From contig JAUVXV010000003.1 of NCBI GenBank assembly GCA_030603365.1, forward strand, positions 192,001 to 256,000: 64,000 nt of DNA, in the 5' to 3' direction. The stretch is from Candidatus Heimdallarchaeota archaeon. Lineage in GTDB: Archaea > Asgardarchaeota > Heimdallarchaeia > Heimdallarchaeales > Heimdallarchaeaceae. The first letter of the stretch is position 1, and every line of letters begins with the position of its first letter. The position numbers were made by a program, and so were the translations under genes. Of this stretch, positions 1 to 64,000 are shown in pieces. The notes beneath the pieces are model-generated. The model had not been told where the DNA came from. It did not search any database and was given only the letters and a program-made list of their open reading frames with translations.

Positions 1-1203
1 TTTATGAAAGCAAAAAGACCACTAGTATGGCTTGGTGGTGGTGTAGTTACATCTAGTGCTTTTGAAGAAGTTAAAGAAATTGCCGAATTTACTGGATCTC
101 CAGTTCTTACATCTATGATGGCTAAAGATGCATTTCCAAATGACCACCCTCTTTATGGTTGGGCAACAGGTTCCAAAGGAACAAAAATTGGTGTTGCACT
201 TAGTAGAAAAGCTGATGTAGTTTTAGCAGTAGGAACCCGTTTTGCGGATGAATCTACATGTTCATATAGAAAAGGAATTGCTTGGAATTTTGGTAAAGAG
301 AAGGATGATACCCGATTAATTCATATTGATATCGATCCCAATGAGATAGGTAAGAATTACCCGACAGATATTGGAATAGTGGGAGATGCAAAAGCAGTAT
401 TAAATGATTTTTTGGGGATTTTGAAGAAGAAATTTGCTCCTGTTAATTACATAGAAACAGAGTATTTCAAAGAGATCCATCAACTAAAAGAGGAATGGTT
501 CAAATTCTTGTCTGATTGGCGAATTCCTCAACTTGAACCAGTCATGATTTCCTGCGTTCTTAAAGAAGTAAGAGATTTTCTAAAAAGGGATGCAATAATA
601 GTTACAAGTTCTGGAAATGTCCAAGCACAGATGATTCAAGAACTTGAATTCTATGAACCTCATACATGTATAACAGCTGGGGGTTTCTCAACTATGGGAT
701 ACACTCTTCCAGCAACAATAGGAGCTAAACTAGGGAAGCCAAACAAGCAGGTAATCGGATTAGTAGGAGACGGAGATTTCATGATGACTATGCAAGAGTT
801 ACACACCGCAAAGCAATTGGGGTTGAATGTAGTCATTGTGGTTCTCAATAATGCAGGTTGGATAGCAATAACTGATCTTCAACGAGCAGTACTTGGGGAA
901 GATAGAGGATTTGCAACCGAGTTTAAGGATTCTAAGGGAGAAACATACACACCTCACTTTGCAGACATTGCCAAAGGCTTTGGATGTTGGTCAACTAGAA
1001 TCTCAAAAAATGATCAAATAAAGCCTGCCTTACAAATGGCATTCAAACAAAAAGGACCTGCAGTTGTTGAGATAATGGTTAACAGAGATCCCAAATATAC
1101 AGGTTCTCCAGCTTGGGGTTGGTGGGATGTTCCTATTCCAGCTTATATGACAAATAAGAGAGTAAAATATCTAGAACAACGTCAATCTGAAGACTTAAGC
1201 TAA
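1..1203 (+). CDS. ThDP-dependent enzyme, acetolactate synthase-like (5' truncated by window edge)
   Basis: ThDP-binding motif GDGDFMM...NNAGW; central domain ADVVLAVGTRF...IHIDIDPNEIGKN; N-terminal Pyr domain missing and frame open at the window start. Confidence 0.88.
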   Translation, partial: FMKAKRPLVWLGGGVVTSSAFEEVKEIAEFTGSPVLTSMMAKDAFPNDHPLYGWATGSKGTKIGVALSRKADVVLAVGTRFADESTCSYRKGIAWNFGKEKDDTRLIHIDIDPNEIGKNYPTDIGIVGDAKAVLNDFLGILKKKFAPVNYIETEYFKEIHQLKEEWFKFLSDWRIPQLEPVMISCVLKEVRDFLKRDAIIVTSSGNVQAQMIQELEFYEPHTCITAGGFSTMGYTLPATIGAKLGKPNKQVIGLVGDGDFMMTMQELHTAKQLGLNVVIVVLNNAGWIAITDLQRAVLGEDRGFATEFKDSKGETYTPHFADIAKGFGCWSTRISKNDQIKPALQMAFKQKGPAVVEIMVNRDPKYTGSPAWGWWDVPIPAYMTNKRVKYLEQRQSEDLS

Positions 1204-1250
1204 AACACTATTTTTGTTTAAAACACAAAAAAGAAAAAGAAAAAATCGGT

Positions 1251-4200
1251 TTATGGAACAAGAGTTCCAAACCAACTAAGTATATTATCAACTAAGATTT
1301 TCCCATCATGAAAACCATTATTCCAAATACCAGCAGCTGTAGTTAGACCATACATGTTTTTGTAATCTGAGAAAATGGCTTCTCCAGAGACAATGACATA
1401 TTTGTTATCTCCAAAGTCCTCAATTACAATCATTGGATAAATTCCAAGAATACCGTACGATGAATAATAATCTAAGATATTTGGAGAACCATCTTGATTT
1501 ACAGCGTATGAATACATACTTGATGCCATAATTATTTCAATCCCATCCAAATAATCATTGTAGACCAGATCAATAACTGCTCCATCTATATAACCAAGAA
1601 CATTAGAGGGACCGTGCATGATAATACTTGAGACTCCTGTTGTGAATATAGAATTCAAAGCTCCATCTGAAAATGGATAGTTGACTGCTACTCGATATGG
1701 CATACCATCATTTCTGACATCATCCATGACAGCATCTGAAGATAGTCTTAATCTTGATCCAATTGTTGAAAGAATTTCATTGTTGTATATCGGATCAAAT
1801 TGTCCGTCGTAGTCCGAATCACCTGCTACCCAGAGTAATCTTGGTCCAATATCATAGAACCAGTTATAAATGTCATCTAATTCTCCAGTTGAAAAATCCG
1901 TAGTTGAAGCCGAAATCAGTAATACATCTGTTTCTGGTTGAATACTAAAACTACCATCTATGATAAAGAAATTAGATCCACATGCAATCAGATTCTTTTC
2001 AAGGAATACTGCTTCGTGTTCGGCAACAGCCATTCCATGGCTATAATCGATAGAGACATCAAGATTTGATGGCAAACCATCTGAATATACGTAAAGAGTT
2101 TCAGTCTTCTCATAAAAGTCTCCATCTCCTTCGTACCATCCAAATGTTACTTCATACATACCTGGTAGGAAGTGGTATTCTTCAAAAACATGGTAAAACC
2201 AGAGATAATAATTGCTTGGATCTCCAAATTCATCATATACTATTTCTAGTTTTTGATCTAACTCTATCTCATAACCATCTATATCCATATAGACTTCATA
2301 AGGTATCGAATCATAGAATTCTTCATTACCAAAATTATCTGAGCTAAATCCCCATCCATGTCTTATAAAACTACTTTTAGAATTGAAGATTCCCAAAGTA
2401 TCAGGCCGGAACATGTTTAGCCGATGACCATCTTCAAGAACAGTGAGTGTTTCAGTAATCTCATATTGAACTACTCCGTTTACATCAGTCCATCTCATTG
2501 TTAAAAAGTAATGTCCAGGTTCAAAGTAATATGCATCAAAGTTTTGATAAAATAGATATCTGTAATAAACTGGGTTTCCATACTCATCATAGTCGATTTC
2601 AAGTTTCTGGTACAGGTCGATTTCATCTACACCTATGAATAATTGAACATCATAGGGCATTTCATCATAAAACCCTGGTTCATTAATATGTTCTGGCGAA
2701 AATCCTATACCGTGCTGAATATAACTTCTTTCTAATGCTGTAATTGTCAGTGATTGAGGATTAAATAGTGATAGTCTATGACTTTCTCTTAATACTACTA
2801 ATGGATGAGAATGAGTTAGTGATTCCAATAATGAACTCCAAACTCCAGTTATATCATAAATACCCGGGGCAAAGTAATTGGCATCAAAGTTCTGATAGAA
2901 GAGCAAACGATATCTGGTAGGATTACCATACTCATCATAATCTGTTTCAAGCTTTTGAAATAAATCGATTTCCTGATCATCTATATATAGTTCAAAATCA
3001 AATGACCCTTCGTAAAAGCTAACATCTTCGATATCCTCTGGTGACCAACTCCAACCATGTCGGATATAACTCCTTTCTGAAGTAGTAATTATCAGAGATT
3101 CTTCATTAACCCCTCCAGTGCTAGCATAGAGGTTTAATCGATGTGGATCCTCAAGAACTGTTAAAGGATGTTGTAGAGTAAGATATGTCTCTGAACCAAC
3201 ACTCCAGACTACTGTCCAGTTGTAGACTCCAGGGGCAAAGTAACCATTATCAAAATAATAATAGAATAACCAGAGATAACTGGTAGGATTATCAAATTCA
3301 TCATAGATAATTTCAAGTTTCTGATATAAATCGATTTCCTGGTCATCAATATATAGCTGTACATTATATGGTAATTCTTCGTAAAAGCTAACATCTTCGA
3401 TATCCTCTGGTGACCAACTCCAACCATGTCGGATATAACTCCTTTCTGAAGTTGTAATTGTCATAGAACCTGGATCATTCCACACTTTTATTCTATGGGG
3501 ATCATTTAGAACTATCAAAGGATATGAACCGCACCAAACTTCTCCTGTTACATCGCTCCAAACTACTGTCCAATTGTAAACACCTGGGGCAAAGTAACCA
3601 GCATCAAAGTACTGGTAAAAGAGTACATCGTAAATATTTTCTCCTTTTTCTTCTTTAATAGAATATAATTTAATTTCTTCTCCATCAAGCAAAACCTGTA
3701 CATTCAAAGGTTCTAGATTAGTTATATCTTCATCAGTAAGTCCTGTCCATCCATGTTTAACATAACTTCGTTCATTAGATGAAATTATCATAGAATCATG
3801 AGCAAATACACCTATACGGTGAGGATCAGTAAGTACAGTTAAGGGATGAGATTGGTACCAAACTTCTCCTGTTACATCGCTCCAAACAACAGTCCAATTA
3901 TAGATACCAGGAGTGAAATAATTTGTTTCAAAAGTTTGATAGAACCACACATTGTATGTCTTATCTTGGCCTAAACCAACTTTTTCTTTACAATTATCTA
4001 ACTCGATTTCTATACCATCTAAATATACTTTGACTTCAAAGGGTTCTAAGTCTTTCAATTCTTGTTTAGTTAATCCAACCCATCCATGAAGAACATGGCT
4101 AGCTTCAGAAGTTGTGAAAGACATTGTTTCATGATTATAGACCCTGATGAGGTGTCCTTTATAACCATCTCTGATGTCTGTAAATTCCCCAGGTAAAGCA

Positions 4201-4289
4201 TTGCTTTCGTTAACTTGCGGAACTAGTATCAGTAATGTTACAAGTAGCATTAGTATGATGGGGAGAGTTTTTAATTTGTTAATTTTCAT
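1251..4289 (-). CDS. Secreted/surface protein with six tandem ~105-120 aa beta-rich repeats and a C-terminal GIFT/DUF4350-like domain
   Basis: Signal peptide MKINKLKTLPIILMLLVTLLILV; repeat unit HR...SERSYIRHGW...LYID..EIDL...FYQ.F...YF.PG.Y; C-terminal DYSHG...LWVAGDSD...IVSGEAIFSD. Confidence 0.75.
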   Translation of the reverse strand: MKINKLKTLPIILMLLVTLLILVPQVNESNALPGEFTDIRDGYKGHLIRVYNHETMSFTTSEASHVLHGWVGLTKQELKDLEPFEVKVYLDGIEIELDNCKEKVGLGQDKTYNVWFYQTFETNYFTPGIYNWTVVWSDVTGEVWYQSHPLTVLTDPHRIGVFAHDSMIISSNERSYVKHGWTGLTDEDITNLEPLNVQVLLDGEEIKLYSIKEEKGENIYDVLFYQYFDAGYFAPGVYNWTVVWSDVTGEVWCGSYPLIVLNDPHRIKVWNDPGSMTITTSERSYIRHGWSWSPEDIEDVSFYEELPYNVQLYIDDQEIDLYQKLEIIYDEFDNPTSYLWLFYYYFDNGYFAPGVYNWTVVWSVGSETYLTLQHPLTVLEDPHRLNLYASTGGVNEESLIITTSERSYIRHGWSWSPEDIEDVSFYEGSFDFELYIDDQEIDLFQKLETDYDEYGNPTRYRLLFYQNFDANYFAPGIYDITGVWSSLLESLTHSHPLVVLRESHRLSLFNPQSLTITALERSYIQHGIGFSPEHINEPGFYDEMPYDVQLFIGVDEIDLYQKLEIDYDEYGNPVYYRYLFYQNFDAYYFEPGHYFLTMRWTDVNGVVQYEITETLTVLEDGHRLNMFRPDTLGIFNSKSSFIRHGWGFSSDNFGNEEFYDSIPYEVYMDIDGYEIELDQKLEIVYDEFGDPSNYYLWFYHVFEEYHFLPGMYEVTFGWYEGDGDFYEKTETLYVYSDGLPSNLDVSIDYSHGMAVAEHEAVFLEKNLIACGSNFFIIDGSFSIQPETDVLLISASTTDFSTGELDDIYNWFYDIGPRLLWVAGDSDYDGQFDPIYNNEILSTIGSRLRLSSDAVMDDVRNDGMPYRVAVNYPFSDGALNSIFTTGVSSIIMHGPSNVLGYIDGAVIDLVYNDYLDGIEIIMASSMYSYAVNQDGSPNILDYYSSYGILGIYPMIVIEDFGDNKYVIVSGEAIFSDYKNMYGLTTAAGIWNNGFHDGKILVDNILSWFGTLVP
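3008..3452. repeat. Identical 76-bp direct repeat (3008-3083 and 3377-3452) inside the repeat-protein gene
   Basis: cttcgtaaaagctaacatcttcgatatcctctggtgaccaactccaaccatgtcggatataactcctttctgaagt occurs twice, 369 bp apart. Confidence 0.9.
3533..3887. repeat. 31-bp direct repeat (3533-3563 and 3857-3887)
   Basis: accaaacttctcctgttacatcgctccaaac occurs twice and encodes VWSDVTGEVW in repeats 1 and 2. Confidence 0.85.
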
Positions 4290-4568
4290 TTTTTATCTCC
4301 TACAAACTAATTTTCTTATATTGATGAAAAATAATCAAATTTACTCAATTTGAACTAAATTTCTTCAATCTTACAAATAACCCTATACCATTTAATAAAC
4401 TTTGTGCGTTATATATTACATACATAAATTCCATGCTTCGTTATCTCATGGTCTTTGAAGTAAAAAATAGTCTAAAAAAGTTGGAACAGCTAATTAAAAA
4501 TTAAAATTTCTCTCAGAATTGACATAAATCCAATAAAGTTTTTATTTTAGCCTTCAACAAGCAACTGT

Positions 4569-5984
4569 ATGGAACAAGAAAAAGAGAAATCTAAAAGAGT
4601 TGTTCCTCTAAAATTCAACTTAGCATTTGCAACTGGTGAAATAACAGATGCAGTAGCATATCAAGGATTTTCTTTTCTAATATTCAATTTCTACTATTTT
4701 GTAATAAATATGGATGTTGCATATTTAACAATTCTTTATGTGCTTTGGTCAATATACAATGCTTTCAACGATCCAATTTTAGGGGGATTATCAGACAAAA
4801 CTCGAACTAAAAAACTTGGGGGAGGACGTAGACGACCTTGGATGATAGCTGCTTGGGTACCTTTATCCCTAATAATGTTCTTTCTTTTCACACCATTTGC
4901 CACTTTCGATCAGAACCCTGTATGGGTTTCAATATACTTCTTTGTAATAATCTGTTTATTCGATACAATCTATACTGCATTTTCATTGAATAGAACATCA
5001 CTATATCCTGAAATGTTCAGAACTAATAAAGAAAGAGAAGAAGCTGGTACTGCTAGGAGAATAATGATGATTGTTGGTTTAGTCCTTGCAATGGGTTTAC
5101 CAACCTTTATTGTAGGAGATCTATCTAATCCAGCGAATTTATACAGATATTGGATTGCAGGAGCAGCTCTTGGGGTTATAGTCTTCATAACTGCATGGAT
5201 TAATATAAAGTGGGGTGTAAAAGAACCCCCACTAGAAGAACTTGAAGAAAAAGAAACCACTGGTGTTTTCAAATCAATTTGGATTACTCTGAAAAATTGG
5301 AAATTTGTTGTCTTCGTACTTTGTTCGATGATGAATTGGTATGTTTTTGCCCTTTTTCCAATGGTTATGAATATTTACAATAAATTTATTCTTGCTCAAC
5401 CATGGATGGGTGAAAATGAAAGTCTCTTTGCAGCGATACTCTTACTTGTCGCTTTTCTATTTTCAGGTGTAGGTGTTCTTATCTGGTCTAAAATAGATAG
5501 TTTATTAGGAAGTAAAGTTGGATTCCTCATATCTCAAGCTTTCTGGGTAGCTGTTTTAATTCCGATGTTCTTTGTGAATAATTATTTTGTTGCTCTGGCA
5601 ATAATGGCTTTAAATGGTATTGCACTTGGTGGATCTCCATACTTCATTGATAGGCATATCTCTAATATCGCGGATGAAGATGAATTAAAAACAGGTCAAA
5701 GAAGAGAAGCATCATTTTATGGTGTTCATGCCTTAATCATCCGATTATCAGGAATTTTTGCAATAGTATCAATGTATATAATTCTTGCAACATCTGATTA
5801 TAGTATATGGTCTGATGCAAATGTTGCTAACCCACCAGAAATTGGCTTAAAATCACTAGTTTCTTGGTTTCCAGCAGTTGCTTTGGTTTTAGGTATCATA
5901 TTTCTATTGATTTATCCTTTGAACAAGAAAGAAGTAGATGTACTTCAAAATGTCTACAAAAAGAGTAAAAAAGATGAAAACTAA
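4569..5984 (+). CDS. MFS transporter, GPH (MelB-like) family
   Basis: NAFNDPILGGLSDKTRT...GRRRPW and DEDELKTGQRREASFYG motifs; about 12 hydrophobic segments. Confidence 0.9.
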   Translation: MEQEKEKSKRVVPLKFNLAFATGEITDAVAYQGFSFLIFNFYYFVINMDVAYLTILYVLWSIYNAFNDPILGGLSDKTRTKKLGGGRRRPWMIAAWVPLSLIMFFLFTPFATFDQNPVWVSIYFFVIICLFDTIYTAFSLNRTSLYPEMFRTNKEREEAGTARRIMMIVGLVLAMGLPTFIVGDLSNPANLYRYWIAGAALGVIVFITAWINIKWGVKEPPLEELEEKETTGVFKSIWITLKNWKFVVFVLCSMMNWYVFALFPMVMNIYNKFILAQPWMGENESLFAAILLLVAFLFSGVGVLIWSKIDSLLGSKVGFLISQAFWVAVLIPMFFVNNYFVALAIMALNGIALGGSPYFIDRHISNIADEDELKTGQRREASFYGVHALIIRLSGIFAIVSMYIILATSDYSIWSDANVANPPEIGLKSLVSWFPAVALVLGIIFLLIYPLNKKEVDVLQNVYKKSKKDEN

Positions 5985-5997
5985 AAATAATAAAAAT

Positions 5998-6019
5998 AAG
6001 AAAGATCTAAATCTTTCTT
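5998..6019. terminator. Inverted repeat between convergent genes, possible terminator
   Basis: aagaaagat-ctaa-atctttctt, followed by a T-run at about 6027-6034. Confidence 0.4.
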
Positions 6020-6032
6020 TAACTCATTTTTT

Positions 6033-7034
6033 TTAATGTTGCTTGGTTTTTAATCCTTGAAGATATTCAATCGCACCTAAGGCTGCAATTGTACCAAGAC
6101 CAGTAGAGGTGGTTATCTGTCTCATGAGTGGATTAACGATTTTGCTGGTTACATCACCTGCTGCAAAAACTCCCGCAACATTTGTTCTGCAATCATCATC
6201 AATCTTCATCAGCCCTTCTTCAAGTTCAACACCTAAAGCAACAGCTAGTTCAACATTTGGAATAGCACCTATTTCAGCGAAAACTCCATCTACTTTAAGA
6301 GAAGTACCATCACTAAAGAGCACCTCTTCAATGGTGTTTGTACCTTTTATTTCAGCAATTTGCTTGTTATAGAGAATAGTAATGTTTTCTCGGTCTTTGG
6401 CTCTATCAATATAGATTTTTTCACATTTCAAATAATCTGATCTGGAAGTCCAGTAAATTCTTTTTGAACCTACATCACTTAAGGCTAATGAACCTGTAGC
6501 AGCTGCATCACCTGATCCTGCTACAACTACGGTTTTTTCTTTGAAAAATGCAGCATCACAAGTAGCACAATATGACATCCCCCTACCTATGAATTCCTTT
6601 TCTCCAGGAACCCCTAATTCTCTGTGTCTTCCACCTGTTGCCAAAATGATAGCTTTGACAATAAATTCTCCCATATCACTTTTAATATGAAAACGACCAT
6701 CATCAACCTTATCAATAGTTGCTACTTCACCATAAACTACCTTGGTGCCGAATTTTTCAACTTGAGCTTTCATTTTATCAGCGAGCTCTATACCTGATAT
6801 CATTTCAAATCCAGGATAGTTTTCAATTTCCATAGCTAATCCCATTTGACCCCCATATTCAAGTCCAAGTTCAATAACTGAAATACCAGATCTGGATGCA
6901 TACAAAGCTGCTGTTAAGCCAGCAGGACCTAAACCTATGATTCCAAGGTCTTTCTCAATAGGACCAGATTTTACGTCTTTTTCCTCTTCTTCTTCTAAAT
7001 CTTCTGTTGGACCTAGTAATAACATATTTATCAT
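6033..7034 (-). CDS. trxB: Thioredoxin-disulfide reductase
   Basis: GLGPAGLTAALY FAD motif; SYCATCD redox CxxC; TNVAGVFAAGDVT. Confidence 0.92.
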   Translation of the reverse strand: MINMLLLGPTEDLEEEEEKDVKSGPIEKDLGIIGLGPAGLTAALYASRSGISVIELGLEYGGQMGLAMEIENYPGFEMISGIELADKMKAQVEKFGTKVVYGEVATIDKVDDGRFHIKSDMGEFIVKAIILATGGRHRELGVPGEKEFIGRGMSYCATCDAAFFKEKTVVVAGSGDAAATGSLALSDVGSKRIYWTSRSDYLKCEKIYIDRAKDRENITILYNKQIAEIKGTNTIEEVLFSDGTSLKVDGVFAEIGAIPNVELAVALGVELEEGLMKIDDDCRTNVAGVFAAGDVTSKIVNPLMRQITTSTGLGTIAALGAIEYLQGLKTKQH

Positions 7035-7130
7035 TTATAACAACGTGTTATGTATTAAAAATATTATTCTATTCTAAAATTTAAAAACGTGGAAATGAAA
7101 TTTATATTTTAATACAATAAATCTTACTAA

Positions 7131-7496
7131 TTACCTAACCATTTCTGTTATCATTTTTCCTAATTTGATAATACTAAATGGTTTTTGGATAAAACTTGTT
7201 ACACCTAATTTTCCAGCTTCTTCTTTGACTGTTGGATCAGCTGTGATAAAAAGAACTTTTGATTTTGCTATTAGCTTATACTCCTTTAATTCTTTCAGAG
7301 TGTCAAGCCCATTTTTTATAGGCATTCGGTGATCAAGAATAATAACATCTGGATATTTTTTGAGATTGTTAATCTCTTCAATAGCTTTAGAACCATTATG
7401 AGCTGTTCCAATAATTTTATGGCCTTCCAATGTTAAACCTTCTTTATAGAGGAATTGAATTGTTTCTTCATCATCTATGATATATATGGTTGCCAT
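7131..7496 (-). CDS. Single-domain response regulator (REC)
   Basis: IIDDE, ILDHRMP (phospho-Asp), ITA and KPF motifs. Confidence 0.92.
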   Translation of the reverse strand: MATIYIIDDEETIQFLYKEGLTLEGHKIIGTAHNGSKAIEEINNLKKYPDVIILDHRMPIKNGLDTLKELKEYKLIAKSKVLFITADPTVKEEAGKLGVTSFIQKPFSIIKLGKMITEMVR

Positions 7497-7499
7497 TTT

Positions 7500-9389
7500 T
7501 TACCCTCCTGCTGGTAGTAGGATTACTACTACTGTTCCTTTTGTATGATCATCCGATACACGATTCTCAAAGCGTATTTCTCCAGAATACGAGTTTACTA
7601 TAACCCTAGCCAAATACAATCCTAAACCTGAACCTTCTTGGAAGCGATGATCTCCTCTTGATAATCTCTTGAAAAACATAGGTTTAACATCATCTGGTAT
7701 TCCGATACCATAATCAATAAACCTGATTTCAACCATGTTTTGACCATCGACAGTCATAATTTGACAAGAGATATCAATTTTTGGAATTTCTTCATTAGCA
7801 TATTTTACACTATTGTTTATTACATTTTCAAAAACGTTCTCAAGAAGATCCCCAGCGATTACATTTTCATTCTTTTGGCAATCTAACTTAACATTTATTG
7901 ATTTTGGATGAAAAAGCGTTTTTTGCATTTCTATGGCATTTTCAAGAAGTGGTTTAATATACACTAATCTTCGGATTTTTCTTTCTCTTTGAATTTTAGT
8001 TAATTGTTGAACTGTTTGTAAGATTCTCTCACTCCTCTCAACTACACTAATGCTTCTACTAACATATTCCTTGATTTTTTCAGGTTCGATTGTACCTGTG
8101 GCTTGATCCAATAATTCTAAGTACCCATGAACTGAAGTATTAGCATTAAGGAAATCATGTGAGATAATATCTAATAGGACTGAAACAAATTCTCTTTCTT
8201 CTTCGCTTTCAAGATACAGAAAGTGGTGTTCATAGTTGAGAGAAATTTGGCTGCTGAATGCAGTTATTAAGTCGATATCCTCTGGATAGAAAAGATTCTC
8301 AATTGAGGAACTTAGAAGAATAAAACCAGCTGGGAGTTGATTTAGATGAAGTGCTGCTATTACACATGAGCTAGCTTCCGCGCTAATTTCTGATAAGTTG
8401 TCTTGTAAATATAGAACATTCTCTCCTTTTTTAGCAAGATCTTCTAGAACTTCTTGAGGGTTGAAATTTTTTGAGAAAGTACCTTTCTGTGCTAGAGTTT
8501 CTCCATCAAGAAAAACCAGTCCACCATCAGCATAATAAATCTCAATTAAATCATTAACAACGTTCTCCCAAAAGGAAGAAAGGTCCTTATATCTTGAAAA
8601 TAACGCATATTTGTTTAACACAGAAACAGTAAGTGAGAGCTTCTTTGTAGCTTCAATATTTGTAAAGAAACCAACAGAACCTATAGGATTTCCTGCTTGG
8701 TCATTAAGCAAAGACCCCACAACTCTAAAGGTGTTAGGACGACCTTCTCTATTGATCAAGATTAATTCGTAAGAACTTGAAGGGATATCTGCTTCAGTTC
8801 TTTCACGCAAAGTCTTAATATAAACTTCTCTTGAATCAGGATGAAGAAAATCTGTTACAGATTGATTTTGGATTTCATCGAAAGTATAACCTAGAGAAGC
8901 ACACAACCTATCATTTATGAAAACCGTATGGTCATTTATATCATCAACCCAAAAACCTAATTCACTATGTTTTGTAAGTGTATCAAGGATGGAATTAACT
9001 AGTTCAGGAGATTGTTCAAGCAACGGTTCTGCACTGATGTTTACCCCTACTAGCAGACGAGATTCCTTTCCTTCGAAAGTAATGTCAAATGCAGAGATAC
9101 GGGAAATAGCAACAGTACTATCCTTTCGGATAATTCTTATTTGCATAGAAGTTTCAGGTTTTCCTCCAGATTCGAGAATTTTAATCCTCTCTTGGATTAA
9201 TGCGTGATCATCCTTATGAATAAAATCGAAAAAATTGAGTTTTCCTAAGCTACTGTTTGGGTATCCAGTAGATTCAAAGAATGCTTTGTTGGCATAAACT
9301 ATTTTATAGAAGTCTTGAACAACAATAATTGACATAGGAGTTGAATCAAAGAAATTCTCAAATCCAGAAATCGATTGCTTGCCTGACAT
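7500..9389 (-). CDS. PAS-PAS-GAF sensor histidine kinase
   Basis: Two PAS domains and a GAF-like region; H-box SHDFLN; N-box NVINNSVKY; DYGIGI; GSGLGL. Confidence 0.9.
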   Translation of the reverse strand: MSGKQSISGFENFFDSTPMSIIVVQDFYKIVYANKAFFESTGYPNSSLGKLNFFDFIHKDDHALIQERIKILESGGKPETSMQIRIIRKDSTVAISRISAFDITFEGKESRLLVGVNISAEPLLEQSPELVNSILDTLTKHSELGFWVDDINDHTVFINDRLCASLGYTFDEIQNQSVTDFLHPDSREVYIKTLRERTEADIPSSSYELILINREGRPNTFRVVGSLLNDQAGNPIGSVGFFTNIEATKKLSLTVSVLNKYALFSRYKDLSSFWENVVNDLIEIYYADGGLVFLDGETLAQKGTFSKNFNPQEVLEDLAKKGENVLYLQDNLSEISAEASSCVIAALHLNQLPAGFILLSSSIENLFYPEDIDLITAFSSQISLNYEHHFLYLESEEEREFVSVLLDIISHDFLNANTSVHGYLELLDQATGTIEPEKIKEYVSRSISVVERSERILQTVQQLTKIQRERKIRRLVYIKPLLENAIEMQKTLFHPKSINVKLDCQKNENVIAGDLLENVFENVINNSVKYANEEIPKIDISCQIMTVDGQNMVEIRFIDYGIGIPDDVKPMFFKRLSRGDHRFQEGSGLGLYLARVIVNSYSGEIRFENRVSDDHTKGTVVVILLPAGG

Positions 9390-9534
9390 CCTATTAAAAA
9401 GAGGTAAAAATCCAATATAAGTTCTTTGAAAAAGGCTAATAGGAAAAGCTCTAATTGCTTAAAATAACATCTAGAAAATAGAGCACTTCTGTATAAATCA
9501 GAGAAAATAGAAAGAAAAGGAAAAAAAGGGAGTT

Positions 9535-10905
9535 CTAGATTTTTGGTTTGATGAAACCAGTATCCATCAAATTCTTAGATAAATCACGAGCGTATTTGAT
9601 TTTCTCTTGAGCCATCTTGAGAAGTTCATCTTCGTCCATAATAGTACGAGCAACACCTTGTTCGATGGCTTTCATACCAACCTTAGAGGCTTCATAGGGG
9701 AAAATCTCCCAATCGTCCATGGTTGGAATGACATAATCGTCTCGCAAACCATTCTTAATAGCAATATCGGCGATAGCTTGAGCAGCAGCAACACACATCT
9801 CATCAGTGATGGTAGTAGCATTAACATCAAGAGTACCTCTGAAGATACCAGGAAAACCAAGACTGTTGTTGATCTGATTGTCAAAGTCTGACCTACCAGT
9901 TCCAACTACTTTAGCTCCAGCTTCTTTAGCATCCCAGGGCCAGATTTCTGGCAGCGGATTAGCACAAGCAAAGACAATACTGTCAGAAGCCATTCTAGTA
10001 ATCCATTCTTTCTTGACGGTACCAGGTTCAGATTTAGAAGCGGAGATCATAACATCTGCTCCTTCAGTAGCTTCACCAAAGTCACCAGTCTTACCTTCAG
10101 AATTGGTTTTTTGAGCTAAATCATACTTGAAAGTATCATAGTCTTTTTGCTCAATAATGTCAGGTCTGTCAGATGTAATAATACCTTTAGAATCAGCCAT
10201 TGTAATGTTCTTAAGAGGAACACCAGCAGCTTCGAGAACATAAGCAGTTCGAGTGTTAGCTGCACCAACACCTAGCATAGCAACATTGATTTGATCAAGC
10301 TCCTTACCAACATGCTTAGCTGCACCAATAACACCAGCTACAACAACTGAAGCAGTTCCTTGAGCATCATCATGCCACACTGGGATGGTAATTTCAGGAT
10401 CGTTGCGCAAGGTTTCAAGCACTTTGTAACATTTTGGTTTAGAAATGTCTTCTAGATTTATACCACCAAATGAAGGTTGAATTAACTTTACAAATTTGAT
10501 TATTTCTTCAGCACTTGGTCTTGAATCAGGCAATCCAATGCTTAAAGGAACAGCATCAACACCACCTAGATATTTGAACAACAGAGCCTTTCCTTCCATA
10601 ACTGGTTGACCTGCTGCTGGACCTATATCCCCGAGCCCTAGAACACGAGTCCCATCGCTAACGACTGCAATGGTATTAGCACGATTAGTTTGTCTAAATG
10701 ATTCAGCAGGATCTGCTGCTATTGCTCTACAGCTAGCTGCTACTCCAGGTGTATACCAAACTCCAAAAGCTGAAAAATCCCAAATACTGCATTTAGGTAC
10801 AACTTGTATTTTCCCCTTATAGTAAGGGTGCAATTTCAGTGCATCCTCAGCTGGTTTTTTAGCTTTTGCTAATAATTCTTCTTTAGTAAATGTTTCTTTT
10901 GACAT
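9535..10905 (-). CDS. mae: NAD(P)-dependent malic enzyme
   Basis: YTPGVA, DGTRVLGLGDIG, PVMEGKALLFK, INLEDI, HDDAQGT, NQINNSLGFPGIFRG. Confidence 0.95.
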   Translation of the reverse strand: MSKETFTKEELLAKAKKPAEDALKLHPYYKGKIQVVPKCSIWDFSAFGVWYTPGVAASCRAIAADPAESFRQTNRANTIAVVSDGTRVLGLGDIGPAAGQPVMEGKALLFKYLGGVDAVPLSIGLPDSRPSAEEIIKFVKLIQPSFGGINLEDISKPKCYKVLETLRNDPEITIPVWHDDAQGTASVVVAGVIGAAKHVGKELDQINVAMLGVGAANTRTAYVLEAAGVPLKNITMADSKGIITSDRPDIIEQKDYDTFKYDLAQKTNSEGKTGDFGEATEGADVMISASKSEPGTVKKEWITRMASDSIVFACANPLPEIWPWDAKEAGAKVVGTGRSDFDNQINNSLGFPGIFRGTLDVNATTITDEMCVAAAQAIADIAIKNGLRDDYVIPTMDDWEIFPYEASKVGMKAIEQGVARTIMDEDELLKMAQEKIKYARDLSKNLMDTGFIKPKI

Positions 10906-11168
10906 AATTATTCACCTATTTATAATAGGATACTAACAAGAAGTTTTATTTTCCTTTAATTAAAGCTTTATCTATGTCAATTTATAACAACATATATACT
11001 CTTTACTACAATAACCATCTGCTTAGTGTTATTGTGAATATAAGAAAATAAGAGAAGAGAGTTTCTCTTCTTAAGGATTAAATTTGACTCTTCTTAGTTT
11101 TAAACGAACTATAACACTAGCTAATGTTTAGAGCTAGAATTGTTTTTGCTAATATATAGATTAAATCC

Positions 11169-13238
11169 TTGTTTGACCAACATCTCCCGGTGGATCTATA
11201 TGAAATTCTATCATTCTTAAGCAAAAGTTTTAATCTAGTTGTGTTTAGGATATTCTTGGTGCACAGTATACCTCCAACAATCCAAGAAGAGCTAGAAAGA
11301 CTACAATTAGTTGCTATTACTGGTAATTTTTTTGATTCATCAGAAGAGTTAAACACACTATTGGAGAGAAAAGAAATATCTTTTGAAGAAAAACTAAAAG
11401 TGAAATTATTTCAAAGTGAATTAATTGGAGGTTTAACCTCAATAGAACTAGACGAATATACTTACGAGGATGGATTGAAATTAGCAGAGGAAGTTGTGGA
11501 AAATATTGGAGAAATTGAAGATAAGTATCTGAAAGTTGATTCTCTCTTGATGCTAGGATATAGTCACTTTTATTTGAATAATTGGCAAAAAACAATGGAA
11601 ATGTTTGAACGATATAGTCCATTATTCAATGAACTTGAACCAACCAACAACATATTTTATATTAGACTAAAAGCAAAAAATTACATCTATGAAAGTATGA
11701 TACCTTTTCTACAGACCTATGTTGGGAAGATTGCTACAGAAGAAGAAAAAATAAAGGGTTTTCAGCTAATACAAGAGGGGGAAAAATTCTGTGAGAAAAA
11801 CAATCTGAAAGTCTATCAGATATCTTGTCTAAATAATATTTCAACTATCCAATACTGGTTAGGAGATTTAGAAGGTTCTTTGAAAACAAAACTAAAACTT
11901 GTTGAGACTGCAAAAAGTGTTGGAAATAAACTATACTATGCTTTTACTTTGAATATTCTAGCTGAAGCTTATTCTTCCATGAATGATTACAAGAAATCCT
12001 ATGACTTGCATAAAGAGAGATTGGTAATTGTTGAAGAATTAGGAATCAAATCAATGATAGCTAAATCTTACAGGAATATTGGATCATACAGCTTGACAAT
12101 TGGTGATTTTGATGAGGCTTTAGATTATTATTATCGTAGTCTAAAAATCTATCAAGATTTAGAAAACATTATTGGTGTTGCTTTTACTCAACAATATTGT
12201 GGATATGCTTTTTTTCTAAAAGGAAACTTTGAGAAAGCTCTAGAATACTATGACCAAGCTTTTCCTGTTTTGGAAGAAAAAAAACCTCAAAGTTGGCGGA
12301 TTATACTTTCAGATATAGCTTCTATTCTCATGCAAATAGGAGAATTAGACAAAGCTCTTGAATATCTTGAAAAATTAATGACGATTAATAAAGGTCTGCA
12401 GGATCAACATGGAATCTCTTTAGTACTCTCAGAGCAAGGAAAGATTTATTGGCAGAAAGGAATGAAAGAACAAGGATTAGATCTTATAGAAAGAAGTTTA
12501 GAAATTAGAAGAAAAATTGGTGATAAGGCTCGGGAAGCTGCAAGTTTATCATATTTGATTCAATTCAATATTGAGCTGAATAACGTTGAGGTGGCAAAGA
12601 AATACTTCAAAGATTTAGATTTGATAAACAAAGAAATAAGCAACATACATGTTAATCAATATCATAAATTTTCTGAAGCTCTTATCCTTAAGACAAGTGC
12701 TAATAATCGTGATAGGATTAAAGCTGAACTATTATTTGAGCAACTAATTGAAGAAGAAGCCAGTTATCCAGTTTTAGTTCAAGTGTTGCTTCATTTATGT
12801 GAATTACTTCTGGTTGATATGCGAAAAACTAGCAATACTGATTTACTCGAGAAAATTAACAAATATGTTGATATGCTTCAAGATTTATCAGATAAGAATA
12901 ATTCCCATATCCTTCTTGTTGAAACTCTGGGATTAAGAGCTCAGTTATCACTGCTGGAATTTGATGTAGAAACTGCAAGGTCTATTTTGCTCAAAGCACA
13001 GACAATAGCTCAAGAAAATGGTTTAGATGGATTTGTTCTAGACTTATTAAAGCAACAAGAAGACTTAACCAAACAGTCTATAAAACTTAGGGAACTAGAA
13101 CAAACCCAATCACCCATTTCCTCTAGAATGTCAGTGGTTAAGCTGGAAGATACTGTAGTTAATATACAAAAAGCTAGTTTAGCTAAAACAGTCTCAAGAG
13201 AAGAAGTTTCTAAGAAACTACTTTCTATACAAATATAG
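11169..13238 (+). CDS. TPR-repeat protein (true start probably TTG/GTG near 11256-11259)
   Basis: Multiple ~40-aa TPR units (e.g. IG..GDFDEALDYYYRSL); C-terminal helical domain resembles that of the 33372 TPR protein. Confidence 0.85.
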   Translation: MFDQHLPVDLYEILSFLSKSFNLVVFRIFLVHSIPPTIQEELERLQLVAITGNFFDSSEELNTLLERKEISFEEKLKVKLFQSELIGGLTSIELDEYTYEDGLKLAEEVVENIGEIEDKYLKVDSLLMLGYSHFYLNNWQKTMEMFERYSPLFNELEPTNNIFYIRLKAKNYIYESMIPFLQTYVGKIATEEEKIKGFQLIQEGEKFCEKNNLKVYQISCLNNISTIQYWLGDLEGSLKTKLKLVETAKSVGNKLYYAFTLNILAEAYSSMNDYKKSYDLHKERLVIVEELGIKSMIAKSYRNIGSYSLTIGDFDEALDYYYRSLKIYQDLENIIGVAFTQQYCGYAFFLKGNFEKALEYYDQAFPVLEEKKPQSWRIILSDIASILMQIGELDKALEYLEKLMTINKGLQDQHGISLVLSEQGKIYWQKGMKEQGLDLIERSLEIRRKIGDKAREAASLSYLIQFNIELNNVEVAKKYFKDLDLINKEISNIHVNQYHKFSEALILKTSANNRDRIKAELLFEQLIEEEASYPVLVQVLLHLCELLLVDMRKTSNTDLLEKINKYVDMLQDLSDKNNSHILLVETLGLRAQLSLLEFDVETARSILLKAQTIAQENGLDGFVLDLLKQQEDLTKQSIKLRELEQTQSPISSRMSVVKLEDTVVNIQKASLAKTVSREEVSKKLLSIQI

Positions 13239-13342
13239 TAAATGATTATCTGTAGATATTCACGCATTCATTTTTTCTGGAATACTGGAATGCTCCTGTT
13301 CATCGACTAATGCATATATTAAGCAAAAAGTCCGTATAGCTC

Positions 13343-13615
13343 ATGACAGCAATAATGAAGAAAGAAAATCTGAAAAATAGATTACTAAAGGAATATCATT
13401 CTCTGAAAAACTTCATGAACTTTAGCTCTACTGATGAAGAATCCATTATCTCTCTATTGGAACATTTAGCTGAAAATCTGTTTTACACTGAAAACTCATC
13501 ATGTTATCGAAAGAATCTGAAAAACTACAATAACTATCAAATTAAGAATGATCTAAAACAGGAAAGGAATAGTGCTCTCTATACTCTTGTATTACACAAA
13601 GGTTTGTTTTTCTAA
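13343..13615 (+). CDS. Hypothetical protein (90 aa)
   Basis: ATG-started ORF filling an intergenic gap; TATA-like catatattaag upstream; T-run downstream. Confidence 0.55.
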   Translation: MTAIMKKENLKNRLLKEYHSLKNFMNFSSTDEESIISLLEHLAENLFYTENSSCYRKNLKNYNNYQIKNDLKQERNSALYTLVLHKGLFF

Positions 13616-13705
13616 TTTTTTCTTTTTTTTCTCAAAAAAGCACTTACAATCTTTATACTCTAACCATTATAGAGGAAAGAAAACTGGAAGTCTGGAGATT
13701 CCAGA

Positions 13706-14905
13706 TCAATTCTTTGCTTTCTTGTTCCTAAGACGTTTATGAAGAACAACTAGAAGGATAATTGAAGGTATAAACATTACGAATTCATATTTTATTCTTT
13801 CCAGTATTTCATTCAATGGATACGGATCAGTAGCTTGAGCATCGCCATCTATTGGATAAGGTTTTTTACTATTCCATTCAGACCAGTAGTTCCCTTCCTC
13901 TGTTTCTTCTTCATACCAGGTATTGTTTATTTCATCATCTTTCGCTTGCGATGTACCATCAAGATTATTGTCAATGAAAGAGTTATGATGAATGATGTTG
14001 TTATCAGCCCAAGCATTTAAAGAAATGCCATATTCTCCGTTTTCTTGCAAAAAGTTATAGGTAAGAAGACAATAATCAGAAGACCATAAACTAATCCCCA
14101 GGTCATTGTTTTTGCAGGTATTTTCAGTCAAAGTAGTAGTAAAGGAATCACTCTGATAGATACCGTACCTTTCGTTATTATTACAAATATTATTCATTAT
14201 TGTTGCACTGGAGGATTGCCACAACCAGATGCCATCACTGTTGTTACTACATGTATTATTTGTTACTGTCACCCCAGAGGAAGTATACAGATTGATACCA
14301 TATAATCCGTTATCATTACAAATGTTCTTGGTTACTGTTGCACTAGAAGAGGAACCACTTAGTATGATACCATCAAAGCTGTTATCATTGCAAATGTTCT
14401 TGGTTACTGTTGCACTAGAAGAATGGCGTAACCAGATGCCATTACTGTTGTTACTACAAGTATTATTTGCTATCGTCGCTCCAGAGGAATAGTATAGATC
14501 GATACCAGACCTGTTGTTGTTATTACAAGTGTTTTCTATTATGGCAGTCGTTCCTTCAGCAGTATTGTTAATGACAATACCGCTATAATCTGAATCTACA
14601 TAGCAGTTACGAATAACGAAAAATTTAGTTGTATCATTAATAGTGATACCTTTGTCATTAGAGGTAGTTATATTAAAATTTTCAATAATGTATGGTTCTT
14701 CAATTGTTCCTGAACCAGAGAAACCATAATCGCTAAAATTCCCATCATGAGTAATTACTATCGGTTCATGTGGTACTAGAGCTAGAATTGTAGGTTCTTT
14801 GATATGTTCCTGCTTAATTCTAGTGTTTCTTCCTTCTATTTGCACAGTAAATGATGAAAGAAGTATTCCGATAGCAATTATTCCTATGATCATGCTTTTT
14901 TTCAT
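13706..14905 (-). CDS. Surface right-handed beta-helix (NosD/CASH-like) protein
   Basis: Signal peptide; repeated 22-24 aa units GI.L..SS.AT...N.C..N; C-terminal TM plus basic tail. Confidence 0.85.
   Translation of the reverse strand: MKKSMIIGIIAIGILLSSFTVQIEGRNTRIKQEHIKEPTILALVPHEPIVITHDGNFSDYGFSGSGTIEEPYIIENFNITTSNDKGITINDTTKFFVIRNCYVDSDYSGIVINNTAEGTTAIIENTCNNNNRSGIDLYYSSGATIANNTCSNNSNGIWLRHSSSATVTKNICNDNSFDGIILSGSSSSATVTKNICNDNGLYGINLYTSSGVTVTNNTCSNNSDGIWLWQSSSATIMNNICNNNERYGIYQSDSFTTTLTENTCKNNDLGISLWSSDYCLLTYNFLQENGEYGISLNAWADNNIIHHNSFIDNNLDGTSQAKDDEINNTWYEEETEEGNYWSEWNSKKPYPIDGDAQATDPYPLNEILERIKYEFVMFIPSIILLVVLHKRLRNKKAKN
14309..14422. repeat. 42-bp near-identical direct repeat (14309-14350 and 14381-14422)
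   Basis: gttatcatt(a/g)caaatgttcttggttactgttgcactagaaga, one mismatch. Confidence 0.85.
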
Positions 14906-15045
14906 TTCTTTTCCCTAAAGATGTACAAATCAATCTATACTAATAAGTATACCGGGAATGAGATTTGAATTTTAAGCTATCTTTCTTCTTTGTTGTTTTT
15001 TACACATTTATCCCTTACTAATAACCTCTTTTACATAAAAAAAAG

Positions 15046-16383
15046 CTAGAACATTTTGTATGACTCTAAAGTGACCTTAATTGAATGATTATATAGTTTT
15101 TTGCAGAAAGCTTCAGCTAATATCGGTTTATCTATAATCCTTCCGAAGGTTATGCTCATCTTATCCTTGAAGCTTACAACACCAATTCTTACCTTGTTTA
15201 CTGGACTAGGACCAACTATTATATCAAAGTGTTCTATATGCTTTTCAAAATCTCTTGGAAGTTTTTGTAATCCTAAATTAGATAGTATTCCTCCATATTT
15301 CGGCGTTCGAACAAAATAATATCCATGTCTTGCAAAGAAACGTTTTACCTGAAAAGGAGTAATTTTCATAATTGGCGAACTGAGATTACGAATGTTTTGT
15401 GCAATTTTTTGTTGAAATCTTTCCGGTTTTACATCCTCTCGCAATTGGTCTTCAACAATACCAATTATTTTCTTAAAATCAAGTTGCTCTTTCCTAGGAT
15501 CTATATTTAGAGTTGTAAGTAGTGAGAATATTCTCATGGTTTTTGAGGGGAAGATTCTTCTCAGATCTACTGAGATATTGATACGAATAGGTTTAATTTT
15601 CTTTTTAATATTGTATAAATTCTGCTGAATCTCTCTTAATGAATCTAAGTAAACAGCTGTCAGAAAAACGGATATTGAGATATTGTATTCTTTTGCCTTC
15701 TTTCTGATTTCTTCAACAGAAATAATAGCTCTGGTTATGTGAAAAACACCAGTTTTCACTGTTTTAAGAGGAATATTGAAGCTTTTTCCTTTATGTTTCA
15801 AGGGTTTTTCCTTCATTTTTTTGATATAGTTCAAATCAAAAGCATTTTCAAATTCCTCATTTATTATTTCATCATCTGGACAAAAGAGTTTTCCCCAGTC
15901 ACAGTTATTGTTGAGTTTTAATTTTAGGTATGAAGAGATTATTGATTTGAAAAAGGTCATAGAACCTGTACCATCTGTTAAAGCATGATGAAATTCAATT
16001 GCAAGACGTTTTTGATTTACAAAGATTCTGTAAAGAAGTCTGTTCTTGCCCAAAGGAATGTATTGGTTAGTATATTGCACTTCTGGTAATATTTCAGGTG
16101 TAGAAAGATTAGTTACCCATTTTCCCCAAAAGAATCCTTTGTTGATACTAGCTCTAAAGAAAGGAAAACGAGGAAGAATCTCGATAATTGCTTGTTTGAG
16201 AATTTGTTTATCAATTTCTTCTTTGAAATCCACTGATAATCTATAAACAACAGGTACTCTCTTATTGGCAAGCAAACTGAAACCTGTTGCAGCATTGTCT
16301 AGTTTGAACTTACTTTTTGCAGTGGATTCAACACCCAATGTGATATTCACAGGTTCCTGACCTTTGACAACTAGTTCACTCAT
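15046..16383 (-). CDS. CoA-dependent acyltransferase (alcohol acetyltransferase/condensation-like fold)
   Basis: HHALTDG (HHxxxDG) catalytic motif; KLDNAA, VDLRRIFPS and LSNLG motifs. Confidence 0.8.
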   Translation of the reverse strand: MSELVVKGQEPVNITLGVESTAKSKFKLDNAATGFSLLANKRVPVVYRLSVDFKEEIDKQILKQAIIEILPRFPFFRASINKGFFWGKWVTNLSTPEILPEVQYTNQYIPLGKNRLLYRIFVNQKRLAIEFHHALTDGTGSMTFFKSIISSYLKLKLNNNCDWGKLFCPDDEIINEEFENAFDLNYIKKMKEKPLKHKGKSFNIPLKTVKTGVFHITRAIISVEEIRKKAKEYNISISVFLTAVYLDSLREIQQNLYNIKKKIKPIRINISVDLRRIFPSKTMRIFSLLTTLNIDPRKEQLDFKKIIGIVEDQLREDVKPERFQQKIAQNIRNLSSPIMKITPFQVKRFFARHGYYFVRTPKYGGILSNLGLQKLPRDFEKHIEHFDIIVGPSPVNKVRIGVVSFKDKMSITFGRIIDKPILAEAFCKKLYNHSIKVTLESYKMF

Positions 16384-16472
16384 TTAACCTCTTGATTCCA
16401 ATTAAACTATGCTACATTGATTTTTATTATATTGCTAGAAACGATTATAAGTGTCAAAGGTTCTCAACTCGC

Positions 16473-17366
16473 ATGTCAGAATATGAAATCAAACCATATG
16501 ATGAATCGTATATTGAAAAACAAGTTGAAATTGGAAACTATTTTGCTGAGAAATGGATAGCTTATGGTCAATCCTCTGTAGAACAAGTTAAAGCGAACTA
16601 TGCAAGAGACACCTTCGATTCTGAAACAAGACTTTATTGTTTCAAAGGAGAGGAGATGGTTGGATTTATTGGTGCAAATATTGTTGATGTTGAGGAGGAA
16701 AAAATCAAGAGAGCTCAAACACGTTTAGCTTTTGTCCTTCCAGGAAATGAGGGGGCATTTAGTTTATTGTATGATCAGTTACTAGAAGTTCTTAAAAAGA
16801 AAGGGGTAAATGAAATCGAGACTCCACAAACTGTTCTGAATGACAATTATTACGAATTAGCAGAAAAACTAGGTTTTTCCAAAACACGTACAATTACAGA
16901 AATTTTCTTGGGTGATCCTGCAAAAGCTATACCATTTGAGACAGAATATCCTTTACTAGATTATAATCATGAAACTGATGAAGAACAAATAAAGAAACAA
17001 CTTGGTGAAACATATCCAAATCTAGAGGGAGAAGTGTTAGATAATTATGTCAACAGAATGGCTGAAAACGAGAATCTTCTCAGCTATCGAGTTATCAAGA
17101 AGGATGAGGAAATTATCGCTTATTGTGCATCTACATCAACACAAACAGCAAAAATGGCTCAAGTCTCTCTATTAATCGGTAAAAGTTCTGATTTGAAGAA
17201 ACATCTAGTTTCCGATGCCCTATCAGTAATGAAAGAAAAGGGATTCAATCAAGTAGTTGTTTATCTTAATCCAGAAACACCTGTTGAGAAAGAGGAATCC
17301 GAAGATTTCATTGCTATTGGTTTTGAAAGCGTTGCTAAATACGATATTCTAACCAAAAAGTTGTAA
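16473..17366 (+). CDS. Tandem GNAT-fold protein (start reassigned to ATG 16473)
   Basis: Two GNAT-like halves (MVGFIG...KLGF and IIAYC...AIGFE). Confidence 0.65.
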   Translation: MSEYEIKPYDESYIEKQVEIGNYFAEKWIAYGQSSVEQVKANYARDTFDSETRLYCFKGEEMVGFIGANIVDVEEEKIKRAQTRLAFVLPGNEGAFSLLYDQLLEVLKKKGVNEIETPQTVLNDNYYELAEKLGFSKTRTITEIFLGDPAKAIPFETEYPLLDYNHETDEEQIKKQLGETYPNLEGEVLDNYVNRMAENENLLSYRVIKKDEEIIAYCASTSTQTAKMAQVSLLIGKSSDLKKHLVSDALSVMKEKGFNQVVVYLNPETPVEKEESEDFIAIGFESVAKYDILTKKL

Positions 17367-17380
17367 AAATATTAATGGAG

Positions 17381-18325
17381 TTAAAGGTTATACTTAACTC
17401 CAGTTAATTCCTCGGAAACTTCCCAAAATTGTTTTCCTATTTTTTCATTTCTTGATCTTTTATTAGAGGGTTTTACAATTGGATACCCTTTTAAGTGCAA
17501 GAATTTTTCTGGACTGTAATATTCTCCTCCCTTTGCATCTGGATCAAAAGCGGCTCTTAATTGAGGTAAAACCCCCATATCAACAGTTTGTGAGAAGAAG
17601 ATGTTCATAAAATTCCAGAACCTTATCTGACCCTTGGATTCATCTATCGCTCCACCGGCTGTTTGTAAGTTGGTTCTAGTCCAACCAGGATGGGCAACAA
17701 TACTCAAGACCTGACTACCTTTTTCTTCTAATCTTCTATTTAATTCATAACCAAAATATAGGCTAGCTATCTTACTATTACTATAAGCGCTAAGTTTGTT
17801 GTATCGTCCTTTCTCACTGTTCAGATTCTTGAAATTGATTTTACCAAATCTGTGTCCCATACTCGCTATAGATACAACTCTAGAATTCTCTGTTTTTTCT
17901 AGAAAATTCATCAGTAATCCAGTTAGCGCAAAATGACCAAAGTGGTTAGCTGCCATGTGCAGTTCAAAACCATCTTCAGTTGTAACTTTAGGAGCAAACA
18001 TTACTCCTGCATTATTAAAGAGAATATCCAGCTTGTCATGTTTTCTTATAAATTCCTTGACAAATTCTTTTACAGATGATTGTTTGGACAAATCAATTTG
18101 CATGATTTCAAGTGATGCTTTGGGATTTTCCTTTAATATCTCTGATTTTGCTTTATCTGCTTTTTCGAGGTTTCTGCATGCCATAACAATGTGAGGTTTT
18201 TTACTAGCTAATACTCGAGTGATTTCATATCCCAAACCACTATTAGCTCCTGTAATTATTATTATTTTTCCAGATAAATCAGGAATATTCTCTGCTGTCC
18301 ATCTCTCTTTGTTCTTTCTAATCAT
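17381..18325 (-). CDS. SDR oxidoreductase (retinol dehydrogenase/WWOX-like)
   Basis: TGANSGLG, NNAG, NHFGHF, YSNSK, HPG. Confidence 0.93.
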   Translation of the reverse strand: MIRKNKERWTAENIPDLSGKIIIITGANSGLGYEITRVLASKKPHIVMACRNLEKADKAKSEILKENPKASLEIMQIDLSKQSSVKEFVKEFIRKHDKLDILFNNAGVMFAPKVTTEDGFELHMAANHFGHFALTGLLMNFLEKTENSRVVSIASMGHRFGKINFKNLNSEKGRYNKLSAYSNSKIASLYFGYELNRRLEEKGSQVLSIVAHPGWTRTNLQTAGGAIDESKGQIRFWNFMNIFFSQTVDMGVLPQLRAAFDPDAKGGEYYSPEKFLHLKGYPIVKPSNKRSRNEKIGKQFWEVSEELTGVKYNL

Positions 18326-18442
18326 TCTTCATTCCCCATTGTACTATAGAACTACTTCAATGGAATGATTTGTAATTTGTTTGATATAAAAATGTCTCCA
18401 AACATAGCAAGATTTATTTCTAAATATGTTAACTTGATAATA

Positions 18443-19750
18443 ATGTATTCGAAATCTCAACGCATTACAGTATTTATATTGGTATTATTAGTCTCAAATT
18501 CTTTCGCAATTCTCGATATGAGTTCCTCTAAAATTGCTCCTTCAGATCAGATTGAGGAGATACCAGTTCTAGATGTAATTAATGCGACTTCATCAACAGA
18601 GTATTTTAACGAGACAAGTCAATACAGATATGATTTAGTTACAAGACCTATTGATTTAATCTTATATCCTAACAAGGGTAATCCAAAGATCGTAAGTTTT
18701 GAAGAGAGTTTTGAGATAGTGGTAGATGCAGCATCTGACACAACCAGCTGGTTATTTCATTTGAAAGAAGAAGGAACAACAGTTGCAATTAACATTCTAA
18801 ACTCTAGTTTTGTGATTGATAAGTGGTACTTTGATGTTGAACCTAATATTGATGTTACTGGACTATTTGATCTTCAACTTAACTGTAGTGCAGGTAACGA
18901 TTATCAAACTCATGCTGTGAAAATTGTGGAACAGAAGACATATCCTTTCAATTTTGTACATATTTCTGACAGTCATTTTCCATCTTATGATATCTACAAT
19001 ACAACAGATATCAATCTGAAATTGATTCAAGAAATCAAACAACAAGATGTTGATTTTGCTATATTTACTGGGGATCTAATTGAAGGAGCAAGTGCTCGAA
19101 TGTTTGTTGATCCAGTGACAGGTTTGTCACTTGCAGCAAGTGTGCAAATTAGACTAGGCCTTTGGGCTTTTGATTTGTTGGATTTACCAGTTTTTATTAT
19201 TGGTGGAAATCATGATCTTGATTCATCTAAACCTCTCCCTGATGATCCACCAGTTGAGTGGAAGAAGTATCTAGGTACCTATCCTATTCTAGCTTTCAAT
19301 TACATAGACTGGTCTTTTCTTGGATATAGTGTAACAAGAACTGGATTAAGTGAGAGTCATCTTAATGATGTAAAAGATATTCTAAATAACATAAGTAGAA
19401 GTCCAAATGTGATGTTCTATCATTCAGATTACCTTAGTCAAGCTACTAATCTTAGGAAATCATACAACATAGAAATTATGCTTTATGGACATGAACATAA
19501 TTATGAACAGTACGTAAGTAAGAACACTCTTTACTACTGCCAATCAGCTATGTTTTATAATGAATCAACTATTTTCACAGTGTTAAACTCAACTGCAATC
19601 TCCTTGAATGGAACCCATTATGATTTTACACCGCTATTAGTCTATCCAGATCCTGAGACTCCAACTGAAACAGCGAATATAATGTTGATAGCTCTATTAC
19701 CCGTGCTTATCCTCTTATCAATCATCAGAAGAAAAAAAAATGATTTTTAG
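18443..19750 (+). CDS. Membrane-anchored secreted metallophosphoesterase (start reassigned to ATG 18443)
   Basis: DSH, GD, GNHD, H and GHEH motifs; signal peptide; C-terminal TM plus RRKK. Confidence 0.87.
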   Translation: MYSKSQRITVFILVLLVSNSFAILDMSSSKIAPSDQIEEIPVLDVINATSSTEYFNETSQYRYDLVTRPIDLILYPNKGNPKIVSFEESFEIVVDAASDTTSWLFHLKEEGTTVAINILNSSFVIDKWYFDVEPNIDVTGLFDLQLNCSAGNDYQTHAVKIVEQKTYPFNFVHISDSHFPSYDIYNTTDINLKLIQEIKQQDVDFAIFTGDLIEGASARMFVDPVTGLSLAASVQIRLGLWAFDLLDLPVFIIGGNHDLDSSKPLPDDPPVEWKKYLGTYPILAFNYIDWSFLGYSVTRTGLSESHLNDVKDILNNISRSPNVMFYHSDYLSQATNLRKSYNIEIMLYGHEHNYEQYVSKNTLYYCQSAMFYNESTIFTVLNSTAISLNGTHYDFTPLLVYPDPETPTETANIMLIALLPVLILLSIIRRKKNDF

Positions 19751-19868
19751 ATAGTTATTGTGCTCAATATAAATCTCATAGGAAATAACCACTAACCTTA
19801 GATAATTATGAAAGTATAATTAAGTCAAAGGAAAAACAAATATTAATGCTCAATCGGAATATATCATA

Positions 19869-20396
19869 ATGCCCTTTACTCCTATCCATCTCGGTTTTGC
19901 TATTTTTCTTTTTAGTGTTTTACCCTTTATGGATCCTATTGCCTTATTGATTGGAACTGTAATAATTGATCTCGAACCGATATTTTATTTGATAACTGGT
20001 ATAGGGCAGATGCATGGAATTATGCATAGTACCTTAGGAGTATTGGTTTTCTTCATTCCTACATCATTCATTAGCTGGTTATGTTACAAGTTTGTAAAAT
20101 TGGAAAAGTACTTTCCGAAATTCAATATTTATATTTCACTTCTCTCAGGAATTATTGGTTTATTTTCTCATGTAATTTTTGATGGAATTCTTTATTCCGA
20201 AATTATGTTCTTGTATCCTTTTTCAATGCAAGCAGGAATGCTTCATAATATAATTCCTTATTCAGCTGTTTATTGGATTTTAGGTATTATGTTTATAGTT
20301 GGGATGTTAATACTTGGGTTGCGTTATTATTTGAGATATTTACAAAAAAAGAAATCTGCAGAACAATCAGACCTTATTAGAAGGAAGGACGACTAA
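19869..20396 (+). CDS. Membrane metal-dependent hydrolase-like protein (DUF4184/YdjM-like)
   Basis: MPFTPIH, D, HS and SHVIFDG motifs with hydrophobic segments. Confidence 0.75.
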   Translation: MPFTPIHLGFAIFLFSVLPFMDPIALLIGTVIIDLEPIFYLITGIGQMHGIMHSTLGVLVFFIPTSFISWLCYKFVKLEKYFPKFNIYISLLSGIIGLFSHVIFDGILYSEIMFLYPFSMQAGMLHNIIPYSAVYWILGIMFIVGMLILGLRYYLRYLQKKKSAEQSDLIRRKDD

Positions 20397-20531
20397 TTAG
20401 CTCTATCCTACCTTATTAGATGATTCCTTTTCGGAATGAACCCCTTTTTGGAAGCTCCTACCTTTGTTTCGAGTGGAGCACTGTGTAGATGCTCACAAGA
20501 TTTTTAGAAGCTTTACTTTACTTTTAACCTA

Positions 20532-21200
20532 ATGGAAACATTTGTTATTTTCAATAAATACAAAAGAAGACCAATACCTGAAGAACTTCTGAAAGGCGAT
20601 AACAGATCAGATGAAGGAGTAATAGAGTTTTTTATCAAGAAATATACTAAAGAGGGAGATAACGTTATAGATATTTTTGCTGGACTAGGTACCACTCTCT
20701 TTATCGCTGAGGAAATGAATCGAATTCCATATGGAGTAGAACTCGAAGAAGAAAGGTTTACTTTTGTCAAGAAAAATTTGAAGCATAGTAACAATATCTT
20801 CCTGGGTGATTCCCGCAAGCTATCCGAGTATGACATTCCGCATTGTGATTTCAGTTTTTCTTCTCCTATATTCATGAATAAAACAGAAACTGTTAATCCT
20901 CTTAGTGGTTTTACAACTGATGGGGATTATGATCAATATCTGAGAGAAATTGGACTAGTATACAAGAATTTGAAAGAAGTGATGAAACCAAATTCTGTCA
21001 TTGTAATTGAAGCATCGAATCTAAAAAATAGTGGTGTTTTGACTACATTAGCTTGGGATATATGTAGTGAAGTTTCAAAAATCTTCCGCTTCGAAGGAGA
21101 AGTTATTGTAGTTTGGGATATCCCTGGAATGGAATTTCCCAATGGAGCATTTGGTTATGGATATGATCATCATTATTGTCTGATTTTTAGAAATATGTAA
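20532..21200 (+). CDS. SAM-dependent methyltransferase, N4/N6 DNA-MTase-like
   Basis: Motif I DIFAGLGTT; GVELE; GDSRKL; motif IV-like SSPIF. Confidence 0.75.
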   Translation: METFVIFNKYKRRPIPEELLKGDNRSDEGVIEFFIKKYTKEGDNVIDIFAGLGTTLFIAEEMNRIPYGVELEEERFTFVKKNLKHSNNIFLGDSRKLSEYDIPHCDFSFSSPIFMNKTETVNPLSGFTTDGDYDQYLREIGLVYKNLKEVMKPNSVIVIEASNLKNSGVLTTLAWDICSEVSKIFRFEGEVIVVWDIPGMEFPNGAFGYGYDHHYCLIFRNM

Positions 21201-21231
21201 AAAAATATTCTAGTGACACATTTGATTATAT

Positions 21232-24200
21232 CTATGAACTTTCTTGTTTATCGACAATGTCCTCTTTAGGTATGATAATATCAAAACATGATTTTTCTGT
21301 CACTTCGCACAAAATAATTTTCCAGTTATGAGCATCTATGAGTCTTTTAACAATTGATAAACCATGAATAGATTCTTTTTCCTTTGTTGTGAAAGCAGAT
21401 TCAAAAGTCTCCTTAATGACCTCTTTATTTATCAATTTGCCATCATTTATTATTTTGACCACATTAACATCATCTTTTTCTTGCATTTTAACTTCAATCA
21501 TTCTTGGTTGTCCATGAATCACTGCGTTTTCAAAAATGTTCTTGAAAATTTGTGATAGTTTTTCTTTATCTGCTTTGACTGAGAAAAGAGATTCTGTAGA
21601 GAATTTTATTTTAGTTGGAATTGTCATCATAGCTATAGATTTCACTATTTCGCTGAGATCTACAGTATCTGATTTTTCTACTGTTTGGCCAGCATCTGCT
21701 AGTTCTATAGATCTATCTAATAGTTTCCTCATGTACTCCGTTTGTTTATTTATTTTATTGAGAAATTGTTCTGAGTCAGTTTTATCTTCTTGTACTAAAT
21801 CTACATACCCTTCTATAGAAGACAAACAATTTCTGATGTCGTGAGCCATTAAATGAGCAAAATCACTTAATTCTTTTTTCTGTTTTGTGAGAGTATCAAC
21901 AACCTTCTTTCTATCAGATATGTCAGCTACAGTAGCTAAGTAATTACGCGTTTCTGGAATATGAGTGATAGCAATTAGAATACTGTTGATGTCACCGTTT
22001 TTATCTATAAATCTAGTTTCATATTGTTCTGGAACTGAGCTAGGATCTATTATTCGCTTTTGCATAATCTCCTTCATCACGTCTAGCTCAGGTTGGGGAA
22101 CAAAATCGGACCATATTCTACCTTCTAATTCTTCTTTTTTATATCCTGATAGTTTTTCCATCATGGAATTTACTAAAATAATTTCACCACTCATATTATA
22201 AATGACATTTGCCATGCCTTTTGATTCAAATATAGTTCTATAGAGAATTTCAGATTTTCTAATTTCCTCTTCTGCTGTTTTCATATCTGTAATGTCAAAA
22301 AATGCAACAATGTAATCTTCGGAGTTCGGAATTGATGTTAAGTTTACGATAACTTCTCTAATTTGACCGTCTTTGTTGACGAATTTTGTTTCAATATAGG
22401 CAGGTAATATCTTTGGTTGTTGAGCTTTGGAACGACTAAATTTGAGTAAACCTTCTAATGCTTCTTCTGGAACAAACTGGGACCAATTTAAGCCTATTAG
22501 CTCATCTGTTTTATAACCTGTCATTTCTTCTACTTTAGAATTTACTTGTTTTATTATTCGATCTGGACCCATGATAATGTTAGCAGTTCCTGTAGCTTCG
22601 AAAATTGTCTTATAAATATTCGCTGATTGTTCAATTTCCTCTTCAGCACGTTTTATTTCAGTAATGTCAATGAATGAAATAATATAATCATCCATATGAG
22701 GTATTAAGGTTACATTTACTAATATCTCAATAATACTTCCATCTTTTCTGAGAAATTTAGTCTCGTAATGTGTAGGTGTTGAATCAGGATCTTTTTGTCT
22801 TAATTCACTATATCTGGATAATTTCTCTAATTCTGATTCTGGTATAAACCCTAACCAATTCTTATTAATGAGTTCCTCTTCTAAATATCCAGAAATTTCT
22901 ATTGCTCTAGCATTGACTTGCTTAATAATTCTTCCTGGACTTATAACAACATTTGCAGAACCTGTTGCATCAAATATCGCTCTATAGAGATTTTCTGATT
23001 TTATCAGCTCTTTTTCTGCTTTCTTTGTATCACTAATATCTATCATTGAAATTATATGTTTATCTGTGTCGGGGATTAAACCTATGTGAATTAGACAAGT
23101 ATGAATATTCCCTTCTTTATCCTTAAGATTTGCTTCATACCTTTCGGGAACACTTGTCGGATCTTCAAGTCTTCTTTTGTTTAATTCTTGGAGTCTCTCT
23201 AAGTCGGTTTCAGCTACAAAACTTGCCCAACTCATCTTTCCTTCTACTTCTTCTTTAGTGTAACCTGAAAACTTGACTAATTGATCATTCATTAATTCAA
23301 CAATAGTTTCTCTGTTAGCTATAGCAATCATCGTTCCAGAAGCTTCAAAAAGAGTTTTGTAAAGATTAGCTGCTTCCTTTATTCTTTTTCCATCCATTTT
23401 CATCTTTGTTATATCTTGAACAGCAACAATGAAATCAGGAGTACCTGGAATAGTTTTTACCGAGATAAGAGCGTTTTTCTTGTTTCCAGATTTGTCTTTA
23501 AAGCATACTTCAAATTCGTCTGGAACTAATTCTGAATTTTTGTAATGCAGTTCTTGAGACTCTGCTAATTTGTCTGCATCCTCTTCCTTTAAGAGCTCTG
23601 TCCAAGAAAATTTCCCTTCAATCTCTTCTTTTGAGTATCCTGTTAACTCTTCGAATTTTGAGTTAACCATTTTAATAATCTTTTCTTCTGAAATTATTAA
23701 ATTGGCCGTTCCAGTGTTTTCAAATATTGTTCGATAAAGATTCTCAGATTCTTTTAATTTTAATTCTGCTTTTTTCCTCTCTGTTTTATCTCTTACAATG
23801 GCCAATAACGCAACTGGATTCCCTACAAAATCATCTAATCTTGTCACATTTATATCTGCAAAAAAGACAGAGCCATCCTTTTTCTTCAGTTTATATTCTT
23901 GATTTCTTAATATACCCTCGCTTAAGACTTTCTTTGTATTATTGATTGCTTTTTCTAGATCTTCTTCTGATACAAAGTGTGAGTTATGAATACCTATCAA
24001 CTCTTCAGCAGTAGCTAGTCCATATAACTTCGCAGCATGTAAATTTGCAAAAGTAATGTTACCGTTCAAGTCTGTCATAACAATTCCATCAGGAGATGTT
24101 TCTATTAGTCTTCGATATCTAATTTCACTCCTTTCTAATTCTTCTTCTTGCTTAACTATTTCAGTAATATTTCTAAATGAACTCTGTAGATATTTCCTAT

Positions 24201-26127
24201 TCCTAATAGTGATTAGACTTGAATTTATGCTCACCACTACCCTTCTATTATTTTTAGTTAATACCATAGTTCTAACTAACTCGTTGCTTCCTTGAGCATG
24301 TCTTTCAAAAGCTTTCATAGTTGACTCTACAGATTCTTCAGGATGGAGATCTTGTGCTTTAAGTGAGAGAATTTCTTCTTTGTTTCTCTCCATAAGTTTT
24401 TCTGCTTGTTTATTACAATCAACAATCTCCTTGGTTATTAAATCCACTATAAAAACTGCATCAGGAATCCCCTCAAATAGACTCTTAAATCTGTTTTCAC
24501 TTTCTTTGAGCACTTCTTCCATTAGTTTCTCTTCAGTAATGTCATACAAACTTCCTTGGACAATGAATTCATTATCTTCTCCAACATCAATATTCTGGAC
24601 ATGTTGTCGTATCCATTTGATTTTACCGGTTTTATCCCTAATTCTGTATTCCATTATATTACTGAAACCGGGTGTGTTTTCTAGTTCTTTTGTAATTTCT
24701 TGCAAATATTTCATATCTTCTGGAACTACAACTTGATCCCAGGATAATTCTCCATCTACAAAATCTTCTTCAGTATATCCAGTAATTTCCTCTACTGCTC
24801 CATGAAAGAAGAAAGGTTTGAAACCAACTGAACCCTGAAATGCAATTCCATCAAAATTTTGTACAAAAGTCTTGTATTTGAGTTCACTTTCACGTATCGC
24901 TTTTTCAGCTTCTCTTCTTTCGGATAAATCTCTCCCTATAGCCATCAATCCAGTAGGTTTGCCATCTTCACCCTTCAATACAGAAGAGTTTAACTCTACA
25001 GGAAACGAAGTACCGTCTTTCCTTAACATAGTGTATTCGAAAGTTCCTTTGAGTGAAACAAACGATTGTTTTCTTAATCTTTCCATAACTTTTTGATGAT
25101 CTTCAGGAGCAGTATACTCCATTAAAGAACTACCAATCAGTTCTTCTGGACTATTAACTCCGTGCATTACTGCTGCTTGTTGATTAGCATAAGTAACATT
25201 GCCTTTCAAATCTGCTAGCACAATGGAATATGGTGAGGTTTCAACAAGGATTCGGTATTTTTCCTCACTTGCTTGTAAAGCTCTTTGTATTTCCTTTCGT
25301 TTAGTAATGTCTTCTCCCAAGCCAAGAATTTTAATTGTTTTGTCATCTGAATCCTTTATTGGCGTATTTCTCCAAGATATGATTTTCTTTTCTCCAGATT
25401 TTGTCATTATCTCAATTTCAGAATATGGACTTAATTTTTTCATTCCAACAATTACTTGCTGAAAACTGAACCTTATCTCGTCTCGAATATCTTCAGAATA
25501 AACTGTATCGAACCAATTTTTTCCAATAATATCTTTTTTAGAGTATCCGAGAGTAGAGGTTAGATTTTTGTTGATTAGTTCAACTTCCTCATTAGCATTA
25601 ACGATAACAAACATGATGGTTGCTTCGTTCAAATAAAGCTGTGTTAGATCTTTTTCTTCTTTAAGTTCAAGTTCTCTCCTAACTAATGCTTCCTCTGCTT
25701 TTTTATGTCTTAATACTGTTCTTATTTGATGAACTAACTCTGTATATTGACTCCTTGCATCTGATCCTTTTCTAATGTAATAATCAGCTCCAAGATTTAA
25801 TGCATCTATTACTACCTCTTCTCTCCCCCTTCCAGTAAATATGATAAACGGAATATTGAGCTCTTCTTTCTTGATTGTTTTGAGTAAATCAAGTCCATTC
25901 AAATTTTCCATTAGATAATCACAGACGATTACATCAATAGAGTTGCTTTTTATTTTTTCAATGACTTGAGAGGGATCTCTTAAAGATTCCACCTCAATCT
26001 CCCCTTCACTCATTTTCTCAATAAATTCTTTTGTTAAGTAAAGAAAATCCTCTTCGTCATCAATATGTAAAACCTTGATTTTTTCAGGAAGTAAATCATC
26101 TGCCTTTTGTGTACTCTGGTTGTTCAT
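21232..26127 (-). CDS. Hybrid REC + 10 PAS + histidine kinase
   Basis: N-terminal REC (HIDDE, VCDYLM); ten PAS/PAC units ending in D[IL][TS]-type motifs; H-box AHDIRN; NIFENA. Confidence 0.9.
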   Translation of the reverse strand: MNNQSTQKADDLLPEKIKVLHIDDEEDFLYLTKEFIEKMSEGEIEVESLRDPSQVIEKIKSNSIDVIVCDYLMENLNGLDLLKTIKKEELNIPFIIFTGRGREEVVIDALNLGADYYIRKGSDARSQYTELVHQIRTVLRHKKAEEALVRRELELKEEKDLTQLYLNEATIMFVIVNANEEVELINKNLTSTLGYSKKDIIGKNWFDTVYSEDIRDEIRFSFQQVIVGMKKLSPYSEIEIMTKSGEKKIISWRNTPIKDSDDKTIKILGLGEDITKRKEIQRALQASEEKYRILVETSPYSIVLADLKGNVTYANQQAAVMHGVNSPEELIGSSLMEYTAPEDHQKVMERLRKQSFVSLKGTFEYTMLRKDGTSFPVELNSSVLKGEDGKPTGLMAIGRDLSERREAEKAIRESELKYKTFVQNFDGIAFQGSVGFKPFFFHGAVEEITGYTEEDFVDGELSWDQVVVPEDMKYLQEITKELENTPGFSNIMEYRIRDKTGKIKWIRQHVQNIDVGEDNEFIVQGSLYDITEEKLMEEVLKESENRFKSLFEGIPDAVFIVDLITKEIVDCNKQAEKLMERNKEEILSLKAQDLHPEESVESTMKAFERHAQGSNELVRTMVLTKNNRRVVVSINSSLITIRNRKYLQSSFRNITEIVKQEEELERSEIRYRRLIETSPDGIVMTDLNGNITFANLHAAKLYGLATAEELIGIHNSHFVSEEDLEKAINNTKKVLSEGILRNQEYKLKKKDGSVFFADINVTRLDDFVGNPVALLAIVRDKTERKKAELKLKESENLYRTIFENTGTANLIISEEKIIKMVNSKFEELTGYSKEEIEGKFSWTELLKEEDADKLAESQELHYKNSELVPDEFEVCFKDKSGNKKNALISVKTIPGTPDFIVAVQDITKMKMDGKRIKEAANLYKTLFEASGTMIAIANRETIVELMNDQLVKFSGYTKEEVEGKMSWASFVAETDLERLQELNKRRLEDPTSVPERYEANLKDKEGNIHTCLIHIGLIPDTDKHIISMIDISDTKKAEKELIKSENLYRAIFDATGSANVVISPGRIIKQVNARAIEISGYLEEELINKNWLGFIPESELEKLSRYSELRQKDPDSTPTHYETKFLRKDGSIIEILVNVTLIPHMDDYIISFIDITEIKRAEEEIEQSANIYKTIFEATGTANIIMGPDRIIKQVNSKVEEMTGYKTDELIGLNWSQFVPEEALEGLLKFSRSKAQQPKILPAYIETKFVNKDGQIREVIVNLTSIPNSEDYIVAFFDITDMKTAEEEIRKSEILYRTIFESKGMANVIYNMSGEIILVNSMMEKLSGYKKEELEGRIWSDFVPQPELDVMKEIMQKRIIDPSSVPEQYETRFIDKNGDINSILIAITHIPETRNYLATVADISDRKKVVDTLTKQKKELSDFAHLMAHDIRNCLSSIEGYVDLVQEDKTDSEQFLNKINKQTEYMRKLLDRSIELADAGQTVEKSDTVDLSEIVKSIAMMTIPTKIKFSTESLFSVKADKEKLSQIFKNIFENAVIHGQPRMIEVKMQEKDDVNVVKIINDGKLINKEVIKETFESAFTTKEKESIHGLSIVKRLIDAHNWKIILCEVTEKSCFDIIIPKEDIVDKQESS

Positions 26128-26230
26128 CAGAATAACCTATAAGTATTATATATTGATACAACTATTAAAAGGATTTTTTGATGCAAATACAAAAATAGTG
26201 TTGTGTATACATTTTACACATAGGTAGATA

Positions 26231-26560
26231 ATGTTGAGATATAACTTTGAGGAATGTTTAGAAAAAACTATTACTATTGAGGGTGTAATATCAAATATTC
26301 CATGGCAACATCTTATAGGACTTTTTGAAGAATACCCATTTTCTGATTACTTAGACTTAGATAATAATGAACAGATTGTTATCTACTCAAAAACTCAAAT
26401 TTTACGTAGAAATGTAAGAATTAAAGCTACAGGAGAAATAATAAAACTTACAGGACGTTCAAAAAGACCAGGTAAAATAGACGACAACGAGTATTTCGAA
26501 TATCAAATGCTTGTCACTAATTGGGATTATATAAATCCAAAAGAACCAGACATTGAATGA
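26231..26560 (+). CDS. Hypothetical protein, possibly OB-fold-like
   Basis: aggtag upstream; ITIEGVIS...IKATGEI beta pattern; abuts the next gene. Confidence 0.6.
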   Translation: MLRYNFEECLEKTITIEGVISNIPWQHLIGLFEEYPFSDYLDLDNNEQIVIYSKTQILRRNVRIKATGEIIKLTGRSKRPGKIDDNEYFEYQMLVTNWDYINPKEPDIE

Positions 26561-27418
26561 GTGATTCCCCTGATTGAAGAAGATGATATGGAGAGTCTTT
26601 TTGAGAGTCTTATCGACGAGGACCTTCATGTGCGTATTTTTACTATTGAAACAATAGTTGATAATCAGAACAAACATCTAGCAGTACCTAAATTGATTAA
26701 GATGCTTGCTGAAGATGTTAAAGAAGTTCGTATAAGAATCGCTTGGGCTTTAGGAAAGATAGGGGATAAGAAAGCTATTGATTCATTGATTGAAGCTTTA
26801 AACGATGAGAACTGGGAAGTCAGAAGAAATTCTATAAGAGCCTTAGGAGAACTCATGGCTCTTGATGATATACCTTCAATAGTGAAAAAATTAGAAGATT
26901 TACACTGGGAAGTAAGAGCTGAAACAGTTGTTGTCTTAGAATATCTAGGGTGGGTTCCATCAAATGAAAGAGACAAAGCTCTAATTCTTATTGGAAAAGA
27001 GAGATGGGAAGAATTATTCAAACTAGATGAATTAGATGAAGACCTGTTGATTGATTTGTTGAAAGACTCAGATAGTGAAATCAAATCAAAAATTTCTTGG
27101 ATTCTAGGAGAATTACAAACTTCCCGTGCTATAGAACCGCTCTACCAACTTCTACTCAAAGATAGATTTCAAGAAGTTAAAGAAAGTGCTGCTATTGCTA
27201 TCGGGAAAATAGGTGGCGAACGAGTGTTCAATCTCCTAAAAGAGGCACTCGAAAATAATGACTGGTTTATTCGGAAATGTGCAACTAGTGCTCTTGGATA
27301 CTCGAGAGACTTAAATGCATTTGAAATCCTCAAACAATTAGTTAAGGATGATAATCGTTTTGTTAGCGAAAGTGCTAAAGAAGCTCTAGCAAGGATGGAA
27401 ACCGAAGAACGACTCTAA
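26561..27418 (+). CDS. HEAT/PBS-lyase repeat protein
   Basis: Repeated L.D....VR..A..ALG.IG units. Confidence 0.9.
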   Translation: MIPLIEEDDMESLFESLIDEDLHVRIFTIETIVDNQNKHLAVPKLIKMLAEDVKEVRIRIAWALGKIGDKKAIDSLIEALNDENWEVRRNSIRALGELMALDDIPSIVKKLEDLHWEVRAETVVVLEYLGWVPSNERDKALILIGKERWEELFKLDELDEDLLIDLLKDSDSEIKSKISWILGELQTSRAIEPLYQLLLKDRFQEVKESAAIAIGKIGGERVFNLLKEALENNDWFIRKCATSALGYSRDLNAFEILKQLVKDDNRFVSESAKEALARMETEERL

Positions 27419-27504
27419 TCTTTAGAGATATATTTAAAATTGCATAGATTATCACTATTTTAGTTAGAAAAGAAATAAACTTAGTCCCCTTGGAGGAATA
27501 GTAT

Positions 27505-28788
27505 ATGGATGACCTTAGAAAGAAACTAGCTATATCGCAAGAAAATTTGGAATCTGTTCAAAAATTCTTTCTTGACGAAAATAATCCGTTTATCAACGAC
27601 TTAATTCAAGTAATTGATAAATATGGTGGAGTACAAGAAATCAATAAGAAATTTGAAGAATCTAGAAAACTTGAAAGCTTGTACAAGAAGCTTGAATCTG
27701 TTAAACCTGAATATATTGATGATCTCGAATGGCTCATTAAGCAAAGAGATAATGAAGCTTTCATTAGTGCAAGCGAATATAAGAGAAAGATACTTGGTAA
27801 CGCATTTGATAGTACGACTTTTGATGAATCCTATGCAGTTACTCTTGAGTTATCTGCATGTCAGTATTTCCCCTTTCTAATAAAAGGCGCACAAAAAACA
27901 ATTGAAAATAAAAATTTAATGCCTGGAAGAATAATACGTGTTAGGGCAATGAAAGAACAGGAAAATGATGGTGATTTAGCAGCAATGACTGCAGCTGTAG
28001 ATATAATTGGTGCTTCTAGAGTTGAAACCTTAGATACAAAAGGTACATTACCTGGTCCTGATGGAATGCCTGTAAATATACATCTTGGAGGTCCAGCAAC
28101 AATAACAGGATACTTTGGAGGAGTTGGACAACCTAATGAATTTGCTTTAAAGTGGGTAGATGAATTTCTATATTATTATACTAATTACGGAGTAAGAAGT
28201 GTTTTGAATATAAATCCAGGTACAGTCATTTTGGGATACATGCTTTATAAAATGGGTATTAATAACGAATTCAAAATTTCTGTTTATATGGGAAATGATA
28301 ATCCTTATTCCGTGCTTTGGACTTTGATGACCGCCAAGCTGTTTTCTAGAGCGGATGGAACAAGTCCGCTAATAGGATTTAATCTATCAAATGCAGTTAA
28401 TAACTGGACAATTGAGATGAGTTCGCACATACGAAATAACTTTGGTTTTGAGGACGTTGTTAGACTTGAACATCATATTATAGAAACATGGAAATCAATT
28501 GTTAGACAACCTTATGATAGAACACAGGAACTTCTAGAAATCGCTAAGAAAGTGAAAAATATCAGTGCAAAACATGAAGGCGGTCCTGTAGATATTGATC
28601 CTACAAGAGAACATCCTTCTGACATTCTTGACTATTTCAAATCAAAAGAACAGATCACAGAAGAAGGTTTATGGGATCATCTCTTACAAAATCATTATGA
28701 CAGACAAACTTCAATCAACAATACTGCCAAAGCTCTAACAGAAAAAGGAATAGATTTCATAGCTGCAAGAGAATTACATTATAAATGA
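27505..28788 (+). CDS. Conserved-looking hypothetical protein, enzyme-like
   Basis: Strong RBS ggagga; Gly-rich motif IHLGGPATITGYFGGVG; no family recognised. Confidence 0.75.
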   Translation: MDDLRKKLAISQENLESVQKFFLDENNPFINDLIQVIDKYGGVQEINKKFEESRKLESLYKKLESVKPEYIDDLEWLIKQRDNEAFISASEYKRKILGNAFDSTTFDESYAVTLELSACQYFPFLIKGAQKTIENKNLMPGRIIRVRAMKEQENDGDLAAMTAAVDIIGASRVETLDTKGTLPGPDGMPVNIHLGGPATITGYFGGVGQPNEFALKWVDEFLYYYTNYGVRSVLNINPGTVILGYMLYKMGINNEFKISVYMGNDNPYSVLWTLMTAKLFSRADGTSPLIGFNLSNAVNNWTIEMSSHIRNNFGFEDVVRLEHHIIETWKSIVRQPYDRTQELLEIAKKVKNISAKHEGGPVDIDPTREHPSDILDYFKSKEQITEEGLWDHLLQNHYDRQTSINNTAKALTEKGIDFIAARELHYK

Positions 28789-28798
28789 TAGTAACTAG

Positions 28799-29968
28799 AT
28801 GAGAAACATGAAAAAATTGGCAAACGGTATGTACCGAATTCTAGGTGAAGGAGCATTTGAATACCTAGCAAAAGCTCAATCCTTAGAAAGGGAGGGAAAG
28901 AAAGTTTTGCATTTTGAGATTGGGCAACCTGATTTTCCTACCCCTCAGCACATTAAAGAATCAGCTTACGAAGCTATAGAAAGTAACTTCACTGGTTATG
29001 TTTCGGCTACAGGAATCTTAGAATTAAAACAAGCTGTTCAAGATGAAATTGAGTTATCACGTGGTTTTCGACCATCCATTGAACAAATTCTCATTTTACC
29101 AGGTGCAAAACCTGGAATATTCTTTACAATGTTAAGTCTCGTAAACCAAGGAGAAGAAATAATCTATCCTGATCCAGGTTTTCCTACTTATGGTTCTGTT
29201 GTGAAATACATAGGTGCTGGAGATGTTCCAATAACACTCAAAGAAGAGAATGAATTTCGATTAAATCCGTCTGATATTGAAGAAAAGATTACACCCAAAA
29301 CTAAGCTGATTATACTTAACAGTCCTCAAAATCCGACAGGATCAGTTATGACAAAAGAAGAGATTGAAAAAATTGCAGAGATAGCAGAAGAAAATGATAT
29401 CTTTGTTTTCTCTGATGAAATTTATTCAAAAATGCTCTATGAATCAACTTTTCATACACCTTCTGTAAGAGATGAAGCAAAAGACAGAACTGTTATTCTA
29501 GATGGATTTTCAAAATCTTATAGTATGACAGGATGGAGACTTGGCTATGTTGTTGGACCAGAAGAAATAATAGAAAAAATGGGGACGTTGATGATCAACT
29601 CTCTATCATGCACCACTTCATTTGTTCAGAAAGCAGGCATTACTGCTCTTAAAGGGACACAAGAACCTTTACGAGAAATGATGAAAGCTTTTCTTGAAAG
29701 AAGAAATGCTATTGTAAAAGGATTAAATGAGATACCTAATTTCACATGTCTTTCACCTCAAGGTGCATTTTATGCATTTCCAAATATAACAAATACAGGT
29801 ATGAATTCTCGAGAAATAGCTGATCACATTTTATATAAAGCAGGGGTTTGCTGCTTACCAGGTTCTGCTTTTGGTCCTGGTGGAGAAGGTTATCTGAGAT
29901 TTTCATATGCTACATCGATTGCTAACATAAGCCAAGCTGTTGCTCAGATCAAAGAATCTTTTGGATAA
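28799..29968 (+). CDS. PLP-dependent aminotransferase class I/II (aspartate aminotransferase-like)
   Basis: GQPDF, NSPQNPTG, SDEIY, GFSKSYSMTGWRLGY. Confidence 0.93.
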   Translation: MRNMKKLANGMYRILGEGAFEYLAKAQSLEREGKKVLHFEIGQPDFPTPQHIKESAYEAIESNFTGYVSATGILELKQAVQDEIELSRGFRPSIEQILILPGAKPGIFFTMLSLVNQGEEIIYPDPGFPTYGSVVKYIGAGDVPITLKEENEFRLNPSDIEEKITPKTKLIILNSPQNPTGSVMTKEEIEKIAEIAEENDIFVFSDEIYSKMLYESTFHTPSVRDEAKDRTVILDGFSKSYSMTGWRLGYVVGPEEIIEKMGTLMINSLSCTTSFVQKAGITALKGTQEPLREMMKAFLERRNAIVKGLNEIPNFTCLSPQGAFYAFPNITNTGMNSREIADHILYKAGVCCLPGSAFGPGGEGYLRFSYATSIANISQAVAQIKESFG

Positions 29969-30046
29969 TGTTAACCTTTTTCTTGATTTTTTTACTTAAA
30001 TTCAACAGTTATACTTTTATTCTGTTATTCTTCTGAAAATAAAACC

Positions 30047-31228
30047 ATGAAGACTAAAGTTTCAATTGTCAAAATTCAAAACAACGACATAGAAACTGCT
30101 GTTCACCAAGCAGTTGAGCTTGCTGGTGGAATAGAAGCTGTACATGAAAACAGTAGACCAATTCTCATCAAGCCTAATGCCATAACCTTCAAAAAAACAT
30201 GGGAATCACAGCTTGCGGTAACTACTCATCCTGAAGTTGTGAGAGCTCTAATTAGACTATTAAAGGAAAAAGGTCATGAAATTATTGTAGGGGATACTTC
30301 AGGGGGAGGAATTAAAACTAAGACTGTACTGGAAAAAGCAGGTTTTAACAAGATAGGAAAAGAAGAAAACATTCCTGTAGTAAGTTTATCATCCAATGCT
30401 GAAAAAGTTTACATAAAAAATCATGAAAAACTTGCTAATGTAACACTTGCTGGGTTAGCACTAACCTCAGATATAATTAATGTTCCCAAAATGAAGACTC
30501 ATGCCCTTACACGTGTAACACTTGCCATTAAGAATCTTTTTGGTTGTGTTGTTGGAATGGAAAAAAAGAGAGTTCATGGTGTATCCTATACAGCAAAAAG
30601 CTTTGCACAATGTTTAGTAGATATTTATTCAGTTTTGAAAGATAACATCAAGATGAATGTTCTAGATGCAAAAATAGCAATGGAAGGTTATGGCCCTACA
30701 GATGGAGATCCCAAAGAGATGAATTTGATTTTAGCAAGCAAAGATGCAGTCGCTCTTGATTCGATAGCTACAATGTTGATGGATGAAAAACCGTTATCAA
30801 TCCCCACAACCAAAAATGCTGCTCAAAGAGGGTTAGGAGTTGCAAATCTTGAAGATATAGAAGTCGTTGGAGAGAATATCGATGATGTAAAAAGTAAATT
30901 TTCTATACCTATGCGAGCAATTTCATGGTTACCTATTGGCAGAATGTGGAATTTGAAGGCAAAACAACCTAAGTATGTAGGTGAGGGCTGTAAAGCTTGT
31001 CTCAGATGTCAAACAGTCTGCCCTGCTGATGCAATAATCGTTGACAAAGAAAATAAGAAACCTGAATTTGATTATAAGAAATGTCTCTCTTGTCTATGCT
31101 GTTTCGAACTATGTCCTGAGCATGTGATATATATGGGGCATATGAAATACTGGAAAGAAATCTATGGAATTATAGGATTAATTGCTATTTTGATTATAGC
31201 AGGAATTTTGTTAGGAATATTCTTGTAA
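30047..31228 (+). CDS. DUF362 protein with a 2[4Fe-4S] ferredoxin domain and a C-terminal TM
   Basis: IKPN, TTHPEVV, PKMKTH, KNLFGC; two CxxCxxCxxxCP motifs; hydrophobic tail. Confidence 0.88.
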   Translation: MKTKVSIVKIQNNDIETAVHQAVELAGGIEAVHENSRPILIKPNAITFKKTWESQLAVTTHPEVVRALIRLLKEKGHEIIVGDTSGGGIKTKTVLEKAGFNKIGKEENIPVVSLSSNAEKVYIKNHEKLANVTLAGLALTSDIINVPKMKTHALTRVTLAIKNLFGCVVGMEKKRVHGVSYTAKSFAQCLVDIYSVLKDNIKMNVLDAKIAMEGYGPTDGDPKEMNLILASKDAVALDSIATMLMDEKPLSIPTTKNAAQRGLGVANLEDIEVVGENIDDVKSKFSIPMRAISWLPIGRMWNLKAKQPKYVGEGCKACLRCQTVCPADAIIVDKENKKPEFDYKKCLSCLCCFELCPEHVIYMGHMKYWKEIYGIIGLIAILIIAGILLGIFL

Positions 31229-31325
31229 CGTGTAAGTACAATTGGTAAAACTATTTTTCGCTTATTCCGAATAATTAGGTAAATGAATAGAGCTTTAAAC
31301 AAAACTAACCATTTTATTAGCATAT

Positions 31326-32138
31326 TCACCCAAGAAGATTTGCTAGATTTTCTCCTAGAATTTTCCTTTTCTGATTCTGTGTAATGTCCATTTTCTGAAT
31401 TTTTCTCATATTCAGTTCAAGACATCTGTCCCCAATAGGTGAATCGGTTCCTAGTAATACTTTATCCTCACCAAACTTATCCATCGCTAAATGAATTCGC
31501 TTCTCTGAAATAATGAAATAGGTTGAGATATCAAAATAAATATTTTTCAAATCATTCCCTTTCTTTGCAATAGTTTCAAAACCCATCATATGAGCAACTA
31601 TGTAATTTGTTTTCGGGAATTCCCGTGCTAGATTTACAAACCTTCTTGCTTCCTTGAAATTATAGAGGTGGATAAAAATTGGAATGTTCTTCTCAGTTGC
31701 AAATTGAGATATGATTTTCATCCCAACATCTTTATTTGAAAATTTCATCATACATTGATGTAGCTTTATGCCTGCAAAAGACATTTTTTCATAATTTTCT
31801 TCCAGAATAGTGATTAAATTAGGAGCATTAGGGTCAATCCAAAAGTACTGTAGCAATCTGTTTGGATATTCTTGGACCATTGAAAAAACATGTTCATTAT
31901 TTGGAGCTGGCATTTTTTTATGGCCAGGACGAAGAAAGAAAATATTTCCCAAAATATGGAAAAATGGATTCATAGAAGATTTTTTGTAAGCTATTTTGGG
32001 AACAGTGAATTCAAAGTTAGGATCAGTGCCACCTGGACATAAAACTACTTTGTCTACCCCCAATTTATCCATCAGAGGTATTAGAATCTTGGTTTTACCA
32101 AAATCACCAAAAGCATGAGCATGACCATCGATAATCAT
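31326..32138 (-). CDS. Amidohydrolase_2 family metallohydrolase (start reassigned to ATG 32138)
   Basis: IIDGHAH, GIKLH, IH, AHM, GTDSP, ILGENL. Confidence 0.88.
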   Translation of the reverse strand: MIIDGHAHAFGDFGKTKILIPLMDKLGVDKVVLCPGGTDPNFEFTVPKIAYKKSSMNPFFHILGNIFFLRPGHKKMPAPNNEHVFSMVQEYPNRLLQYFWIDPNAPNLITILEENYEKMSFAGIKLHQCMMKFSNKDVGMKIISQFATEKNIPIFIHLYNFKEARRFVNLAREFPKTNYIVAHMMGFETIAKKGNDLKNIYFDISTYFIISEKRIHLAMDKFGEDKVLLGTDSPIGDRCLELNMRKIQKMDITQNQKRKILGENLANLLG

Positions 32139-32157
32139 AGAATTAGTCCTCAATAAA

Positions 32158-32784
32158 TTATAGTGCAACTTTAACTATCTGAGTCATAAGCTGGAAGAAT
32201 TCTTCAAGTTTTTCAAGACCTTCTAATTTAGCAGATAGAGTATTATTATTGATAGACATGAGTTTTATATACGATAGAAGTTCTAAGAATATTTTACTGA
32301 CTTCAGGATTATCAAGAATTTTATAAGCCATCTTTTCATTGTTTGTTCTTATTGTTACGAAATCACTAACACTCATCCCTTCATAGGAATCAAAGATTTT
32401 ATTCTTTGTTTCTTGTTTAACAAGTGTGTGTAAGAATAAAGGAAATTCCTCTATTAGTTCTGCATCAATATTTACATCGTTATCGCTTTCTAGAGCTAAC
32501 GTGATTTTCTGATAAACATCATCCTCATGTTCAGTAGGAAGATCAAATTCATATTGCATCATGAATGTAGATGCTTTTCTTACTTTAACCGCTCCAACAT
32601 TAGCTAGTTTCTGAAGTATTGCTTCTTCATCACTAGATAAAACCTCTCCCTTTTTCTCACTATAGTGATCCTTGTAATATTCTTCAGCGGATGTAATATG
32701 CTTTTTAGGACGTTTTTTAGAACGAAAGAATCGGGACATGAAATCAAGCTCTTGTCTGTTTTTCAGTCTTTTATATCTTTTCAT
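32158..32784 (-). CDS. Hypothetical protein
   Basis: 208-aa ORF co-oriented with the amidohydrolase; no motif recognised. Confidence 0.65.
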   Translation of the reverse strand: MKRYKRLKNRQELDFMSRFFRSKKRPKKHITSAEEYYKDHYSEKKGEVLSSDEEAILQKLANVGAVKVRKASTFMMQYEFDLPTEHEDDVYQKITLALESDNDVNIDAELIEEFPLFLHTLVKQETKNKIFDSYEGMSVSDFVTIRTNNEKMAYKILDNPEVSKIFLELLSYIKLMSINNNTLSAKLEGLEKLEEFFQLMTQIVKVAL

Positions 32785-32791
32785 CTACCAA

Positions 32792-33070
32792 CCTATGATT
32801 TTCTTGTGTCATATAGTCATGTTATGGTATTTTATAGAGATCATCATAGGCACTGGAAGATGACTGACTTACAGCTTGTACTCGCTCTAAGGGATAAATC
32901 ACGTATCCTCCCACCCCGCCCACACTTTTGAAGTGCTTACGGATCGCTTGTTAGTTCCCCATACATAGCTGGGAATATAGGAATGGATTCCATTTCTCTT
33001 GTACCTTGACCACAGTCCATGGTAGGAGGTGGTCTGCAAAGTCTACACGAGCGATAAACCCTGTTCCACT
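32792..33070 (-). ncRNA. Candidate structured non-coding RNA or riboswitch-like leader, family unrecognised
   Basis: About 48% GC (105/220 hand count, 32851-33070) in an AT-rich genome; many nested stems; several G-U pairs favour the minus strand; TATA element ~20-25 nt upstream. Confidence 0.6.
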
Positions 33071-33088
33071 AATTTATTGTTGGTTGCT

Positions 33089-33105
33089 CTATATAAACCC
33101 AGCAA
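33089..33105 (-). promoter_or_regulatory. Putative archaeal TATA box for the structured RNA
   Basis: Minus strand reads gggTTTATATAgag immediately upstream of the GC-rich block. Confidence 0.5.
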
Positions 33106-33371
33106 AAATGTAAGATGACTAGATGACAAAATCACATTCATAAAAACTCCAACAACATGAAAATGAGGAGATAGGTAAAATAGCTAAAGACATGTGGAAT
33201 AAAATCGAATTTGCTAAGAGAAAAGCGATATATCAAGACAGTCAAGAAGATGATTATCTTGTTATTGAAAAATTACTGGAATTCTAGATAAACAATAATT
33301 GATTTTTAGCAAATTAGAAAAGAGTTAAATGTTTGTTTCTCTTATTATTACCTTAATAAAGAGGAAAGGCT

Positions 33372-35843
33372 ATGTCTGATTTTGAACCTGAAACTCTTCA
33401 GAATCATGAACAATTGATTCTTAAAGGTGAGTGTAAACAAGCTTTGTTAAAAATCAACGCGGTTTTAGATTCTAAAGTGATTACAAAGCAAAACAAGTTG
33501 ATTTATAATATTCTTAAAGCCAAATGTCTAACAAAATCAGACAAATATTTCCAAGCAATGAGCTTCTTAGACGATATAGAAGATGATGTCAAGAATATAG
33601 GAACGGAATTACAGCAATTGGATTTTATTTTGATTAAAATTGAAATCCTCACTATTTTTGGAAAAACAGATTTAGGAATGAAATTGGTTAAGGAGGCTGA
33701 GGATCTAATTGAGAGTATTCCAAAAGATGAGACTAACATTTTGATTCACAAAAAAATTGATCTCTTAATTCTCAAATCTCGCATTATATCATTTGTTGAC
33801 GGTTTTACAGATAAACTTCATAAAGTGTTGGAATTAAGTCTTAAATTATGTGATGAGAGCAATTATGAATATGGTCAAGCGAAAACACTCGAAAGATTAG
33901 CTGTTTCTTACAAGGAGATGGGCAATAGGGATGAAGCAATTATCTGCACTGATGAAGCTTATGAAATCTGGCAACGTAATAATAACAAATTTGGAGTCGC
34001 CTTTACAACTTACTTAAAGGGATCTGTCACACTTAATACTAATCCAGAGTTATCAATGAAATATTTAGAAGAAGCTCTTAAATTAAGTGAGGAAATTGAT
34101 GGGCAATTAACTTTGTCAAAGATCCACAATGTTATGGGGATATTACTTTTCACGAAAGATGAAAGAAAAGAAGCTATGAATCATTTTGAAATCTCTTTGA
34201 AAATAGAAAGAGAGATTGGAAATAAACACGGCTTAATCATATTGTTGTATAATCTTGGTTCTATATACACTGGAAGAATGGAGAACGAAAAAGCATTATC
34301 TTACCTTTATGAAGGATTAGCTCTGACTAAAGAGTTAGATTTCACAAGACCATACTATCTAATCCAGTTTGCTTTAAATAACATCTATATACGAAAGGGA
34401 GAACTAAATCGAGCTTTGAACTTTCTAGAGGAAGCTATTAAGTTTAATGAAGAGAAAAATTTGAAAGAAAATCTTGCTTGGGCAAGGGGGAGTATGGCTT
34501 CTGTACAAACATTGAGAGGGGATTTAGATGCTGCACTTCAAAACTATTTCTTATGTCAGGAGTTCTATGAAAAAGAAAATAGAATAAGTAATGTTTGTGA
34601 TACTTTAAACAAAATAGCAGAGATACATCAGCTAAAGGGAGATTATAATTTAGCTTTGAATTACTACAATAAAAGCGAAGAATTAGCCAGAAAGACAGAC
34701 AATACCTACATTCTTGCTTATGTTTCTTATTATTTGATTAACTGTTATCTAGCCAGAAAAGAAAATGAAAAAGCAGAAAAATACTTAGAAACTTTACAGC
34801 AATATAATAGCAAATTAGATTCAAAACCGATTAGGGTAATGACCACCCTAGCTAAAGCTCTCGTATATAGTAAGAAAGAAAATTCTGCGGACAGAAAAGA
34901 AGCAAAAGAATTATTTGAATCTGTAATAAATGAGAAGGATATTGAACACAAATTAGCTGTAACTTCTATTTTGAATTTATGCGAACTACTAATAGTAGAA
35001 CTGCGAGAATCAGAGGATTTTAAATTATTGGAAAAATTAAAATCCTATGTAGAAAAACTACATCAAGAAGGAACAGCAGAATTAGCTTATCCTCTACTCG
35101 TTCATTCAATCTGGTTGCAAGCTAATATTTCTCTACTAGAATTAGATGTTACTAGAGCTAGAAGATTATTCAAGAGTGCACAAGTGATGGCAGAAGCTAA
35201 GGAAATGCTTAATCTAGCTAGAAGAATCTCTAACAATCACGATATATTACTAGGACAGTTAGATCTATGGGAACAATTTACTATGCAACTACCAACTGTA
35301 GCAGAAAGGATGGAACTAACTCATATTGAATCTGTTTTAAATGAAATGGTAAAAGGGAGAGGAATAGTTTTTCCTGAAGGAGAAGTCGAAATGGAAGAAC
35401 CGATATTAGTGACAATTTTCTCTGAAACTGGAGCTACTCTGTATTTAGAACAATTTGATCCAGAACTAGGTAGAGATTTAATAGAGAAATTTTGGTACTC
35501 AATTATATCACGTGTAAAAGAAGAGGTAAAAACAGGATCATTGGAAAGGATGATGTTTACAGATTATATCTGTTTAGTTAAAAAACTTGAATCATTATCC
35601 TTCTGCTACATATTTGTAGGACAATCATACGAGGGAATTAAGAAATTAGAAGAGTTTTCACAACTGGTCTATGGAACATCACTGGTTTGGGAGGAACTGG
35701 AAGAACTTTCAAAAATCGCTTTAAGTACTAAATTTGATTTAGAGACTATTGTAGCTTCAAGTGATAGAGACCAACCATTAGACTACTCAAGTCACTTTAT
35801 TTTAAATCAGTATGTAGATAGTGTTTTTTTGCGAAAAACGTAG
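33372..35843 (+). CDS. TPR-repeat protein with a C-terminal longin-like domain
   Basis: About 9-10 TPR units; C-terminus EEPILVTIFSETGATLY...YICLVKKLESLSFCYIFVGQSY (beta-beta-alpha-beta-beta-beta-alpha pattern). Confidence 0.82.
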   Translation: MSDFEPETLQNHEQLILKGECKQALLKINAVLDSKVITKQNKLIYNILKAKCLTKSDKYFQAMSFLDDIEDDVKNIGTELQQLDFILIKIEILTIFGKTDLGMKLVKEAEDLIESIPKDETNILIHKKIDLLILKSRIISFVDGFTDKLHKVLELSLKLCDESNYEYGQAKTLERLAVSYKEMGNRDEAIICTDEAYEIWQRNNNKFGVAFTTYLKGSVTLNTNPELSMKYLEEALKLSEEIDGQLTLSKIHNVMGILLFTKDERKEAMNHFEISLKIEREIGNKHGLIILLYNLGSIYTGRMENEKALSYLYEGLALTKELDFTRPYYLIQFALNNIYIRKGELNRALNFLEEAIKFNEEKNLKENLAWARGSMASVQTLRGDLDAALQNYFLCQEFYEKENRISNVCDTLNKIAEIHQLKGDYNLALNYYNKSEELARKTDNTYILAYVSYYLINCYLARKENEKAEKYLETLQQYNSKLDSKPIRVMTTLAKALVYSKKENSADRKEAKELFESVINEKDIEHKLAVTSILNLCELLIVELRESEDFKLLEKLKSYVEKLHQEGTAELAYPLLVHSIWLQANISLLELDVTRARRLFKSAQVMAEAKEMLNLARRISNNHDILLGQLDLWEQFTMQLPTVAERMELTHIESVLNEMVKGRGIVFPEGEVEMEEPILVTIFSETGATLYLEQFDPELGRDLIEKFWYSIISRVKEEVKTGSLERMMFTDYICLVKKLESLSFCYIFVGQSYEGIKKLEEFSQLVYGTSLVWEELEELSKIALSTKFDLETIVASSDRDQPLDYSSHFILNQYVDSVFLRKT

Positions 35844-35914
35844 AAAAATTATACTTCACCAACTTTATAAATTCGGAAAGCAATATTTCGTAATCATTGT
35901 GAAAGAGGGTAAGA

Positions 35915-36952
35915 ATGGATTTCAATATAGCTTTCATTGGATTTGGTGTTGTGGGACAAGGTTTAGCTGAAATTCTTGTTGAACAAGAACAATACCTGAA
36001 AGAAAAATATGATTTTAATTTCAAAGTGGTTGCTATCTCAGATACAATCAAAGGTTCTTGGTACAGAAGAACAGGTCTAGATCTCAAGAAATTGCTAGAA
36101 CTAGTAAAAGAAACCGGTAGCCTGAAAGGATATGCTGATGGTATTGAAGGATGGGATTCACTTAAAACGATTAAAGATACTAATGCAAACATAATTCTAG
36201 AAGTAGCTTGGACTGACTTGAAAACTGGAGAACCTGCAATAACTCATGTTAAAACTGCTTTAAAGCTCAAAAAACATGTAGTGATGACAAACAAAGGTCC
36301 TATCGCTTTAGCTGTTAGAGAATTATTGGATTTAGCTAAGAAGAATGACGTAGAAATGAGATATGAAGGAACAGTTCTGAGTGGCACCCCTGCATTAAAT
36401 CTGGGACTTTACAACTTAGCTGGATCTGGCATTACTAAAGCAAAAGGAATAGTGAATGGGACAACCAACTACATCTTGACTGAGATGGAAGGAGGACTAG
36501 GTTATGAAGATGCTCTTAAGCAAGCTCAAGAACTTGGGTATGCTGAAGCTGACCCAACAGCTGATGTGGAAGGTCATGATGCATTAGGTAAGATTGTTAT
36601 TCTAGCTAACACAGTTATGGGAGCTAACTTAAGCAAAGATGAACCACCTTGTGAAGGCATAACTAAAATTACTGCAGAAGACATAATTAAAGCTAAGGAA
36701 GAAGGATTTAGATGGAAACTTATAGCTGGTGCTGAACTTAAAGACGATGGATCAGTTGAAGCATATGTACGACCCGAGAAAATACCTCTAGATCATCCAT
36801 TAGCTAACATTATGGGTCCAACAAATGCTCTGACTTATACTACTAAATATCTTGGAGATGTTACAATTATAGGACCTGGTGCAGGTAAAGCTCCAACTGG
36901 TTTTGCACTCCTTGCTGACATTTTAGATATTAATAGAGTTTTGAAGGATTAA
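35915..36952 (+). CDS. hom: Homoserine dehydrogenase
   Basis: GFGVVG, TNKGP, NGTTNYIL, LGYAEADPTADVEGHDA, GPGAG. Confidence 0.95.
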   Translation: MDFNIAFIGFGVVGQGLAEILVEQEQYLKEKYDFNFKVVAISDTIKGSWYRRTGLDLKKLLELVKETGSLKGYADGIEGWDSLKTIKDTNANIILEVAWTDLKTGEPAITHVKTALKLKKHVVMTNKGPIALAVRELLDLAKKNDVEMRYEGTVLSGTPALNLGLYNLAGSGITKAKGIVNGTTNYILTEMEGGLGYEDALKQAQELGYAEADPTADVEGHDALGKIVILANTVMGANLSKDEPPCEGITKITAEDIIKAKEEGFRWKLIAGAELKDDGSVEAYVRPEKIPLDHPLANIMGPTNALTYTTKYLGDVTIIGPGAGKAPTGFALLADILDINRVLKD

Positions 36953-36971
36953 AATAAGAGAGCTGATAACC

Positions 36972-38759
36972 ATGGGATACACAGGTAAATTTCTTGAAGT
37001 CAATTTATCATCAAAGAAAGTACAAGAGAAACCTCTCAATAAGGACTTAGCAAAGAAATATATCGGAGGCAAAGGTTTAGGGGCTAGAATTCTGTATGAT
37101 GAACTCAAAAAAGGGGTTGATCCCCTCAGTGCTGATAATATTATCTTGTTCATGACAGGACCTTTATCTGGAACTTCTGTGGTGACTTCAGGTCGTTGGT
37201 GCATTGTAACTAAATCACCTCATACTGGTATTTTTCTTGATAGTCATATTGGTGGTAAATTTGGTCATAGATTGAAAAAAGCTGGATATGATTATATTCT
37301 AGTAAGAGGGAAATCAAAAACTCCTTGCTACCTCCAAATAAATGATGGAGAAGTAAACATTCAATCAGCTGAAGAACTATGGGGAAAAGGAACCTTTGAA
37401 ACTGAAGAATTTCTAAAGAATAAACACCCTAAATCCGAAGTTGCTTGTATTGGCCCTGCTGGTGAAAACTTAGTTACTTATGCTAATATTATGACAGATA
37501 AATCTCATATGGCTGGTCGTGGTGGTGCTGGAGCTGTAATGGGTTCTAAAAATATGAAAGCTGTTGTTGTTAGTGGTACCAAATCAATTGATTCAGTGCA
37601 TGAAAATTTTAAAAAATTAACAAGAGTATTTCGAGAAAAGGTAAGAGAGAATCCTGGTGTAAAAAACAGACATGAAATTGGGACAATGATGTGGGTGAAC
37701 ATGTCTAACGATGGAGGATTCCTTCCTACAAATAATTATCAATCAGGTGTTTTTAATGGAGCAGAAGCCATATCAGGAGAAGAAATGTTAGATAAACATA
37801 CTTACGGACATCGTGCGTGTTATGGTTGTCTGATCGCTTGTGGAAAAGCGAATAAATTCACTGAAGGGAAATATAAGGGATTGGATGTTGAAGGACCTGA
37901 ATATGAAACAACTGCTCTGCTCGGATCTAATTGTGGAATCAGAAATTTTGGTGCTATTGCTAAAGCTAGTCAGATGTGTGATGATTTTGGTATAGATACA
38001 ATTACAACAGGTTCTGTTATAGCATTTGCAATGGAATGTACAAAAAAGAAAATTCTTGAGCAAAATGATGTACCTAAACTTGTTTTTGGTAACGAAAATG
38101 CTATGTTGAAAATGATTGAATTTCTTGCTCTTAGAAAAGGAATTGGAGAACTTTTTGCACAAGGAACTCTTGCAGCAGCTGAAAAGATTGGGCATGGTTC
38201 AAGTGATTTTGCTATCCAAGTAAAGAAATCAGAATTAGCAGGAGTAGAACCAAGAGGATCATTTGGAATGGCACTAGCATATTCAACCTCAGATCGAGGA
38301 GGATGTCACCAAAGATGTTGGACACCTTCAGCCGAACTCAGAGGAGATTTGAAGAGATTTTCATTTGAAGGAGTTCCTAAATTTGTTAAAGACTCTCAAG
38401 ATGAAAGAGCTGCATGCTTCTCACTCGTTCTTTGTGACTTTTTACCTTTTGATGTTCCAGAAATGGTAGAAATGTTGAATTCAGCTACTGGTTTTGATTA
38501 TACTCCTGAAAGTTATTTAAAAGCTGGAGAAAGAATTTGGAACCTTACTAGATTGTTTAATGCTAGAGAAGGTATAACAGCTGATGATGATGTTCTTCCA
38601 AAAAGATTCTACAAAGAAGCTTTACCTGAAGGACCAGCAGAAGGACAAATTATAGATGAAAAGCTATTTGAAGCAGCAAAAGCTGAATACTATAAGTTGA
38701 GAGTATGGAATAAGAAAGGTCTTCCAAAAGGAAAGATATTGAGAAAACTCAACTTGTAA
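36972..38759 (+). CDS. aor: Tungsten-containing aldehyde:ferredoxin oxidoreductase family protein
   Basis: IGPAGEN, GRGGAGAVMGSKN, CYGCLIAC, PEYET, DDFGIDTI, DRGGCH. Confidence 0.93.
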   Translation: MGYTGKFLEVNLSSKKVQEKPLNKDLAKKYIGGKGLGARILYDELKKGVDPLSADNIILFMTGPLSGTSVVTSGRWCIVTKSPHTGIFLDSHIGGKFGHRLKKAGYDYILVRGKSKTPCYLQINDGEVNIQSAEELWGKGTFETEEFLKNKHPKSEVACIGPAGENLVTYANIMTDKSHMAGRGGAGAVMGSKNMKAVVVSGTKSIDSVHENFKKLTRVFREKVRENPGVKNRHEIGTMMWVNMSNDGGFLPTNNYQSGVFNGAEAISGEEMLDKHTYGHRACYGCLIACGKANKFTEGKYKGLDVEGPEYETTALLGSNCGIRNFGAIAKASQMCDDFGIDTITTGSVIAFAMECTKKKILEQNDVPKLVFGNENAMLKMIEFLALRKGIGELFAQGTLAAAEKIGHGSSDFAIQVKKSELAGVEPRGSFGMALAYSTSDRGGCHQRCWTPSAELRGDLKRFSFEGVPKFVKDSQDERAACFSLVLCDFLPFDVPEMVEMLNSATGFDYTPESYLKAGERIWNLTRLFNAREGITADDDVLPKRFYKEALPEGPAEGQIIDEKLFEAAKAEYYKLRVWNKKGLPKGKILRKLNL

Positions 38760-38769
38760 TTTTCTTTTT

Positions 38770-40281
38770 CTAAAATATAATTCCCCATTCGTGAAGAATA
38801 AAATTAGTATTTTTCTCATTCAGTGTCAACTGAGGTGGTAATATGTTATATTGGAAATATTTGTCTGAAGTAAAGAAATACTTGAAGAACAGTCGATTTG
38901 TAGTATATTCATTTGATGTAGTTAGTTGAAAGTTATAGTCAATCCACATAGAAGATAACTGACAGAGAATATGTGTTCCTTCTTCATCTAACAGTCCCTT
39001 TTCATAGAACCAATAATCAATAAAATCATCTACTTCATTTACATATAATCCTAATCTAAACAATTCCTCTCTAATGAGTTGAATTACTTCTGTTTTTGAG
39101 TAAACGAAGTCATCAATCAAGAAGTAATCTCCCATATTTTTTATAACCCACCCATAAACCAGATTATCATATTCAGTAACAATTTCTGCTTCGTAGAAAA
39201 GATAATTATAATAGTTCTCCTGATACAAGATTTGACTCTCAGGATAAACTTGAAAATCATTCCAACTTATACTATTAGACATTTCAACTTCAGGTATAGT
39301 CAAAGTAGCAAAACCATTAGGGATTTGCACCGTCAAACTATCAGAAAAGACTGTTCCATCTTGACTATAGAGATAAATAGCAGGTTTTAGGACTAGAGAT
39401 GTATATTTCCAATGATGTACTGTAATATTGTTAGTTTCTTCACGTAAATCAATTCCAACAATCGTAAAATTATCAAAGCTTGCTTGACTTACAGGTGTCC
39501 TTATAGCATACCAATAATCAGACCTATACTCAAAACTTATTTCCCCATAGTAAGTACTATTGTTTATTTTAGTCACGTTGAATTCATCTGCAATACCCAT
39601 ATTTAGAAAACCTGGAGGACCTCTATAAGTTGGACAAAAAATTACATGCATAGAAACTGGTTCAGTATCACAATAGCTATACCAACTATCATTATCCGGT
39701 TCATCCCAGATCACCGTAGTTTTGATATTTACGGTACCATTAAAGGTTGCCCACCAGTGAAGATTAATTTCATTGATACTGTTTGAGGTATTCAGTTGTT
39801 TACAAGTTAAAGAATCTACATAGCTGACTTGATTAATTTGACCAGGAACTTTGACATAGTAACGAGTGTTATTTTCATACTCAAAATAGGTTTCTCCTTT
39901 ATAGCCTTCCTCTCTATCATCTTCCAATCCTATGGTTGATTTTACTATCCATTTAATTGGAGGAGGATGCTCAAAGAAAGGAGCTCTGGTACTTGTGTAA
40001 TCAACAGTACAAATTTCTAAGAAGTTTGGTTTATTTGAGCCTCTAACATAAGCTCTGTTAAGATTAAGATTATATTTGTCACTAGGTTCATCCCAAATTA
40101 CTGTAACTTTTATATTGGGATTTACTAGTGGAGGTTCAACCCAATCTTCAATTTCTGCGATTTCATTAAAAAATCCCAAGTAAACAAATAGACCTATCGA
40201 AGATAGGAGCACTACAGCTGCTAATATAATAGCTAGAATCTTGACCTTAAACATATGCAATCTGTTCTCTTCTTTGTACAT
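38770..40281 (-). CDS. Membrane-anchored hypothetical protein with a duplicated N-terminal module and a KPxIYLY...EWG C-terminal domain
   Basis: N-terminal TM; NIKxTVIWDEP...GExxFEY...N.I..H.W occurs twice; KPAIYLY, YLFYE, HEWG. Confidence 0.7.
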   Translation of the reverse strand: MYKEENRLHMFKVKILAIILAAVVLLSSIGLFVYLGFFNEIAEIEDWVEPPLVNPNIKVTVIWDEPSDKYNLNLNRAYVRGSNKPNFLEICTVDYTSTRAPFFEHPPPIKWIVKSTIGLEDDREEGYKGETYFEYENNTRYYVKVPGQINQVSYVDSLTCKQLNTSNSINEINLHWWATFNGTVNIKTTVIWDEPDNDSWYSYCDTEPVSMHVIFCPTYRGPPGFLNMGIADEFNVTKINNSTYYGEISFEYRSDYWYAIRTPVSQASFDNFTIVGIDLREETNNITVHHWKYTSLVLKPAIYLYSQDGTVFSDSLTVQIPNGFATLTIPEVEMSNSISWNDFQVYPESQILYQENYYNYLFYEAEIVTEYDNLVYGWVIKNMGDYFLIDDFVYSKTEVIQLIREELFRLGLYVNEVDDFIDYWFYEKGLLDEEGTHILCQLSSMWIDYNFQLTTSNEYTTNRLFFKYFFTSDKYFQYNILPPQLTLNEKNTNFILHEWGIIF

Positions 40282-40382
40282 ATATTTACACTCAAACTCT
40301 TATAAATCTGTTTCAGGAATAGGGAAGAATATAAATAATAGTCAAACATGCTTTCGTTAATACAAATTCTGTTGAATCTTTT

Positions 40383-41963
40383 ATGTCAGATCAAACGCTA
40401 TCGATAGATGCTAGAAAACAACGAATTACAGCTCTTGCAATTATCTCTCTTTCATCCTTTGTTAGTGCTTTTATGGGTTCTGCATTTTCAGTTGCAGGAC
40501 CAGAGATGACAGATGATAGAAGTCTTCACTATGTTCCTGGGCTTGATGAAGCAGGAATGGGGTGGATTATCACAATTTATATTCTAGCAACAGCTATGCT
40601 TCAGATTCCCTTTGGTAAAATATCTGACAATTATGGTAGGAAAAAAATCTATCTTATAGGTACAATAATTTTTACTGCTTCTGCCTTGGCTTTAGGGTTT
40701 ATGAATAATGAAACAACCCTGGTTATCTTTCGATTTATTCAAGGATGTGGATCAGCTCTGGTTTTTGCTACTGGCACAGCAATATTAACTTCAATTTACC
40801 CACAAGAAGAGAGAGGGAAAGCTTTTGGAATAAACATAGGATTTGTATATTTAGGATTGACAGTGGGACCTTCACTAGGTGGTGTTATAGTTGAATTTTT
40901 GGGGTGGCAAGCGATATTTTTCAGCGTTGTTCCATTTGGGGTTATCATTGCTTTTCTTGTTGTTTTTGTTCTAAAAGGTGAATGGAAAAATGAAGAAAAG
41001 GAAAAAATAGATTATATAGGAGCATTAATTTATATCGTAACTCTGTTCCTTCTACTCTACGGTTTTAGATCTATCAATACAAGCTATGGCTACTATTTAA
41101 TTGGAGCATCCATTATAACTCTGATAGTTTTCATTTTTTGGGAAAGAAAGGTAGAAGTACCAATTTTGGAATTGAGACTGTTTAAAAAGAATAAATTTTT
41201 TACATTTGCAAATTTGTCAGCATTTCTTTTTTATACTGCTACATCCTCAACAGCACTTCTGTTGAATTATTATCTCCAAGATATCCTCTTTCTTTCAGTA
41301 TCCATGGCTGGGTTGATTCTCCTAGCTAGACCAATTGCACAAGCTATTTTATCCCCTATAGGTGGGCGTTTATCTGATAAAATTGAACATAGAACAATTA
41401 CTACAGTAGGTGTAGCAATGGGATTGATTGGATTATCACTACTAGTTTCAATTAACCAGCACACCTCCATAATATTAGTTATTTTCGGGTTGCTCTTTGG
41501 AGGAATTGGTTTTGGATTATTCTCCTCACCGAATGCAAATTCTATTATGAGTTCAGTATCAAGAAGAATGTATGGTATGGCTTCAGCTTTGGTAGGAACT
41601 ATGAGAACAATAGGTCAATCCATAAGTTTGGGTTTTGCTACTCTCATGTTTTCAGTAATACTTGGAAGGCCAAATAATTCTCCAATAGTTGAATTTAAAC
41701 GAAATATTTTTTCACCAGTAGTTGGAAAAATGAGTTTCTTTCCTACATTTCCTAATTTTAGAAATTTATATTTTCCACCAGCTTTTCCTGAACATTTATC
41801 TTTATCTCAACATAATCAACTATTACTATTAAGCATTAAAATTGCATTCTTTGTTTCTATTGGAATGTGTATTCTGGCTCTCTTCTCTTCATATTTAAGG
41901 GGAAAAATCAATTTTAAAACTAATAATTCATTGAACCAAAAAGATAAATCAGCAAATGATTAA
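40383..41963 (+). CDS. MFS drug:H+ antiporter (DHA2/EmrB-QacA-like)
   Basis: GKISDNYGRKK, RFIQG, ERGKAFG, GPSLGG, FSSPN; about 14 TM. Confidence 0.9.
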   Translation: MSDQTLSIDARKQRITALAIISLSSFVSAFMGSAFSVAGPEMTDDRSLHYVPGLDEAGMGWIITIYILATAMLQIPFGKISDNYGRKKIYLIGTIIFTASALALGFMNNETTLVIFRFIQGCGSALVFATGTAILTSIYPQEERGKAFGINIGFVYLGLTVGPSLGGVIVEFLGWQAIFFSVVPFGVIIAFLVVFVLKGEWKNEEKEKIDYIGALIYIVTLFLLLYGFRSINTSYGYYLIGASIITLIVFIFWERKVEVPILELRLFKKNKFFTFANLSAFLFYTATSSTALLLNYYLQDILFLSVSMAGLILLARPIAQAILSPIGGRLSDKIEHRTITTVGVAMGLIGLSLLVSINQHTSIILVIFGLLFGGIGFGLFSSPNANSIMSSVSRRMYGMASALVGTMRTIGQSISLGFATLMFSVILGRPNNSPIVEFKRNIFSPVVGKMSFFPTFPNFRNLYFPPAFPEHLSLSQHNQLLLLSIKIAFFVSIGMCILALFSSYLRGKINFKTNNSLNQKDKSAND

Positions 41964-42099
41964 AATTGAGGTCCTTTTTCAAATCTTTTTCTCACTTTGT
42001 TTGATATCTCATTGTCTATCTTTTTCTGGAGTTATTGTAGTAGATTCATCGTCAGATGTGAATACAATTGATGAATAAAAGTTGTTGAAAAACTCTCTG

Positions 42100-42954
42100 C
42101 TAAAGTTTTGTTGCTAACAATTCTAAAACATCTGAATCTTTTTCTGTCTTTAATAAATTTTCAAGAACATATTGAACATCCTGATCATCTAGTAAGATTA
42201 ATTTCTTTAGAATCTCAATTCGAATTTCATTATTCTTCTCTACTTGTAATTGTTTTGTAATGGTAAACAAAATGTCTTTATTTTCAGTTTTTTGTAGAAG
42301 ATAATATAGTAGTAACTTTCTAGTTTCCATATCGGGTTTCAGCTTGAAAAGATATAGAAAAACTTCTTGAATGTAAATATTATTAATTTGGTCACTTAGA
42401 ACTCTTATCATCCAGAGTCTAATTTTTCTCGATTTTTCAACGAACTTAATTCTTTTGATAAAAATATCTTGAATTTCTCTATCATGTATGATAGGTCTCA
42501 ATGTCCAGACTGTCCAAAGTCGAACTTTAGGGGAAATATCATCCAGTTTCTTTATCAAAAGATTTCTAATGTCACTATTTTCAATTAGGTCACCCAAATT
42601 AGAAATTGCTTTTGCTCTGCATAATGGGTAGTTGTCATCTTCAGCAATATCAATCAAGATCTCTTGGATTTTAGAATGATGCAATTGTTTTGTTAAACTA
42701 TCTACAATTTTAGCTCTTTCTTTATTTTTACCTGTGGATTTGTACTTATAAATTAAATCATCAATTTCGGAATCAGTAATTTCTTTTACTATTTCTTGCT
42801 TTATATTTTCTTCCACTATCTTTTCTAGTTCCAATTTTTTAATTGTGTCAATTTCATCTTTTTTTTCATTCTCTCTTGTTTTCTCTTCTTCTTCTGTCTT
42901 TTCTATCAAGATTTCAACCTTATCTCTATCAGATTCATGATTATTGTCAGACAA
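42100..42954 (-). CDS. HEAT-like repeat protein (start probably TTG 42954)
   Basis: L.D.SPKVRLW..W.L-type repeats; charged N-terminus. Confidence 0.7.
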   Translation of the reverse strand: MSDNNHESDRDKVEILIEKTEEEEKTRENEKKDEIDTIKKLELEKIVEENIKQEIVKEITDSEIDDLIYKYKSTGKNKERAKIVDSLTKQLHHSKIQEILIDIAEDDNYPLCRAKAISNLGDLIENSDIRNLLIKKLDDISPKVRLWTVWTLRPIIHDREIQDIFIKRIKFVEKSRKIRLWMIRVLSDQINNIYIQEVFLYLFKLKPDMETRKLLLYYLLQKTENKDILFTITKQLQVEKNNEIRIEILKKLILLDDQDVQYVLENLLKTEKDSDVLELLATKL

Positions 42955-43042
42955 TCCAATCCATAAAGTATTGTTCATGGCGCTTAAAAAACGTATCATT
43001 TCATTAGAAGAGCTTAAAAGTAACAATTATTCATTCTTGATT

Positions 43043-43681
43043 ATGGGTTATAAAATTGAATTGGAAGTATCTGGAGCTCTTAGAACAAATACTTACCTTC
43101 TTTACGATGAACAAACCAAAGAAGCAGCTCTTTTTGATGTTGGAGGAAAAATAAAAAAATTGCTTCAAATAATAAAGGATGAACAGCTTGAAGTAAAATA
43201 TATCTTTTGCACACATCTTCATTTTGATCATGCTCAAGGAGTAGACAAGGTCAGAAAGCTCTTTCCAGAAGCTAAACTTGCTTTTCATGAAAAAGAACTT
43301 GCAGTTCTAGAAAATTGTGGTCCTTTCGCCAAAATGTTTGGATTTAATCCTAAATCGCTTGGAACTTGTGATTTTTTTCTTAAGGATGACGAAGTTCATA
43401 AATTAGGCAATATAGATTTGAAGACAATACTTGCTCCAGGACATACTCCAGGTAGCATCTGTTTCTATTTCGAAGATTCTTTAATTTCTGGAGATGTACT
43501 GTTCTGCAGAGGTGTTGGTAGAACAGATCTTTATGGTGGCTCATATGAAACTTTGCTATCCTCTTTAAGCAAACTATACGAACTACCTGAATCAACAAAA
43601 GTTTACCCAGGACATGGGGAATTCACGAATATAGGGGATGAAAAGGAAGAGAACCCATTTTTCTCAATACATGATATTTGA
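43043..43681 (+). CDS. MBL-fold metallohydrolase, glyoxalase II/YcbL-like (start reassigned to ATG 43043)
   Basis: THLHFDH, PGHTPGS, SGDVLF, GRTDL, YPGHG. Confidence 0.92.
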   Translation: MGYKIELEVSGALRTNTYLLYDEQTKEAALFDVGGKIKKLLQIIKDEQLEVKYIFCTHLHFDHAQGVDKVRKLFPEAKLAFHEKELAVLENCGPFAKMFGFNPKSLGTCDFFLKDDEVHKLGNIDLKTILAPGHTPGSICFYFEDSLISGDVLFCRGVGRTDLYGGSYETLLSSLSKLYELPESTKVYPGHGEFTNIGDEKEENPFFSIHDI

Positions 43682-43685
43682 TGAA

Positions 43686-44345
43686 TTATCCGTTACTGAT
43701 AATTTTCTCTATTTTTTCTTTTATCTGAATGAAATTAGTGAAAGTAATTAATCTCTCATCTTCCTCAAGTTTGTTAGCTAAGTCTTCATTCTCTCTGGCA
43801 AAAACAATATCAGCTAATTCATTCGCAGGAAAAATATCAGAAAGACCATCTCCAATGTAGATAATTTTGGTATCGTTTTTCTTTAACTCCTGTACGTGAG
43901 AATATTTACAGTTTGCACAATCATGCTCGCACTTTTCTGTTAAGAAATCAATCTTAATTTTACCATTTTCTAATTTCATATCATTTGCTTTGATCTCAAG
44001 GTTTTGATCATTTATCTGGTGATTTTGCAATATTTTTTTGATATATGTTTTGAAACCGTCTGATAAAATAAGAAACATAAGATCTTTTTTCCTGACCCAT
44101 TTGTAAAAATCTTTGAACGTTGGATCAATCTCGATTCTATTTACTATTGAGTTAATTTCATCCATAGATGTAGAATCAATCATCCCCCATTGTTTAACTA
44201 AGGCTGCCCTTGTGCCAATTTCACCATTTATTACTAACTCATCATAGTATTGCCAATTTTTATCAGTGAGATTTGTGAGAAGCTCTTTTCCAGTGTCTTT
44301 TAGAGTTATTGTACCATCAAAATCGCAACAGATTATATAGTTCAT
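43686..44345 (-). CDS. HAD-IB phosphatase, MtnX-like
   Basis: DFDGTIT, LSDG, CK, YIGDGLSD. Confidence 0.88.
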   Translation of the reverse strand: MNYIICCDFDGTITLKDTGKELLTNLTDKNWQYYDELVINGEIGTRAALVKQWGMIDSTSMDEINSIVNRIEIDPTFKDFYKWVRKKDLMFLILSDGFKTYIKKILQNHQINDQNLEIKANDMKLENGKIKIDFLTEKCEHDCANCKYSHVQELKKNDTKIIYIGDGLSDIFPANELADIVFARENEDLANKLEEDERLITFTNFIQIKEKIEKIISNG

Positions 44346-44477
44346 TGAAAAAAAATGTAAAAATACACAGAAAAACCTTACTGTTTCATCCTTTGTTACT
44401 TATTTGGTTAGTTATATATATGTTAAAGATGTGAATTTGAATTAGAGGTGTAAACCATCGAAACACTCGAATCTTTA

Positions 44478-45824
44478 ATGAAAATTGCTAATGAGCAAGG
44501 AACATCCTATGCTGACATCAGGTCTGGGAAAACAATTATAAAGAACATTATAGCAAAGAATGGTCAGATTGTTGATGAGAAGAATTGCATAAATTCAGGA
44601 TATGGAATCAGGATGCTCTCGGAGGGTATTGAAACATTTTCTTCAATACCAAATCCTAAATTTGCTGAGAAAGAAATTAAGAAAGCAATTAGTGTTTCGA
44701 AGTTACTAACGAATTGGAAAAAGGGAATATCAGATTTAGCTGATGCTCCGGTTTCTGAAGCAAATGTTGTGAGGAAACCAAAAATAGATTGGGAAACATT
44801 GGATAAAATAGATCTTGAAGAAAAAATAAAGGATCTTAATGTCTTCATTGATGAATTTCTCAAAGTAGAGAGTGAAGTTGAAACAGATATTCAACTAATT
44901 AAATGGTCAGAAAGATTTGTTAATTCAGATGGTTCTGATGTTTATCAAGAATTTCCTTATATTATACTTACACTTACAGGTAGAATTTTTAAAAATTCTC
45001 ACCAGGTTAAATATTACAAATCTTACGGAGGAATGGGAGGCATTGAAATTCTTCCATTTGATAATCCTGAGGAAACTCTAAGCTTTATTGAAGTAATTAA
45101 TAACCTTCCTCAAGCTTCTATAGTTAAAACTGGCTTGTATAATTCCGTTTTAAGTGAAGATATGGCATGGACTTTGAACCACGAAGTTTTTGGGCATTCA
45201 CTTGAAGCTGACAATGTTCTATCTGGAAGATCTTTCAGTAGCGGATTGATGGGAATGAAGATTGCACCTACAATTATTAGTGTGATTGATGACCCCTATA
45301 TAGAATCTCTAGGATACTATGAATTCGATTCTGAAGGAGTAAAAGGAAGAGGTACTTTACTTGTTGATGAAGGTATTCTAACTGATTTCCTCCAAAGTAG
45401 AATAACAGCATCTGCTATGGGAACTGAATCAAGTTCCAATTATAGAGCATATAACTTTGAGTATCTACCTCAAGTTAGAATGAGTAACTTCTTCTTTGAA
45501 CCAAAAGATTTCTCTGAAGAAGAACTTCTTGAACATGTTAAAAATGGTCTTTACATAGGAGATGGATTAGGAGGTTCGTCAGAACCACAAACAGGAGAAT
45601 ACAATCTAGATGCTCAATATGGTAGAGAAATAGTCGATGGAGAATTAGGAAATTATATTTTGCAATTTCAAGTAAGCGGTCGAATGCTAGAAACATTGTC
45701 AAAAATAGAATGCATAAGTAATAAAATTCTTGCACAACCAGGGAGCTGTGTTAAAAATAACCAACGAGTATTTGTAGGTTCTATTGGACCCAAAATAACA
45801 GTGAATGAGATGAGGGTGAGCTAA
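44478..45824 (+). CDS. tldD: TldD metalloprotease
   Basis: HEVFGHSLEAD (HExxGH), FDSEG, VRMSN, GSC.K. Confidence 0.9.
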   Translation: MKIANEQGTSYADIRSGKTIIKNIIAKNGQIVDEKNCINSGYGIRMLSEGIETFSSIPNPKFAEKEIKKAISVSKLLTNWKKGISDLADAPVSEANVVRKPKIDWETLDKIDLEEKIKDLNVFIDEFLKVESEVETDIQLIKWSERFVNSDGSDVYQEFPYIILTLTGRIFKNSHQVKYYKSYGGMGGIEILPFDNPEETLSFIEVINNLPQASIVKTGLYNSVLSEDMAWTLNHEVFGHSLEADNVLSGRSFSSGLMGMKIAPTIISVIDDPYIESLGYYEFDSEGVKGRGTLLVDEGILTDFLQSRITASAMGTESSSNYRAYNFEYLPQVRMSNFFFEPKDFSEEELLEHVKNGLYIGDGLGGSSEPQTGEYNLDAQYGREIVDGELGNYILQFQVSGRMLETLSKIECISNKILAQPGSCVKNNQRVFVGSIGPKITVNEMRVS

Positions 45825-47179
45825 TGTATACAGATGAGGAAATTAAAGACTTAGCTGCTAAAGTTCTAAAGAAATTAGAACAAAAACTAAATCTAGCTGA
45901 AGCTGAGGTTTACATTCAATCTCTTTCTCACATGTTAGGAGGAAATGAATATAGAACACCCAAAGTATTTCAATCCATCAACAGAGAAGGATGCGCTATC
46001 AGATATTATAAAGATAACAGGCTTTATTTTGCATGTTTTCCCTTAAGAACTGTTTTATCTGACATCGACAAAATAACTTCAGTTACAACATTTCCAATTA
46101 TATGTAAGAAGTTTGAGTTCCCTGAAATAAAAATGGCTCCTACTGAAATTTCTAAGATTTATGATAAAAGAATAGCTTCGATGAATGAAGAAGAAATATA
46201 CACTCTTTCTTACTCTATGAGTAACGCAGATGAGACTATGGAAGATATAATTCTAGATGGATCTATAAGATTATCACTAGAAAGAAAAGCAATTGCTAAT
46301 ACAACACATTCTATTGCTTTTGAGAAAAGCACTTGGTGTGATATTGATTTACGTGCTCTTTATCGTGGCTACAACATGATTTCTAGTGCTGAAAAACATC
46401 TAACAAGTAGACAAATTCCTAGTTCTGTTTCAAGTATTGCAGAAGATCTAGTGAATGAAACCATTCGTAGATCGACCTTGAACGAAAATATGTCAGATTT
46501 AGATATACCCGTAATTTTTTCACCTATGGCTTTATCACAGATTTTTTCTTTTACTGTTGTTCCCAAATTAATAGTTAAAGAGGATCAAACACTTCCAAAT
46601 ATGGAATTTTCAGAAGATTTCAATTTAGTCGATGATGGTACAGTTCCAGGACTACCAAATTCAACAGCTTTTGATGATGAAGGTATAAGTCAATCTAAAA
46701 CTCAAATTATAAGAAATGGTAGTTTTGTTTCAGCTCTAAATAACAGTCAAAATACTCGAGGTTCTGAAGAACGTACTGGTAATTCATTTAGAGTGAAAAT
46801 GTTTGAAGTTTTTCCTAGAAACTATCAAGCTTATCCTGAAATTTTTCCTTCAAATCTAATTGTAGGAGAAGGAACAGTATCGTTGGAGGAATACTTAGAA
46901 GAAACCAAAGAATGTATTTTGATCAACTCCACTCATGGATACATGACAGCTGACTACCATTCTGGTACTTTTAAAATATCTGCTAATGATGCTTATCGAG
47001 TGGAAAATGGAACCATAGCTGGAGCATTACCTACTTTTGATGTTATTGGGAATATGTTTGAAGTTTTGCAGAATAATCCTGTTTTTCTCAAAGACAGAAA
47101 AGTTGTTCGTCCTGTAAACACTCCTTACAGTATTTTGACACCTTTTATTGCAACTGAAGAAACAACTATATTCCCATAA
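45824..47179 (+). CDS. pmbA: PmbA/TldE partner subunit
   Basis: DDG...FDDEG, TGNS, PSNL; lacks HExxH; coupled to tldD through the TAATG overlap. Confidence 0.85.
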   Translation: MYTDEEIKDLAAKVLKKLEQKLNLAEAEVYIQSLSHMLGGNEYRTPKVFQSINREGCAIRYYKDNRLYFACFPLRTVLSDIDKITSVTTFPIICKKFEFPEIKMAPTEISKIYDKRIASMNEEEIYTLSYSMSNADETMEDIILDGSIRLSLERKAIANTTHSIAFEKSTWCDIDLRALYRGYNMISSAEKHLTSRQIPSSVSSIAEDLVNETIRRSTLNENMSDLDIPVIFSPMALSQIFSFTVVPKLIVKEDQTLPNMEFSEDFNLVDDGTVPGLPNSTAFDDEGISQSKTQIIRNGSFVSALNNSQNTRGSEERTGNSFRVKMFEVFPRNYQAYPEIFPSNLIVGEGTVSLEEYLEETKECILINSTHGYMTADYHSGTFKISANDAYRVENGTIAGALPTFDVIGNMFEVLQNNPVFLKDRKVVRPVNTPYSILTPFIATEETTIFP

Positions 47180-47272
47180 ATTACTATTTCAGTCTATTTA
47201 GGAAAAACCAGTTCGAAAAAGTTTAAAAATGCAGATGATTTCCGAAAACTAAAAGAAACACCTCAATATTCG

Positions 47273-48766
47273 GTGATATCATATATGAAAAAACAATTCT
47301 TTATACCTTTGATTCTACTTACACTTTTGTGTAGTGTCAATTTTATCTCAACAAGTATGAGTAAATTAGATGATAATCAAACTTTTCAACCAGAACTGAA
47401 TGCAGGTATTAGACCTGTTTTTGCAGGAACTGATGAGAATGCAACAGAAGTTTACTCAAGACATCCAACTATTCAAAGGGGAGCATTATATCAAGCAGAT
47501 ATTTATGATAATGTTACTTTCTGGTATACATATCAAGGAGGAGATAACAATTCAGCACCTTTTCTTTTCATAGATGATGGGAATGATACATACAATCCAG
47601 AAGGAGAACGTATGCAATTTGATGAAGCAAAAACAGTCATAGAATCTGATGGCTCTGCTTATTATAACTTTACATTTAATATGACTTCAAACTTCTTCGC
47701 ATTTAGAGCACGTTATGGAGAATTTGAAGATGATTTCGGTCTTTATAATATTATAACCGCCGATGAAACATGGGTAAGGTCTTTCTTCTGGGAATCATAT
47801 TATACACAGTTGGAAGATATCAATATGAATTTGACAATATACAACTACAATATTACTGGATATGGTTTCAAATATAGAGATGTTTCTGAAAATTATGATG
47901 GTGATTTTGAAAATATTACTGTTTCGTTAGATGTAGGAGGAGAAGAAAGAACTCTCAATGAATCCTTCTCTCACTCATTTGATAGTGAAACTCTTGTACA
48001 AGTTCAGGCCTTTATAATTCAACGTGACAATATGACAGGAACAAATAGAACATTCAGTGAAAATTGGATAAATGTCTTTACAGTTGCTGATGCAACACCT
48101 GTAATTGAACTGGTAGTTCCTAAATACACAAATGTGTTAAATGTAAGCCTTAAATGGAATACTACAGTACTAAATGGAAACATAACCGCCTTCGAGATTG
48201 ACTGGGGTGATTTATCTGGAATTCAAATAATTAATATTTCAGATCACAATTACAACCATGTGTATGCTAGTGTAGGTGAGTATAATATCACAGCATTTGC
48301 TTATGCAAATTTCTTGGTTTCAAATGAGACTGTAACTGTTTTAATAGAACAGATCAATCCTATTGGGAGCGTAAAAATCATATCTCCAACAGGTGTAATT
48401 CTTATACCAAACTCCACATATGTGCACCAAATTATAGTTGAAACAAAACAACTGGATTTCATACTTAATGGAAGCGATTCTGGAGGAAGTGGTATCGAGA
48501 GAATAATTCTATCAACCGATGAAGGAAATGCTGTAGAACTAGGTGAAGACGGAGTAGTGACTATTCATTTCATGGAACTGGGACATCGAACATTGACTAT
48601 TACTGTAATAGATCTAGCAGGAAATGAGTTTAGCGATTCATTTGTAATCTTTCTAGAGCTGAAAGAACTTCCTGGTGATCATCCAGTACCTTTCCCATTT
48701 GGAATAACTACAGTAATTGGTTTCGTTTCAATTGCAGTATTCTTGTATCTAAGAAAGAAGAAATAA
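47273..48766 (+). CDS. Surface glycoprotein with a PKD/Ig-like domain and a C-terminal anchor
   Basis: Signal peptide; many NxS/T sequons; IDWGD...HVYASVGEYNIT; DLAGN; TM plus RKKK. Confidence 0.8.
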   Translation: MISYMKKQFFIPLILLTLLCSVNFISTSMSKLDDNQTFQPELNAGIRPVFAGTDENATEVYSRHPTIQRGALYQADIYDNVTFWYTYQGGDNNSAPFLFIDDGNDTYNPEGERMQFDEAKTVIESDGSAYYNFTFNMTSNFFAFRARYGEFEDDFGLYNIITADETWVRSFFWESYYTQLEDINMNLTIYNYNITGYGFKYRDVSENYDGDFENITVSLDVGGEERTLNESFSHSFDSETLVQVQAFIIQRDNMTGTNRTFSENWINVFTVADATPVIELVVPKYTNVLNVSLKWNTTVLNGNITAFEIDWGDLSGIQIINISDHNYNHVYASVGEYNITAFAYANFLVSNETVTVLIEQINPIGSVKIISPTGVILIPNSTYVHQIIVETKQLDFILNGSDSGGSGIERIILSTDEGNAVELGEDGVVTIHFMELGHRTLTITVIDLAGNEFSDSFVIFLELKELPGDHPVPFPFGITTVIGFVSIAVFLYLRKKK

Positions 48767-48826
48767 CTTCTTTTCTTTTTCCATTTCTTTTTGAAATATT
48801 CATTTAATACAGAAAAATAGAGTAAA

Positions 48827-48845
48827 AGAGATGAAATTCATCTCT
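48827..48845. terminator. Near-perfect palindrome between convergent genes
   Basis: agagatgaa-a-ttcatctct. Confidence 0.35.
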
Positions 48846-48871
48846 CATACCTATTGTTAACTTAATAGTTT

Positions 48872-49258
48872 TTATTCTTTCCAAGCGGTTGCAGAAATCT
48901 CAATATCTACATCTTTTGGTAATCTTTGTGCTTCAAAAGCTACCCTAGCAGGTGGATCTTCAACAAAATACTTAGCAAATATTTCGTTCATCTTGGAAAA
49001 TTGTTCCATATCTTTCAAATAGACTCTGCATCTAACAACATCTGAAAGAGTATAACCAGCTTCTAATACTATTGCTTTAATATTTTCAAGAACTTGTTTT
49101 GTTGCTGCTTGGATATCTCCGTAAATGATTTCACCAGTTTCTGGATTAGCAGGAATTTGACCGGCAACATACAAAAAATTACCAGCTTGAATTGCTTGGG
49201 AATAGGGTCCTACGGGAGCTGGAGCTTTGTCAGTTAAAATAACTTTTTTTGAAGTCAT
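48872..49258 (-). CDS. ridA: RidA/YjgF enamine-imine deaminase (start reassigned to ATG 49258)
   Basis: [27 protein letters not shown]. Confidence 0.93.
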
Positions 49259-49295
49259 AGTTAAACGGAAACCATACTCAACATAAAGTTTTGCC

Positions 49296-50177
49296 TTAGG
49301 ATTTTCTAGACCATATCTCAAGAATTCTGAAAATCAACCCAACTCCAAAATTTAATGCTGTTCTGTTTTTTCTGCTATAACTGACTTCAACAAAATCAAC
49401 ATATTTGGTCTTTGGAAGTAGAATATTCAAAATATCTACCAATATATTAGGAGTTATTCCAAAAGGTTCTTTTGTTGCTACAGTCGGAACAAAAGCTTGG
49501 TCCAAAGCATCAGCATCTATGCTTAGGTAGATTGTTCTAAAATTAGATGAAAAATCCTTAATTTTGTTTAAACATTCTTCTTTATCTTCAAACAATTTTT
49601 GTGTTGCGATATAATTTGTAACTTTATCGTTTTGTATTTTTCGAAATTCATTAGATGTTAAAGTATAAGCATGTCCTCCTATGAATAGCATCTGTTCTTT
49701 CTTTAATTGTAGCTCTTCCTTCAAATTTGTAAATACTGTTCCGTGAGATTTGAATATGCCTGGAGGATATTCGTCTGCTAAATCAGAGTGAGCATCAATC
49801 CAAACTAGAGCAGTGTCATTATTCCATGGTGCATTGATAATAGTATCATATGTTATACTATGATCTCCTCCCAGAACTAGAATCTTTGAATTTGTTTTAA
49901 TGGCTTTTTCCCAGATTTCTTTTATATATTTTTTCTGTTTAATCGGGTGTACATTCCCTAAATCATAGAAACTTGTTTTCTCCTCAATAATATTGAAGTC
50001 TGTAGAAATCCCGCTGAATTCAAGAGATTGTTTTCTCAAAGCATCTGGAGCTTTTTTTGAACCTCCTTTGGTTGCTTTAACTCTTTCAAATGGTATACCG
50101 AATAGCAATACAGATTCTTTTTTTTCTATTGATTCAACATTGTCAGCTTTAAAAAAGCCTATGAAAGTATTTTTCAT
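49296..50177 (-). CDS. speB: Ureohydrolase (agmatinase/arginase family)
   Basis: [24 protein letters not shown]. Confidence 0.85.
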
Positions 50178-50220
50178 TTTCAAATATTAGATTTAAACCA
50201 TCAAATAAATCTTTTTTGTT

Positions 50221-52734
50221 TTATTGCTCTCTAAGGTAATAATCAGGAGATGTCACATATCTCTTTTCATCGTCAGTTTCTCCAACCTCTATATCTGTAT
50301 AAATATCTGCCATAATTTCTTTATCACTAATATCAGCAAGGATTTTTCTTTTATCAACAGAGATAATCCTACTTAGCTCTATTGCTTTTGGATTAAATTT
50401 CTCCATGGTTTCTTGCATTTCATCTAGATCTCCAATTTTGCCAATAAGGTTCATGAAAGTCATTACAATATCTGGTCTGAGAGCAACTTGGGGGGCTATG
50501 CTTAATTGCTTACCAATAGAGATTGCCAGGTTATCAATGAAATTTTGATCATTTTCAAACAGTGATGCAGGTTTGGTACTGATGAATGATGCAATAAGTA
50601 ACAAATCTATAGAAGTCCAAAGGTATAAAACTGGTTTTTCTTTCAATTGAAGATTATATACAACTCCTATCTCGGTGCCTTTAACATTTTCAACTACTTT
50701 TCCTTCTAAGTCAAAAACCTCATTTAATTCAAATGCTGTACCCCCAAAACTTACTTGAATTGAATTGCCTACAAGTCTCACAGTACCTAATGAATAAAGT
50801 ATGAATTTAGAATTCTCAATGCTATCAGGAAGAATTCCTGTATTTTTCTCAATTGAAATACGTTTTAGCATATCAATTTGTTGAACTTCCTCTTCAGTTC
50901 TGTTATATTCTTCAGCAAACTCTTTTATTATACGGCTTTTCTTTTCTTGAGGTGTAAGAGTCGATACATACATTGGACTAGTATCTTCTTCTTCATGTAA
51001 GAAATCATAAATCTGTTTGTACAAATCTTGTGAAATATTTTTCTTCTCAACAACTAAGAAGTAACCTTTCATGGGATGATATATGACTGAATGTGCTTTT
51101 CCAATTTGTTGATTAAAGATATTCCTAACATATATTACGTCCTTTTCCGCTATTCTGTTATTGATCATATTACTTTCTGTAGGATTGAAGAAAGGTAAAA
51201 TTTCTCCATTCTTAATGATGTGCTGACTATTTACCTTCATTTCTCTTGCTGTTTTTTCAACAGAACTATTAGGGATAAATAAATAGCCTTTAGTTTGAGA
51301 TATAACATCTCTTAATTCTTGAGTTAGAGGGATTTCAAGTCTTCTACAATATTCTATAATTGCATCAGGAACCAAATAAGTAAAAGGCATTTGTGGGATT
51401 GTTTTAGGTAATTCATTTAGTAAGAATTCTTTTTTCTCAAGTTCTGATTCTAATTCTGCTTCTTTTCCTGTTGGAGTTACAATATGATCAAAAATTCTTC
51501 TTATCATCGATAAAGAAATCTCACGCTGTTGTTTCACAATTATTCCAAAGTTTTCATTTAATTGTCCAGGACCAACAACAAATCCGACAAGATCATTTTG
51601 TTCATCTATTACAGGCTTTCCTGAATATCTCCAAAGAGTCTTTAGTTCCGATAGTAATTTATAATCAATTTCTCTGCTTGAAGCACTTGTTGCAACCTTC
51701 AGTTGCTGTTTGAATTGTAAGGAACTAATAATTTCACTGTATTTCTGAATTCTAGTTTCCATAGCGAGTGATAAATCTTTGAAGTAAGGTGTGATGATTT
51801 CTTGGTATTTTAGATGCTCACCATATATTTGATCCATTGCATCCAAATCCTTTGCATAATCATTAATGTCATCATCAAGTAATTCTTCGTAAATTTCTAG
51901 CTGCCGAATTTTTCTATCTATATCTTCATTTTGCAAAGAGGAGAGTTTAGGTTGATTGTTCTCCTTAAACATCCTGAATTTTTCTTTTTCTTGTTGTATG
52001 ACAACTTTCCATTTGAGTGTATCCTGAGCTGCTTTCTTTAATATCGGACGATGACGGATAACTCTTTCATTTATGTCATAAATAATGCCCTTAAGCTCTT
52101 TCTTATCAGTAATCATTCTTCTTAAGCGATTGATATTTTCACTTAACTCATTATTAAACAGAAGAAAATTATTGTGTGTGTTTTTGTATAGATGTTCTCT
52201 ATTGACTGTAAATAGTAATTCTGATAGTTTGTAAAAATGTTGAAACACTTTGTGTTGTTTAGCCTCAACTTCGTTATGTCTCTTCATATATTCTTGATCA
52301 TCTATTATATTAGTAACGTAATCTTGCTCTAGTTCCATTTCTTCCTCAAATGTTTTTGTAGCAGCTTTGATAGCCATATACATAACATAACGGATTTTGA
52401 GTTCTTCTATTTCAACTGGAGGAATCTCATTTAATTCAATTTCAGGAAATTGAATAGCTGGTTCTTCTTCAACTGGAATGATTTCAATGGCTTCCCCTCT
52501 TTCAATCTCTTGAATATCGGTTTCTAGCTTAGGTAATATCTGTTGTGAATCATGTATTGAAACTTCTTCTTGTGAAACTAAACCAGAAGGTAAACTAGAT
52601 AGAATCTCTTTATATTTATTCTTTAAAGTTTGATAGGTTCTTCTGTCAATAGACCCTCTAATGTACCTTAAATCAAGGTCTCTGATAAATCTAAGAATTC
52701 TTCTCTTCTTTATATTGATATCATCGTCAGACAT
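50221..52734 (-). CDS. Large coiled-coil protein with SHOCT/CdvA-like helical motifs and three PRC-barrel-like repeats
   Basis: LDLRYIRGSIDRRTYQTLKNKY and ELEQDYVTNIIDDQEYMKR; PRC-like GKPVIDEQNDLVGFV, VRNIFNQQIGKA and GKVVENVKGTEIGVV. Confidence 0.6.
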   Translation of the reverse strand: MSDDDINIKKRRILRFIRDLDLRYIRGSIDRRTYQTLKNKYKEILSSLPSGLVSQEEVSIHDSQQILPKLETDIQEIERGEAIEIIPVEEEPAIQFPEIELNEIPPVEIEELKIRYVMYMAIKAATKTFEEEMELEQDYVTNIIDDQEYMKRHNEVEAKQHKVFQHFYKLSELLFTVNREHLYKNTHNNFLLFNNELSENINRLRRMITDKKELKGIIYDINERVIRHRPILKKAAQDTLKWKVVIQQEKEKFRMFKENNQPKLSSLQNEDIDRKIRQLEIYEELLDDDINDYAKDLDAMDQIYGEHLKYQEIITPYFKDLSLAMETRIQKYSEIISSLQFKQQLKVATSASSREIDYKLLSELKTLWRYSGKPVIDEQNDLVGFVVGPGQLNENFGIIVKQQREISLSMIRRIFDHIVTPTGKEAELESELEKKEFLLNELPKTIPQMPFTYLVPDAIIEYCRRLEIPLTQELRDVISQTKGYLFIPNSSVEKTAREMKVNSQHIIKNGEILPFFNPTESNMINNRIAEKDVIYVRNIFNQQIGKAHSVIYHPMKGYFLVVEKKNISQDLYKQIYDFLHEEEDTSPMYVSTLTPQEKKSRIIKEFAEEYNRTEEEVQQIDMLKRISIEKNTGILPDSIENSKFILYSLGTVRLVGNSIQVSFGGTAFELNEVFDLEGKVVENVKGTEIGVVYNLQLKEKPVLYLWTSIDLLLIASFISTKPASLFENDQNFIDNLAISIGKQLSIAPQVALRPDIVMTFMNLIGKIGDLDEMQETMEKFNPKAIELSRIISVDKRKILADISDKEIMADIYTDIEVGETDDEKRYVTSPDYYLREQ

Positions 52735-52784
52735 TATTATACAGAAGTATAAGTTTCACCTACAAATATGTTACTAAAATATCA

Positions 52785-52848
52785 ATTTAATATAAGACTT
52801 TAATTGTGATTAAAGATACCCATAAGAAAACATTAATATTTAATATAA
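52785..52848. promoter_or_regulatory. Divergent promoter region with a repeated ATTTAATATAA element
   Basis: atttaatataa at 52785-52795 and 52838-52848, the second about 30 nt before the profilin ATG. Confidence 0.35.
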
Positions 52849-52879
52849 ATCAAGAATATGCTGTAAGGATGAATGTTAA

Positions 52880-53239
52880 ATGAGTTTTCAAGATGATGTA
52901 CAAGCTATCGCTGCAGAAGGAACTCTTGGTGTTGTATGGCTGATTGGTGATGATTTAAAATGTTACTATCAATATGGTGACTGGGCAGTTGATCCAACAA
53001 TCCCATTTAATTCATGGAAAAATCAAGAACCTGCTGTCGATTTTGGTGGTGGATTGAAATTCACTGTAATTACAATGACACCAGAAAGATTAATTTCTAC
53101 AAACATGGGAGGACAAGGTCATCTGATAGTTAGTCGCTGTCCAAAATGGGCTGGTTGTGTTATAACTTGGTCACCTGCAAATATCCCAAAAGATTATGCA
53201 TATGCATCTGCAGCTAGATTAGCAGCGAAAGTTGGATAA
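52880..53239 (+). CDS. Asgard-type profilin
   Basis: 119 aa; LKFTVITMTPERLISTNMGGQGHLIV matches the recalled Asgard profilin pattern (I/L)K(Y/F).......R..(G/S)TN..G.GH; Q...W motif near the N-terminus. Confidence 0.82.
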   Translation: MSFQDDVQAIAAEGTLGVVWLIGDDLKCYYQYGDWAVDPTIPFNSWKNQEPAVDFGGGLKFTVITMTPERLISTNMGGQGHLIVSRCPKWAGCVITWSPANIPKDYAYASAARLAAKVG

Positions 53240-53253
53240 ATATTCTTCTCTCG

Positions 53254-53559
53254 GTGATTTTTTTGTCTTCCCATCCTTCTATTGAAGAAAAAGGGGAAGA
53301 TGTTTTTCTTAAGATAATTGCTCATCCTAATTCATCAAGGAAGCAAATATCAATAACAGAGAATAGTATTGATATTTATGTAAATGAACCTCCAGATAAA
53401 GGGAGAGCAAATAAAGCTATTCTCAAACTTCTATCAAAATCTCTCAAACTTCCATCTTCTTCAATGAGTATATTAAAAGGAGTAAAATCAAAAAATAAAG
53501 TCATTATGGTAAAAAATTGTAATAAGAACTTTATCTTAGAAAAAGTAAAGATAATCTAG
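53254..53559 (+). CDS. DUF167/YggU (UPF0235) family protein
   Basis: P.S, PPDKGRAN, I.KG.KS.NK. Confidence 0.88.
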   Translation: MIFLSSHPSIEEKGEDVFLKIIAHPNSSRKQISITENSIDIYVNEPPDKGRANKAILKLLSKSLKLPSSSMSILKGVKSKNKVIMVKNCNKNFILEKVKII

Positions 53560-54122
53560 AGTTTCATTTTCTCAAAAGCTCTAAGTAACTCATTTCTTTC
53601 ATTGAATCTTTCATATACGTTTTTACTAAGATTCATCAAATTAGCAATACCTATTTCAACAGTGTCTAACATCATCTCTTCTAAGCTAACTTTGATTTCT
53701 GTAATTTTATCCTTAAGTTCCTCTGAATTATCAAGAATATCTATCTCTAGTAAATACAAAATAGAAAGATCTATACCATGCTCTCCTTCAACATCTGTAA
53801 CATCAAAAAATGTACTATATTTATAATCTGTATTTTTACCATCTTTTCTTAAATCACTTATCGTTTTTATAGTAATACCAGCTGGTCCCCAGCTTGTAAG
53901 AAGTTGTGAATGAATAAGCAATTCATGAACCTGGCTCATCATATCCCCTGTTTCTCTGAGAATATTGATTAGTTTGGTTCTAAAAGCAATATCGGTTTTT
54001 TTCCTATATTCTAATGCTTTATAGCCGAGATAACCTTCTATATTCGCTCTTAAAATCTTCAAAGCTTCACTTGGTGCATCGGATAAAGTTGAATTTGCAG
54101 TATCTTTCTTCTTACCAAACAT
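53556..54122 (-). CDS. Hypothetical alpha-helical protein
   Basis: IEGYLGYKALEYRKKTD..FR and YKYSTFFD motifs. Confidence 0.7.
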   Translation of the reverse strand: MFGKKKDTANSTLSDAPSEALKILRANIEGYLGYKALEYRKKTDIAFRTKLINILRETGDMMSQVHELLIHSQLLTSWGPAGITIKTISDLRKDGKNTDYKYSTFFDVTDVEGEHGIDLSILYLLEIDILDNSEELKDKITEIKVSLEEMMLDTVEIGIANLMNLSKNVYERFNERNELLRAFEKMKL

Positions 54123-54144
54123 TTGTATTCACATTTATTTTGTT

Positions 54145-55920
54145 TTATTGCTTTAATAAATATATTGTGCGTATTTCTTCATTTGAAGTTGCTTGTTCTG
54201 GAGGTCTATCATCTACTAATTTTCCTGTAAATCTTGGGAAACGGAGCGCTAAACCATCATTTTCGTTATCAAAATACCCTCTAGAGCAGGTGTGCATTTG
54301 ACTTTTCGTTATTTCTGCACCAGTAATTTCAATAACAATCTTTGGATCAAACCATACACTACAATCAATATCACTTAATACTTCCTTTGGTTTTTCTCTT
54401 TCTAAAGGTTTGAGAATTTCAAAAAAGTGAGCTAAGTCATCATCAGAAAAACCTGTTGCAACACGTGTAAAGGTTTGATAAATGCTTTCTTCTACATCAA
54501 AACATCCTAGCAGAAAAGTACCATACTTACCTGCTCTTTTACCTTTTCCAAACTCAGCTCCCAGTATAACCAAATCAAACGAATCTGATAATTTATCTAC
54601 ATAATCTGCCTTGTATTTAACCCAGTTCCAGCCTCTAGCACCAGCTTGATATATAGAATCTTCTCCTACTCCTTTACCCATTACTCCTTCACAACTATTT
54701 TCTAAAGCATGATGAAAGAAACTATCAATTTCATCAGTATTATCTGCGATAGTCTGATGAGAAAATTTAATGCTTTCGGTTTCTTTTAATATATTTGACA
54801 GTACCTCTCTTCTTTTCAAATATCCTTCATCAAGTATAGATTTGTTATCTGCATATAATGCATCAAAAAGATAAACTCTAACTGGGATTTCTGTAATTTT
54901 CTGCTCAATATCATGTTTTCTTTTTCTTTGAGATACTTGTTGAAAGGGGAGTATTTTTTCTTTTTTACTATCATAAGCAACGATTTCTCCCTCAATAATG
55001 AAATTGTCTTTTAGAGCTGCGTCATGTATAAACTCAATTACATCAGGAAACTGTTTTGTTATGTCTTCTGGTCTTCTGGAAAAGAGTTTAATCTTATCTC
55101 CTTTTTTGTGTAACTGAACTCTTAATCCATCATATTTGTACTCCAAAGATACTTTACCATCAAATCTTTCTAAAAGTTCTTCAGCACTAGAAACTCTTTG
55201 AGCTAACATTACTTTTATTGGATTCATAATCTGAGCTTTGATTTCTGCAACGGCTTCTATTCCTTCTTTGAAAAGGGTTTCAGATACAAAGCAAATATCA
55301 GATGTTATGTTATAGGCTCTCTCTAAAATATTCTTCTTATCTCTGGTTCCAGTTTTTGCTTTTGCAAGTGCTTCTAGAAGGAGTTGAATTGCTACTCCTA
55401 ATCTTAATTGTCCTATGACCATTCTTACAATATATCTAGCTTCTAAAGGACTAGCTTTAGAAATCAAACCTGAAAGAATTCTGATCTTTTTGTCAGAAGA
55501 CCCCTCCCCAGAAGTTTGAGCTATAGAATCTAGTATATTCCAAACATCAATTATTTCATAATCCTTTTCTTCTTTTTGTGCTGTAAATGATAAAAGTGTA
55601 GATTGAGATTTCTTCTCTAGAAGTATCTGAGCTGTCTGACCTAAATCTCCAACTTCTTCTACAATCTTAGCAACATTCTTCTCATTTTTCCCAGTTGAAA
55701 TTGCAAGTGCTTTTGTTGCCATTTTTTCAGCTAACATTAATTCTATACCCAAAAAATCAGGATAAATTTTGCCTATTGTCAGTAGAGAAATTTTCCCGAT
55801 TTCCTCACTTGAAGCTTTTGAAAGAGTTTCAGCTAAAATATCAACCATTTCAAGTTTTTTCTGTGTCTTTTCTAATTTGAAATAGCATTGACTAAGTTCC
55901 TTGAATTTCAATCTCATCAA
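54145..55920 (-). CDS. lig: ATP-dependent DNA ligase (archaeal/eukaryotic ligase I type)
   Basis: EYKYDG.R adenylation motif; EGEIV; EGVMGK; WVKYK; LRFPRF. Confidence 0.96.
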   Translation of the reverse strand: MMRLKFKELSQCYFKLEKTQKKLEMVDILAETLSKASSEEIGKISLLTIGKIYPDFLGIELMLAEKMATKALAISTGKNEKNVAKIVEEVGDLGQTAQILLEKKSQSTLLSFTAQKEEKDYEIIDVWNILDSIAQTSGEGSSDKKIRILSGLISKASPLEARYIVRMVIGQLRLGVAIQLLLEALAKAKTGTRDKKNILERAYNITSDICFVSETLFKEGIEAVAEIKAQIMNPIKVMLAQRVSSAEELLERFDGKVSLEYKYDGLRVQLHKKGDKIKLFSRRPEDITKQFPDVIEFIHDAALKDNFIIEGEIVAYDSKKEKILPFQQVSQRKRKHDIEQKITEIPVRVYLFDALYADNKSILDEGYLKRREVLSNILKETESIKFSHQTIADNTDEIDSFFHHALENSCEGVMGKGVGEDSIYQAGARGWNWVKYKADYVDKLSDSFDLVILGAEFGKGKRAGKYGTFLLGCFDVEESIYQTFTRVATGFSDDDLAHFFEILKPLEREKPKEVLSDIDCSVWFDPKIVIEITGAEITKSQMHTCSRGYFDNENDGLALRFPRFTGKLVDDRPPEQATSNEEIRTIYLLKQ

Positions 55921-55923
55921 ACC

Positions 55924-57318
55924 CTAGAAGATTTTTCTTTTACCCTTTTGTTCTTTCATCTCAAGAACTATCTCACTAATAAGATGGATGAGATTTGCAC
56001 TTAAAACGTCGACACTATTTTTTAGCTCTCTGATGGACTGAACTAAATCTCCCATCATTTGCGACTGTTCAGTGGAAGCTTCAGCTCTAGGTCGAGTAAC
56101 TTTTTGTGAATCAAGTTTCTGATCAAATATCATTAAATCTTTCTCGAACTGATCCATTTCAGGTGTTCTTGGTTCTGGAATAGATGAAATATCTGCTTTA
56201 GATTTCTTTCTCTCTTCTCTTTTTTGTTTCTCTCTTTGATCTTTTTCTTTCATCTTTTCCAGATAAGGAAGAACTTGAGAATAATCAATTCCTTCTCTTC
56301 TAGCCATATCTGTTAACAGAATATCTCTATATCCTTGATCCTCAATTTTCAATTCATCGATTTCTTTTTCTAATTCATGGATTATAGACATAGCTTCATA
56401 GATATCAGTTTTTGACATCTTTGGTTCAATTTCCTTAACTTCTATTTTTGTAGCTTTGACTTCGTCTCTTAATGTTTGCATAGCTTTTATAACTTCAGTT
56501 TTAACCTGATCAGTTTCTCCTCTGGAGAGTGCTTCCTTCACTAGATCAATTTTACTCACTGATTTATAGGGTTCTTTTTCCTCTTTTTCTTTAATCTCCA
56601 CTGGAGCAGTTTCTACTTGTTCTACTCCGGTATCTTCTTTCTCTCCTAAAGACATTGGAGGTGTTCCAATGTGAGCAAAAATGTTTTTAGCAAAAGTTGC
56701 ATTATCTTTAAGATCTAAACCTGCTTTTTTGTCTGAAAACATCAGGTAAGAGCCACATACAAACACTGTACCTAAACCATAAGATGTGATTGCTGCAACA
56801 GCACTACTTGGTGGGTCACTTGAACCACTTGTTCTCGCTAACTCCACATTTCCTTCATCTAGCTGCAAAGAACAACTGGAAACAACTACTATTTCCTTCA
56901 AATTATCTGTTATAGGATGCTGATAAAACTTCGATATAACTGCATTGCTTTCCAATTTTAATTCGAAGTTTTCATAATCAAAAATCTGATTTGATACAGT
57001 TGAGATTTTGAAATGCTTCAACAATGTATTTAGATTTGTACCTAAACCACTGTCCCCTCCTGCATTTGCAAAAATAGCTAAAGCTCCTCCTTCATCAACA
57101 AATCGAAGTAGAGCCTTTACTTCATGCCCATAAAGTTTACTCGAGTCTGGGCAGGGAAGAACTAGTACATCATAATCTGTGATGTTGGTATATTTTATTG
57201 GGTATGAATCATATCGTGCTACTTCGTGACCTTCATTTTCTAGAAGTTCACTTAATTTTTGGAAATTCTCGTGGATTTTTCCCCTTTCTTTTTGAGTTTC
57301 GTCAAATAATATCCTCAT
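55924..57318 (-). CDS. Cytoplasmic GIFT-domain (IFT52/GldG/DUF4350-like) protein with a charged coiled-coil tail
   Basis: MRILFDETQKE, GGALAIFANAGGD...TNLNTLL, GTVFVCGSYLMFSD, DNATF; no signal peptide. Confidence 0.75.
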   Translation of the reverse strand: MRILFDETQKERGKIHENFQKLSELLENEGHEVARYDSYPIKYTNITDYDVLVLPCPDSSKLYGHEVKALLRFVDEGGALAIFANAGGDSGLGTNLNTLLKHFKISTVSNQIFDYENFELKLESNAVISKFYQHPITDNLKEIVVVSSCSLQLDEGNVELARTSGSSDPPSSAVAAITSYGLGTVFVCGSYLMFSDKKAGLDLKDNATFAKNIFAHIGTPPMSLGEKEDTGVEQVETAPVEIKEKEEKEPYKSVSKIDLVKEALSRGETDQVKTEVIKAMQTLRDEVKATKIEVKEIEPKMSKTDIYEAMSIIHELEKEIDELKIEDQGYRDILLTDMARREGIDYSQVLPYLEKMKEKDQREKQKREERKKSKADISSIPEPRTPEMDQFEKDLMIFDQKLDSQKVTRPRAEASTEQSQMMGDLVQSIRELKNSVDVLSANLIHLISEIVLEMKEQKGKRKIF

Positions 57319-57520
57319 ATAGACACCCTTTTTCCTGCTAGGAATTCTTTTCTCTCTTTATACTTACAATTTAATCCTTTATAATTATTAATCTTATTGA
57401 TGTAATATGTTGTTGTTGACGGGTTTTTAAGTAAAAAGAACTAAATATTAGTGATTTCTCTCAATTTAAGCAGTAAAGAATAAAAACCTCTATTTCATAG
57501 CACTATCATCCGGTGAATGA

Positions 57521-58378
57521 ATGACACAATTAGATTTCGCTAAATTAACAGAGTTAGCTTCGTCAAGATTAGATATTATCGTTTTACACTCCCAAAAAGG
57601 TGGACCAGGAAAAACAACATTATCTTGCAATATTGCTCATGAACTAGCTAAAAGAGGAAATAAAACCGTTCTTGTTGATCTAGATATTGCTCAACCAACA
57701 ATTCAACACATCTTTAAAATTCCCGATAAAAAAATCAAGCATACAATCAATGATATTCTTTTAGGAGAAGTTAAAGTTAATGAGGATGTTCTTCTTGAAA
57801 CTGAAAACTCCAACTTGCTTCTTATTGCTGCTAAGGAAAATGTGGAATACGGTGAAGGTTTGTTATCTTTGTTGGAAGGAATTCAGCAATACTCATTCTT
57901 TGCCTTACATGAAATGACAAAGTTTCTACTTAGAATGGGTTTTAGATATGTGATTTATGATTGTGCCCCTGGATATAGAATGGAATCTGTTAATGCTGCT
58001 GCTATTGCTGATGCAAGGTTATTTGTCATTCGTCCATCAACTTTTAGCTTTGAAGGTGCGAAACAGATGCTTAATGATATCTATAAAAAATTGGATATTA
58101 GATCACTAAACTACTTTGTTTTTAATCAAGTACCTCCAGAGATGAAGGAAGAAAACCAAAAATTACTCAATGGGTGGAAAGAAGAATTAATAAAATTATA
58201 TCTTCCAGAGAAAATCGCATTCTTAGACTTCTTGCCAATTTCTTTTGAGATAATGGAGCTTGGAATTAAAGGTGAATATATTTTTCCAGAAAAAACTGTT
58301 CTCTATGAAAAATTATCTGAAATAGTAACTGAAATTACATCTAGAATAGATGAAATGAAAGACTTAAAGGAAGAGTAA
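57521..58378 (+). CDS. MinD/ParA-family ATPase
   Basis: Deviant Walker A KGGPGKTT; VDLD; YDCAPG; FNQV. Confidence 0.88.
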   Translation: MTQLDFAKLTELASSRLDIIVLHSQKGGPGKTTLSCNIAHELAKRGNKTVLVDLDIAQPTIQHIFKIPDKKIKHTINDILLGEVKVNEDVLLETENSNLLLIAAKENVEYGEGLLSLLEGIQQYSFFALHEMTKFLLRMGFRYVIYDCAPGYRMESVNAAAIADARLFVIRPSTFSFEGAKQMLNDIYKKLDIRSLNYFVFNQVPPEMKEENQKLLNGWKEELIKLYLPEKIAFLDFLPISFEIMELGIKGEYIFPEKTVLYEKLSEIVTEITSRIDEMKDLKEE

Positions 58379-58438
58379 TTTTATTAATCACGAATCTTAT
58401 ATCAAATTTTATATTAGGTAACGTATATAGTTCTATCG

Positions 58439-59422
58439 ATGAGTCTAGTTAAAGAGTATCAATGTCCTCATTGTAATGCTCCTATGGACGTTAATCCTGA
58501 AGATGCAATTTTCAATTGTGTATCTTGTGGTCAGGCTGTTTTATCTGATGGTTCTGAATTCAAGGACCACTATATTCTAAAAAACACACTTAACCGAACC
58601 AAGATACATGAAATTGTAAAGGATTTTATTAAGAAGAAAGGCTTCATGCGAGGGATTAAAGGTTATAAAATCACTAATATAACACCTACATTGACGCCGT
58701 TCTGGGTTGTTACTTCTGATGCATATACACACTTCGTGGGATATCTCAGATATTCAGAAACAAAAACAAGAACCGTTGGTTCTGGAAAGAATAGAAGAAC
58801 TGTTACTGAACATGTTACAGTTTATCGTCCTATTGATCAAGAGATAAGAGAAAAAAGAGCAGATGTACTCCTTGGAAGGAGAGGAAGCTCTATTTATGGA
58901 TATGATAAGGTAAGAGATATTGTCCGTTCAGAATTTTCGACTGCTATACCTTTTAACCATGATCACCTAGTGGGTACAGAGAAGGAATTTGATTATTTAT
59001 CTTCAGAAATAGATTTAGATGCAGCTAATCAACTAGGAAAAACAGTTGTCTTTGATAATCATAGAGCTAGAGCACAGAAAGCTTGTACTAAAGTGTTCGA
59101 TTGTGCAACACAGCTAACTTATACTGGAACTTATTTTGTTCATGCTCCTGTTTGGCAAGTGGAATATGTCTTCAAAGATGAAACCTACAGAATTGCTATT
59201 TTGGGTAGTAGTGGAAGGATTATTCTAGGTGAAATACCAGTTACAACAAGATTCCGAATGATTTTCCTGACTTTGACATTTCTGGCCTTAGGAGCTGCTG
59301 GAGCAGGCAGTTGGTTCGGGAGATATGAAGTCTATGTACCTATTATAGCGGGTATTGTAGCAGCAGTTATAGGGTTCTTTACGCTGAAAAATACGTTTAA
59401 ACCTAAATCGGTGGTGGATTAA
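58439..59422 (+). CDS. Zn-ribbon membrane protein, YdjG-like
   Basis: CPHC...CVSC; PFWVV; APVW; two C-terminal TMs. Confidence 0.72.
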   Translation: MSLVKEYQCPHCNAPMDVNPEDAIFNCVSCGQAVLSDGSEFKDHYILKNTLNRTKIHEIVKDFIKKKGFMRGIKGYKITNITPTLTPFWVVTSDAYTHFVGYLRYSETKTRTVGSGKNRRTVTEHVTVYRPIDQEIREKRADVLLGRRGSSIYGYDKVRDIVRSEFSTAIPFNHDHLVGTEKEFDYLSSEIDLDAANQLGKTVVFDNHRARAQKACTKVFDCATQLTYTGTYFVHAPVWQVEYVFKDETYRIAILGSSGRIILGEIPVTTRFRMIFLTLTFLALGAAGAGSWFGRYEVYVPIIAGIVAAVIGFFTLKNTFKPKSVVD

Positions 59423-59423
59423 G

Positions 59424-60401
59424 ATGAATGTAAAATCAATAATGTGTCCAAATTGTGCTGCACCCTTAGAAATGGAAGCAACTCAATCTCATGTTACTTG
59501 TCCATATTGTAGTGTAACGAGCGAACTGAAGAAAGTTTCAGAATTAATTGAACATTTTATGTTACCAGTGAGCTATGATATTGACCAAATTAAAACAGAA
59601 CTAGTTGGAGATATTTTAAAGCATCCAGGAACTCCTGAAGATTTGCATAAATCTCTACAATTTTCAAAAATCGATTTGAAATTCTATCCATACTTTATTG
59701 TTACTGTTCATCTAAGAACAGAATATAAGGGAAATGGAGAGTACGCAACTTTCAGTAGCCGATATAAATCTGGTTATCGTCGCATAAGTACTCATTTAAA
59801 ACCAGAACAAGGGGTTTTTGATGATACACGTGAATTCATCATCTATTCAGCTGAAGATGTTCAAAACGATCTCATAAATTTCGAGATATCAACTAGAGGA
59901 AAAAGGTATTTCCAAGCATTAGAAGCTGAGAAAGTTAATGCTGATGTTAATTCCAGTATATTCAACTTAGATCAAGCAAAAGAAGAAGCTATTAGGAATA
60001 TGAGAGAGATCCATAAAGGGTTGATGATGAAAGAATTAGCTCAGATACTAGAGGTCAGAGATGAACCAGAAGTTAAAGGTGTTTATCTTTTACATATTCC
60101 CTTCTATTTCTTAGAGTTTAAAGTTGGTAAAAAGGAATACAAAGCAACAATGGATGCTGCAACTGGTAGAACTGTGATAACTCAAGTTCCACGAGAAACT
60201 TCCTATTGGGTACAAATAGGGGTACTAACAACTCTTTTCGGTGGAATTGGAATAGCAGGGATATTCTTTGCAGTACAACAAATAGCTCTGTTAGGATACT
60301 TTAGTATATTTGGTGCAATAGCAGGTTTAGTGTTCGCAATTCGTACTCTACAACTTGGATTGAAATCCAGATATAGAGAAACTCAGAGGAAGAAACGGTA
60401 A
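59424..60401 (+). CDS. Zn-ribbon membrane protein, YdjG-like paralogue
   Basis: CPNC...CPYC; YPYF; IPFY; DAATG; two C-terminal TMs. Confidence 0.72.
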   Translation: MNVKSIMCPNCAAPLEMEATQSHVTCPYCSVTSELKKVSELIEHFMLPVSYDIDQIKTELVGDILKHPGTPEDLHKSLQFSKIDLKFYPYFIVTVHLRTEYKGNGEYATFSSRYKSGYRRISTHLKPEQGVFDDTREFIIYSAEDVQNDLINFEISTRGKRYFQALEAEKVNADVNSSIFNLDQAKEEAIRNMREIHKGLMMKELAQILEVRDEPEVKGVYLLHIPFYFLEFKVGKKEYKATMDAATGRTVITQVPRETSYWVQIGVLTTLFGGIGIAGIFFAVQQIALLGYFSIFGAIAGLVFAIRTLQLGLKSRYRETQRKKR

Positions 60402-60472
60402 TAGTTCTTATCTAATCTTTTTTTTCTCTTTTACCTTTTTATTTAAAAATACTATATCTCATTTGACTATAT

Positions 60473-61207
60473 ATGACTCAAGAAATACCTCTTTTCTTTG
60501 ATTTTGGAGGAACACTTGTTGACACATTAGAAGTGACACGTAGAGTTTTCAAAGAGGTTTTAGGAAAAGAATTCACATCTGACCAGATTAAAGCGATGTA
60601 TAAAGAAGCTTCTACTAAGAGACAAACTATGACACTCTTCTTCAAATTCCCAGTGAATCCAGTGAAATTAGCTCTAAAGCAGAAAAAAATAAGAAAAATG
60701 CAAAGGGATATGTTAATTGATACCATAGAATTGGATGAGAAAAGAAAAGAATATTTGTATAAAATAAAAAAACTTGATCCAAACCTAAGAATGTTTCTTG
60801 TAACTCAAAATCCGATGATGGAAAATGAAGAATATTCAAGGAACGCTATGAATAAATTATTTGGTGAAGATAATCCTTTTGACCAAATATTAGCTGGTGA
60901 GGACAAATTTCAACTTATTGTCCATAACATTGAACCTGATGTTCTTGCAAGGGGAGTACTAATAGGGGATCTACCTAATGACGTCTATGTGGCAGAGATG
61001 CTTAAAATTCCATGTTTTGGAGTAATGTGGGGGTATTCAGAGGAAGGAGAACTTGCTACACCTTTCATTGCAGATGAGTTTGAAGATTTAATAGATATGG
61101 TTCAAGATCATATTGATGATTTGAAAGAAGAAAAAGATGATGAAATTGAAGAAATCGAATTTGAAGACATAGATTTAGATTCTGAAGATTTTGAGCTCAT
61201 TGAGTAA
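60473..61207 (+). CDS. HAD-like hydrolase with an acidic C-terminal tail
   Basis: FDFGGTLVD, VT, K, IGDLPND, WGY. Confidence 0.82.
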   Translation: MTQEIPLFFDFGGTLVDTLEVTRRVFKEVLGKEFTSDQIKAMYKEASTKRQTMTLFFKFPVNPVKLALKQKKIRKMQRDMLIDTIELDEKRKEYLYKIKKLDPNLRMFLVTQNPMMENEEYSRNAMNKLFGEDNPFDQILAGEDKFQLIVHNIEPDVLARGVLIGDLPNDVYVAEMLKIPCFGVMWGYSEEGELATPFIADEFEDLIDMVQDHIDDLKEEKDDEIEEIEFEDIDLDSEDFELIE

Positions 61208-61217
61208 AAATTTACTT

Positions 61218-61538
61218 CTAATCTAATTCTAAAATATAATTTCCTACTTCTTTAGCAACTTCAGGTATTTTTTCTTCACACCTTTTAATAATCTTTAAAG
61301 ACTGTTTTTCTGCATCTGAGATGAGTTTTTTGTATTTACTTGGATCTTTTGCTTCTTCTATCTTCTGTTTGAGAATTTCCCTAGCTTCATTCTTGGCTTT
61401 CTCTAAACGTCGTACTCTATCACTCTGAGCTTTTTCTATAAAAAAAGCAGCTTCATTCTTTGCGTTTTTAATTAGCTGTTCTGATTGTTGTTCAGCAATC
61501 TTTATTTGTTGAATTATGTCTTGTTCTTTTGATGACAA
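61218..61538 (-). CDS. atpH: A/V-type ATPase peripheral stalk subunit H (G-like); start probably TTG 61538
   Basis: IQQIKIAEQQSEQLIKNAKNEA...RRLEKAKNEA coiled coil; lies in the ATPase locus. Confidence 0.65.
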   Translation of the reverse strand: MSSKEQDIIQQIKIAEQQSEQLIKNAKNEAAFFIEKAQSDRVRRLEKAKNEAREILKQKIEEAKDPSKYKKLISDAEKQSLKIIKRCEEKIPEVAKEVGNYILELD

Positions 61539-62587
61539 ATATTTCACCAGATATTTCTTTTCTAACAAGTTATGTTAGAGGGCAACATGCTAAGCTTCTA
61601 TCTATAAATGACTTCGAGAACTTGGTAAATAAACCTTATGAAATCTTCGTTGATGACTTAAAGTCTTTTGAAATCGGGGAAATATTAAGATCTAATCCAT
61701 CATATAAATCTCATGAAATTGAACGTTTCTTAACTCGAAGATTATTGGATCAATATTCTTTTATTTTAAAAAATATCCCAAATTGGGGTAAGGAGCTAAT
61801 TGAAGCTTATACAACCAAATTTGAAGTTATGAATTTACAAAGAATTACTAGATATCTTTATTCCAAAGCTGATATTAATTTAAGAGAAGCTATTAACCTC
61901 AGAGCACAAGAGCTGTTAGGTAGAACATCATTCATTGCTAAGCTTCTTCAGTGTCAAGATTTAAGTGAATTATTTGACCAACTAAAAAAATCTGAATATA
62001 AGAATGAAATAGAAGTAGCTGAGAATATCTATGCAAATGTTGGCGATATCTGGCCTTTGGAATTTGCATTTGATACCTCTTATTTGAAACAAATGTTAAA
62101 TCAAGCTTCTAAACTACGTCGAAACCAAAGAGTAGGAGCTTTAAAATTTGTACACTACGAGCTTCTAACAGATCTACTACTTGTAATCCTAAAAGCTAAC
62201 TTTGTTGGAGCTGATATTAATGAAGCTTTAAAACTGATACCTATCCCTAACAACTTCCCTTTCAAAAGACAAATTTCAGAATTGATGGCTGAACCAGAAT
62301 TAAAGGCTAACTTGGACATACTTCGATCTTTTAAATCTGCTAAATTAACTTCAGGTATTGAAAGATACGAGAAAGATAAGATGTTTTTACATGTTGAAAT
62401 TGCTATTAGAGCAGAAGAACTAGAGTTTCTAAGAAGAGTATTTTATGAAGATTATGGTATTTTAAGTGTTTTAAGCTATCTCAAACAATATGAAACACAA
62501 ATAAAGGATTTGAACAAATTATTATATCTAAAAGAATATAAATTCCCTATCGAGAAGACTAGGGAACTGATTGTAAATCTTGTGTGA
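61532..62587 (+). CDS. atpC: A/V-type ATPase subunit C (V0 d-like)
   Basis: About 350 aa; YVRGQHAKLLS..DF.NL; E..NL..I.R; YL...E..I..L. Confidence 0.78.
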   Translation: MTNISPDISFLTSYVRGQHAKLLSINDFENLVNKPYEIFVDDLKSFEIGEILRSNPSYKSHEIERFLTRRLLDQYSFILKNIPNWGKELIEAYTTKFEVMNLQRITRYLYSKADINLREAINLRAQELLGRTSFIAKLLQCQDLSELFDQLKKSEYKNEIEVAENIYANVGDIWPLEFAFDTSYLKQMLNQASKLRRNQRVGALKFVHYELLTDLLLVILKANFVGADINEALKLIPIPNNFPFKRQISELMAEPELKANLDILRSFKSAKLTSGIERYEKDKMFLHVEIAIRAEELEFLRRVFYEDYGILSVLSYLKQYETQIKDLNKLLYLKEYKFPIEKTRELIVNLV

Positions 62588-62590
62588 TTT

Positions 62591-63082
62591 TTAAACCGTA
62601 GGCACAGTTACTATATTCAGAAGTATGAATGCAATAAGTAATCCATATATTGCTAAAGCCTCACCTAAACCCAGATATATCAAGTTTGGAGTGAAAACTT
62701 CTGAGTTTGCTGTGATAGAACCAATGGCTGCAGGTTCTCCTTTTGCTAGAGTTATTGCTGCTCCTAAATTTGATACTACCATGATAAACATAGCTGCAAT
62801 GAAAATCCAACCATACTCTGGTTTAAAATCAGTCAGTTCAAATGTTCCATCAAGGTAAGGTTGTATCTTTGTATACATTACAAAGGCAATAAGCAATCCA
62901 TATATTGCTAATGCTTCTGCTAAAGCCAGATAGATTAGAATAAAGATATTCAACTTTTGTTTCTCGGCTACCGCTGCTGCTGCTGCTTGAACTCCCTTTG
63001 ATAAAGGTATTCCTGCACCTAATATTGTGAGCATTGTTCCTGCAATTCCTATGATTCCTAAAACATATCCTTCAACTGCCAT
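62591..63082 (-). CDS. atpK: A/V-type ATPase proteolipid subunit K (duplicated, 4 TM)
   Basis: Two hairpins, each with EALAIYGLLIAF. Confidence 0.92.
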   Translation of the reverse strand: MAVEGYVLGIIGIAGTMLTILGAGIPLSKGVQAAAAAVAEKQKLNIFILIYLALAEALAIYGLLIAFVMYTKIQPYLDGTFELTDFKPEYGWIFIAAMFIMVVSNLGAAITLAKGEPAAIGSITANSEVFTPNLIYLGLGEALAIYGLLIAFILLNIVTVPTV

Positions 63083-64000
63083 ATTTACTCAAATCCATTT
63101 TTTTATTGAATACGAAGATTGGTTTATGTTGTATACCACTTCCTTCGTAAAATTTACTAAAGAACTCATAAAAGTGTAATCTTAAAGTTTGAACGAATAC
63201 TAGTAACCCCTCTAATACCAACACAAAGATATTCCCTATTATCAGAATCAAGATTTTCAATCCTATGAAACCCACTTGTTCAGTTAATGCATTAATCACA
63301 CTAAGGAAAACTACATGTGCAACTAGCATTGCTAGCATTCTTCCATATGAAATTGTGTTACTAATAAATGTACTAAAAGATTCTAAAAGATGTATTACTC
63401 CCATCCCTATACCGCTTAAGAAATTACGCATAATGTTTTGCCTTTTTTTCTTAAAAAGGATACTTACAATTCCTTGTCCAAACAAGGTTAAACCAACGCC
63501 TACGGAAACAGATACAAGTCCGATTAGTACGAAACCTTCATTTTCTGGGTTTATTCCTAAATCTAGAATCCCAAGAGATGTTAGAAAATAGATGATTGCT
63601 GCATAAAGGAAAAATTGAGCTGTTGTATCTTTCAATAGTTCATCAAATTCTTTTTTTCTTATCTGATTGACAACTTTGAGCATCAACCCTAAAACAATGT
63701 GAATAGAACCAATAATTAGCGTTAGATTAAAGACTTGAACTAAATCACCTACAGGTTCTATAAAGGGATATTCCAATCCGAAAAGGTATACTGGATCATG
63801 ATGACCCGGTCCTGTAATTCCCAATAAATCTGTGATGTGAGCACCAAATGCTTCTCCAAAAATGAATCCCATAATAGATGACATAATTCCTATTATCATT
63901 ACAAGTAAGAACATTTGCCTAATACTCTTCTTCAACCCTCTTGCAAGCACACCCATTAAACCAATAATAAATAAAATCATTCCATGCCCCAGATCCCCAA
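63072..64000 (-). CDS. atpI: A/V-type ATPase subunit I (5' part outside the window)
   Basis: GFIFGEAFG; SNTISYGRMLAMLVAH with the essential Arg; EGL...LRLHFYEFFSKFY. Confidence 0.93.
   Translation of the reverse strand, partial: GDLGHGMILFIIGLMGVLARGLKKSIRQMFLLVMIIGIMSSIMGFIFGEAFGAHITDLLGITGPGHHDPVYLFGLEYPFIEPVGDLVQVFNLTLIIGSIHIVLGLMLKVVNQIRKKEFDELLKDTTAQFFLYAAIIYFLTSLGILDLGINPENEGFVLIGLVSVSVGVGLTLFGQGIVSILFKKKRQNIMRNFLSGIGMGVIHLLESFSTFISNTISYGRMLAMLVAHVVFLSVINALTEQVGFIGLKILILIIGNIFVLVLEGLLVFVQTLRLHFYEFFSKFYEGSGIQHKPIFVFNKKMDLSKYGS

Follow-up and report, generated by a model that had tools for sequence, protein, structure and literature searches.

IFT52 (OSM-6/BLD1; structures 5FMR, 5FMS and 8BD7 chain B) is a central scaffold and core subunit of the IFT-B1 complex. 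It is a cytoplasmic protein with a GIFT domain at its extreme N-terminus, which a flexible linker connects to a helical interaction region. To our knowledge, the domain has so far been derived only in general terms from "bacterial gliding/ABC-accessory proteins", what it does biochemically is not clear even in IFT52, and no GIFT domain is known to be catalytic. Homologous domains occur in extracytoplasmic proteins, namely GldG/ABC_transp_aux (PF09822), DUF4350 (PF14258) and the proteins P0115, P0126, P0149 and P0150; such proteins are marked by a signal peptide or TM anchor, by sequons and by adhesin-type domains (PKD or CARDB, for example). The luminal domain of OST48/Wbp1 (6S7T chain G, 6EZN chain G) belongs to a membrane-anchored protein, and in actinobacterial DUF6421 proteins an N-terminal GIFT domain is fused to the large, unrelated DUF6421 domain. 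Full-text literature searches returned no paper describing IFT52-like proteins of Asgard archaea.

A GIFT domain homologous to that of IFT52

The window analyzed here, a stretch of 64,000 nucleotides from a Heimdallarchaeota genome, contains an ORF on the minus strand (55924..57318) that is open throughout, starts with ATG and encodes a protein of 464 aa, termed P0001. Altogether 48 full-length homologues were found, and all named ones come from Heimdallarchaeaceae, Heimdallarchaeota or the "Asgard group". A 19-residue hydropathy scan revealed no TM segment and residues 1-40 are hydrophilic, confirming the absence of signal peptide and membrane anchor noted in the preliminary description; judged from its sequence, P0001 is soluble and cytoplasmic, as IFT52 is. 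The upstream intergenic region (57319..57520; 202 bp, AT-rich), read directly from the sequence, is common to P0001 and a divergent ParA/MinD gene. TATA-like runs occur in it, as does a GGGTG motif 6 nt 5' of the ATG of P0001, and the region may serve as promoter.

The N-terminal region (residues 1-218; 56665..57318, minus strand) was analyzed for its relation to IFT52. The four strings on which the resemblance had originally been based, ILFDETQKE, GGALAIFANAGGDSGLGTNLNTLL, GTVFVCGSYLMFSD and LDLKDNATF, are all present letter for letter and in the order given, and HMMER aligns them in sequence with the solved IFT52 N-domains. The Pfam model IFT52_GIFT (PF23355) matches residues 3-110 with 39.9 bits (E 3.3e-10; curated cut-off 27.2), and a six-frame search of the genome with this model found the gene at 37.2 bits. 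HMMER aligned residues 2-112 with residues 14-122 of Chlamydomonas IFT52, and 168-215 with 204-250. Among 177,635 PDB sequences IFT52 was the sole significant match to the whole sequence (E 1.1e-6), showing that at the sequence level the match to its N-domain is far above chance. With a profile of 58 family members, IFT52 was found at E 3e-29 over both domain halves, the next PDB sequence having an E of at least 0.1; profile positions 2-128 and 144-219 aligned with Chlamydomonas IFT52 13-138 and 180-253 (E 3.2e-29). The alignment with IFT52 takes in both domain halves, including the motifs GG[DE]x4TN[IL]N and GSxx[MF]FxD, and P0001 and IFT52 have in common ILF at strand 1, GG(D/E)x4TN(I/L)N, PxNxP and G+hxVxGSxxhFxD. 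In IFT52, however, the domain halves are separated by about 40 additional residues.

A structural model was built with AF2 on an alignment of 26 orthologues. The predicted fold of residues 1-218 is the alpha/beta fold of class-I glutamine amidotransferases, and it superposes on solved IFT52N across the whole domain. Foldseek, proposed earlier as a check against IFT52N, placed IFT52N on top (E 4e-14). The IFT52 N-domain is thus both the best Pfam model and the best structural match, ahead of GldG, DUF4350 and OST48. P0001 stays below the cut-offs of PF09822 (27.2 bits, cut-off 34.7) and PF14258 (19.9 bits, cut-off 30.4), and does not score as a generic DUF4350/GldG protein; unlike GldG/ABC_transp_aux and the secreted forms, it has no TM segment, signal peptide, sequons or adhesin-type domains, and ABC transporter genes are absent from its vicinity, where DNA ligase, P0221 and ParA/MinD genes are found instead. 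OST48_N (PF03345) reached only 17.3 bits (cut-off 36), with a profile E of 0.53. The GIFT domain of the actinobacterial DUF6421 proteins favors DUF4350 (35-47 bits) over IFT52_GIFT (18-30 bits). No significant sequence similarity was seen for the "cytoplasmic proteins" STM1381 and STM3548 of Salmonella (3SOZ, 2GK3). Taken together, these results established homology between residues 1-218 and the GIFT domain at the N-terminus of IFT52: the fold is the same and the sequence similarity is significant.

Closeness to IFT52 and the C-terminal half

The preliminary description had regarded P0001 as a closer-than-usual relative of IFT52, which the scores do not support. In pairwise comparison with solved IFT52, P0001 scores 31 bits, whereas the secreted multidomain GIFT proteins P0115 and P0149, which lie outside the family, score 60 and 46 bits; the Hodarchaeota and Sifarchaeum orthologues reach 43 and 61 bits. 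IFT52_GIFT is also the top Pfam model for many secreted non-family GIFT domains (36-114 bits) and, likewise, for bacterial clusters in the ESM Atlas. The Asgard family profile finds more than 100 prokaryotic GIFT proteins at 100-200 bits, and IFT52 only at 91-105 bits. A profile search of a set of 5.8 billion proteins ("longer" length class) returned only Asgard and actinobacterial DUF6421 proteins, and in an exhaustive search of representatives the best 150 matches were all prokaryote-like. Likeness to IFT52 thus characterizes a broad subfamily of prokaryotic GIFT proteins and not P0001 in particular, and the first reading has been corrected accordingly.

The long charged linker and the helical C-terminus that had been described are real: pLDDT falls below 50 at residues 222-258 and again at 288-298, and helices are predicted at 303-374, 390-404 and 414-463. 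The linker (residues ~219-300; 56419..56664, minus strand) is acidic, variable and largely disordered, being gapped and poorly conserved in the 26-orthologue alignment. It is followed by a three-helix module (residues ~303-375; 56194..56412, minus strand) with the sequence GYRDILLTDMARRxGIDY, in which D327, Y330, T336, D337, A339, R340, G343, D345 and Y346 are invariant in the 26 orthologues; modelled alone, it has a pLDDT of 84-91, and searches of Pfam, PDB and folds gave no match. Within a disordered stretch the alignment revealed a short linear motif, SIPxPxTPxDxFE.....FD (residues ~379-399; 56122..56184, minus strand), in which P381 and P383 are conserved to 90% or more amid variable sequence on either side; this proline-containing motif might be a partner-binding peptide. 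Linker, three-helix module and proline motif together, i.e., the region after the GIFT domain without the last 50 residues, are 45% charged. The protein ends with a 50-residue amphipathic helix (residues 414-463; 55930..56079, minus strand) with a basic tail, seen in alignment and model (pLDDT 91-94) and containing the conserved sequence ELKNSVDVLSANLIHLxSEIVLE, for which a wide VIA search returned generic coiled coils only (Z up to 6). Two candidates in this half were rejected. A MerR match (E 0.47) and the helix-turn-helix look of residues 330-352 are not significant, and the C-terminal QKGKRKIF is no PCNA-binding PIP box, as it has Lys at the required hydrophobic position and its final Phe is not conserved among the orthologues.

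For the C-terminal half as a whole (residues 296-464), Pfam yielded coiled-coil noise but no family at E up to 5, PDB sequences gave no match, the best Foldseek E was 2.8 and the wide VIA search again returned only generic coiled coils, a missing fold match being no proof of a different fold. This half is accordingly not a known unrelated domain in any of these searches. Of the IFT52-like layout that had been claimed, the gross order stands, a GIFT domain being followed by a disordered linker and then a helical tail; the likeness finds no support in the C-terminal half, which shows no detectable likeness to the central and C-terminal regions of IFT52 and matches neither its IFT70/88-binding segment nor its IFT46-binding domain. 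Moreover, the P0001-type tail is carried only by Heimdallarchaeaceae-type genomes and is lacking in the Sifarchaeum orthologue; a low-complexity linker with a helical tail behind it is shared by family members.

These observations bear on the proposal that eukaryotic IFT52 and the cytoplasmic Asgard GIFT clade are sister groups, that IFT52 inherited the layout and that the archaeal protein was already a cargo or complex adaptor. We consider this proposal unlikely. Among solved structures, IFT52 comes closest in both sequence and fold, both proteins are cytoplasmic and the family has linker and helical tail in common; the orthologue of Hodarchaeota, one of the lineages in this nearly universal Asgard family, aligns over the entire length of the IFT52_GIFT model (positions 2-235 of 246, 62.7 bits), and the Sifarchaeum orthologue matches mouse IFT52 with 100 bits (E 1e-15). 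However, the secreted non-family domains match IFT52 equally well and have the same best Pfam model, and the C-terminal half of P0001 is not even common to the Sifarchaeum orthologue. The genome, which is 89% complete, was also searched for IFT46, as suggested earlier, and for IFT57: the IFT46 model PF12317 had no match at E up to 0.1, and IFT57 (PF10498) gave only sub-threshold coiled-coil matches, such as also turned up in 8 of 14 control genomes.

The Asgard family and its gene neighborhood

PF23355 matches were found in 392 of 400 Asgard genomes (above the cut-off in 373), with up to seven per genome. The genome of P0001 also encodes P0224, an extracytoplasmic-type GIFT paralogue. A scan of 185,579 species genomes for relatives with the pattern FDxTQKERG yielded 93 sequences, all either labelled Asgard in their record titles or from uncultured or otherwise labelled archaea that group with Asgard in the tree; the scan, queried with a 15-sequence subset of the 58-sequence alignment, was limited to this pattern and so does not show absence outside Asgard archaea. 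In the tree, 80 loci form one clade (SH-aLRT 93) with subclades that track Asgard lineages, i.e., P0001 belongs to an Asgard-wide, vertically inherited group of GIFT orthologues.

P0001 is the first gene of a tightly packed three-gene unit. Its stop codon is followed after 3-6 nt by the gene for an ATP-dependent DNA ligase (54145..55920, minus strand; Pfam DNA_ligase_A_N, _M and _C), the single PF01068 match in the genome and thus the only copy of the ligase family found. After a further 22 nt follows P0221 (53556..54122, minus strand), a helical protein of 188 aa that is conserved (71% mean column identity, 11 orthologues) and belongs to no Pfam family; in the ESM Atlas it fell only into unnamed clusters, with recognition below the useful range. 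The ligase gene adjoins the GIFT gene in 26 of the 29 Heimdall-type loci; in two others the contig ends first, and one locus, L038, has no ligase. Ligase and GIFT gene are likewise adjacent in Hod, Wukong, MAG151 and Sif loci. P0221 lies 3' of the ligase in Heimdall, MAG151 and Sif loci and directly after the GIFT gene in L038, and hhalign detected a Hodarchaeota homologue with 98% probability. The trio is kept down to 38% identity and also in Hodarchaeota, MAG151 and Sifarchaeum (inverted orientation). Among the 51 remaining loci (L040-L090), 41, all of Thor/Jord/Frey/Hermod type, have a gene for family-B DNA polymerase (PolB) within 4 kb of the orthologue; the 4-kb upstream flank of the GIFT gene contains a PCC-domain gene in 41 loci and a HIT gene in 38. 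All these synteny counts come from related genomes, which are not independent, and the shared order may partly be inherited. Four apparent "conserved neighbors" (U356, U346, U118 and U130) turned out to be shadow ORFs antisense to PolB and were discarded, and the Loki-type paralogues L008 and L010 have unrelated neighbors.

On the other side of P0001 the plus strand (57521..60401) encodes the ParA/MinD-type ATPase (Pfam AAA_31, CbiA, ParA) and two paralogous proteins which, according to their translations, have an N-terminal zinc ribbon and a C-terminal TM region. P0001 could be a component for positioning or remodelling at the membrane that works with the ATPase and the zinc-ribbon pair, its place beside the ligase being incidental. 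The pair adjoins the GIFT gene in nearly all Heimdall-type loci (L025 lacks it) and does so in two orientations, mostly divergent and, in the ligase-free L038, co-directional upstream; ParA/MinD is present in most of these loci, and the C-terminal helix of P0001 is amphipathic with a basic end. Such a role is nevertheless quite improbable. The zinc-ribbon pair is a neighbor in Heimdall-type loci only, and beside the Hod, Wukong, Sif, Jord, Frey and Thor orthologues both it and ParA are absent and replication genes recur instead. Even among the Heimdall-type loci ParA is missing from L036-L039, and it is with the ligase that the GIFT gene is translationally packed rather than with the ParA or zinc-ribbon genes.

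Possible role and origin of the Asgard GIFT orthologue

The explanation we favor, with a probability of roughly 55%, is that P0001 represents a cytoplasmic, Asgard-wide GIFT orthologue that acts as a non-catalytic adaptor tied to DNA replication or repair. In this view the GIFT domain would serve as a platform for binding and the tail for self-association or the capture of partners, and the protein would function in connection with replication or repair of DNA or with the coordination of these processes with the cell cycle. The tie is drawn solely because of the gene neighborhood, in which ligase or PolB genes lie beside the orthologues. P0001 is not a functional subunit of intraflagellar transport. 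Its orthologues are encoded near DNA ligase or PolB, with nothing ciliary in their context, and no specific match to the partners IFT46 and IFT57 was found in the genome. Some observations speak against the adaptor. In Heimdall-type genomes the zinc-ribbon membrane pair is an equally constant neighbor and points elsewhere, the Loki-type paralogues L008 and L010 lie among unrelated genes, and the near-invariant residues Cys56, Asp89, His134 and Cys149, all lacking in IFT52, might be at odds with a passive scaffold.

These residues could form a catalytic or metal site. P0001 would then be an enzyme whose Cys/His active or metal site was lost in IFT52 and whose substrate might be a small molecule, or a nucleic-acid or protein adduct relevant to its ligase, HIT and PolB neighbors. 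In the 58 family members Asp89 and Asn95 are invariant, and Glu66 (56), His134 (53) and Cys56 (50) nearly so; Cys149 is present in 54 and replaced by Ser in the other four, and the family has GCSL where IFT52 has GATL. Class-I amidotransferases and ThuA-like proteins share the GIFT fold, and the HIT-family hydrolase gene found up to 4 kb upstream in 38 loci of Thor-type genomes would suit an enzyme as well. In the AF2 model, however, Cys149 lies inside a beta strand (148-153) and not in a strand-helix nucleophile elbow, and the order of His and then Cys is unlike that of the amidotransferase triad. We give an enzymatic function little weight.

Nearly all Asgard genomes thus encode cytoplasmic GIFT proteins in which the domain is N-terminal and followed by a tail of linker and helix, and one lineage-inherited group of orthologues is persistently wired to replication genes, to ligase in Heimdall-, Hod-, Wukong- and Sif-type genomes and to PolB in Thor-, Jord- and Frey-type genomes. 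It is doubtful that this orthologue, as an ancestral adaptor of the ligase and PolB enzymes, was the direct ancestor of IFT52, i.e., that the two are sister groups. If this were true, the Asgard GIFT orthologue would be a previously unlisted eukaryotic signature protein, and intraflagellar transport would owe its core scaffold to a protein associated with the chromosome. The family provides a concrete set of candidates for a phylogenetic test of the origin of IFT52, together with an unexpected and testable lead to the function of the GIFT domain.

The GIFT domain and its relation to IFT52

The minus-strand open reading frame at 55924-57318 encodes a protein of 464 amino acids (P0001), in which all four sequence strings quoted in the preliminary description are present, with exact letters and in the stated order. 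HMMER comparison with 177,635 PDB sequences matched it to the solved N-domain of Chlamydomonas IFT52 (whole-sequence E 1.1e-6), aligning residues 2-112 and 168-215 with IFT52 residues 14-122 and 204-250; mouse IFT52 was a further match. The Pfam model IFT52_GIFT (PF23355) scored 39.9 bits (curated cut-off 27.2), and the models ABC_transp_aux (GldG-type; 27.2 vs 34.7 bits), DUF4350 (19.9 vs 30.4) and OST48_N (17.3 vs 36) stayed below their cut-offs. In a Foldseek comparison with the PDB, IFT52 N-domains ranked first for the N-domain (E 3.8e-14 to 2e-10, target-normalised TM 0.73-0.80), followed by STM1381/STM3548, OST48/Wbp1 and ThuA-like proteins. A profile of the family, 58 cytoplasmic Asgard GIFT proteins, retrieved IFT52 at E 3e-29 with both domain halves aligned, the next PDB sequence having an E of at least 0.1. 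The Foldseek ranking and the profile match make homology of the N-domain with the IFT52 GIFT domain secure. A hydropathy scan detected no transmembrane segment and the N-terminus is hydrophilic, in agreement with the earlier reading of a protein lacking signal peptide and membrane anchor. The original observation was thus confirmed, and the feature is real.

Where the source of a full-length homologue is named, the name is Heimdall-type or "Asgard group". The domain family as a whole is nevertheless large. An exhaustive phmmer search over 1.8 billion representatives returned 359 matches; the best ~110 of these are 350-570 amino acids long, start directly with the GIFT domain and lack an export signal, and the named proteins among them are from Loki-, Sigyn- and other Asgard archaea. 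Of 400 genomes in the phylum, 392 contained between 1 and 7 matches to PF23355, which were over the cut-off in 373; none of 14 control genomes had a match. Secreted multidomain proteins scored 36-114 bits against the same model. The clusters of two of them, P0150 and P0126, include archaea with Thermoprotei and Bathyarchaeota names, that of P0145, a related secreted match, holds a Zixibacteria member, and the remaining ones come from sources without a name; bacterial clusters in the ESM Atlas also bear the IFT52_GIFT label.

In pairwise comparison with solved IFT52, P0001 reached 31 bits and its Hodarchaeota and Sifarchaeum orthologues 43 and 61 bits, against 60 and 46 bits for the secreted proteins P0115 and P0149. 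Moreover, IFT52 (91-105 bits) lies further from the Asgard family profile than do over 100 prokaryotic proteins (100-200 bits). Likeness to IFT52 does not set the cytoplasmic forms apart, since secreted GIFT domains are equally IFT52-like. The closer-than-usual kinship is therefore not supported, whereas the IFT52-type homology stands, so that the preliminary interpretation is partly supported. IFT52 is supported as the closest characterised relative. That P0001 is a true forerunner of IFT52 is unlikely. The partner IFT46 was not found in the source genome (89% complete), where IFT57 searches gave only coiled-coil noise, as in control genomes. Full-text literature searches found no paper naming both IFT52 and Asgard, and papers pairing intraflagellar transport with Asgard or Heimdallarchae- describe no such protein, for the most part in their titles and abstracts.

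Other GIFT proteins were also recorded. The source genome encodes an exported paralogue of 665 amino acids (P0224; G000:C1:475728-478946; L002:631-2628, minus strand) that is typical of its kind, with a signal peptide or transmembrane segment at its start, a transmembrane anchor at its C-terminus and numerous N-x-S/T sequons, scoring 35.7 bits for IFT52_GIFT and 33.7 for ABC_transp_aux. Actinobacterial DUF6421 proteins (P0197-P0218, about 680-710 amino acids) carry an N-terminal GIFT domain without export signal and score 35-47 bits for DUF4350 and 57-99 bits for the Asgard family profile.

Architecture and family-specific residues

Five parts of P0001 emerge when 26 full-length orthologues, 38-85% identical, are aligned: the strongly conserved GIFT domain (residues 1-218), an acidic, variable linker, a conserved module of helices (about 303-375; invariant G329/Y330, T336/D337, A339/R340, G343 and D345/Y346), a short, conserved motif that contains proline (about 379-399) and a conserved C-terminal helix of 50 residues with a basic tail at its end. 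From this alignment AlphaFold2 modelled the N-domain with confidence as an alpha/beta fold and gave the linker a pLDDT below 50 (222-258), with helices thereafter; the C-terminal 169 residues alone were modelled as five helices (pLDDT 77). Searches of Pfam families, PDB sequences and folds yielded only generic coiled coils for the C-terminal half, and not even the Sifarchaeum orthologue has the same tail. In all family members a low-complexity linker leads into a helical end, a layout paralleled by IFT52, although this parallel is not evidence of homology. The C-terminal tails sort into classes, the Heimdall class having five members among the 58. Another class, found in 28 of the 58 (P0056, P0086, P0092, P0104 and 24 more), ends in a helix of the pattern F..G.I....Y.....L, SHOCT-like as judged by eye.

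Conservation of residues 56, 89, 95, 134, 149 and 150 (window 56665-57318) was examined across the family. All 58 proteins retain Asp89 and Asn95, 54 have Cys149 (Ser in the other four), 53 His134 and 50 Cys56; the GCSL of the family corresponds to GATL in IFT52. These polar residues may form a ligand, metal or catalytic site. An enzyme using Cys56, His134 and Cys149 would fit their being family-specific and missing from IFT52; we consider such an activity very unlikely.

The ligase operon and synteny across Asgard lineages

An ATP-dependent DNA ligase gene, the only one found in the genome, starts 3-6 nt from the GIFT stop codon, and 22 nt after the ligase begins the gene of a helical 188-amino-acid protein (P0221; 53556-54122, minus strand) to which Pfam, PDB and the ESM Atlas gave no name. 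P0221 shows 71% mean column identity over 11 orthologues, exceeding the conservation of its neighbours, with the blocks SQVHELLIHSQLLTSWG, DYKYSTFFD and NERNELIRAFEKM; its Hodarchaeota homologue was found by profile comparison only.

We mapped the neighbours of 80 loci from species-representative genomes. The ligase adjoins the GIFT gene in 26 of 29 Heimdall-type loci; in two the contig ends first, and L038 has no ligase. The 188-amino-acid protein is next in line wherever the contig extends far enough, and in L038 directly follows the GIFT gene. The ligase also adjoins it in Hodarchaeota (followed by a 175-amino-acid P0221 homologue, hhalign 98%), Wukongarchaeum, an unclassified Promethearchaeati MAG and, divergently oriented, Sifarchaeum. 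A family-B DNA polymerase (PolB) lies within 4 kb in 41 of the 51 remaining loci (L040-L090), all 41 of Thor/Jord/Frey/Hermod type. In L040-L090 the 4-kb flank upstream of the GIFT gene holds a PCC-domain gene in 41 loci and a HIT-family gene in 38, and downstream in PolB-type loci lie a 1060-amino-acid protein without Pfam family and a Rad50 zinc hook protein. Neighbours of two Loki-type paralogues were unrelated. In a maximum-likelihood tree of 80 domains and 15 outgroups, the 80 form one clade (SH-aLRT 93) that splits into ligase-linked and PolB-linked parts, both tracking Asgard lineages. The orthologues are one ancient group with replication enzymes as neighbours in every lineage sampled.

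The conserved PolB block of Thor-, Jord-, Frey- and Hermod-type genomes, found among L042-L090 (for example L066:77-5300 and L045:467-5300), has the order PolB (-), PCC/PF03479 gene (+), HIT-family gene (-; Thor-type only) and GIFT gene (+), the 1060-amino-acid protein being convergent. L028, labelled Thorarchaeota, is 65% identical to P0001, with Heimdall-type synteny and a position nested in the Heimdall clade, and L049, labelled Thermoproteota, groups with Jord/Frey orthologues and has PolB nearby; both suggest mis-binning or mislabelling.

On the 5' side of the GIFT gene, an AT-rich 202-bp spacer separates it from a divergent ParA/MinD ATPase gene, beyond which are two adjacent paralogues of about 326 amino acids (58439-60401, plus strand). 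Both combine a CxxC...CxxC zinc ribbon at the N-terminus with a soluble central part and a hydrophobic (transmembrane) region at the C-terminus. Nearly all Heimdall-type loci have this pair near the GIFT gene (L025 lacks it); the pair is divergent in most and co-directional and upstream in L038. P0001 could work with the ParA/MinD and zinc-ribbon proteins, whose genes adjoin its own, but they do so in Heimdall-type genomes only, and we regard this as quite unlikely.

Proposed role

The reading we favour, with a probability of about 0.55, is a non-catalytic adaptor, and most of that figure rests on the domain homology, cytoplasmic topology, architecture, operon packing and conserved synteny established for P0001. 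The proposed task of the GIFT domain is to bind a partner or ligand, and that of the tail is self-association or the capture of a partner. As such an adaptor, P0001 would act together with the ligase and P0221 in replication or repair.
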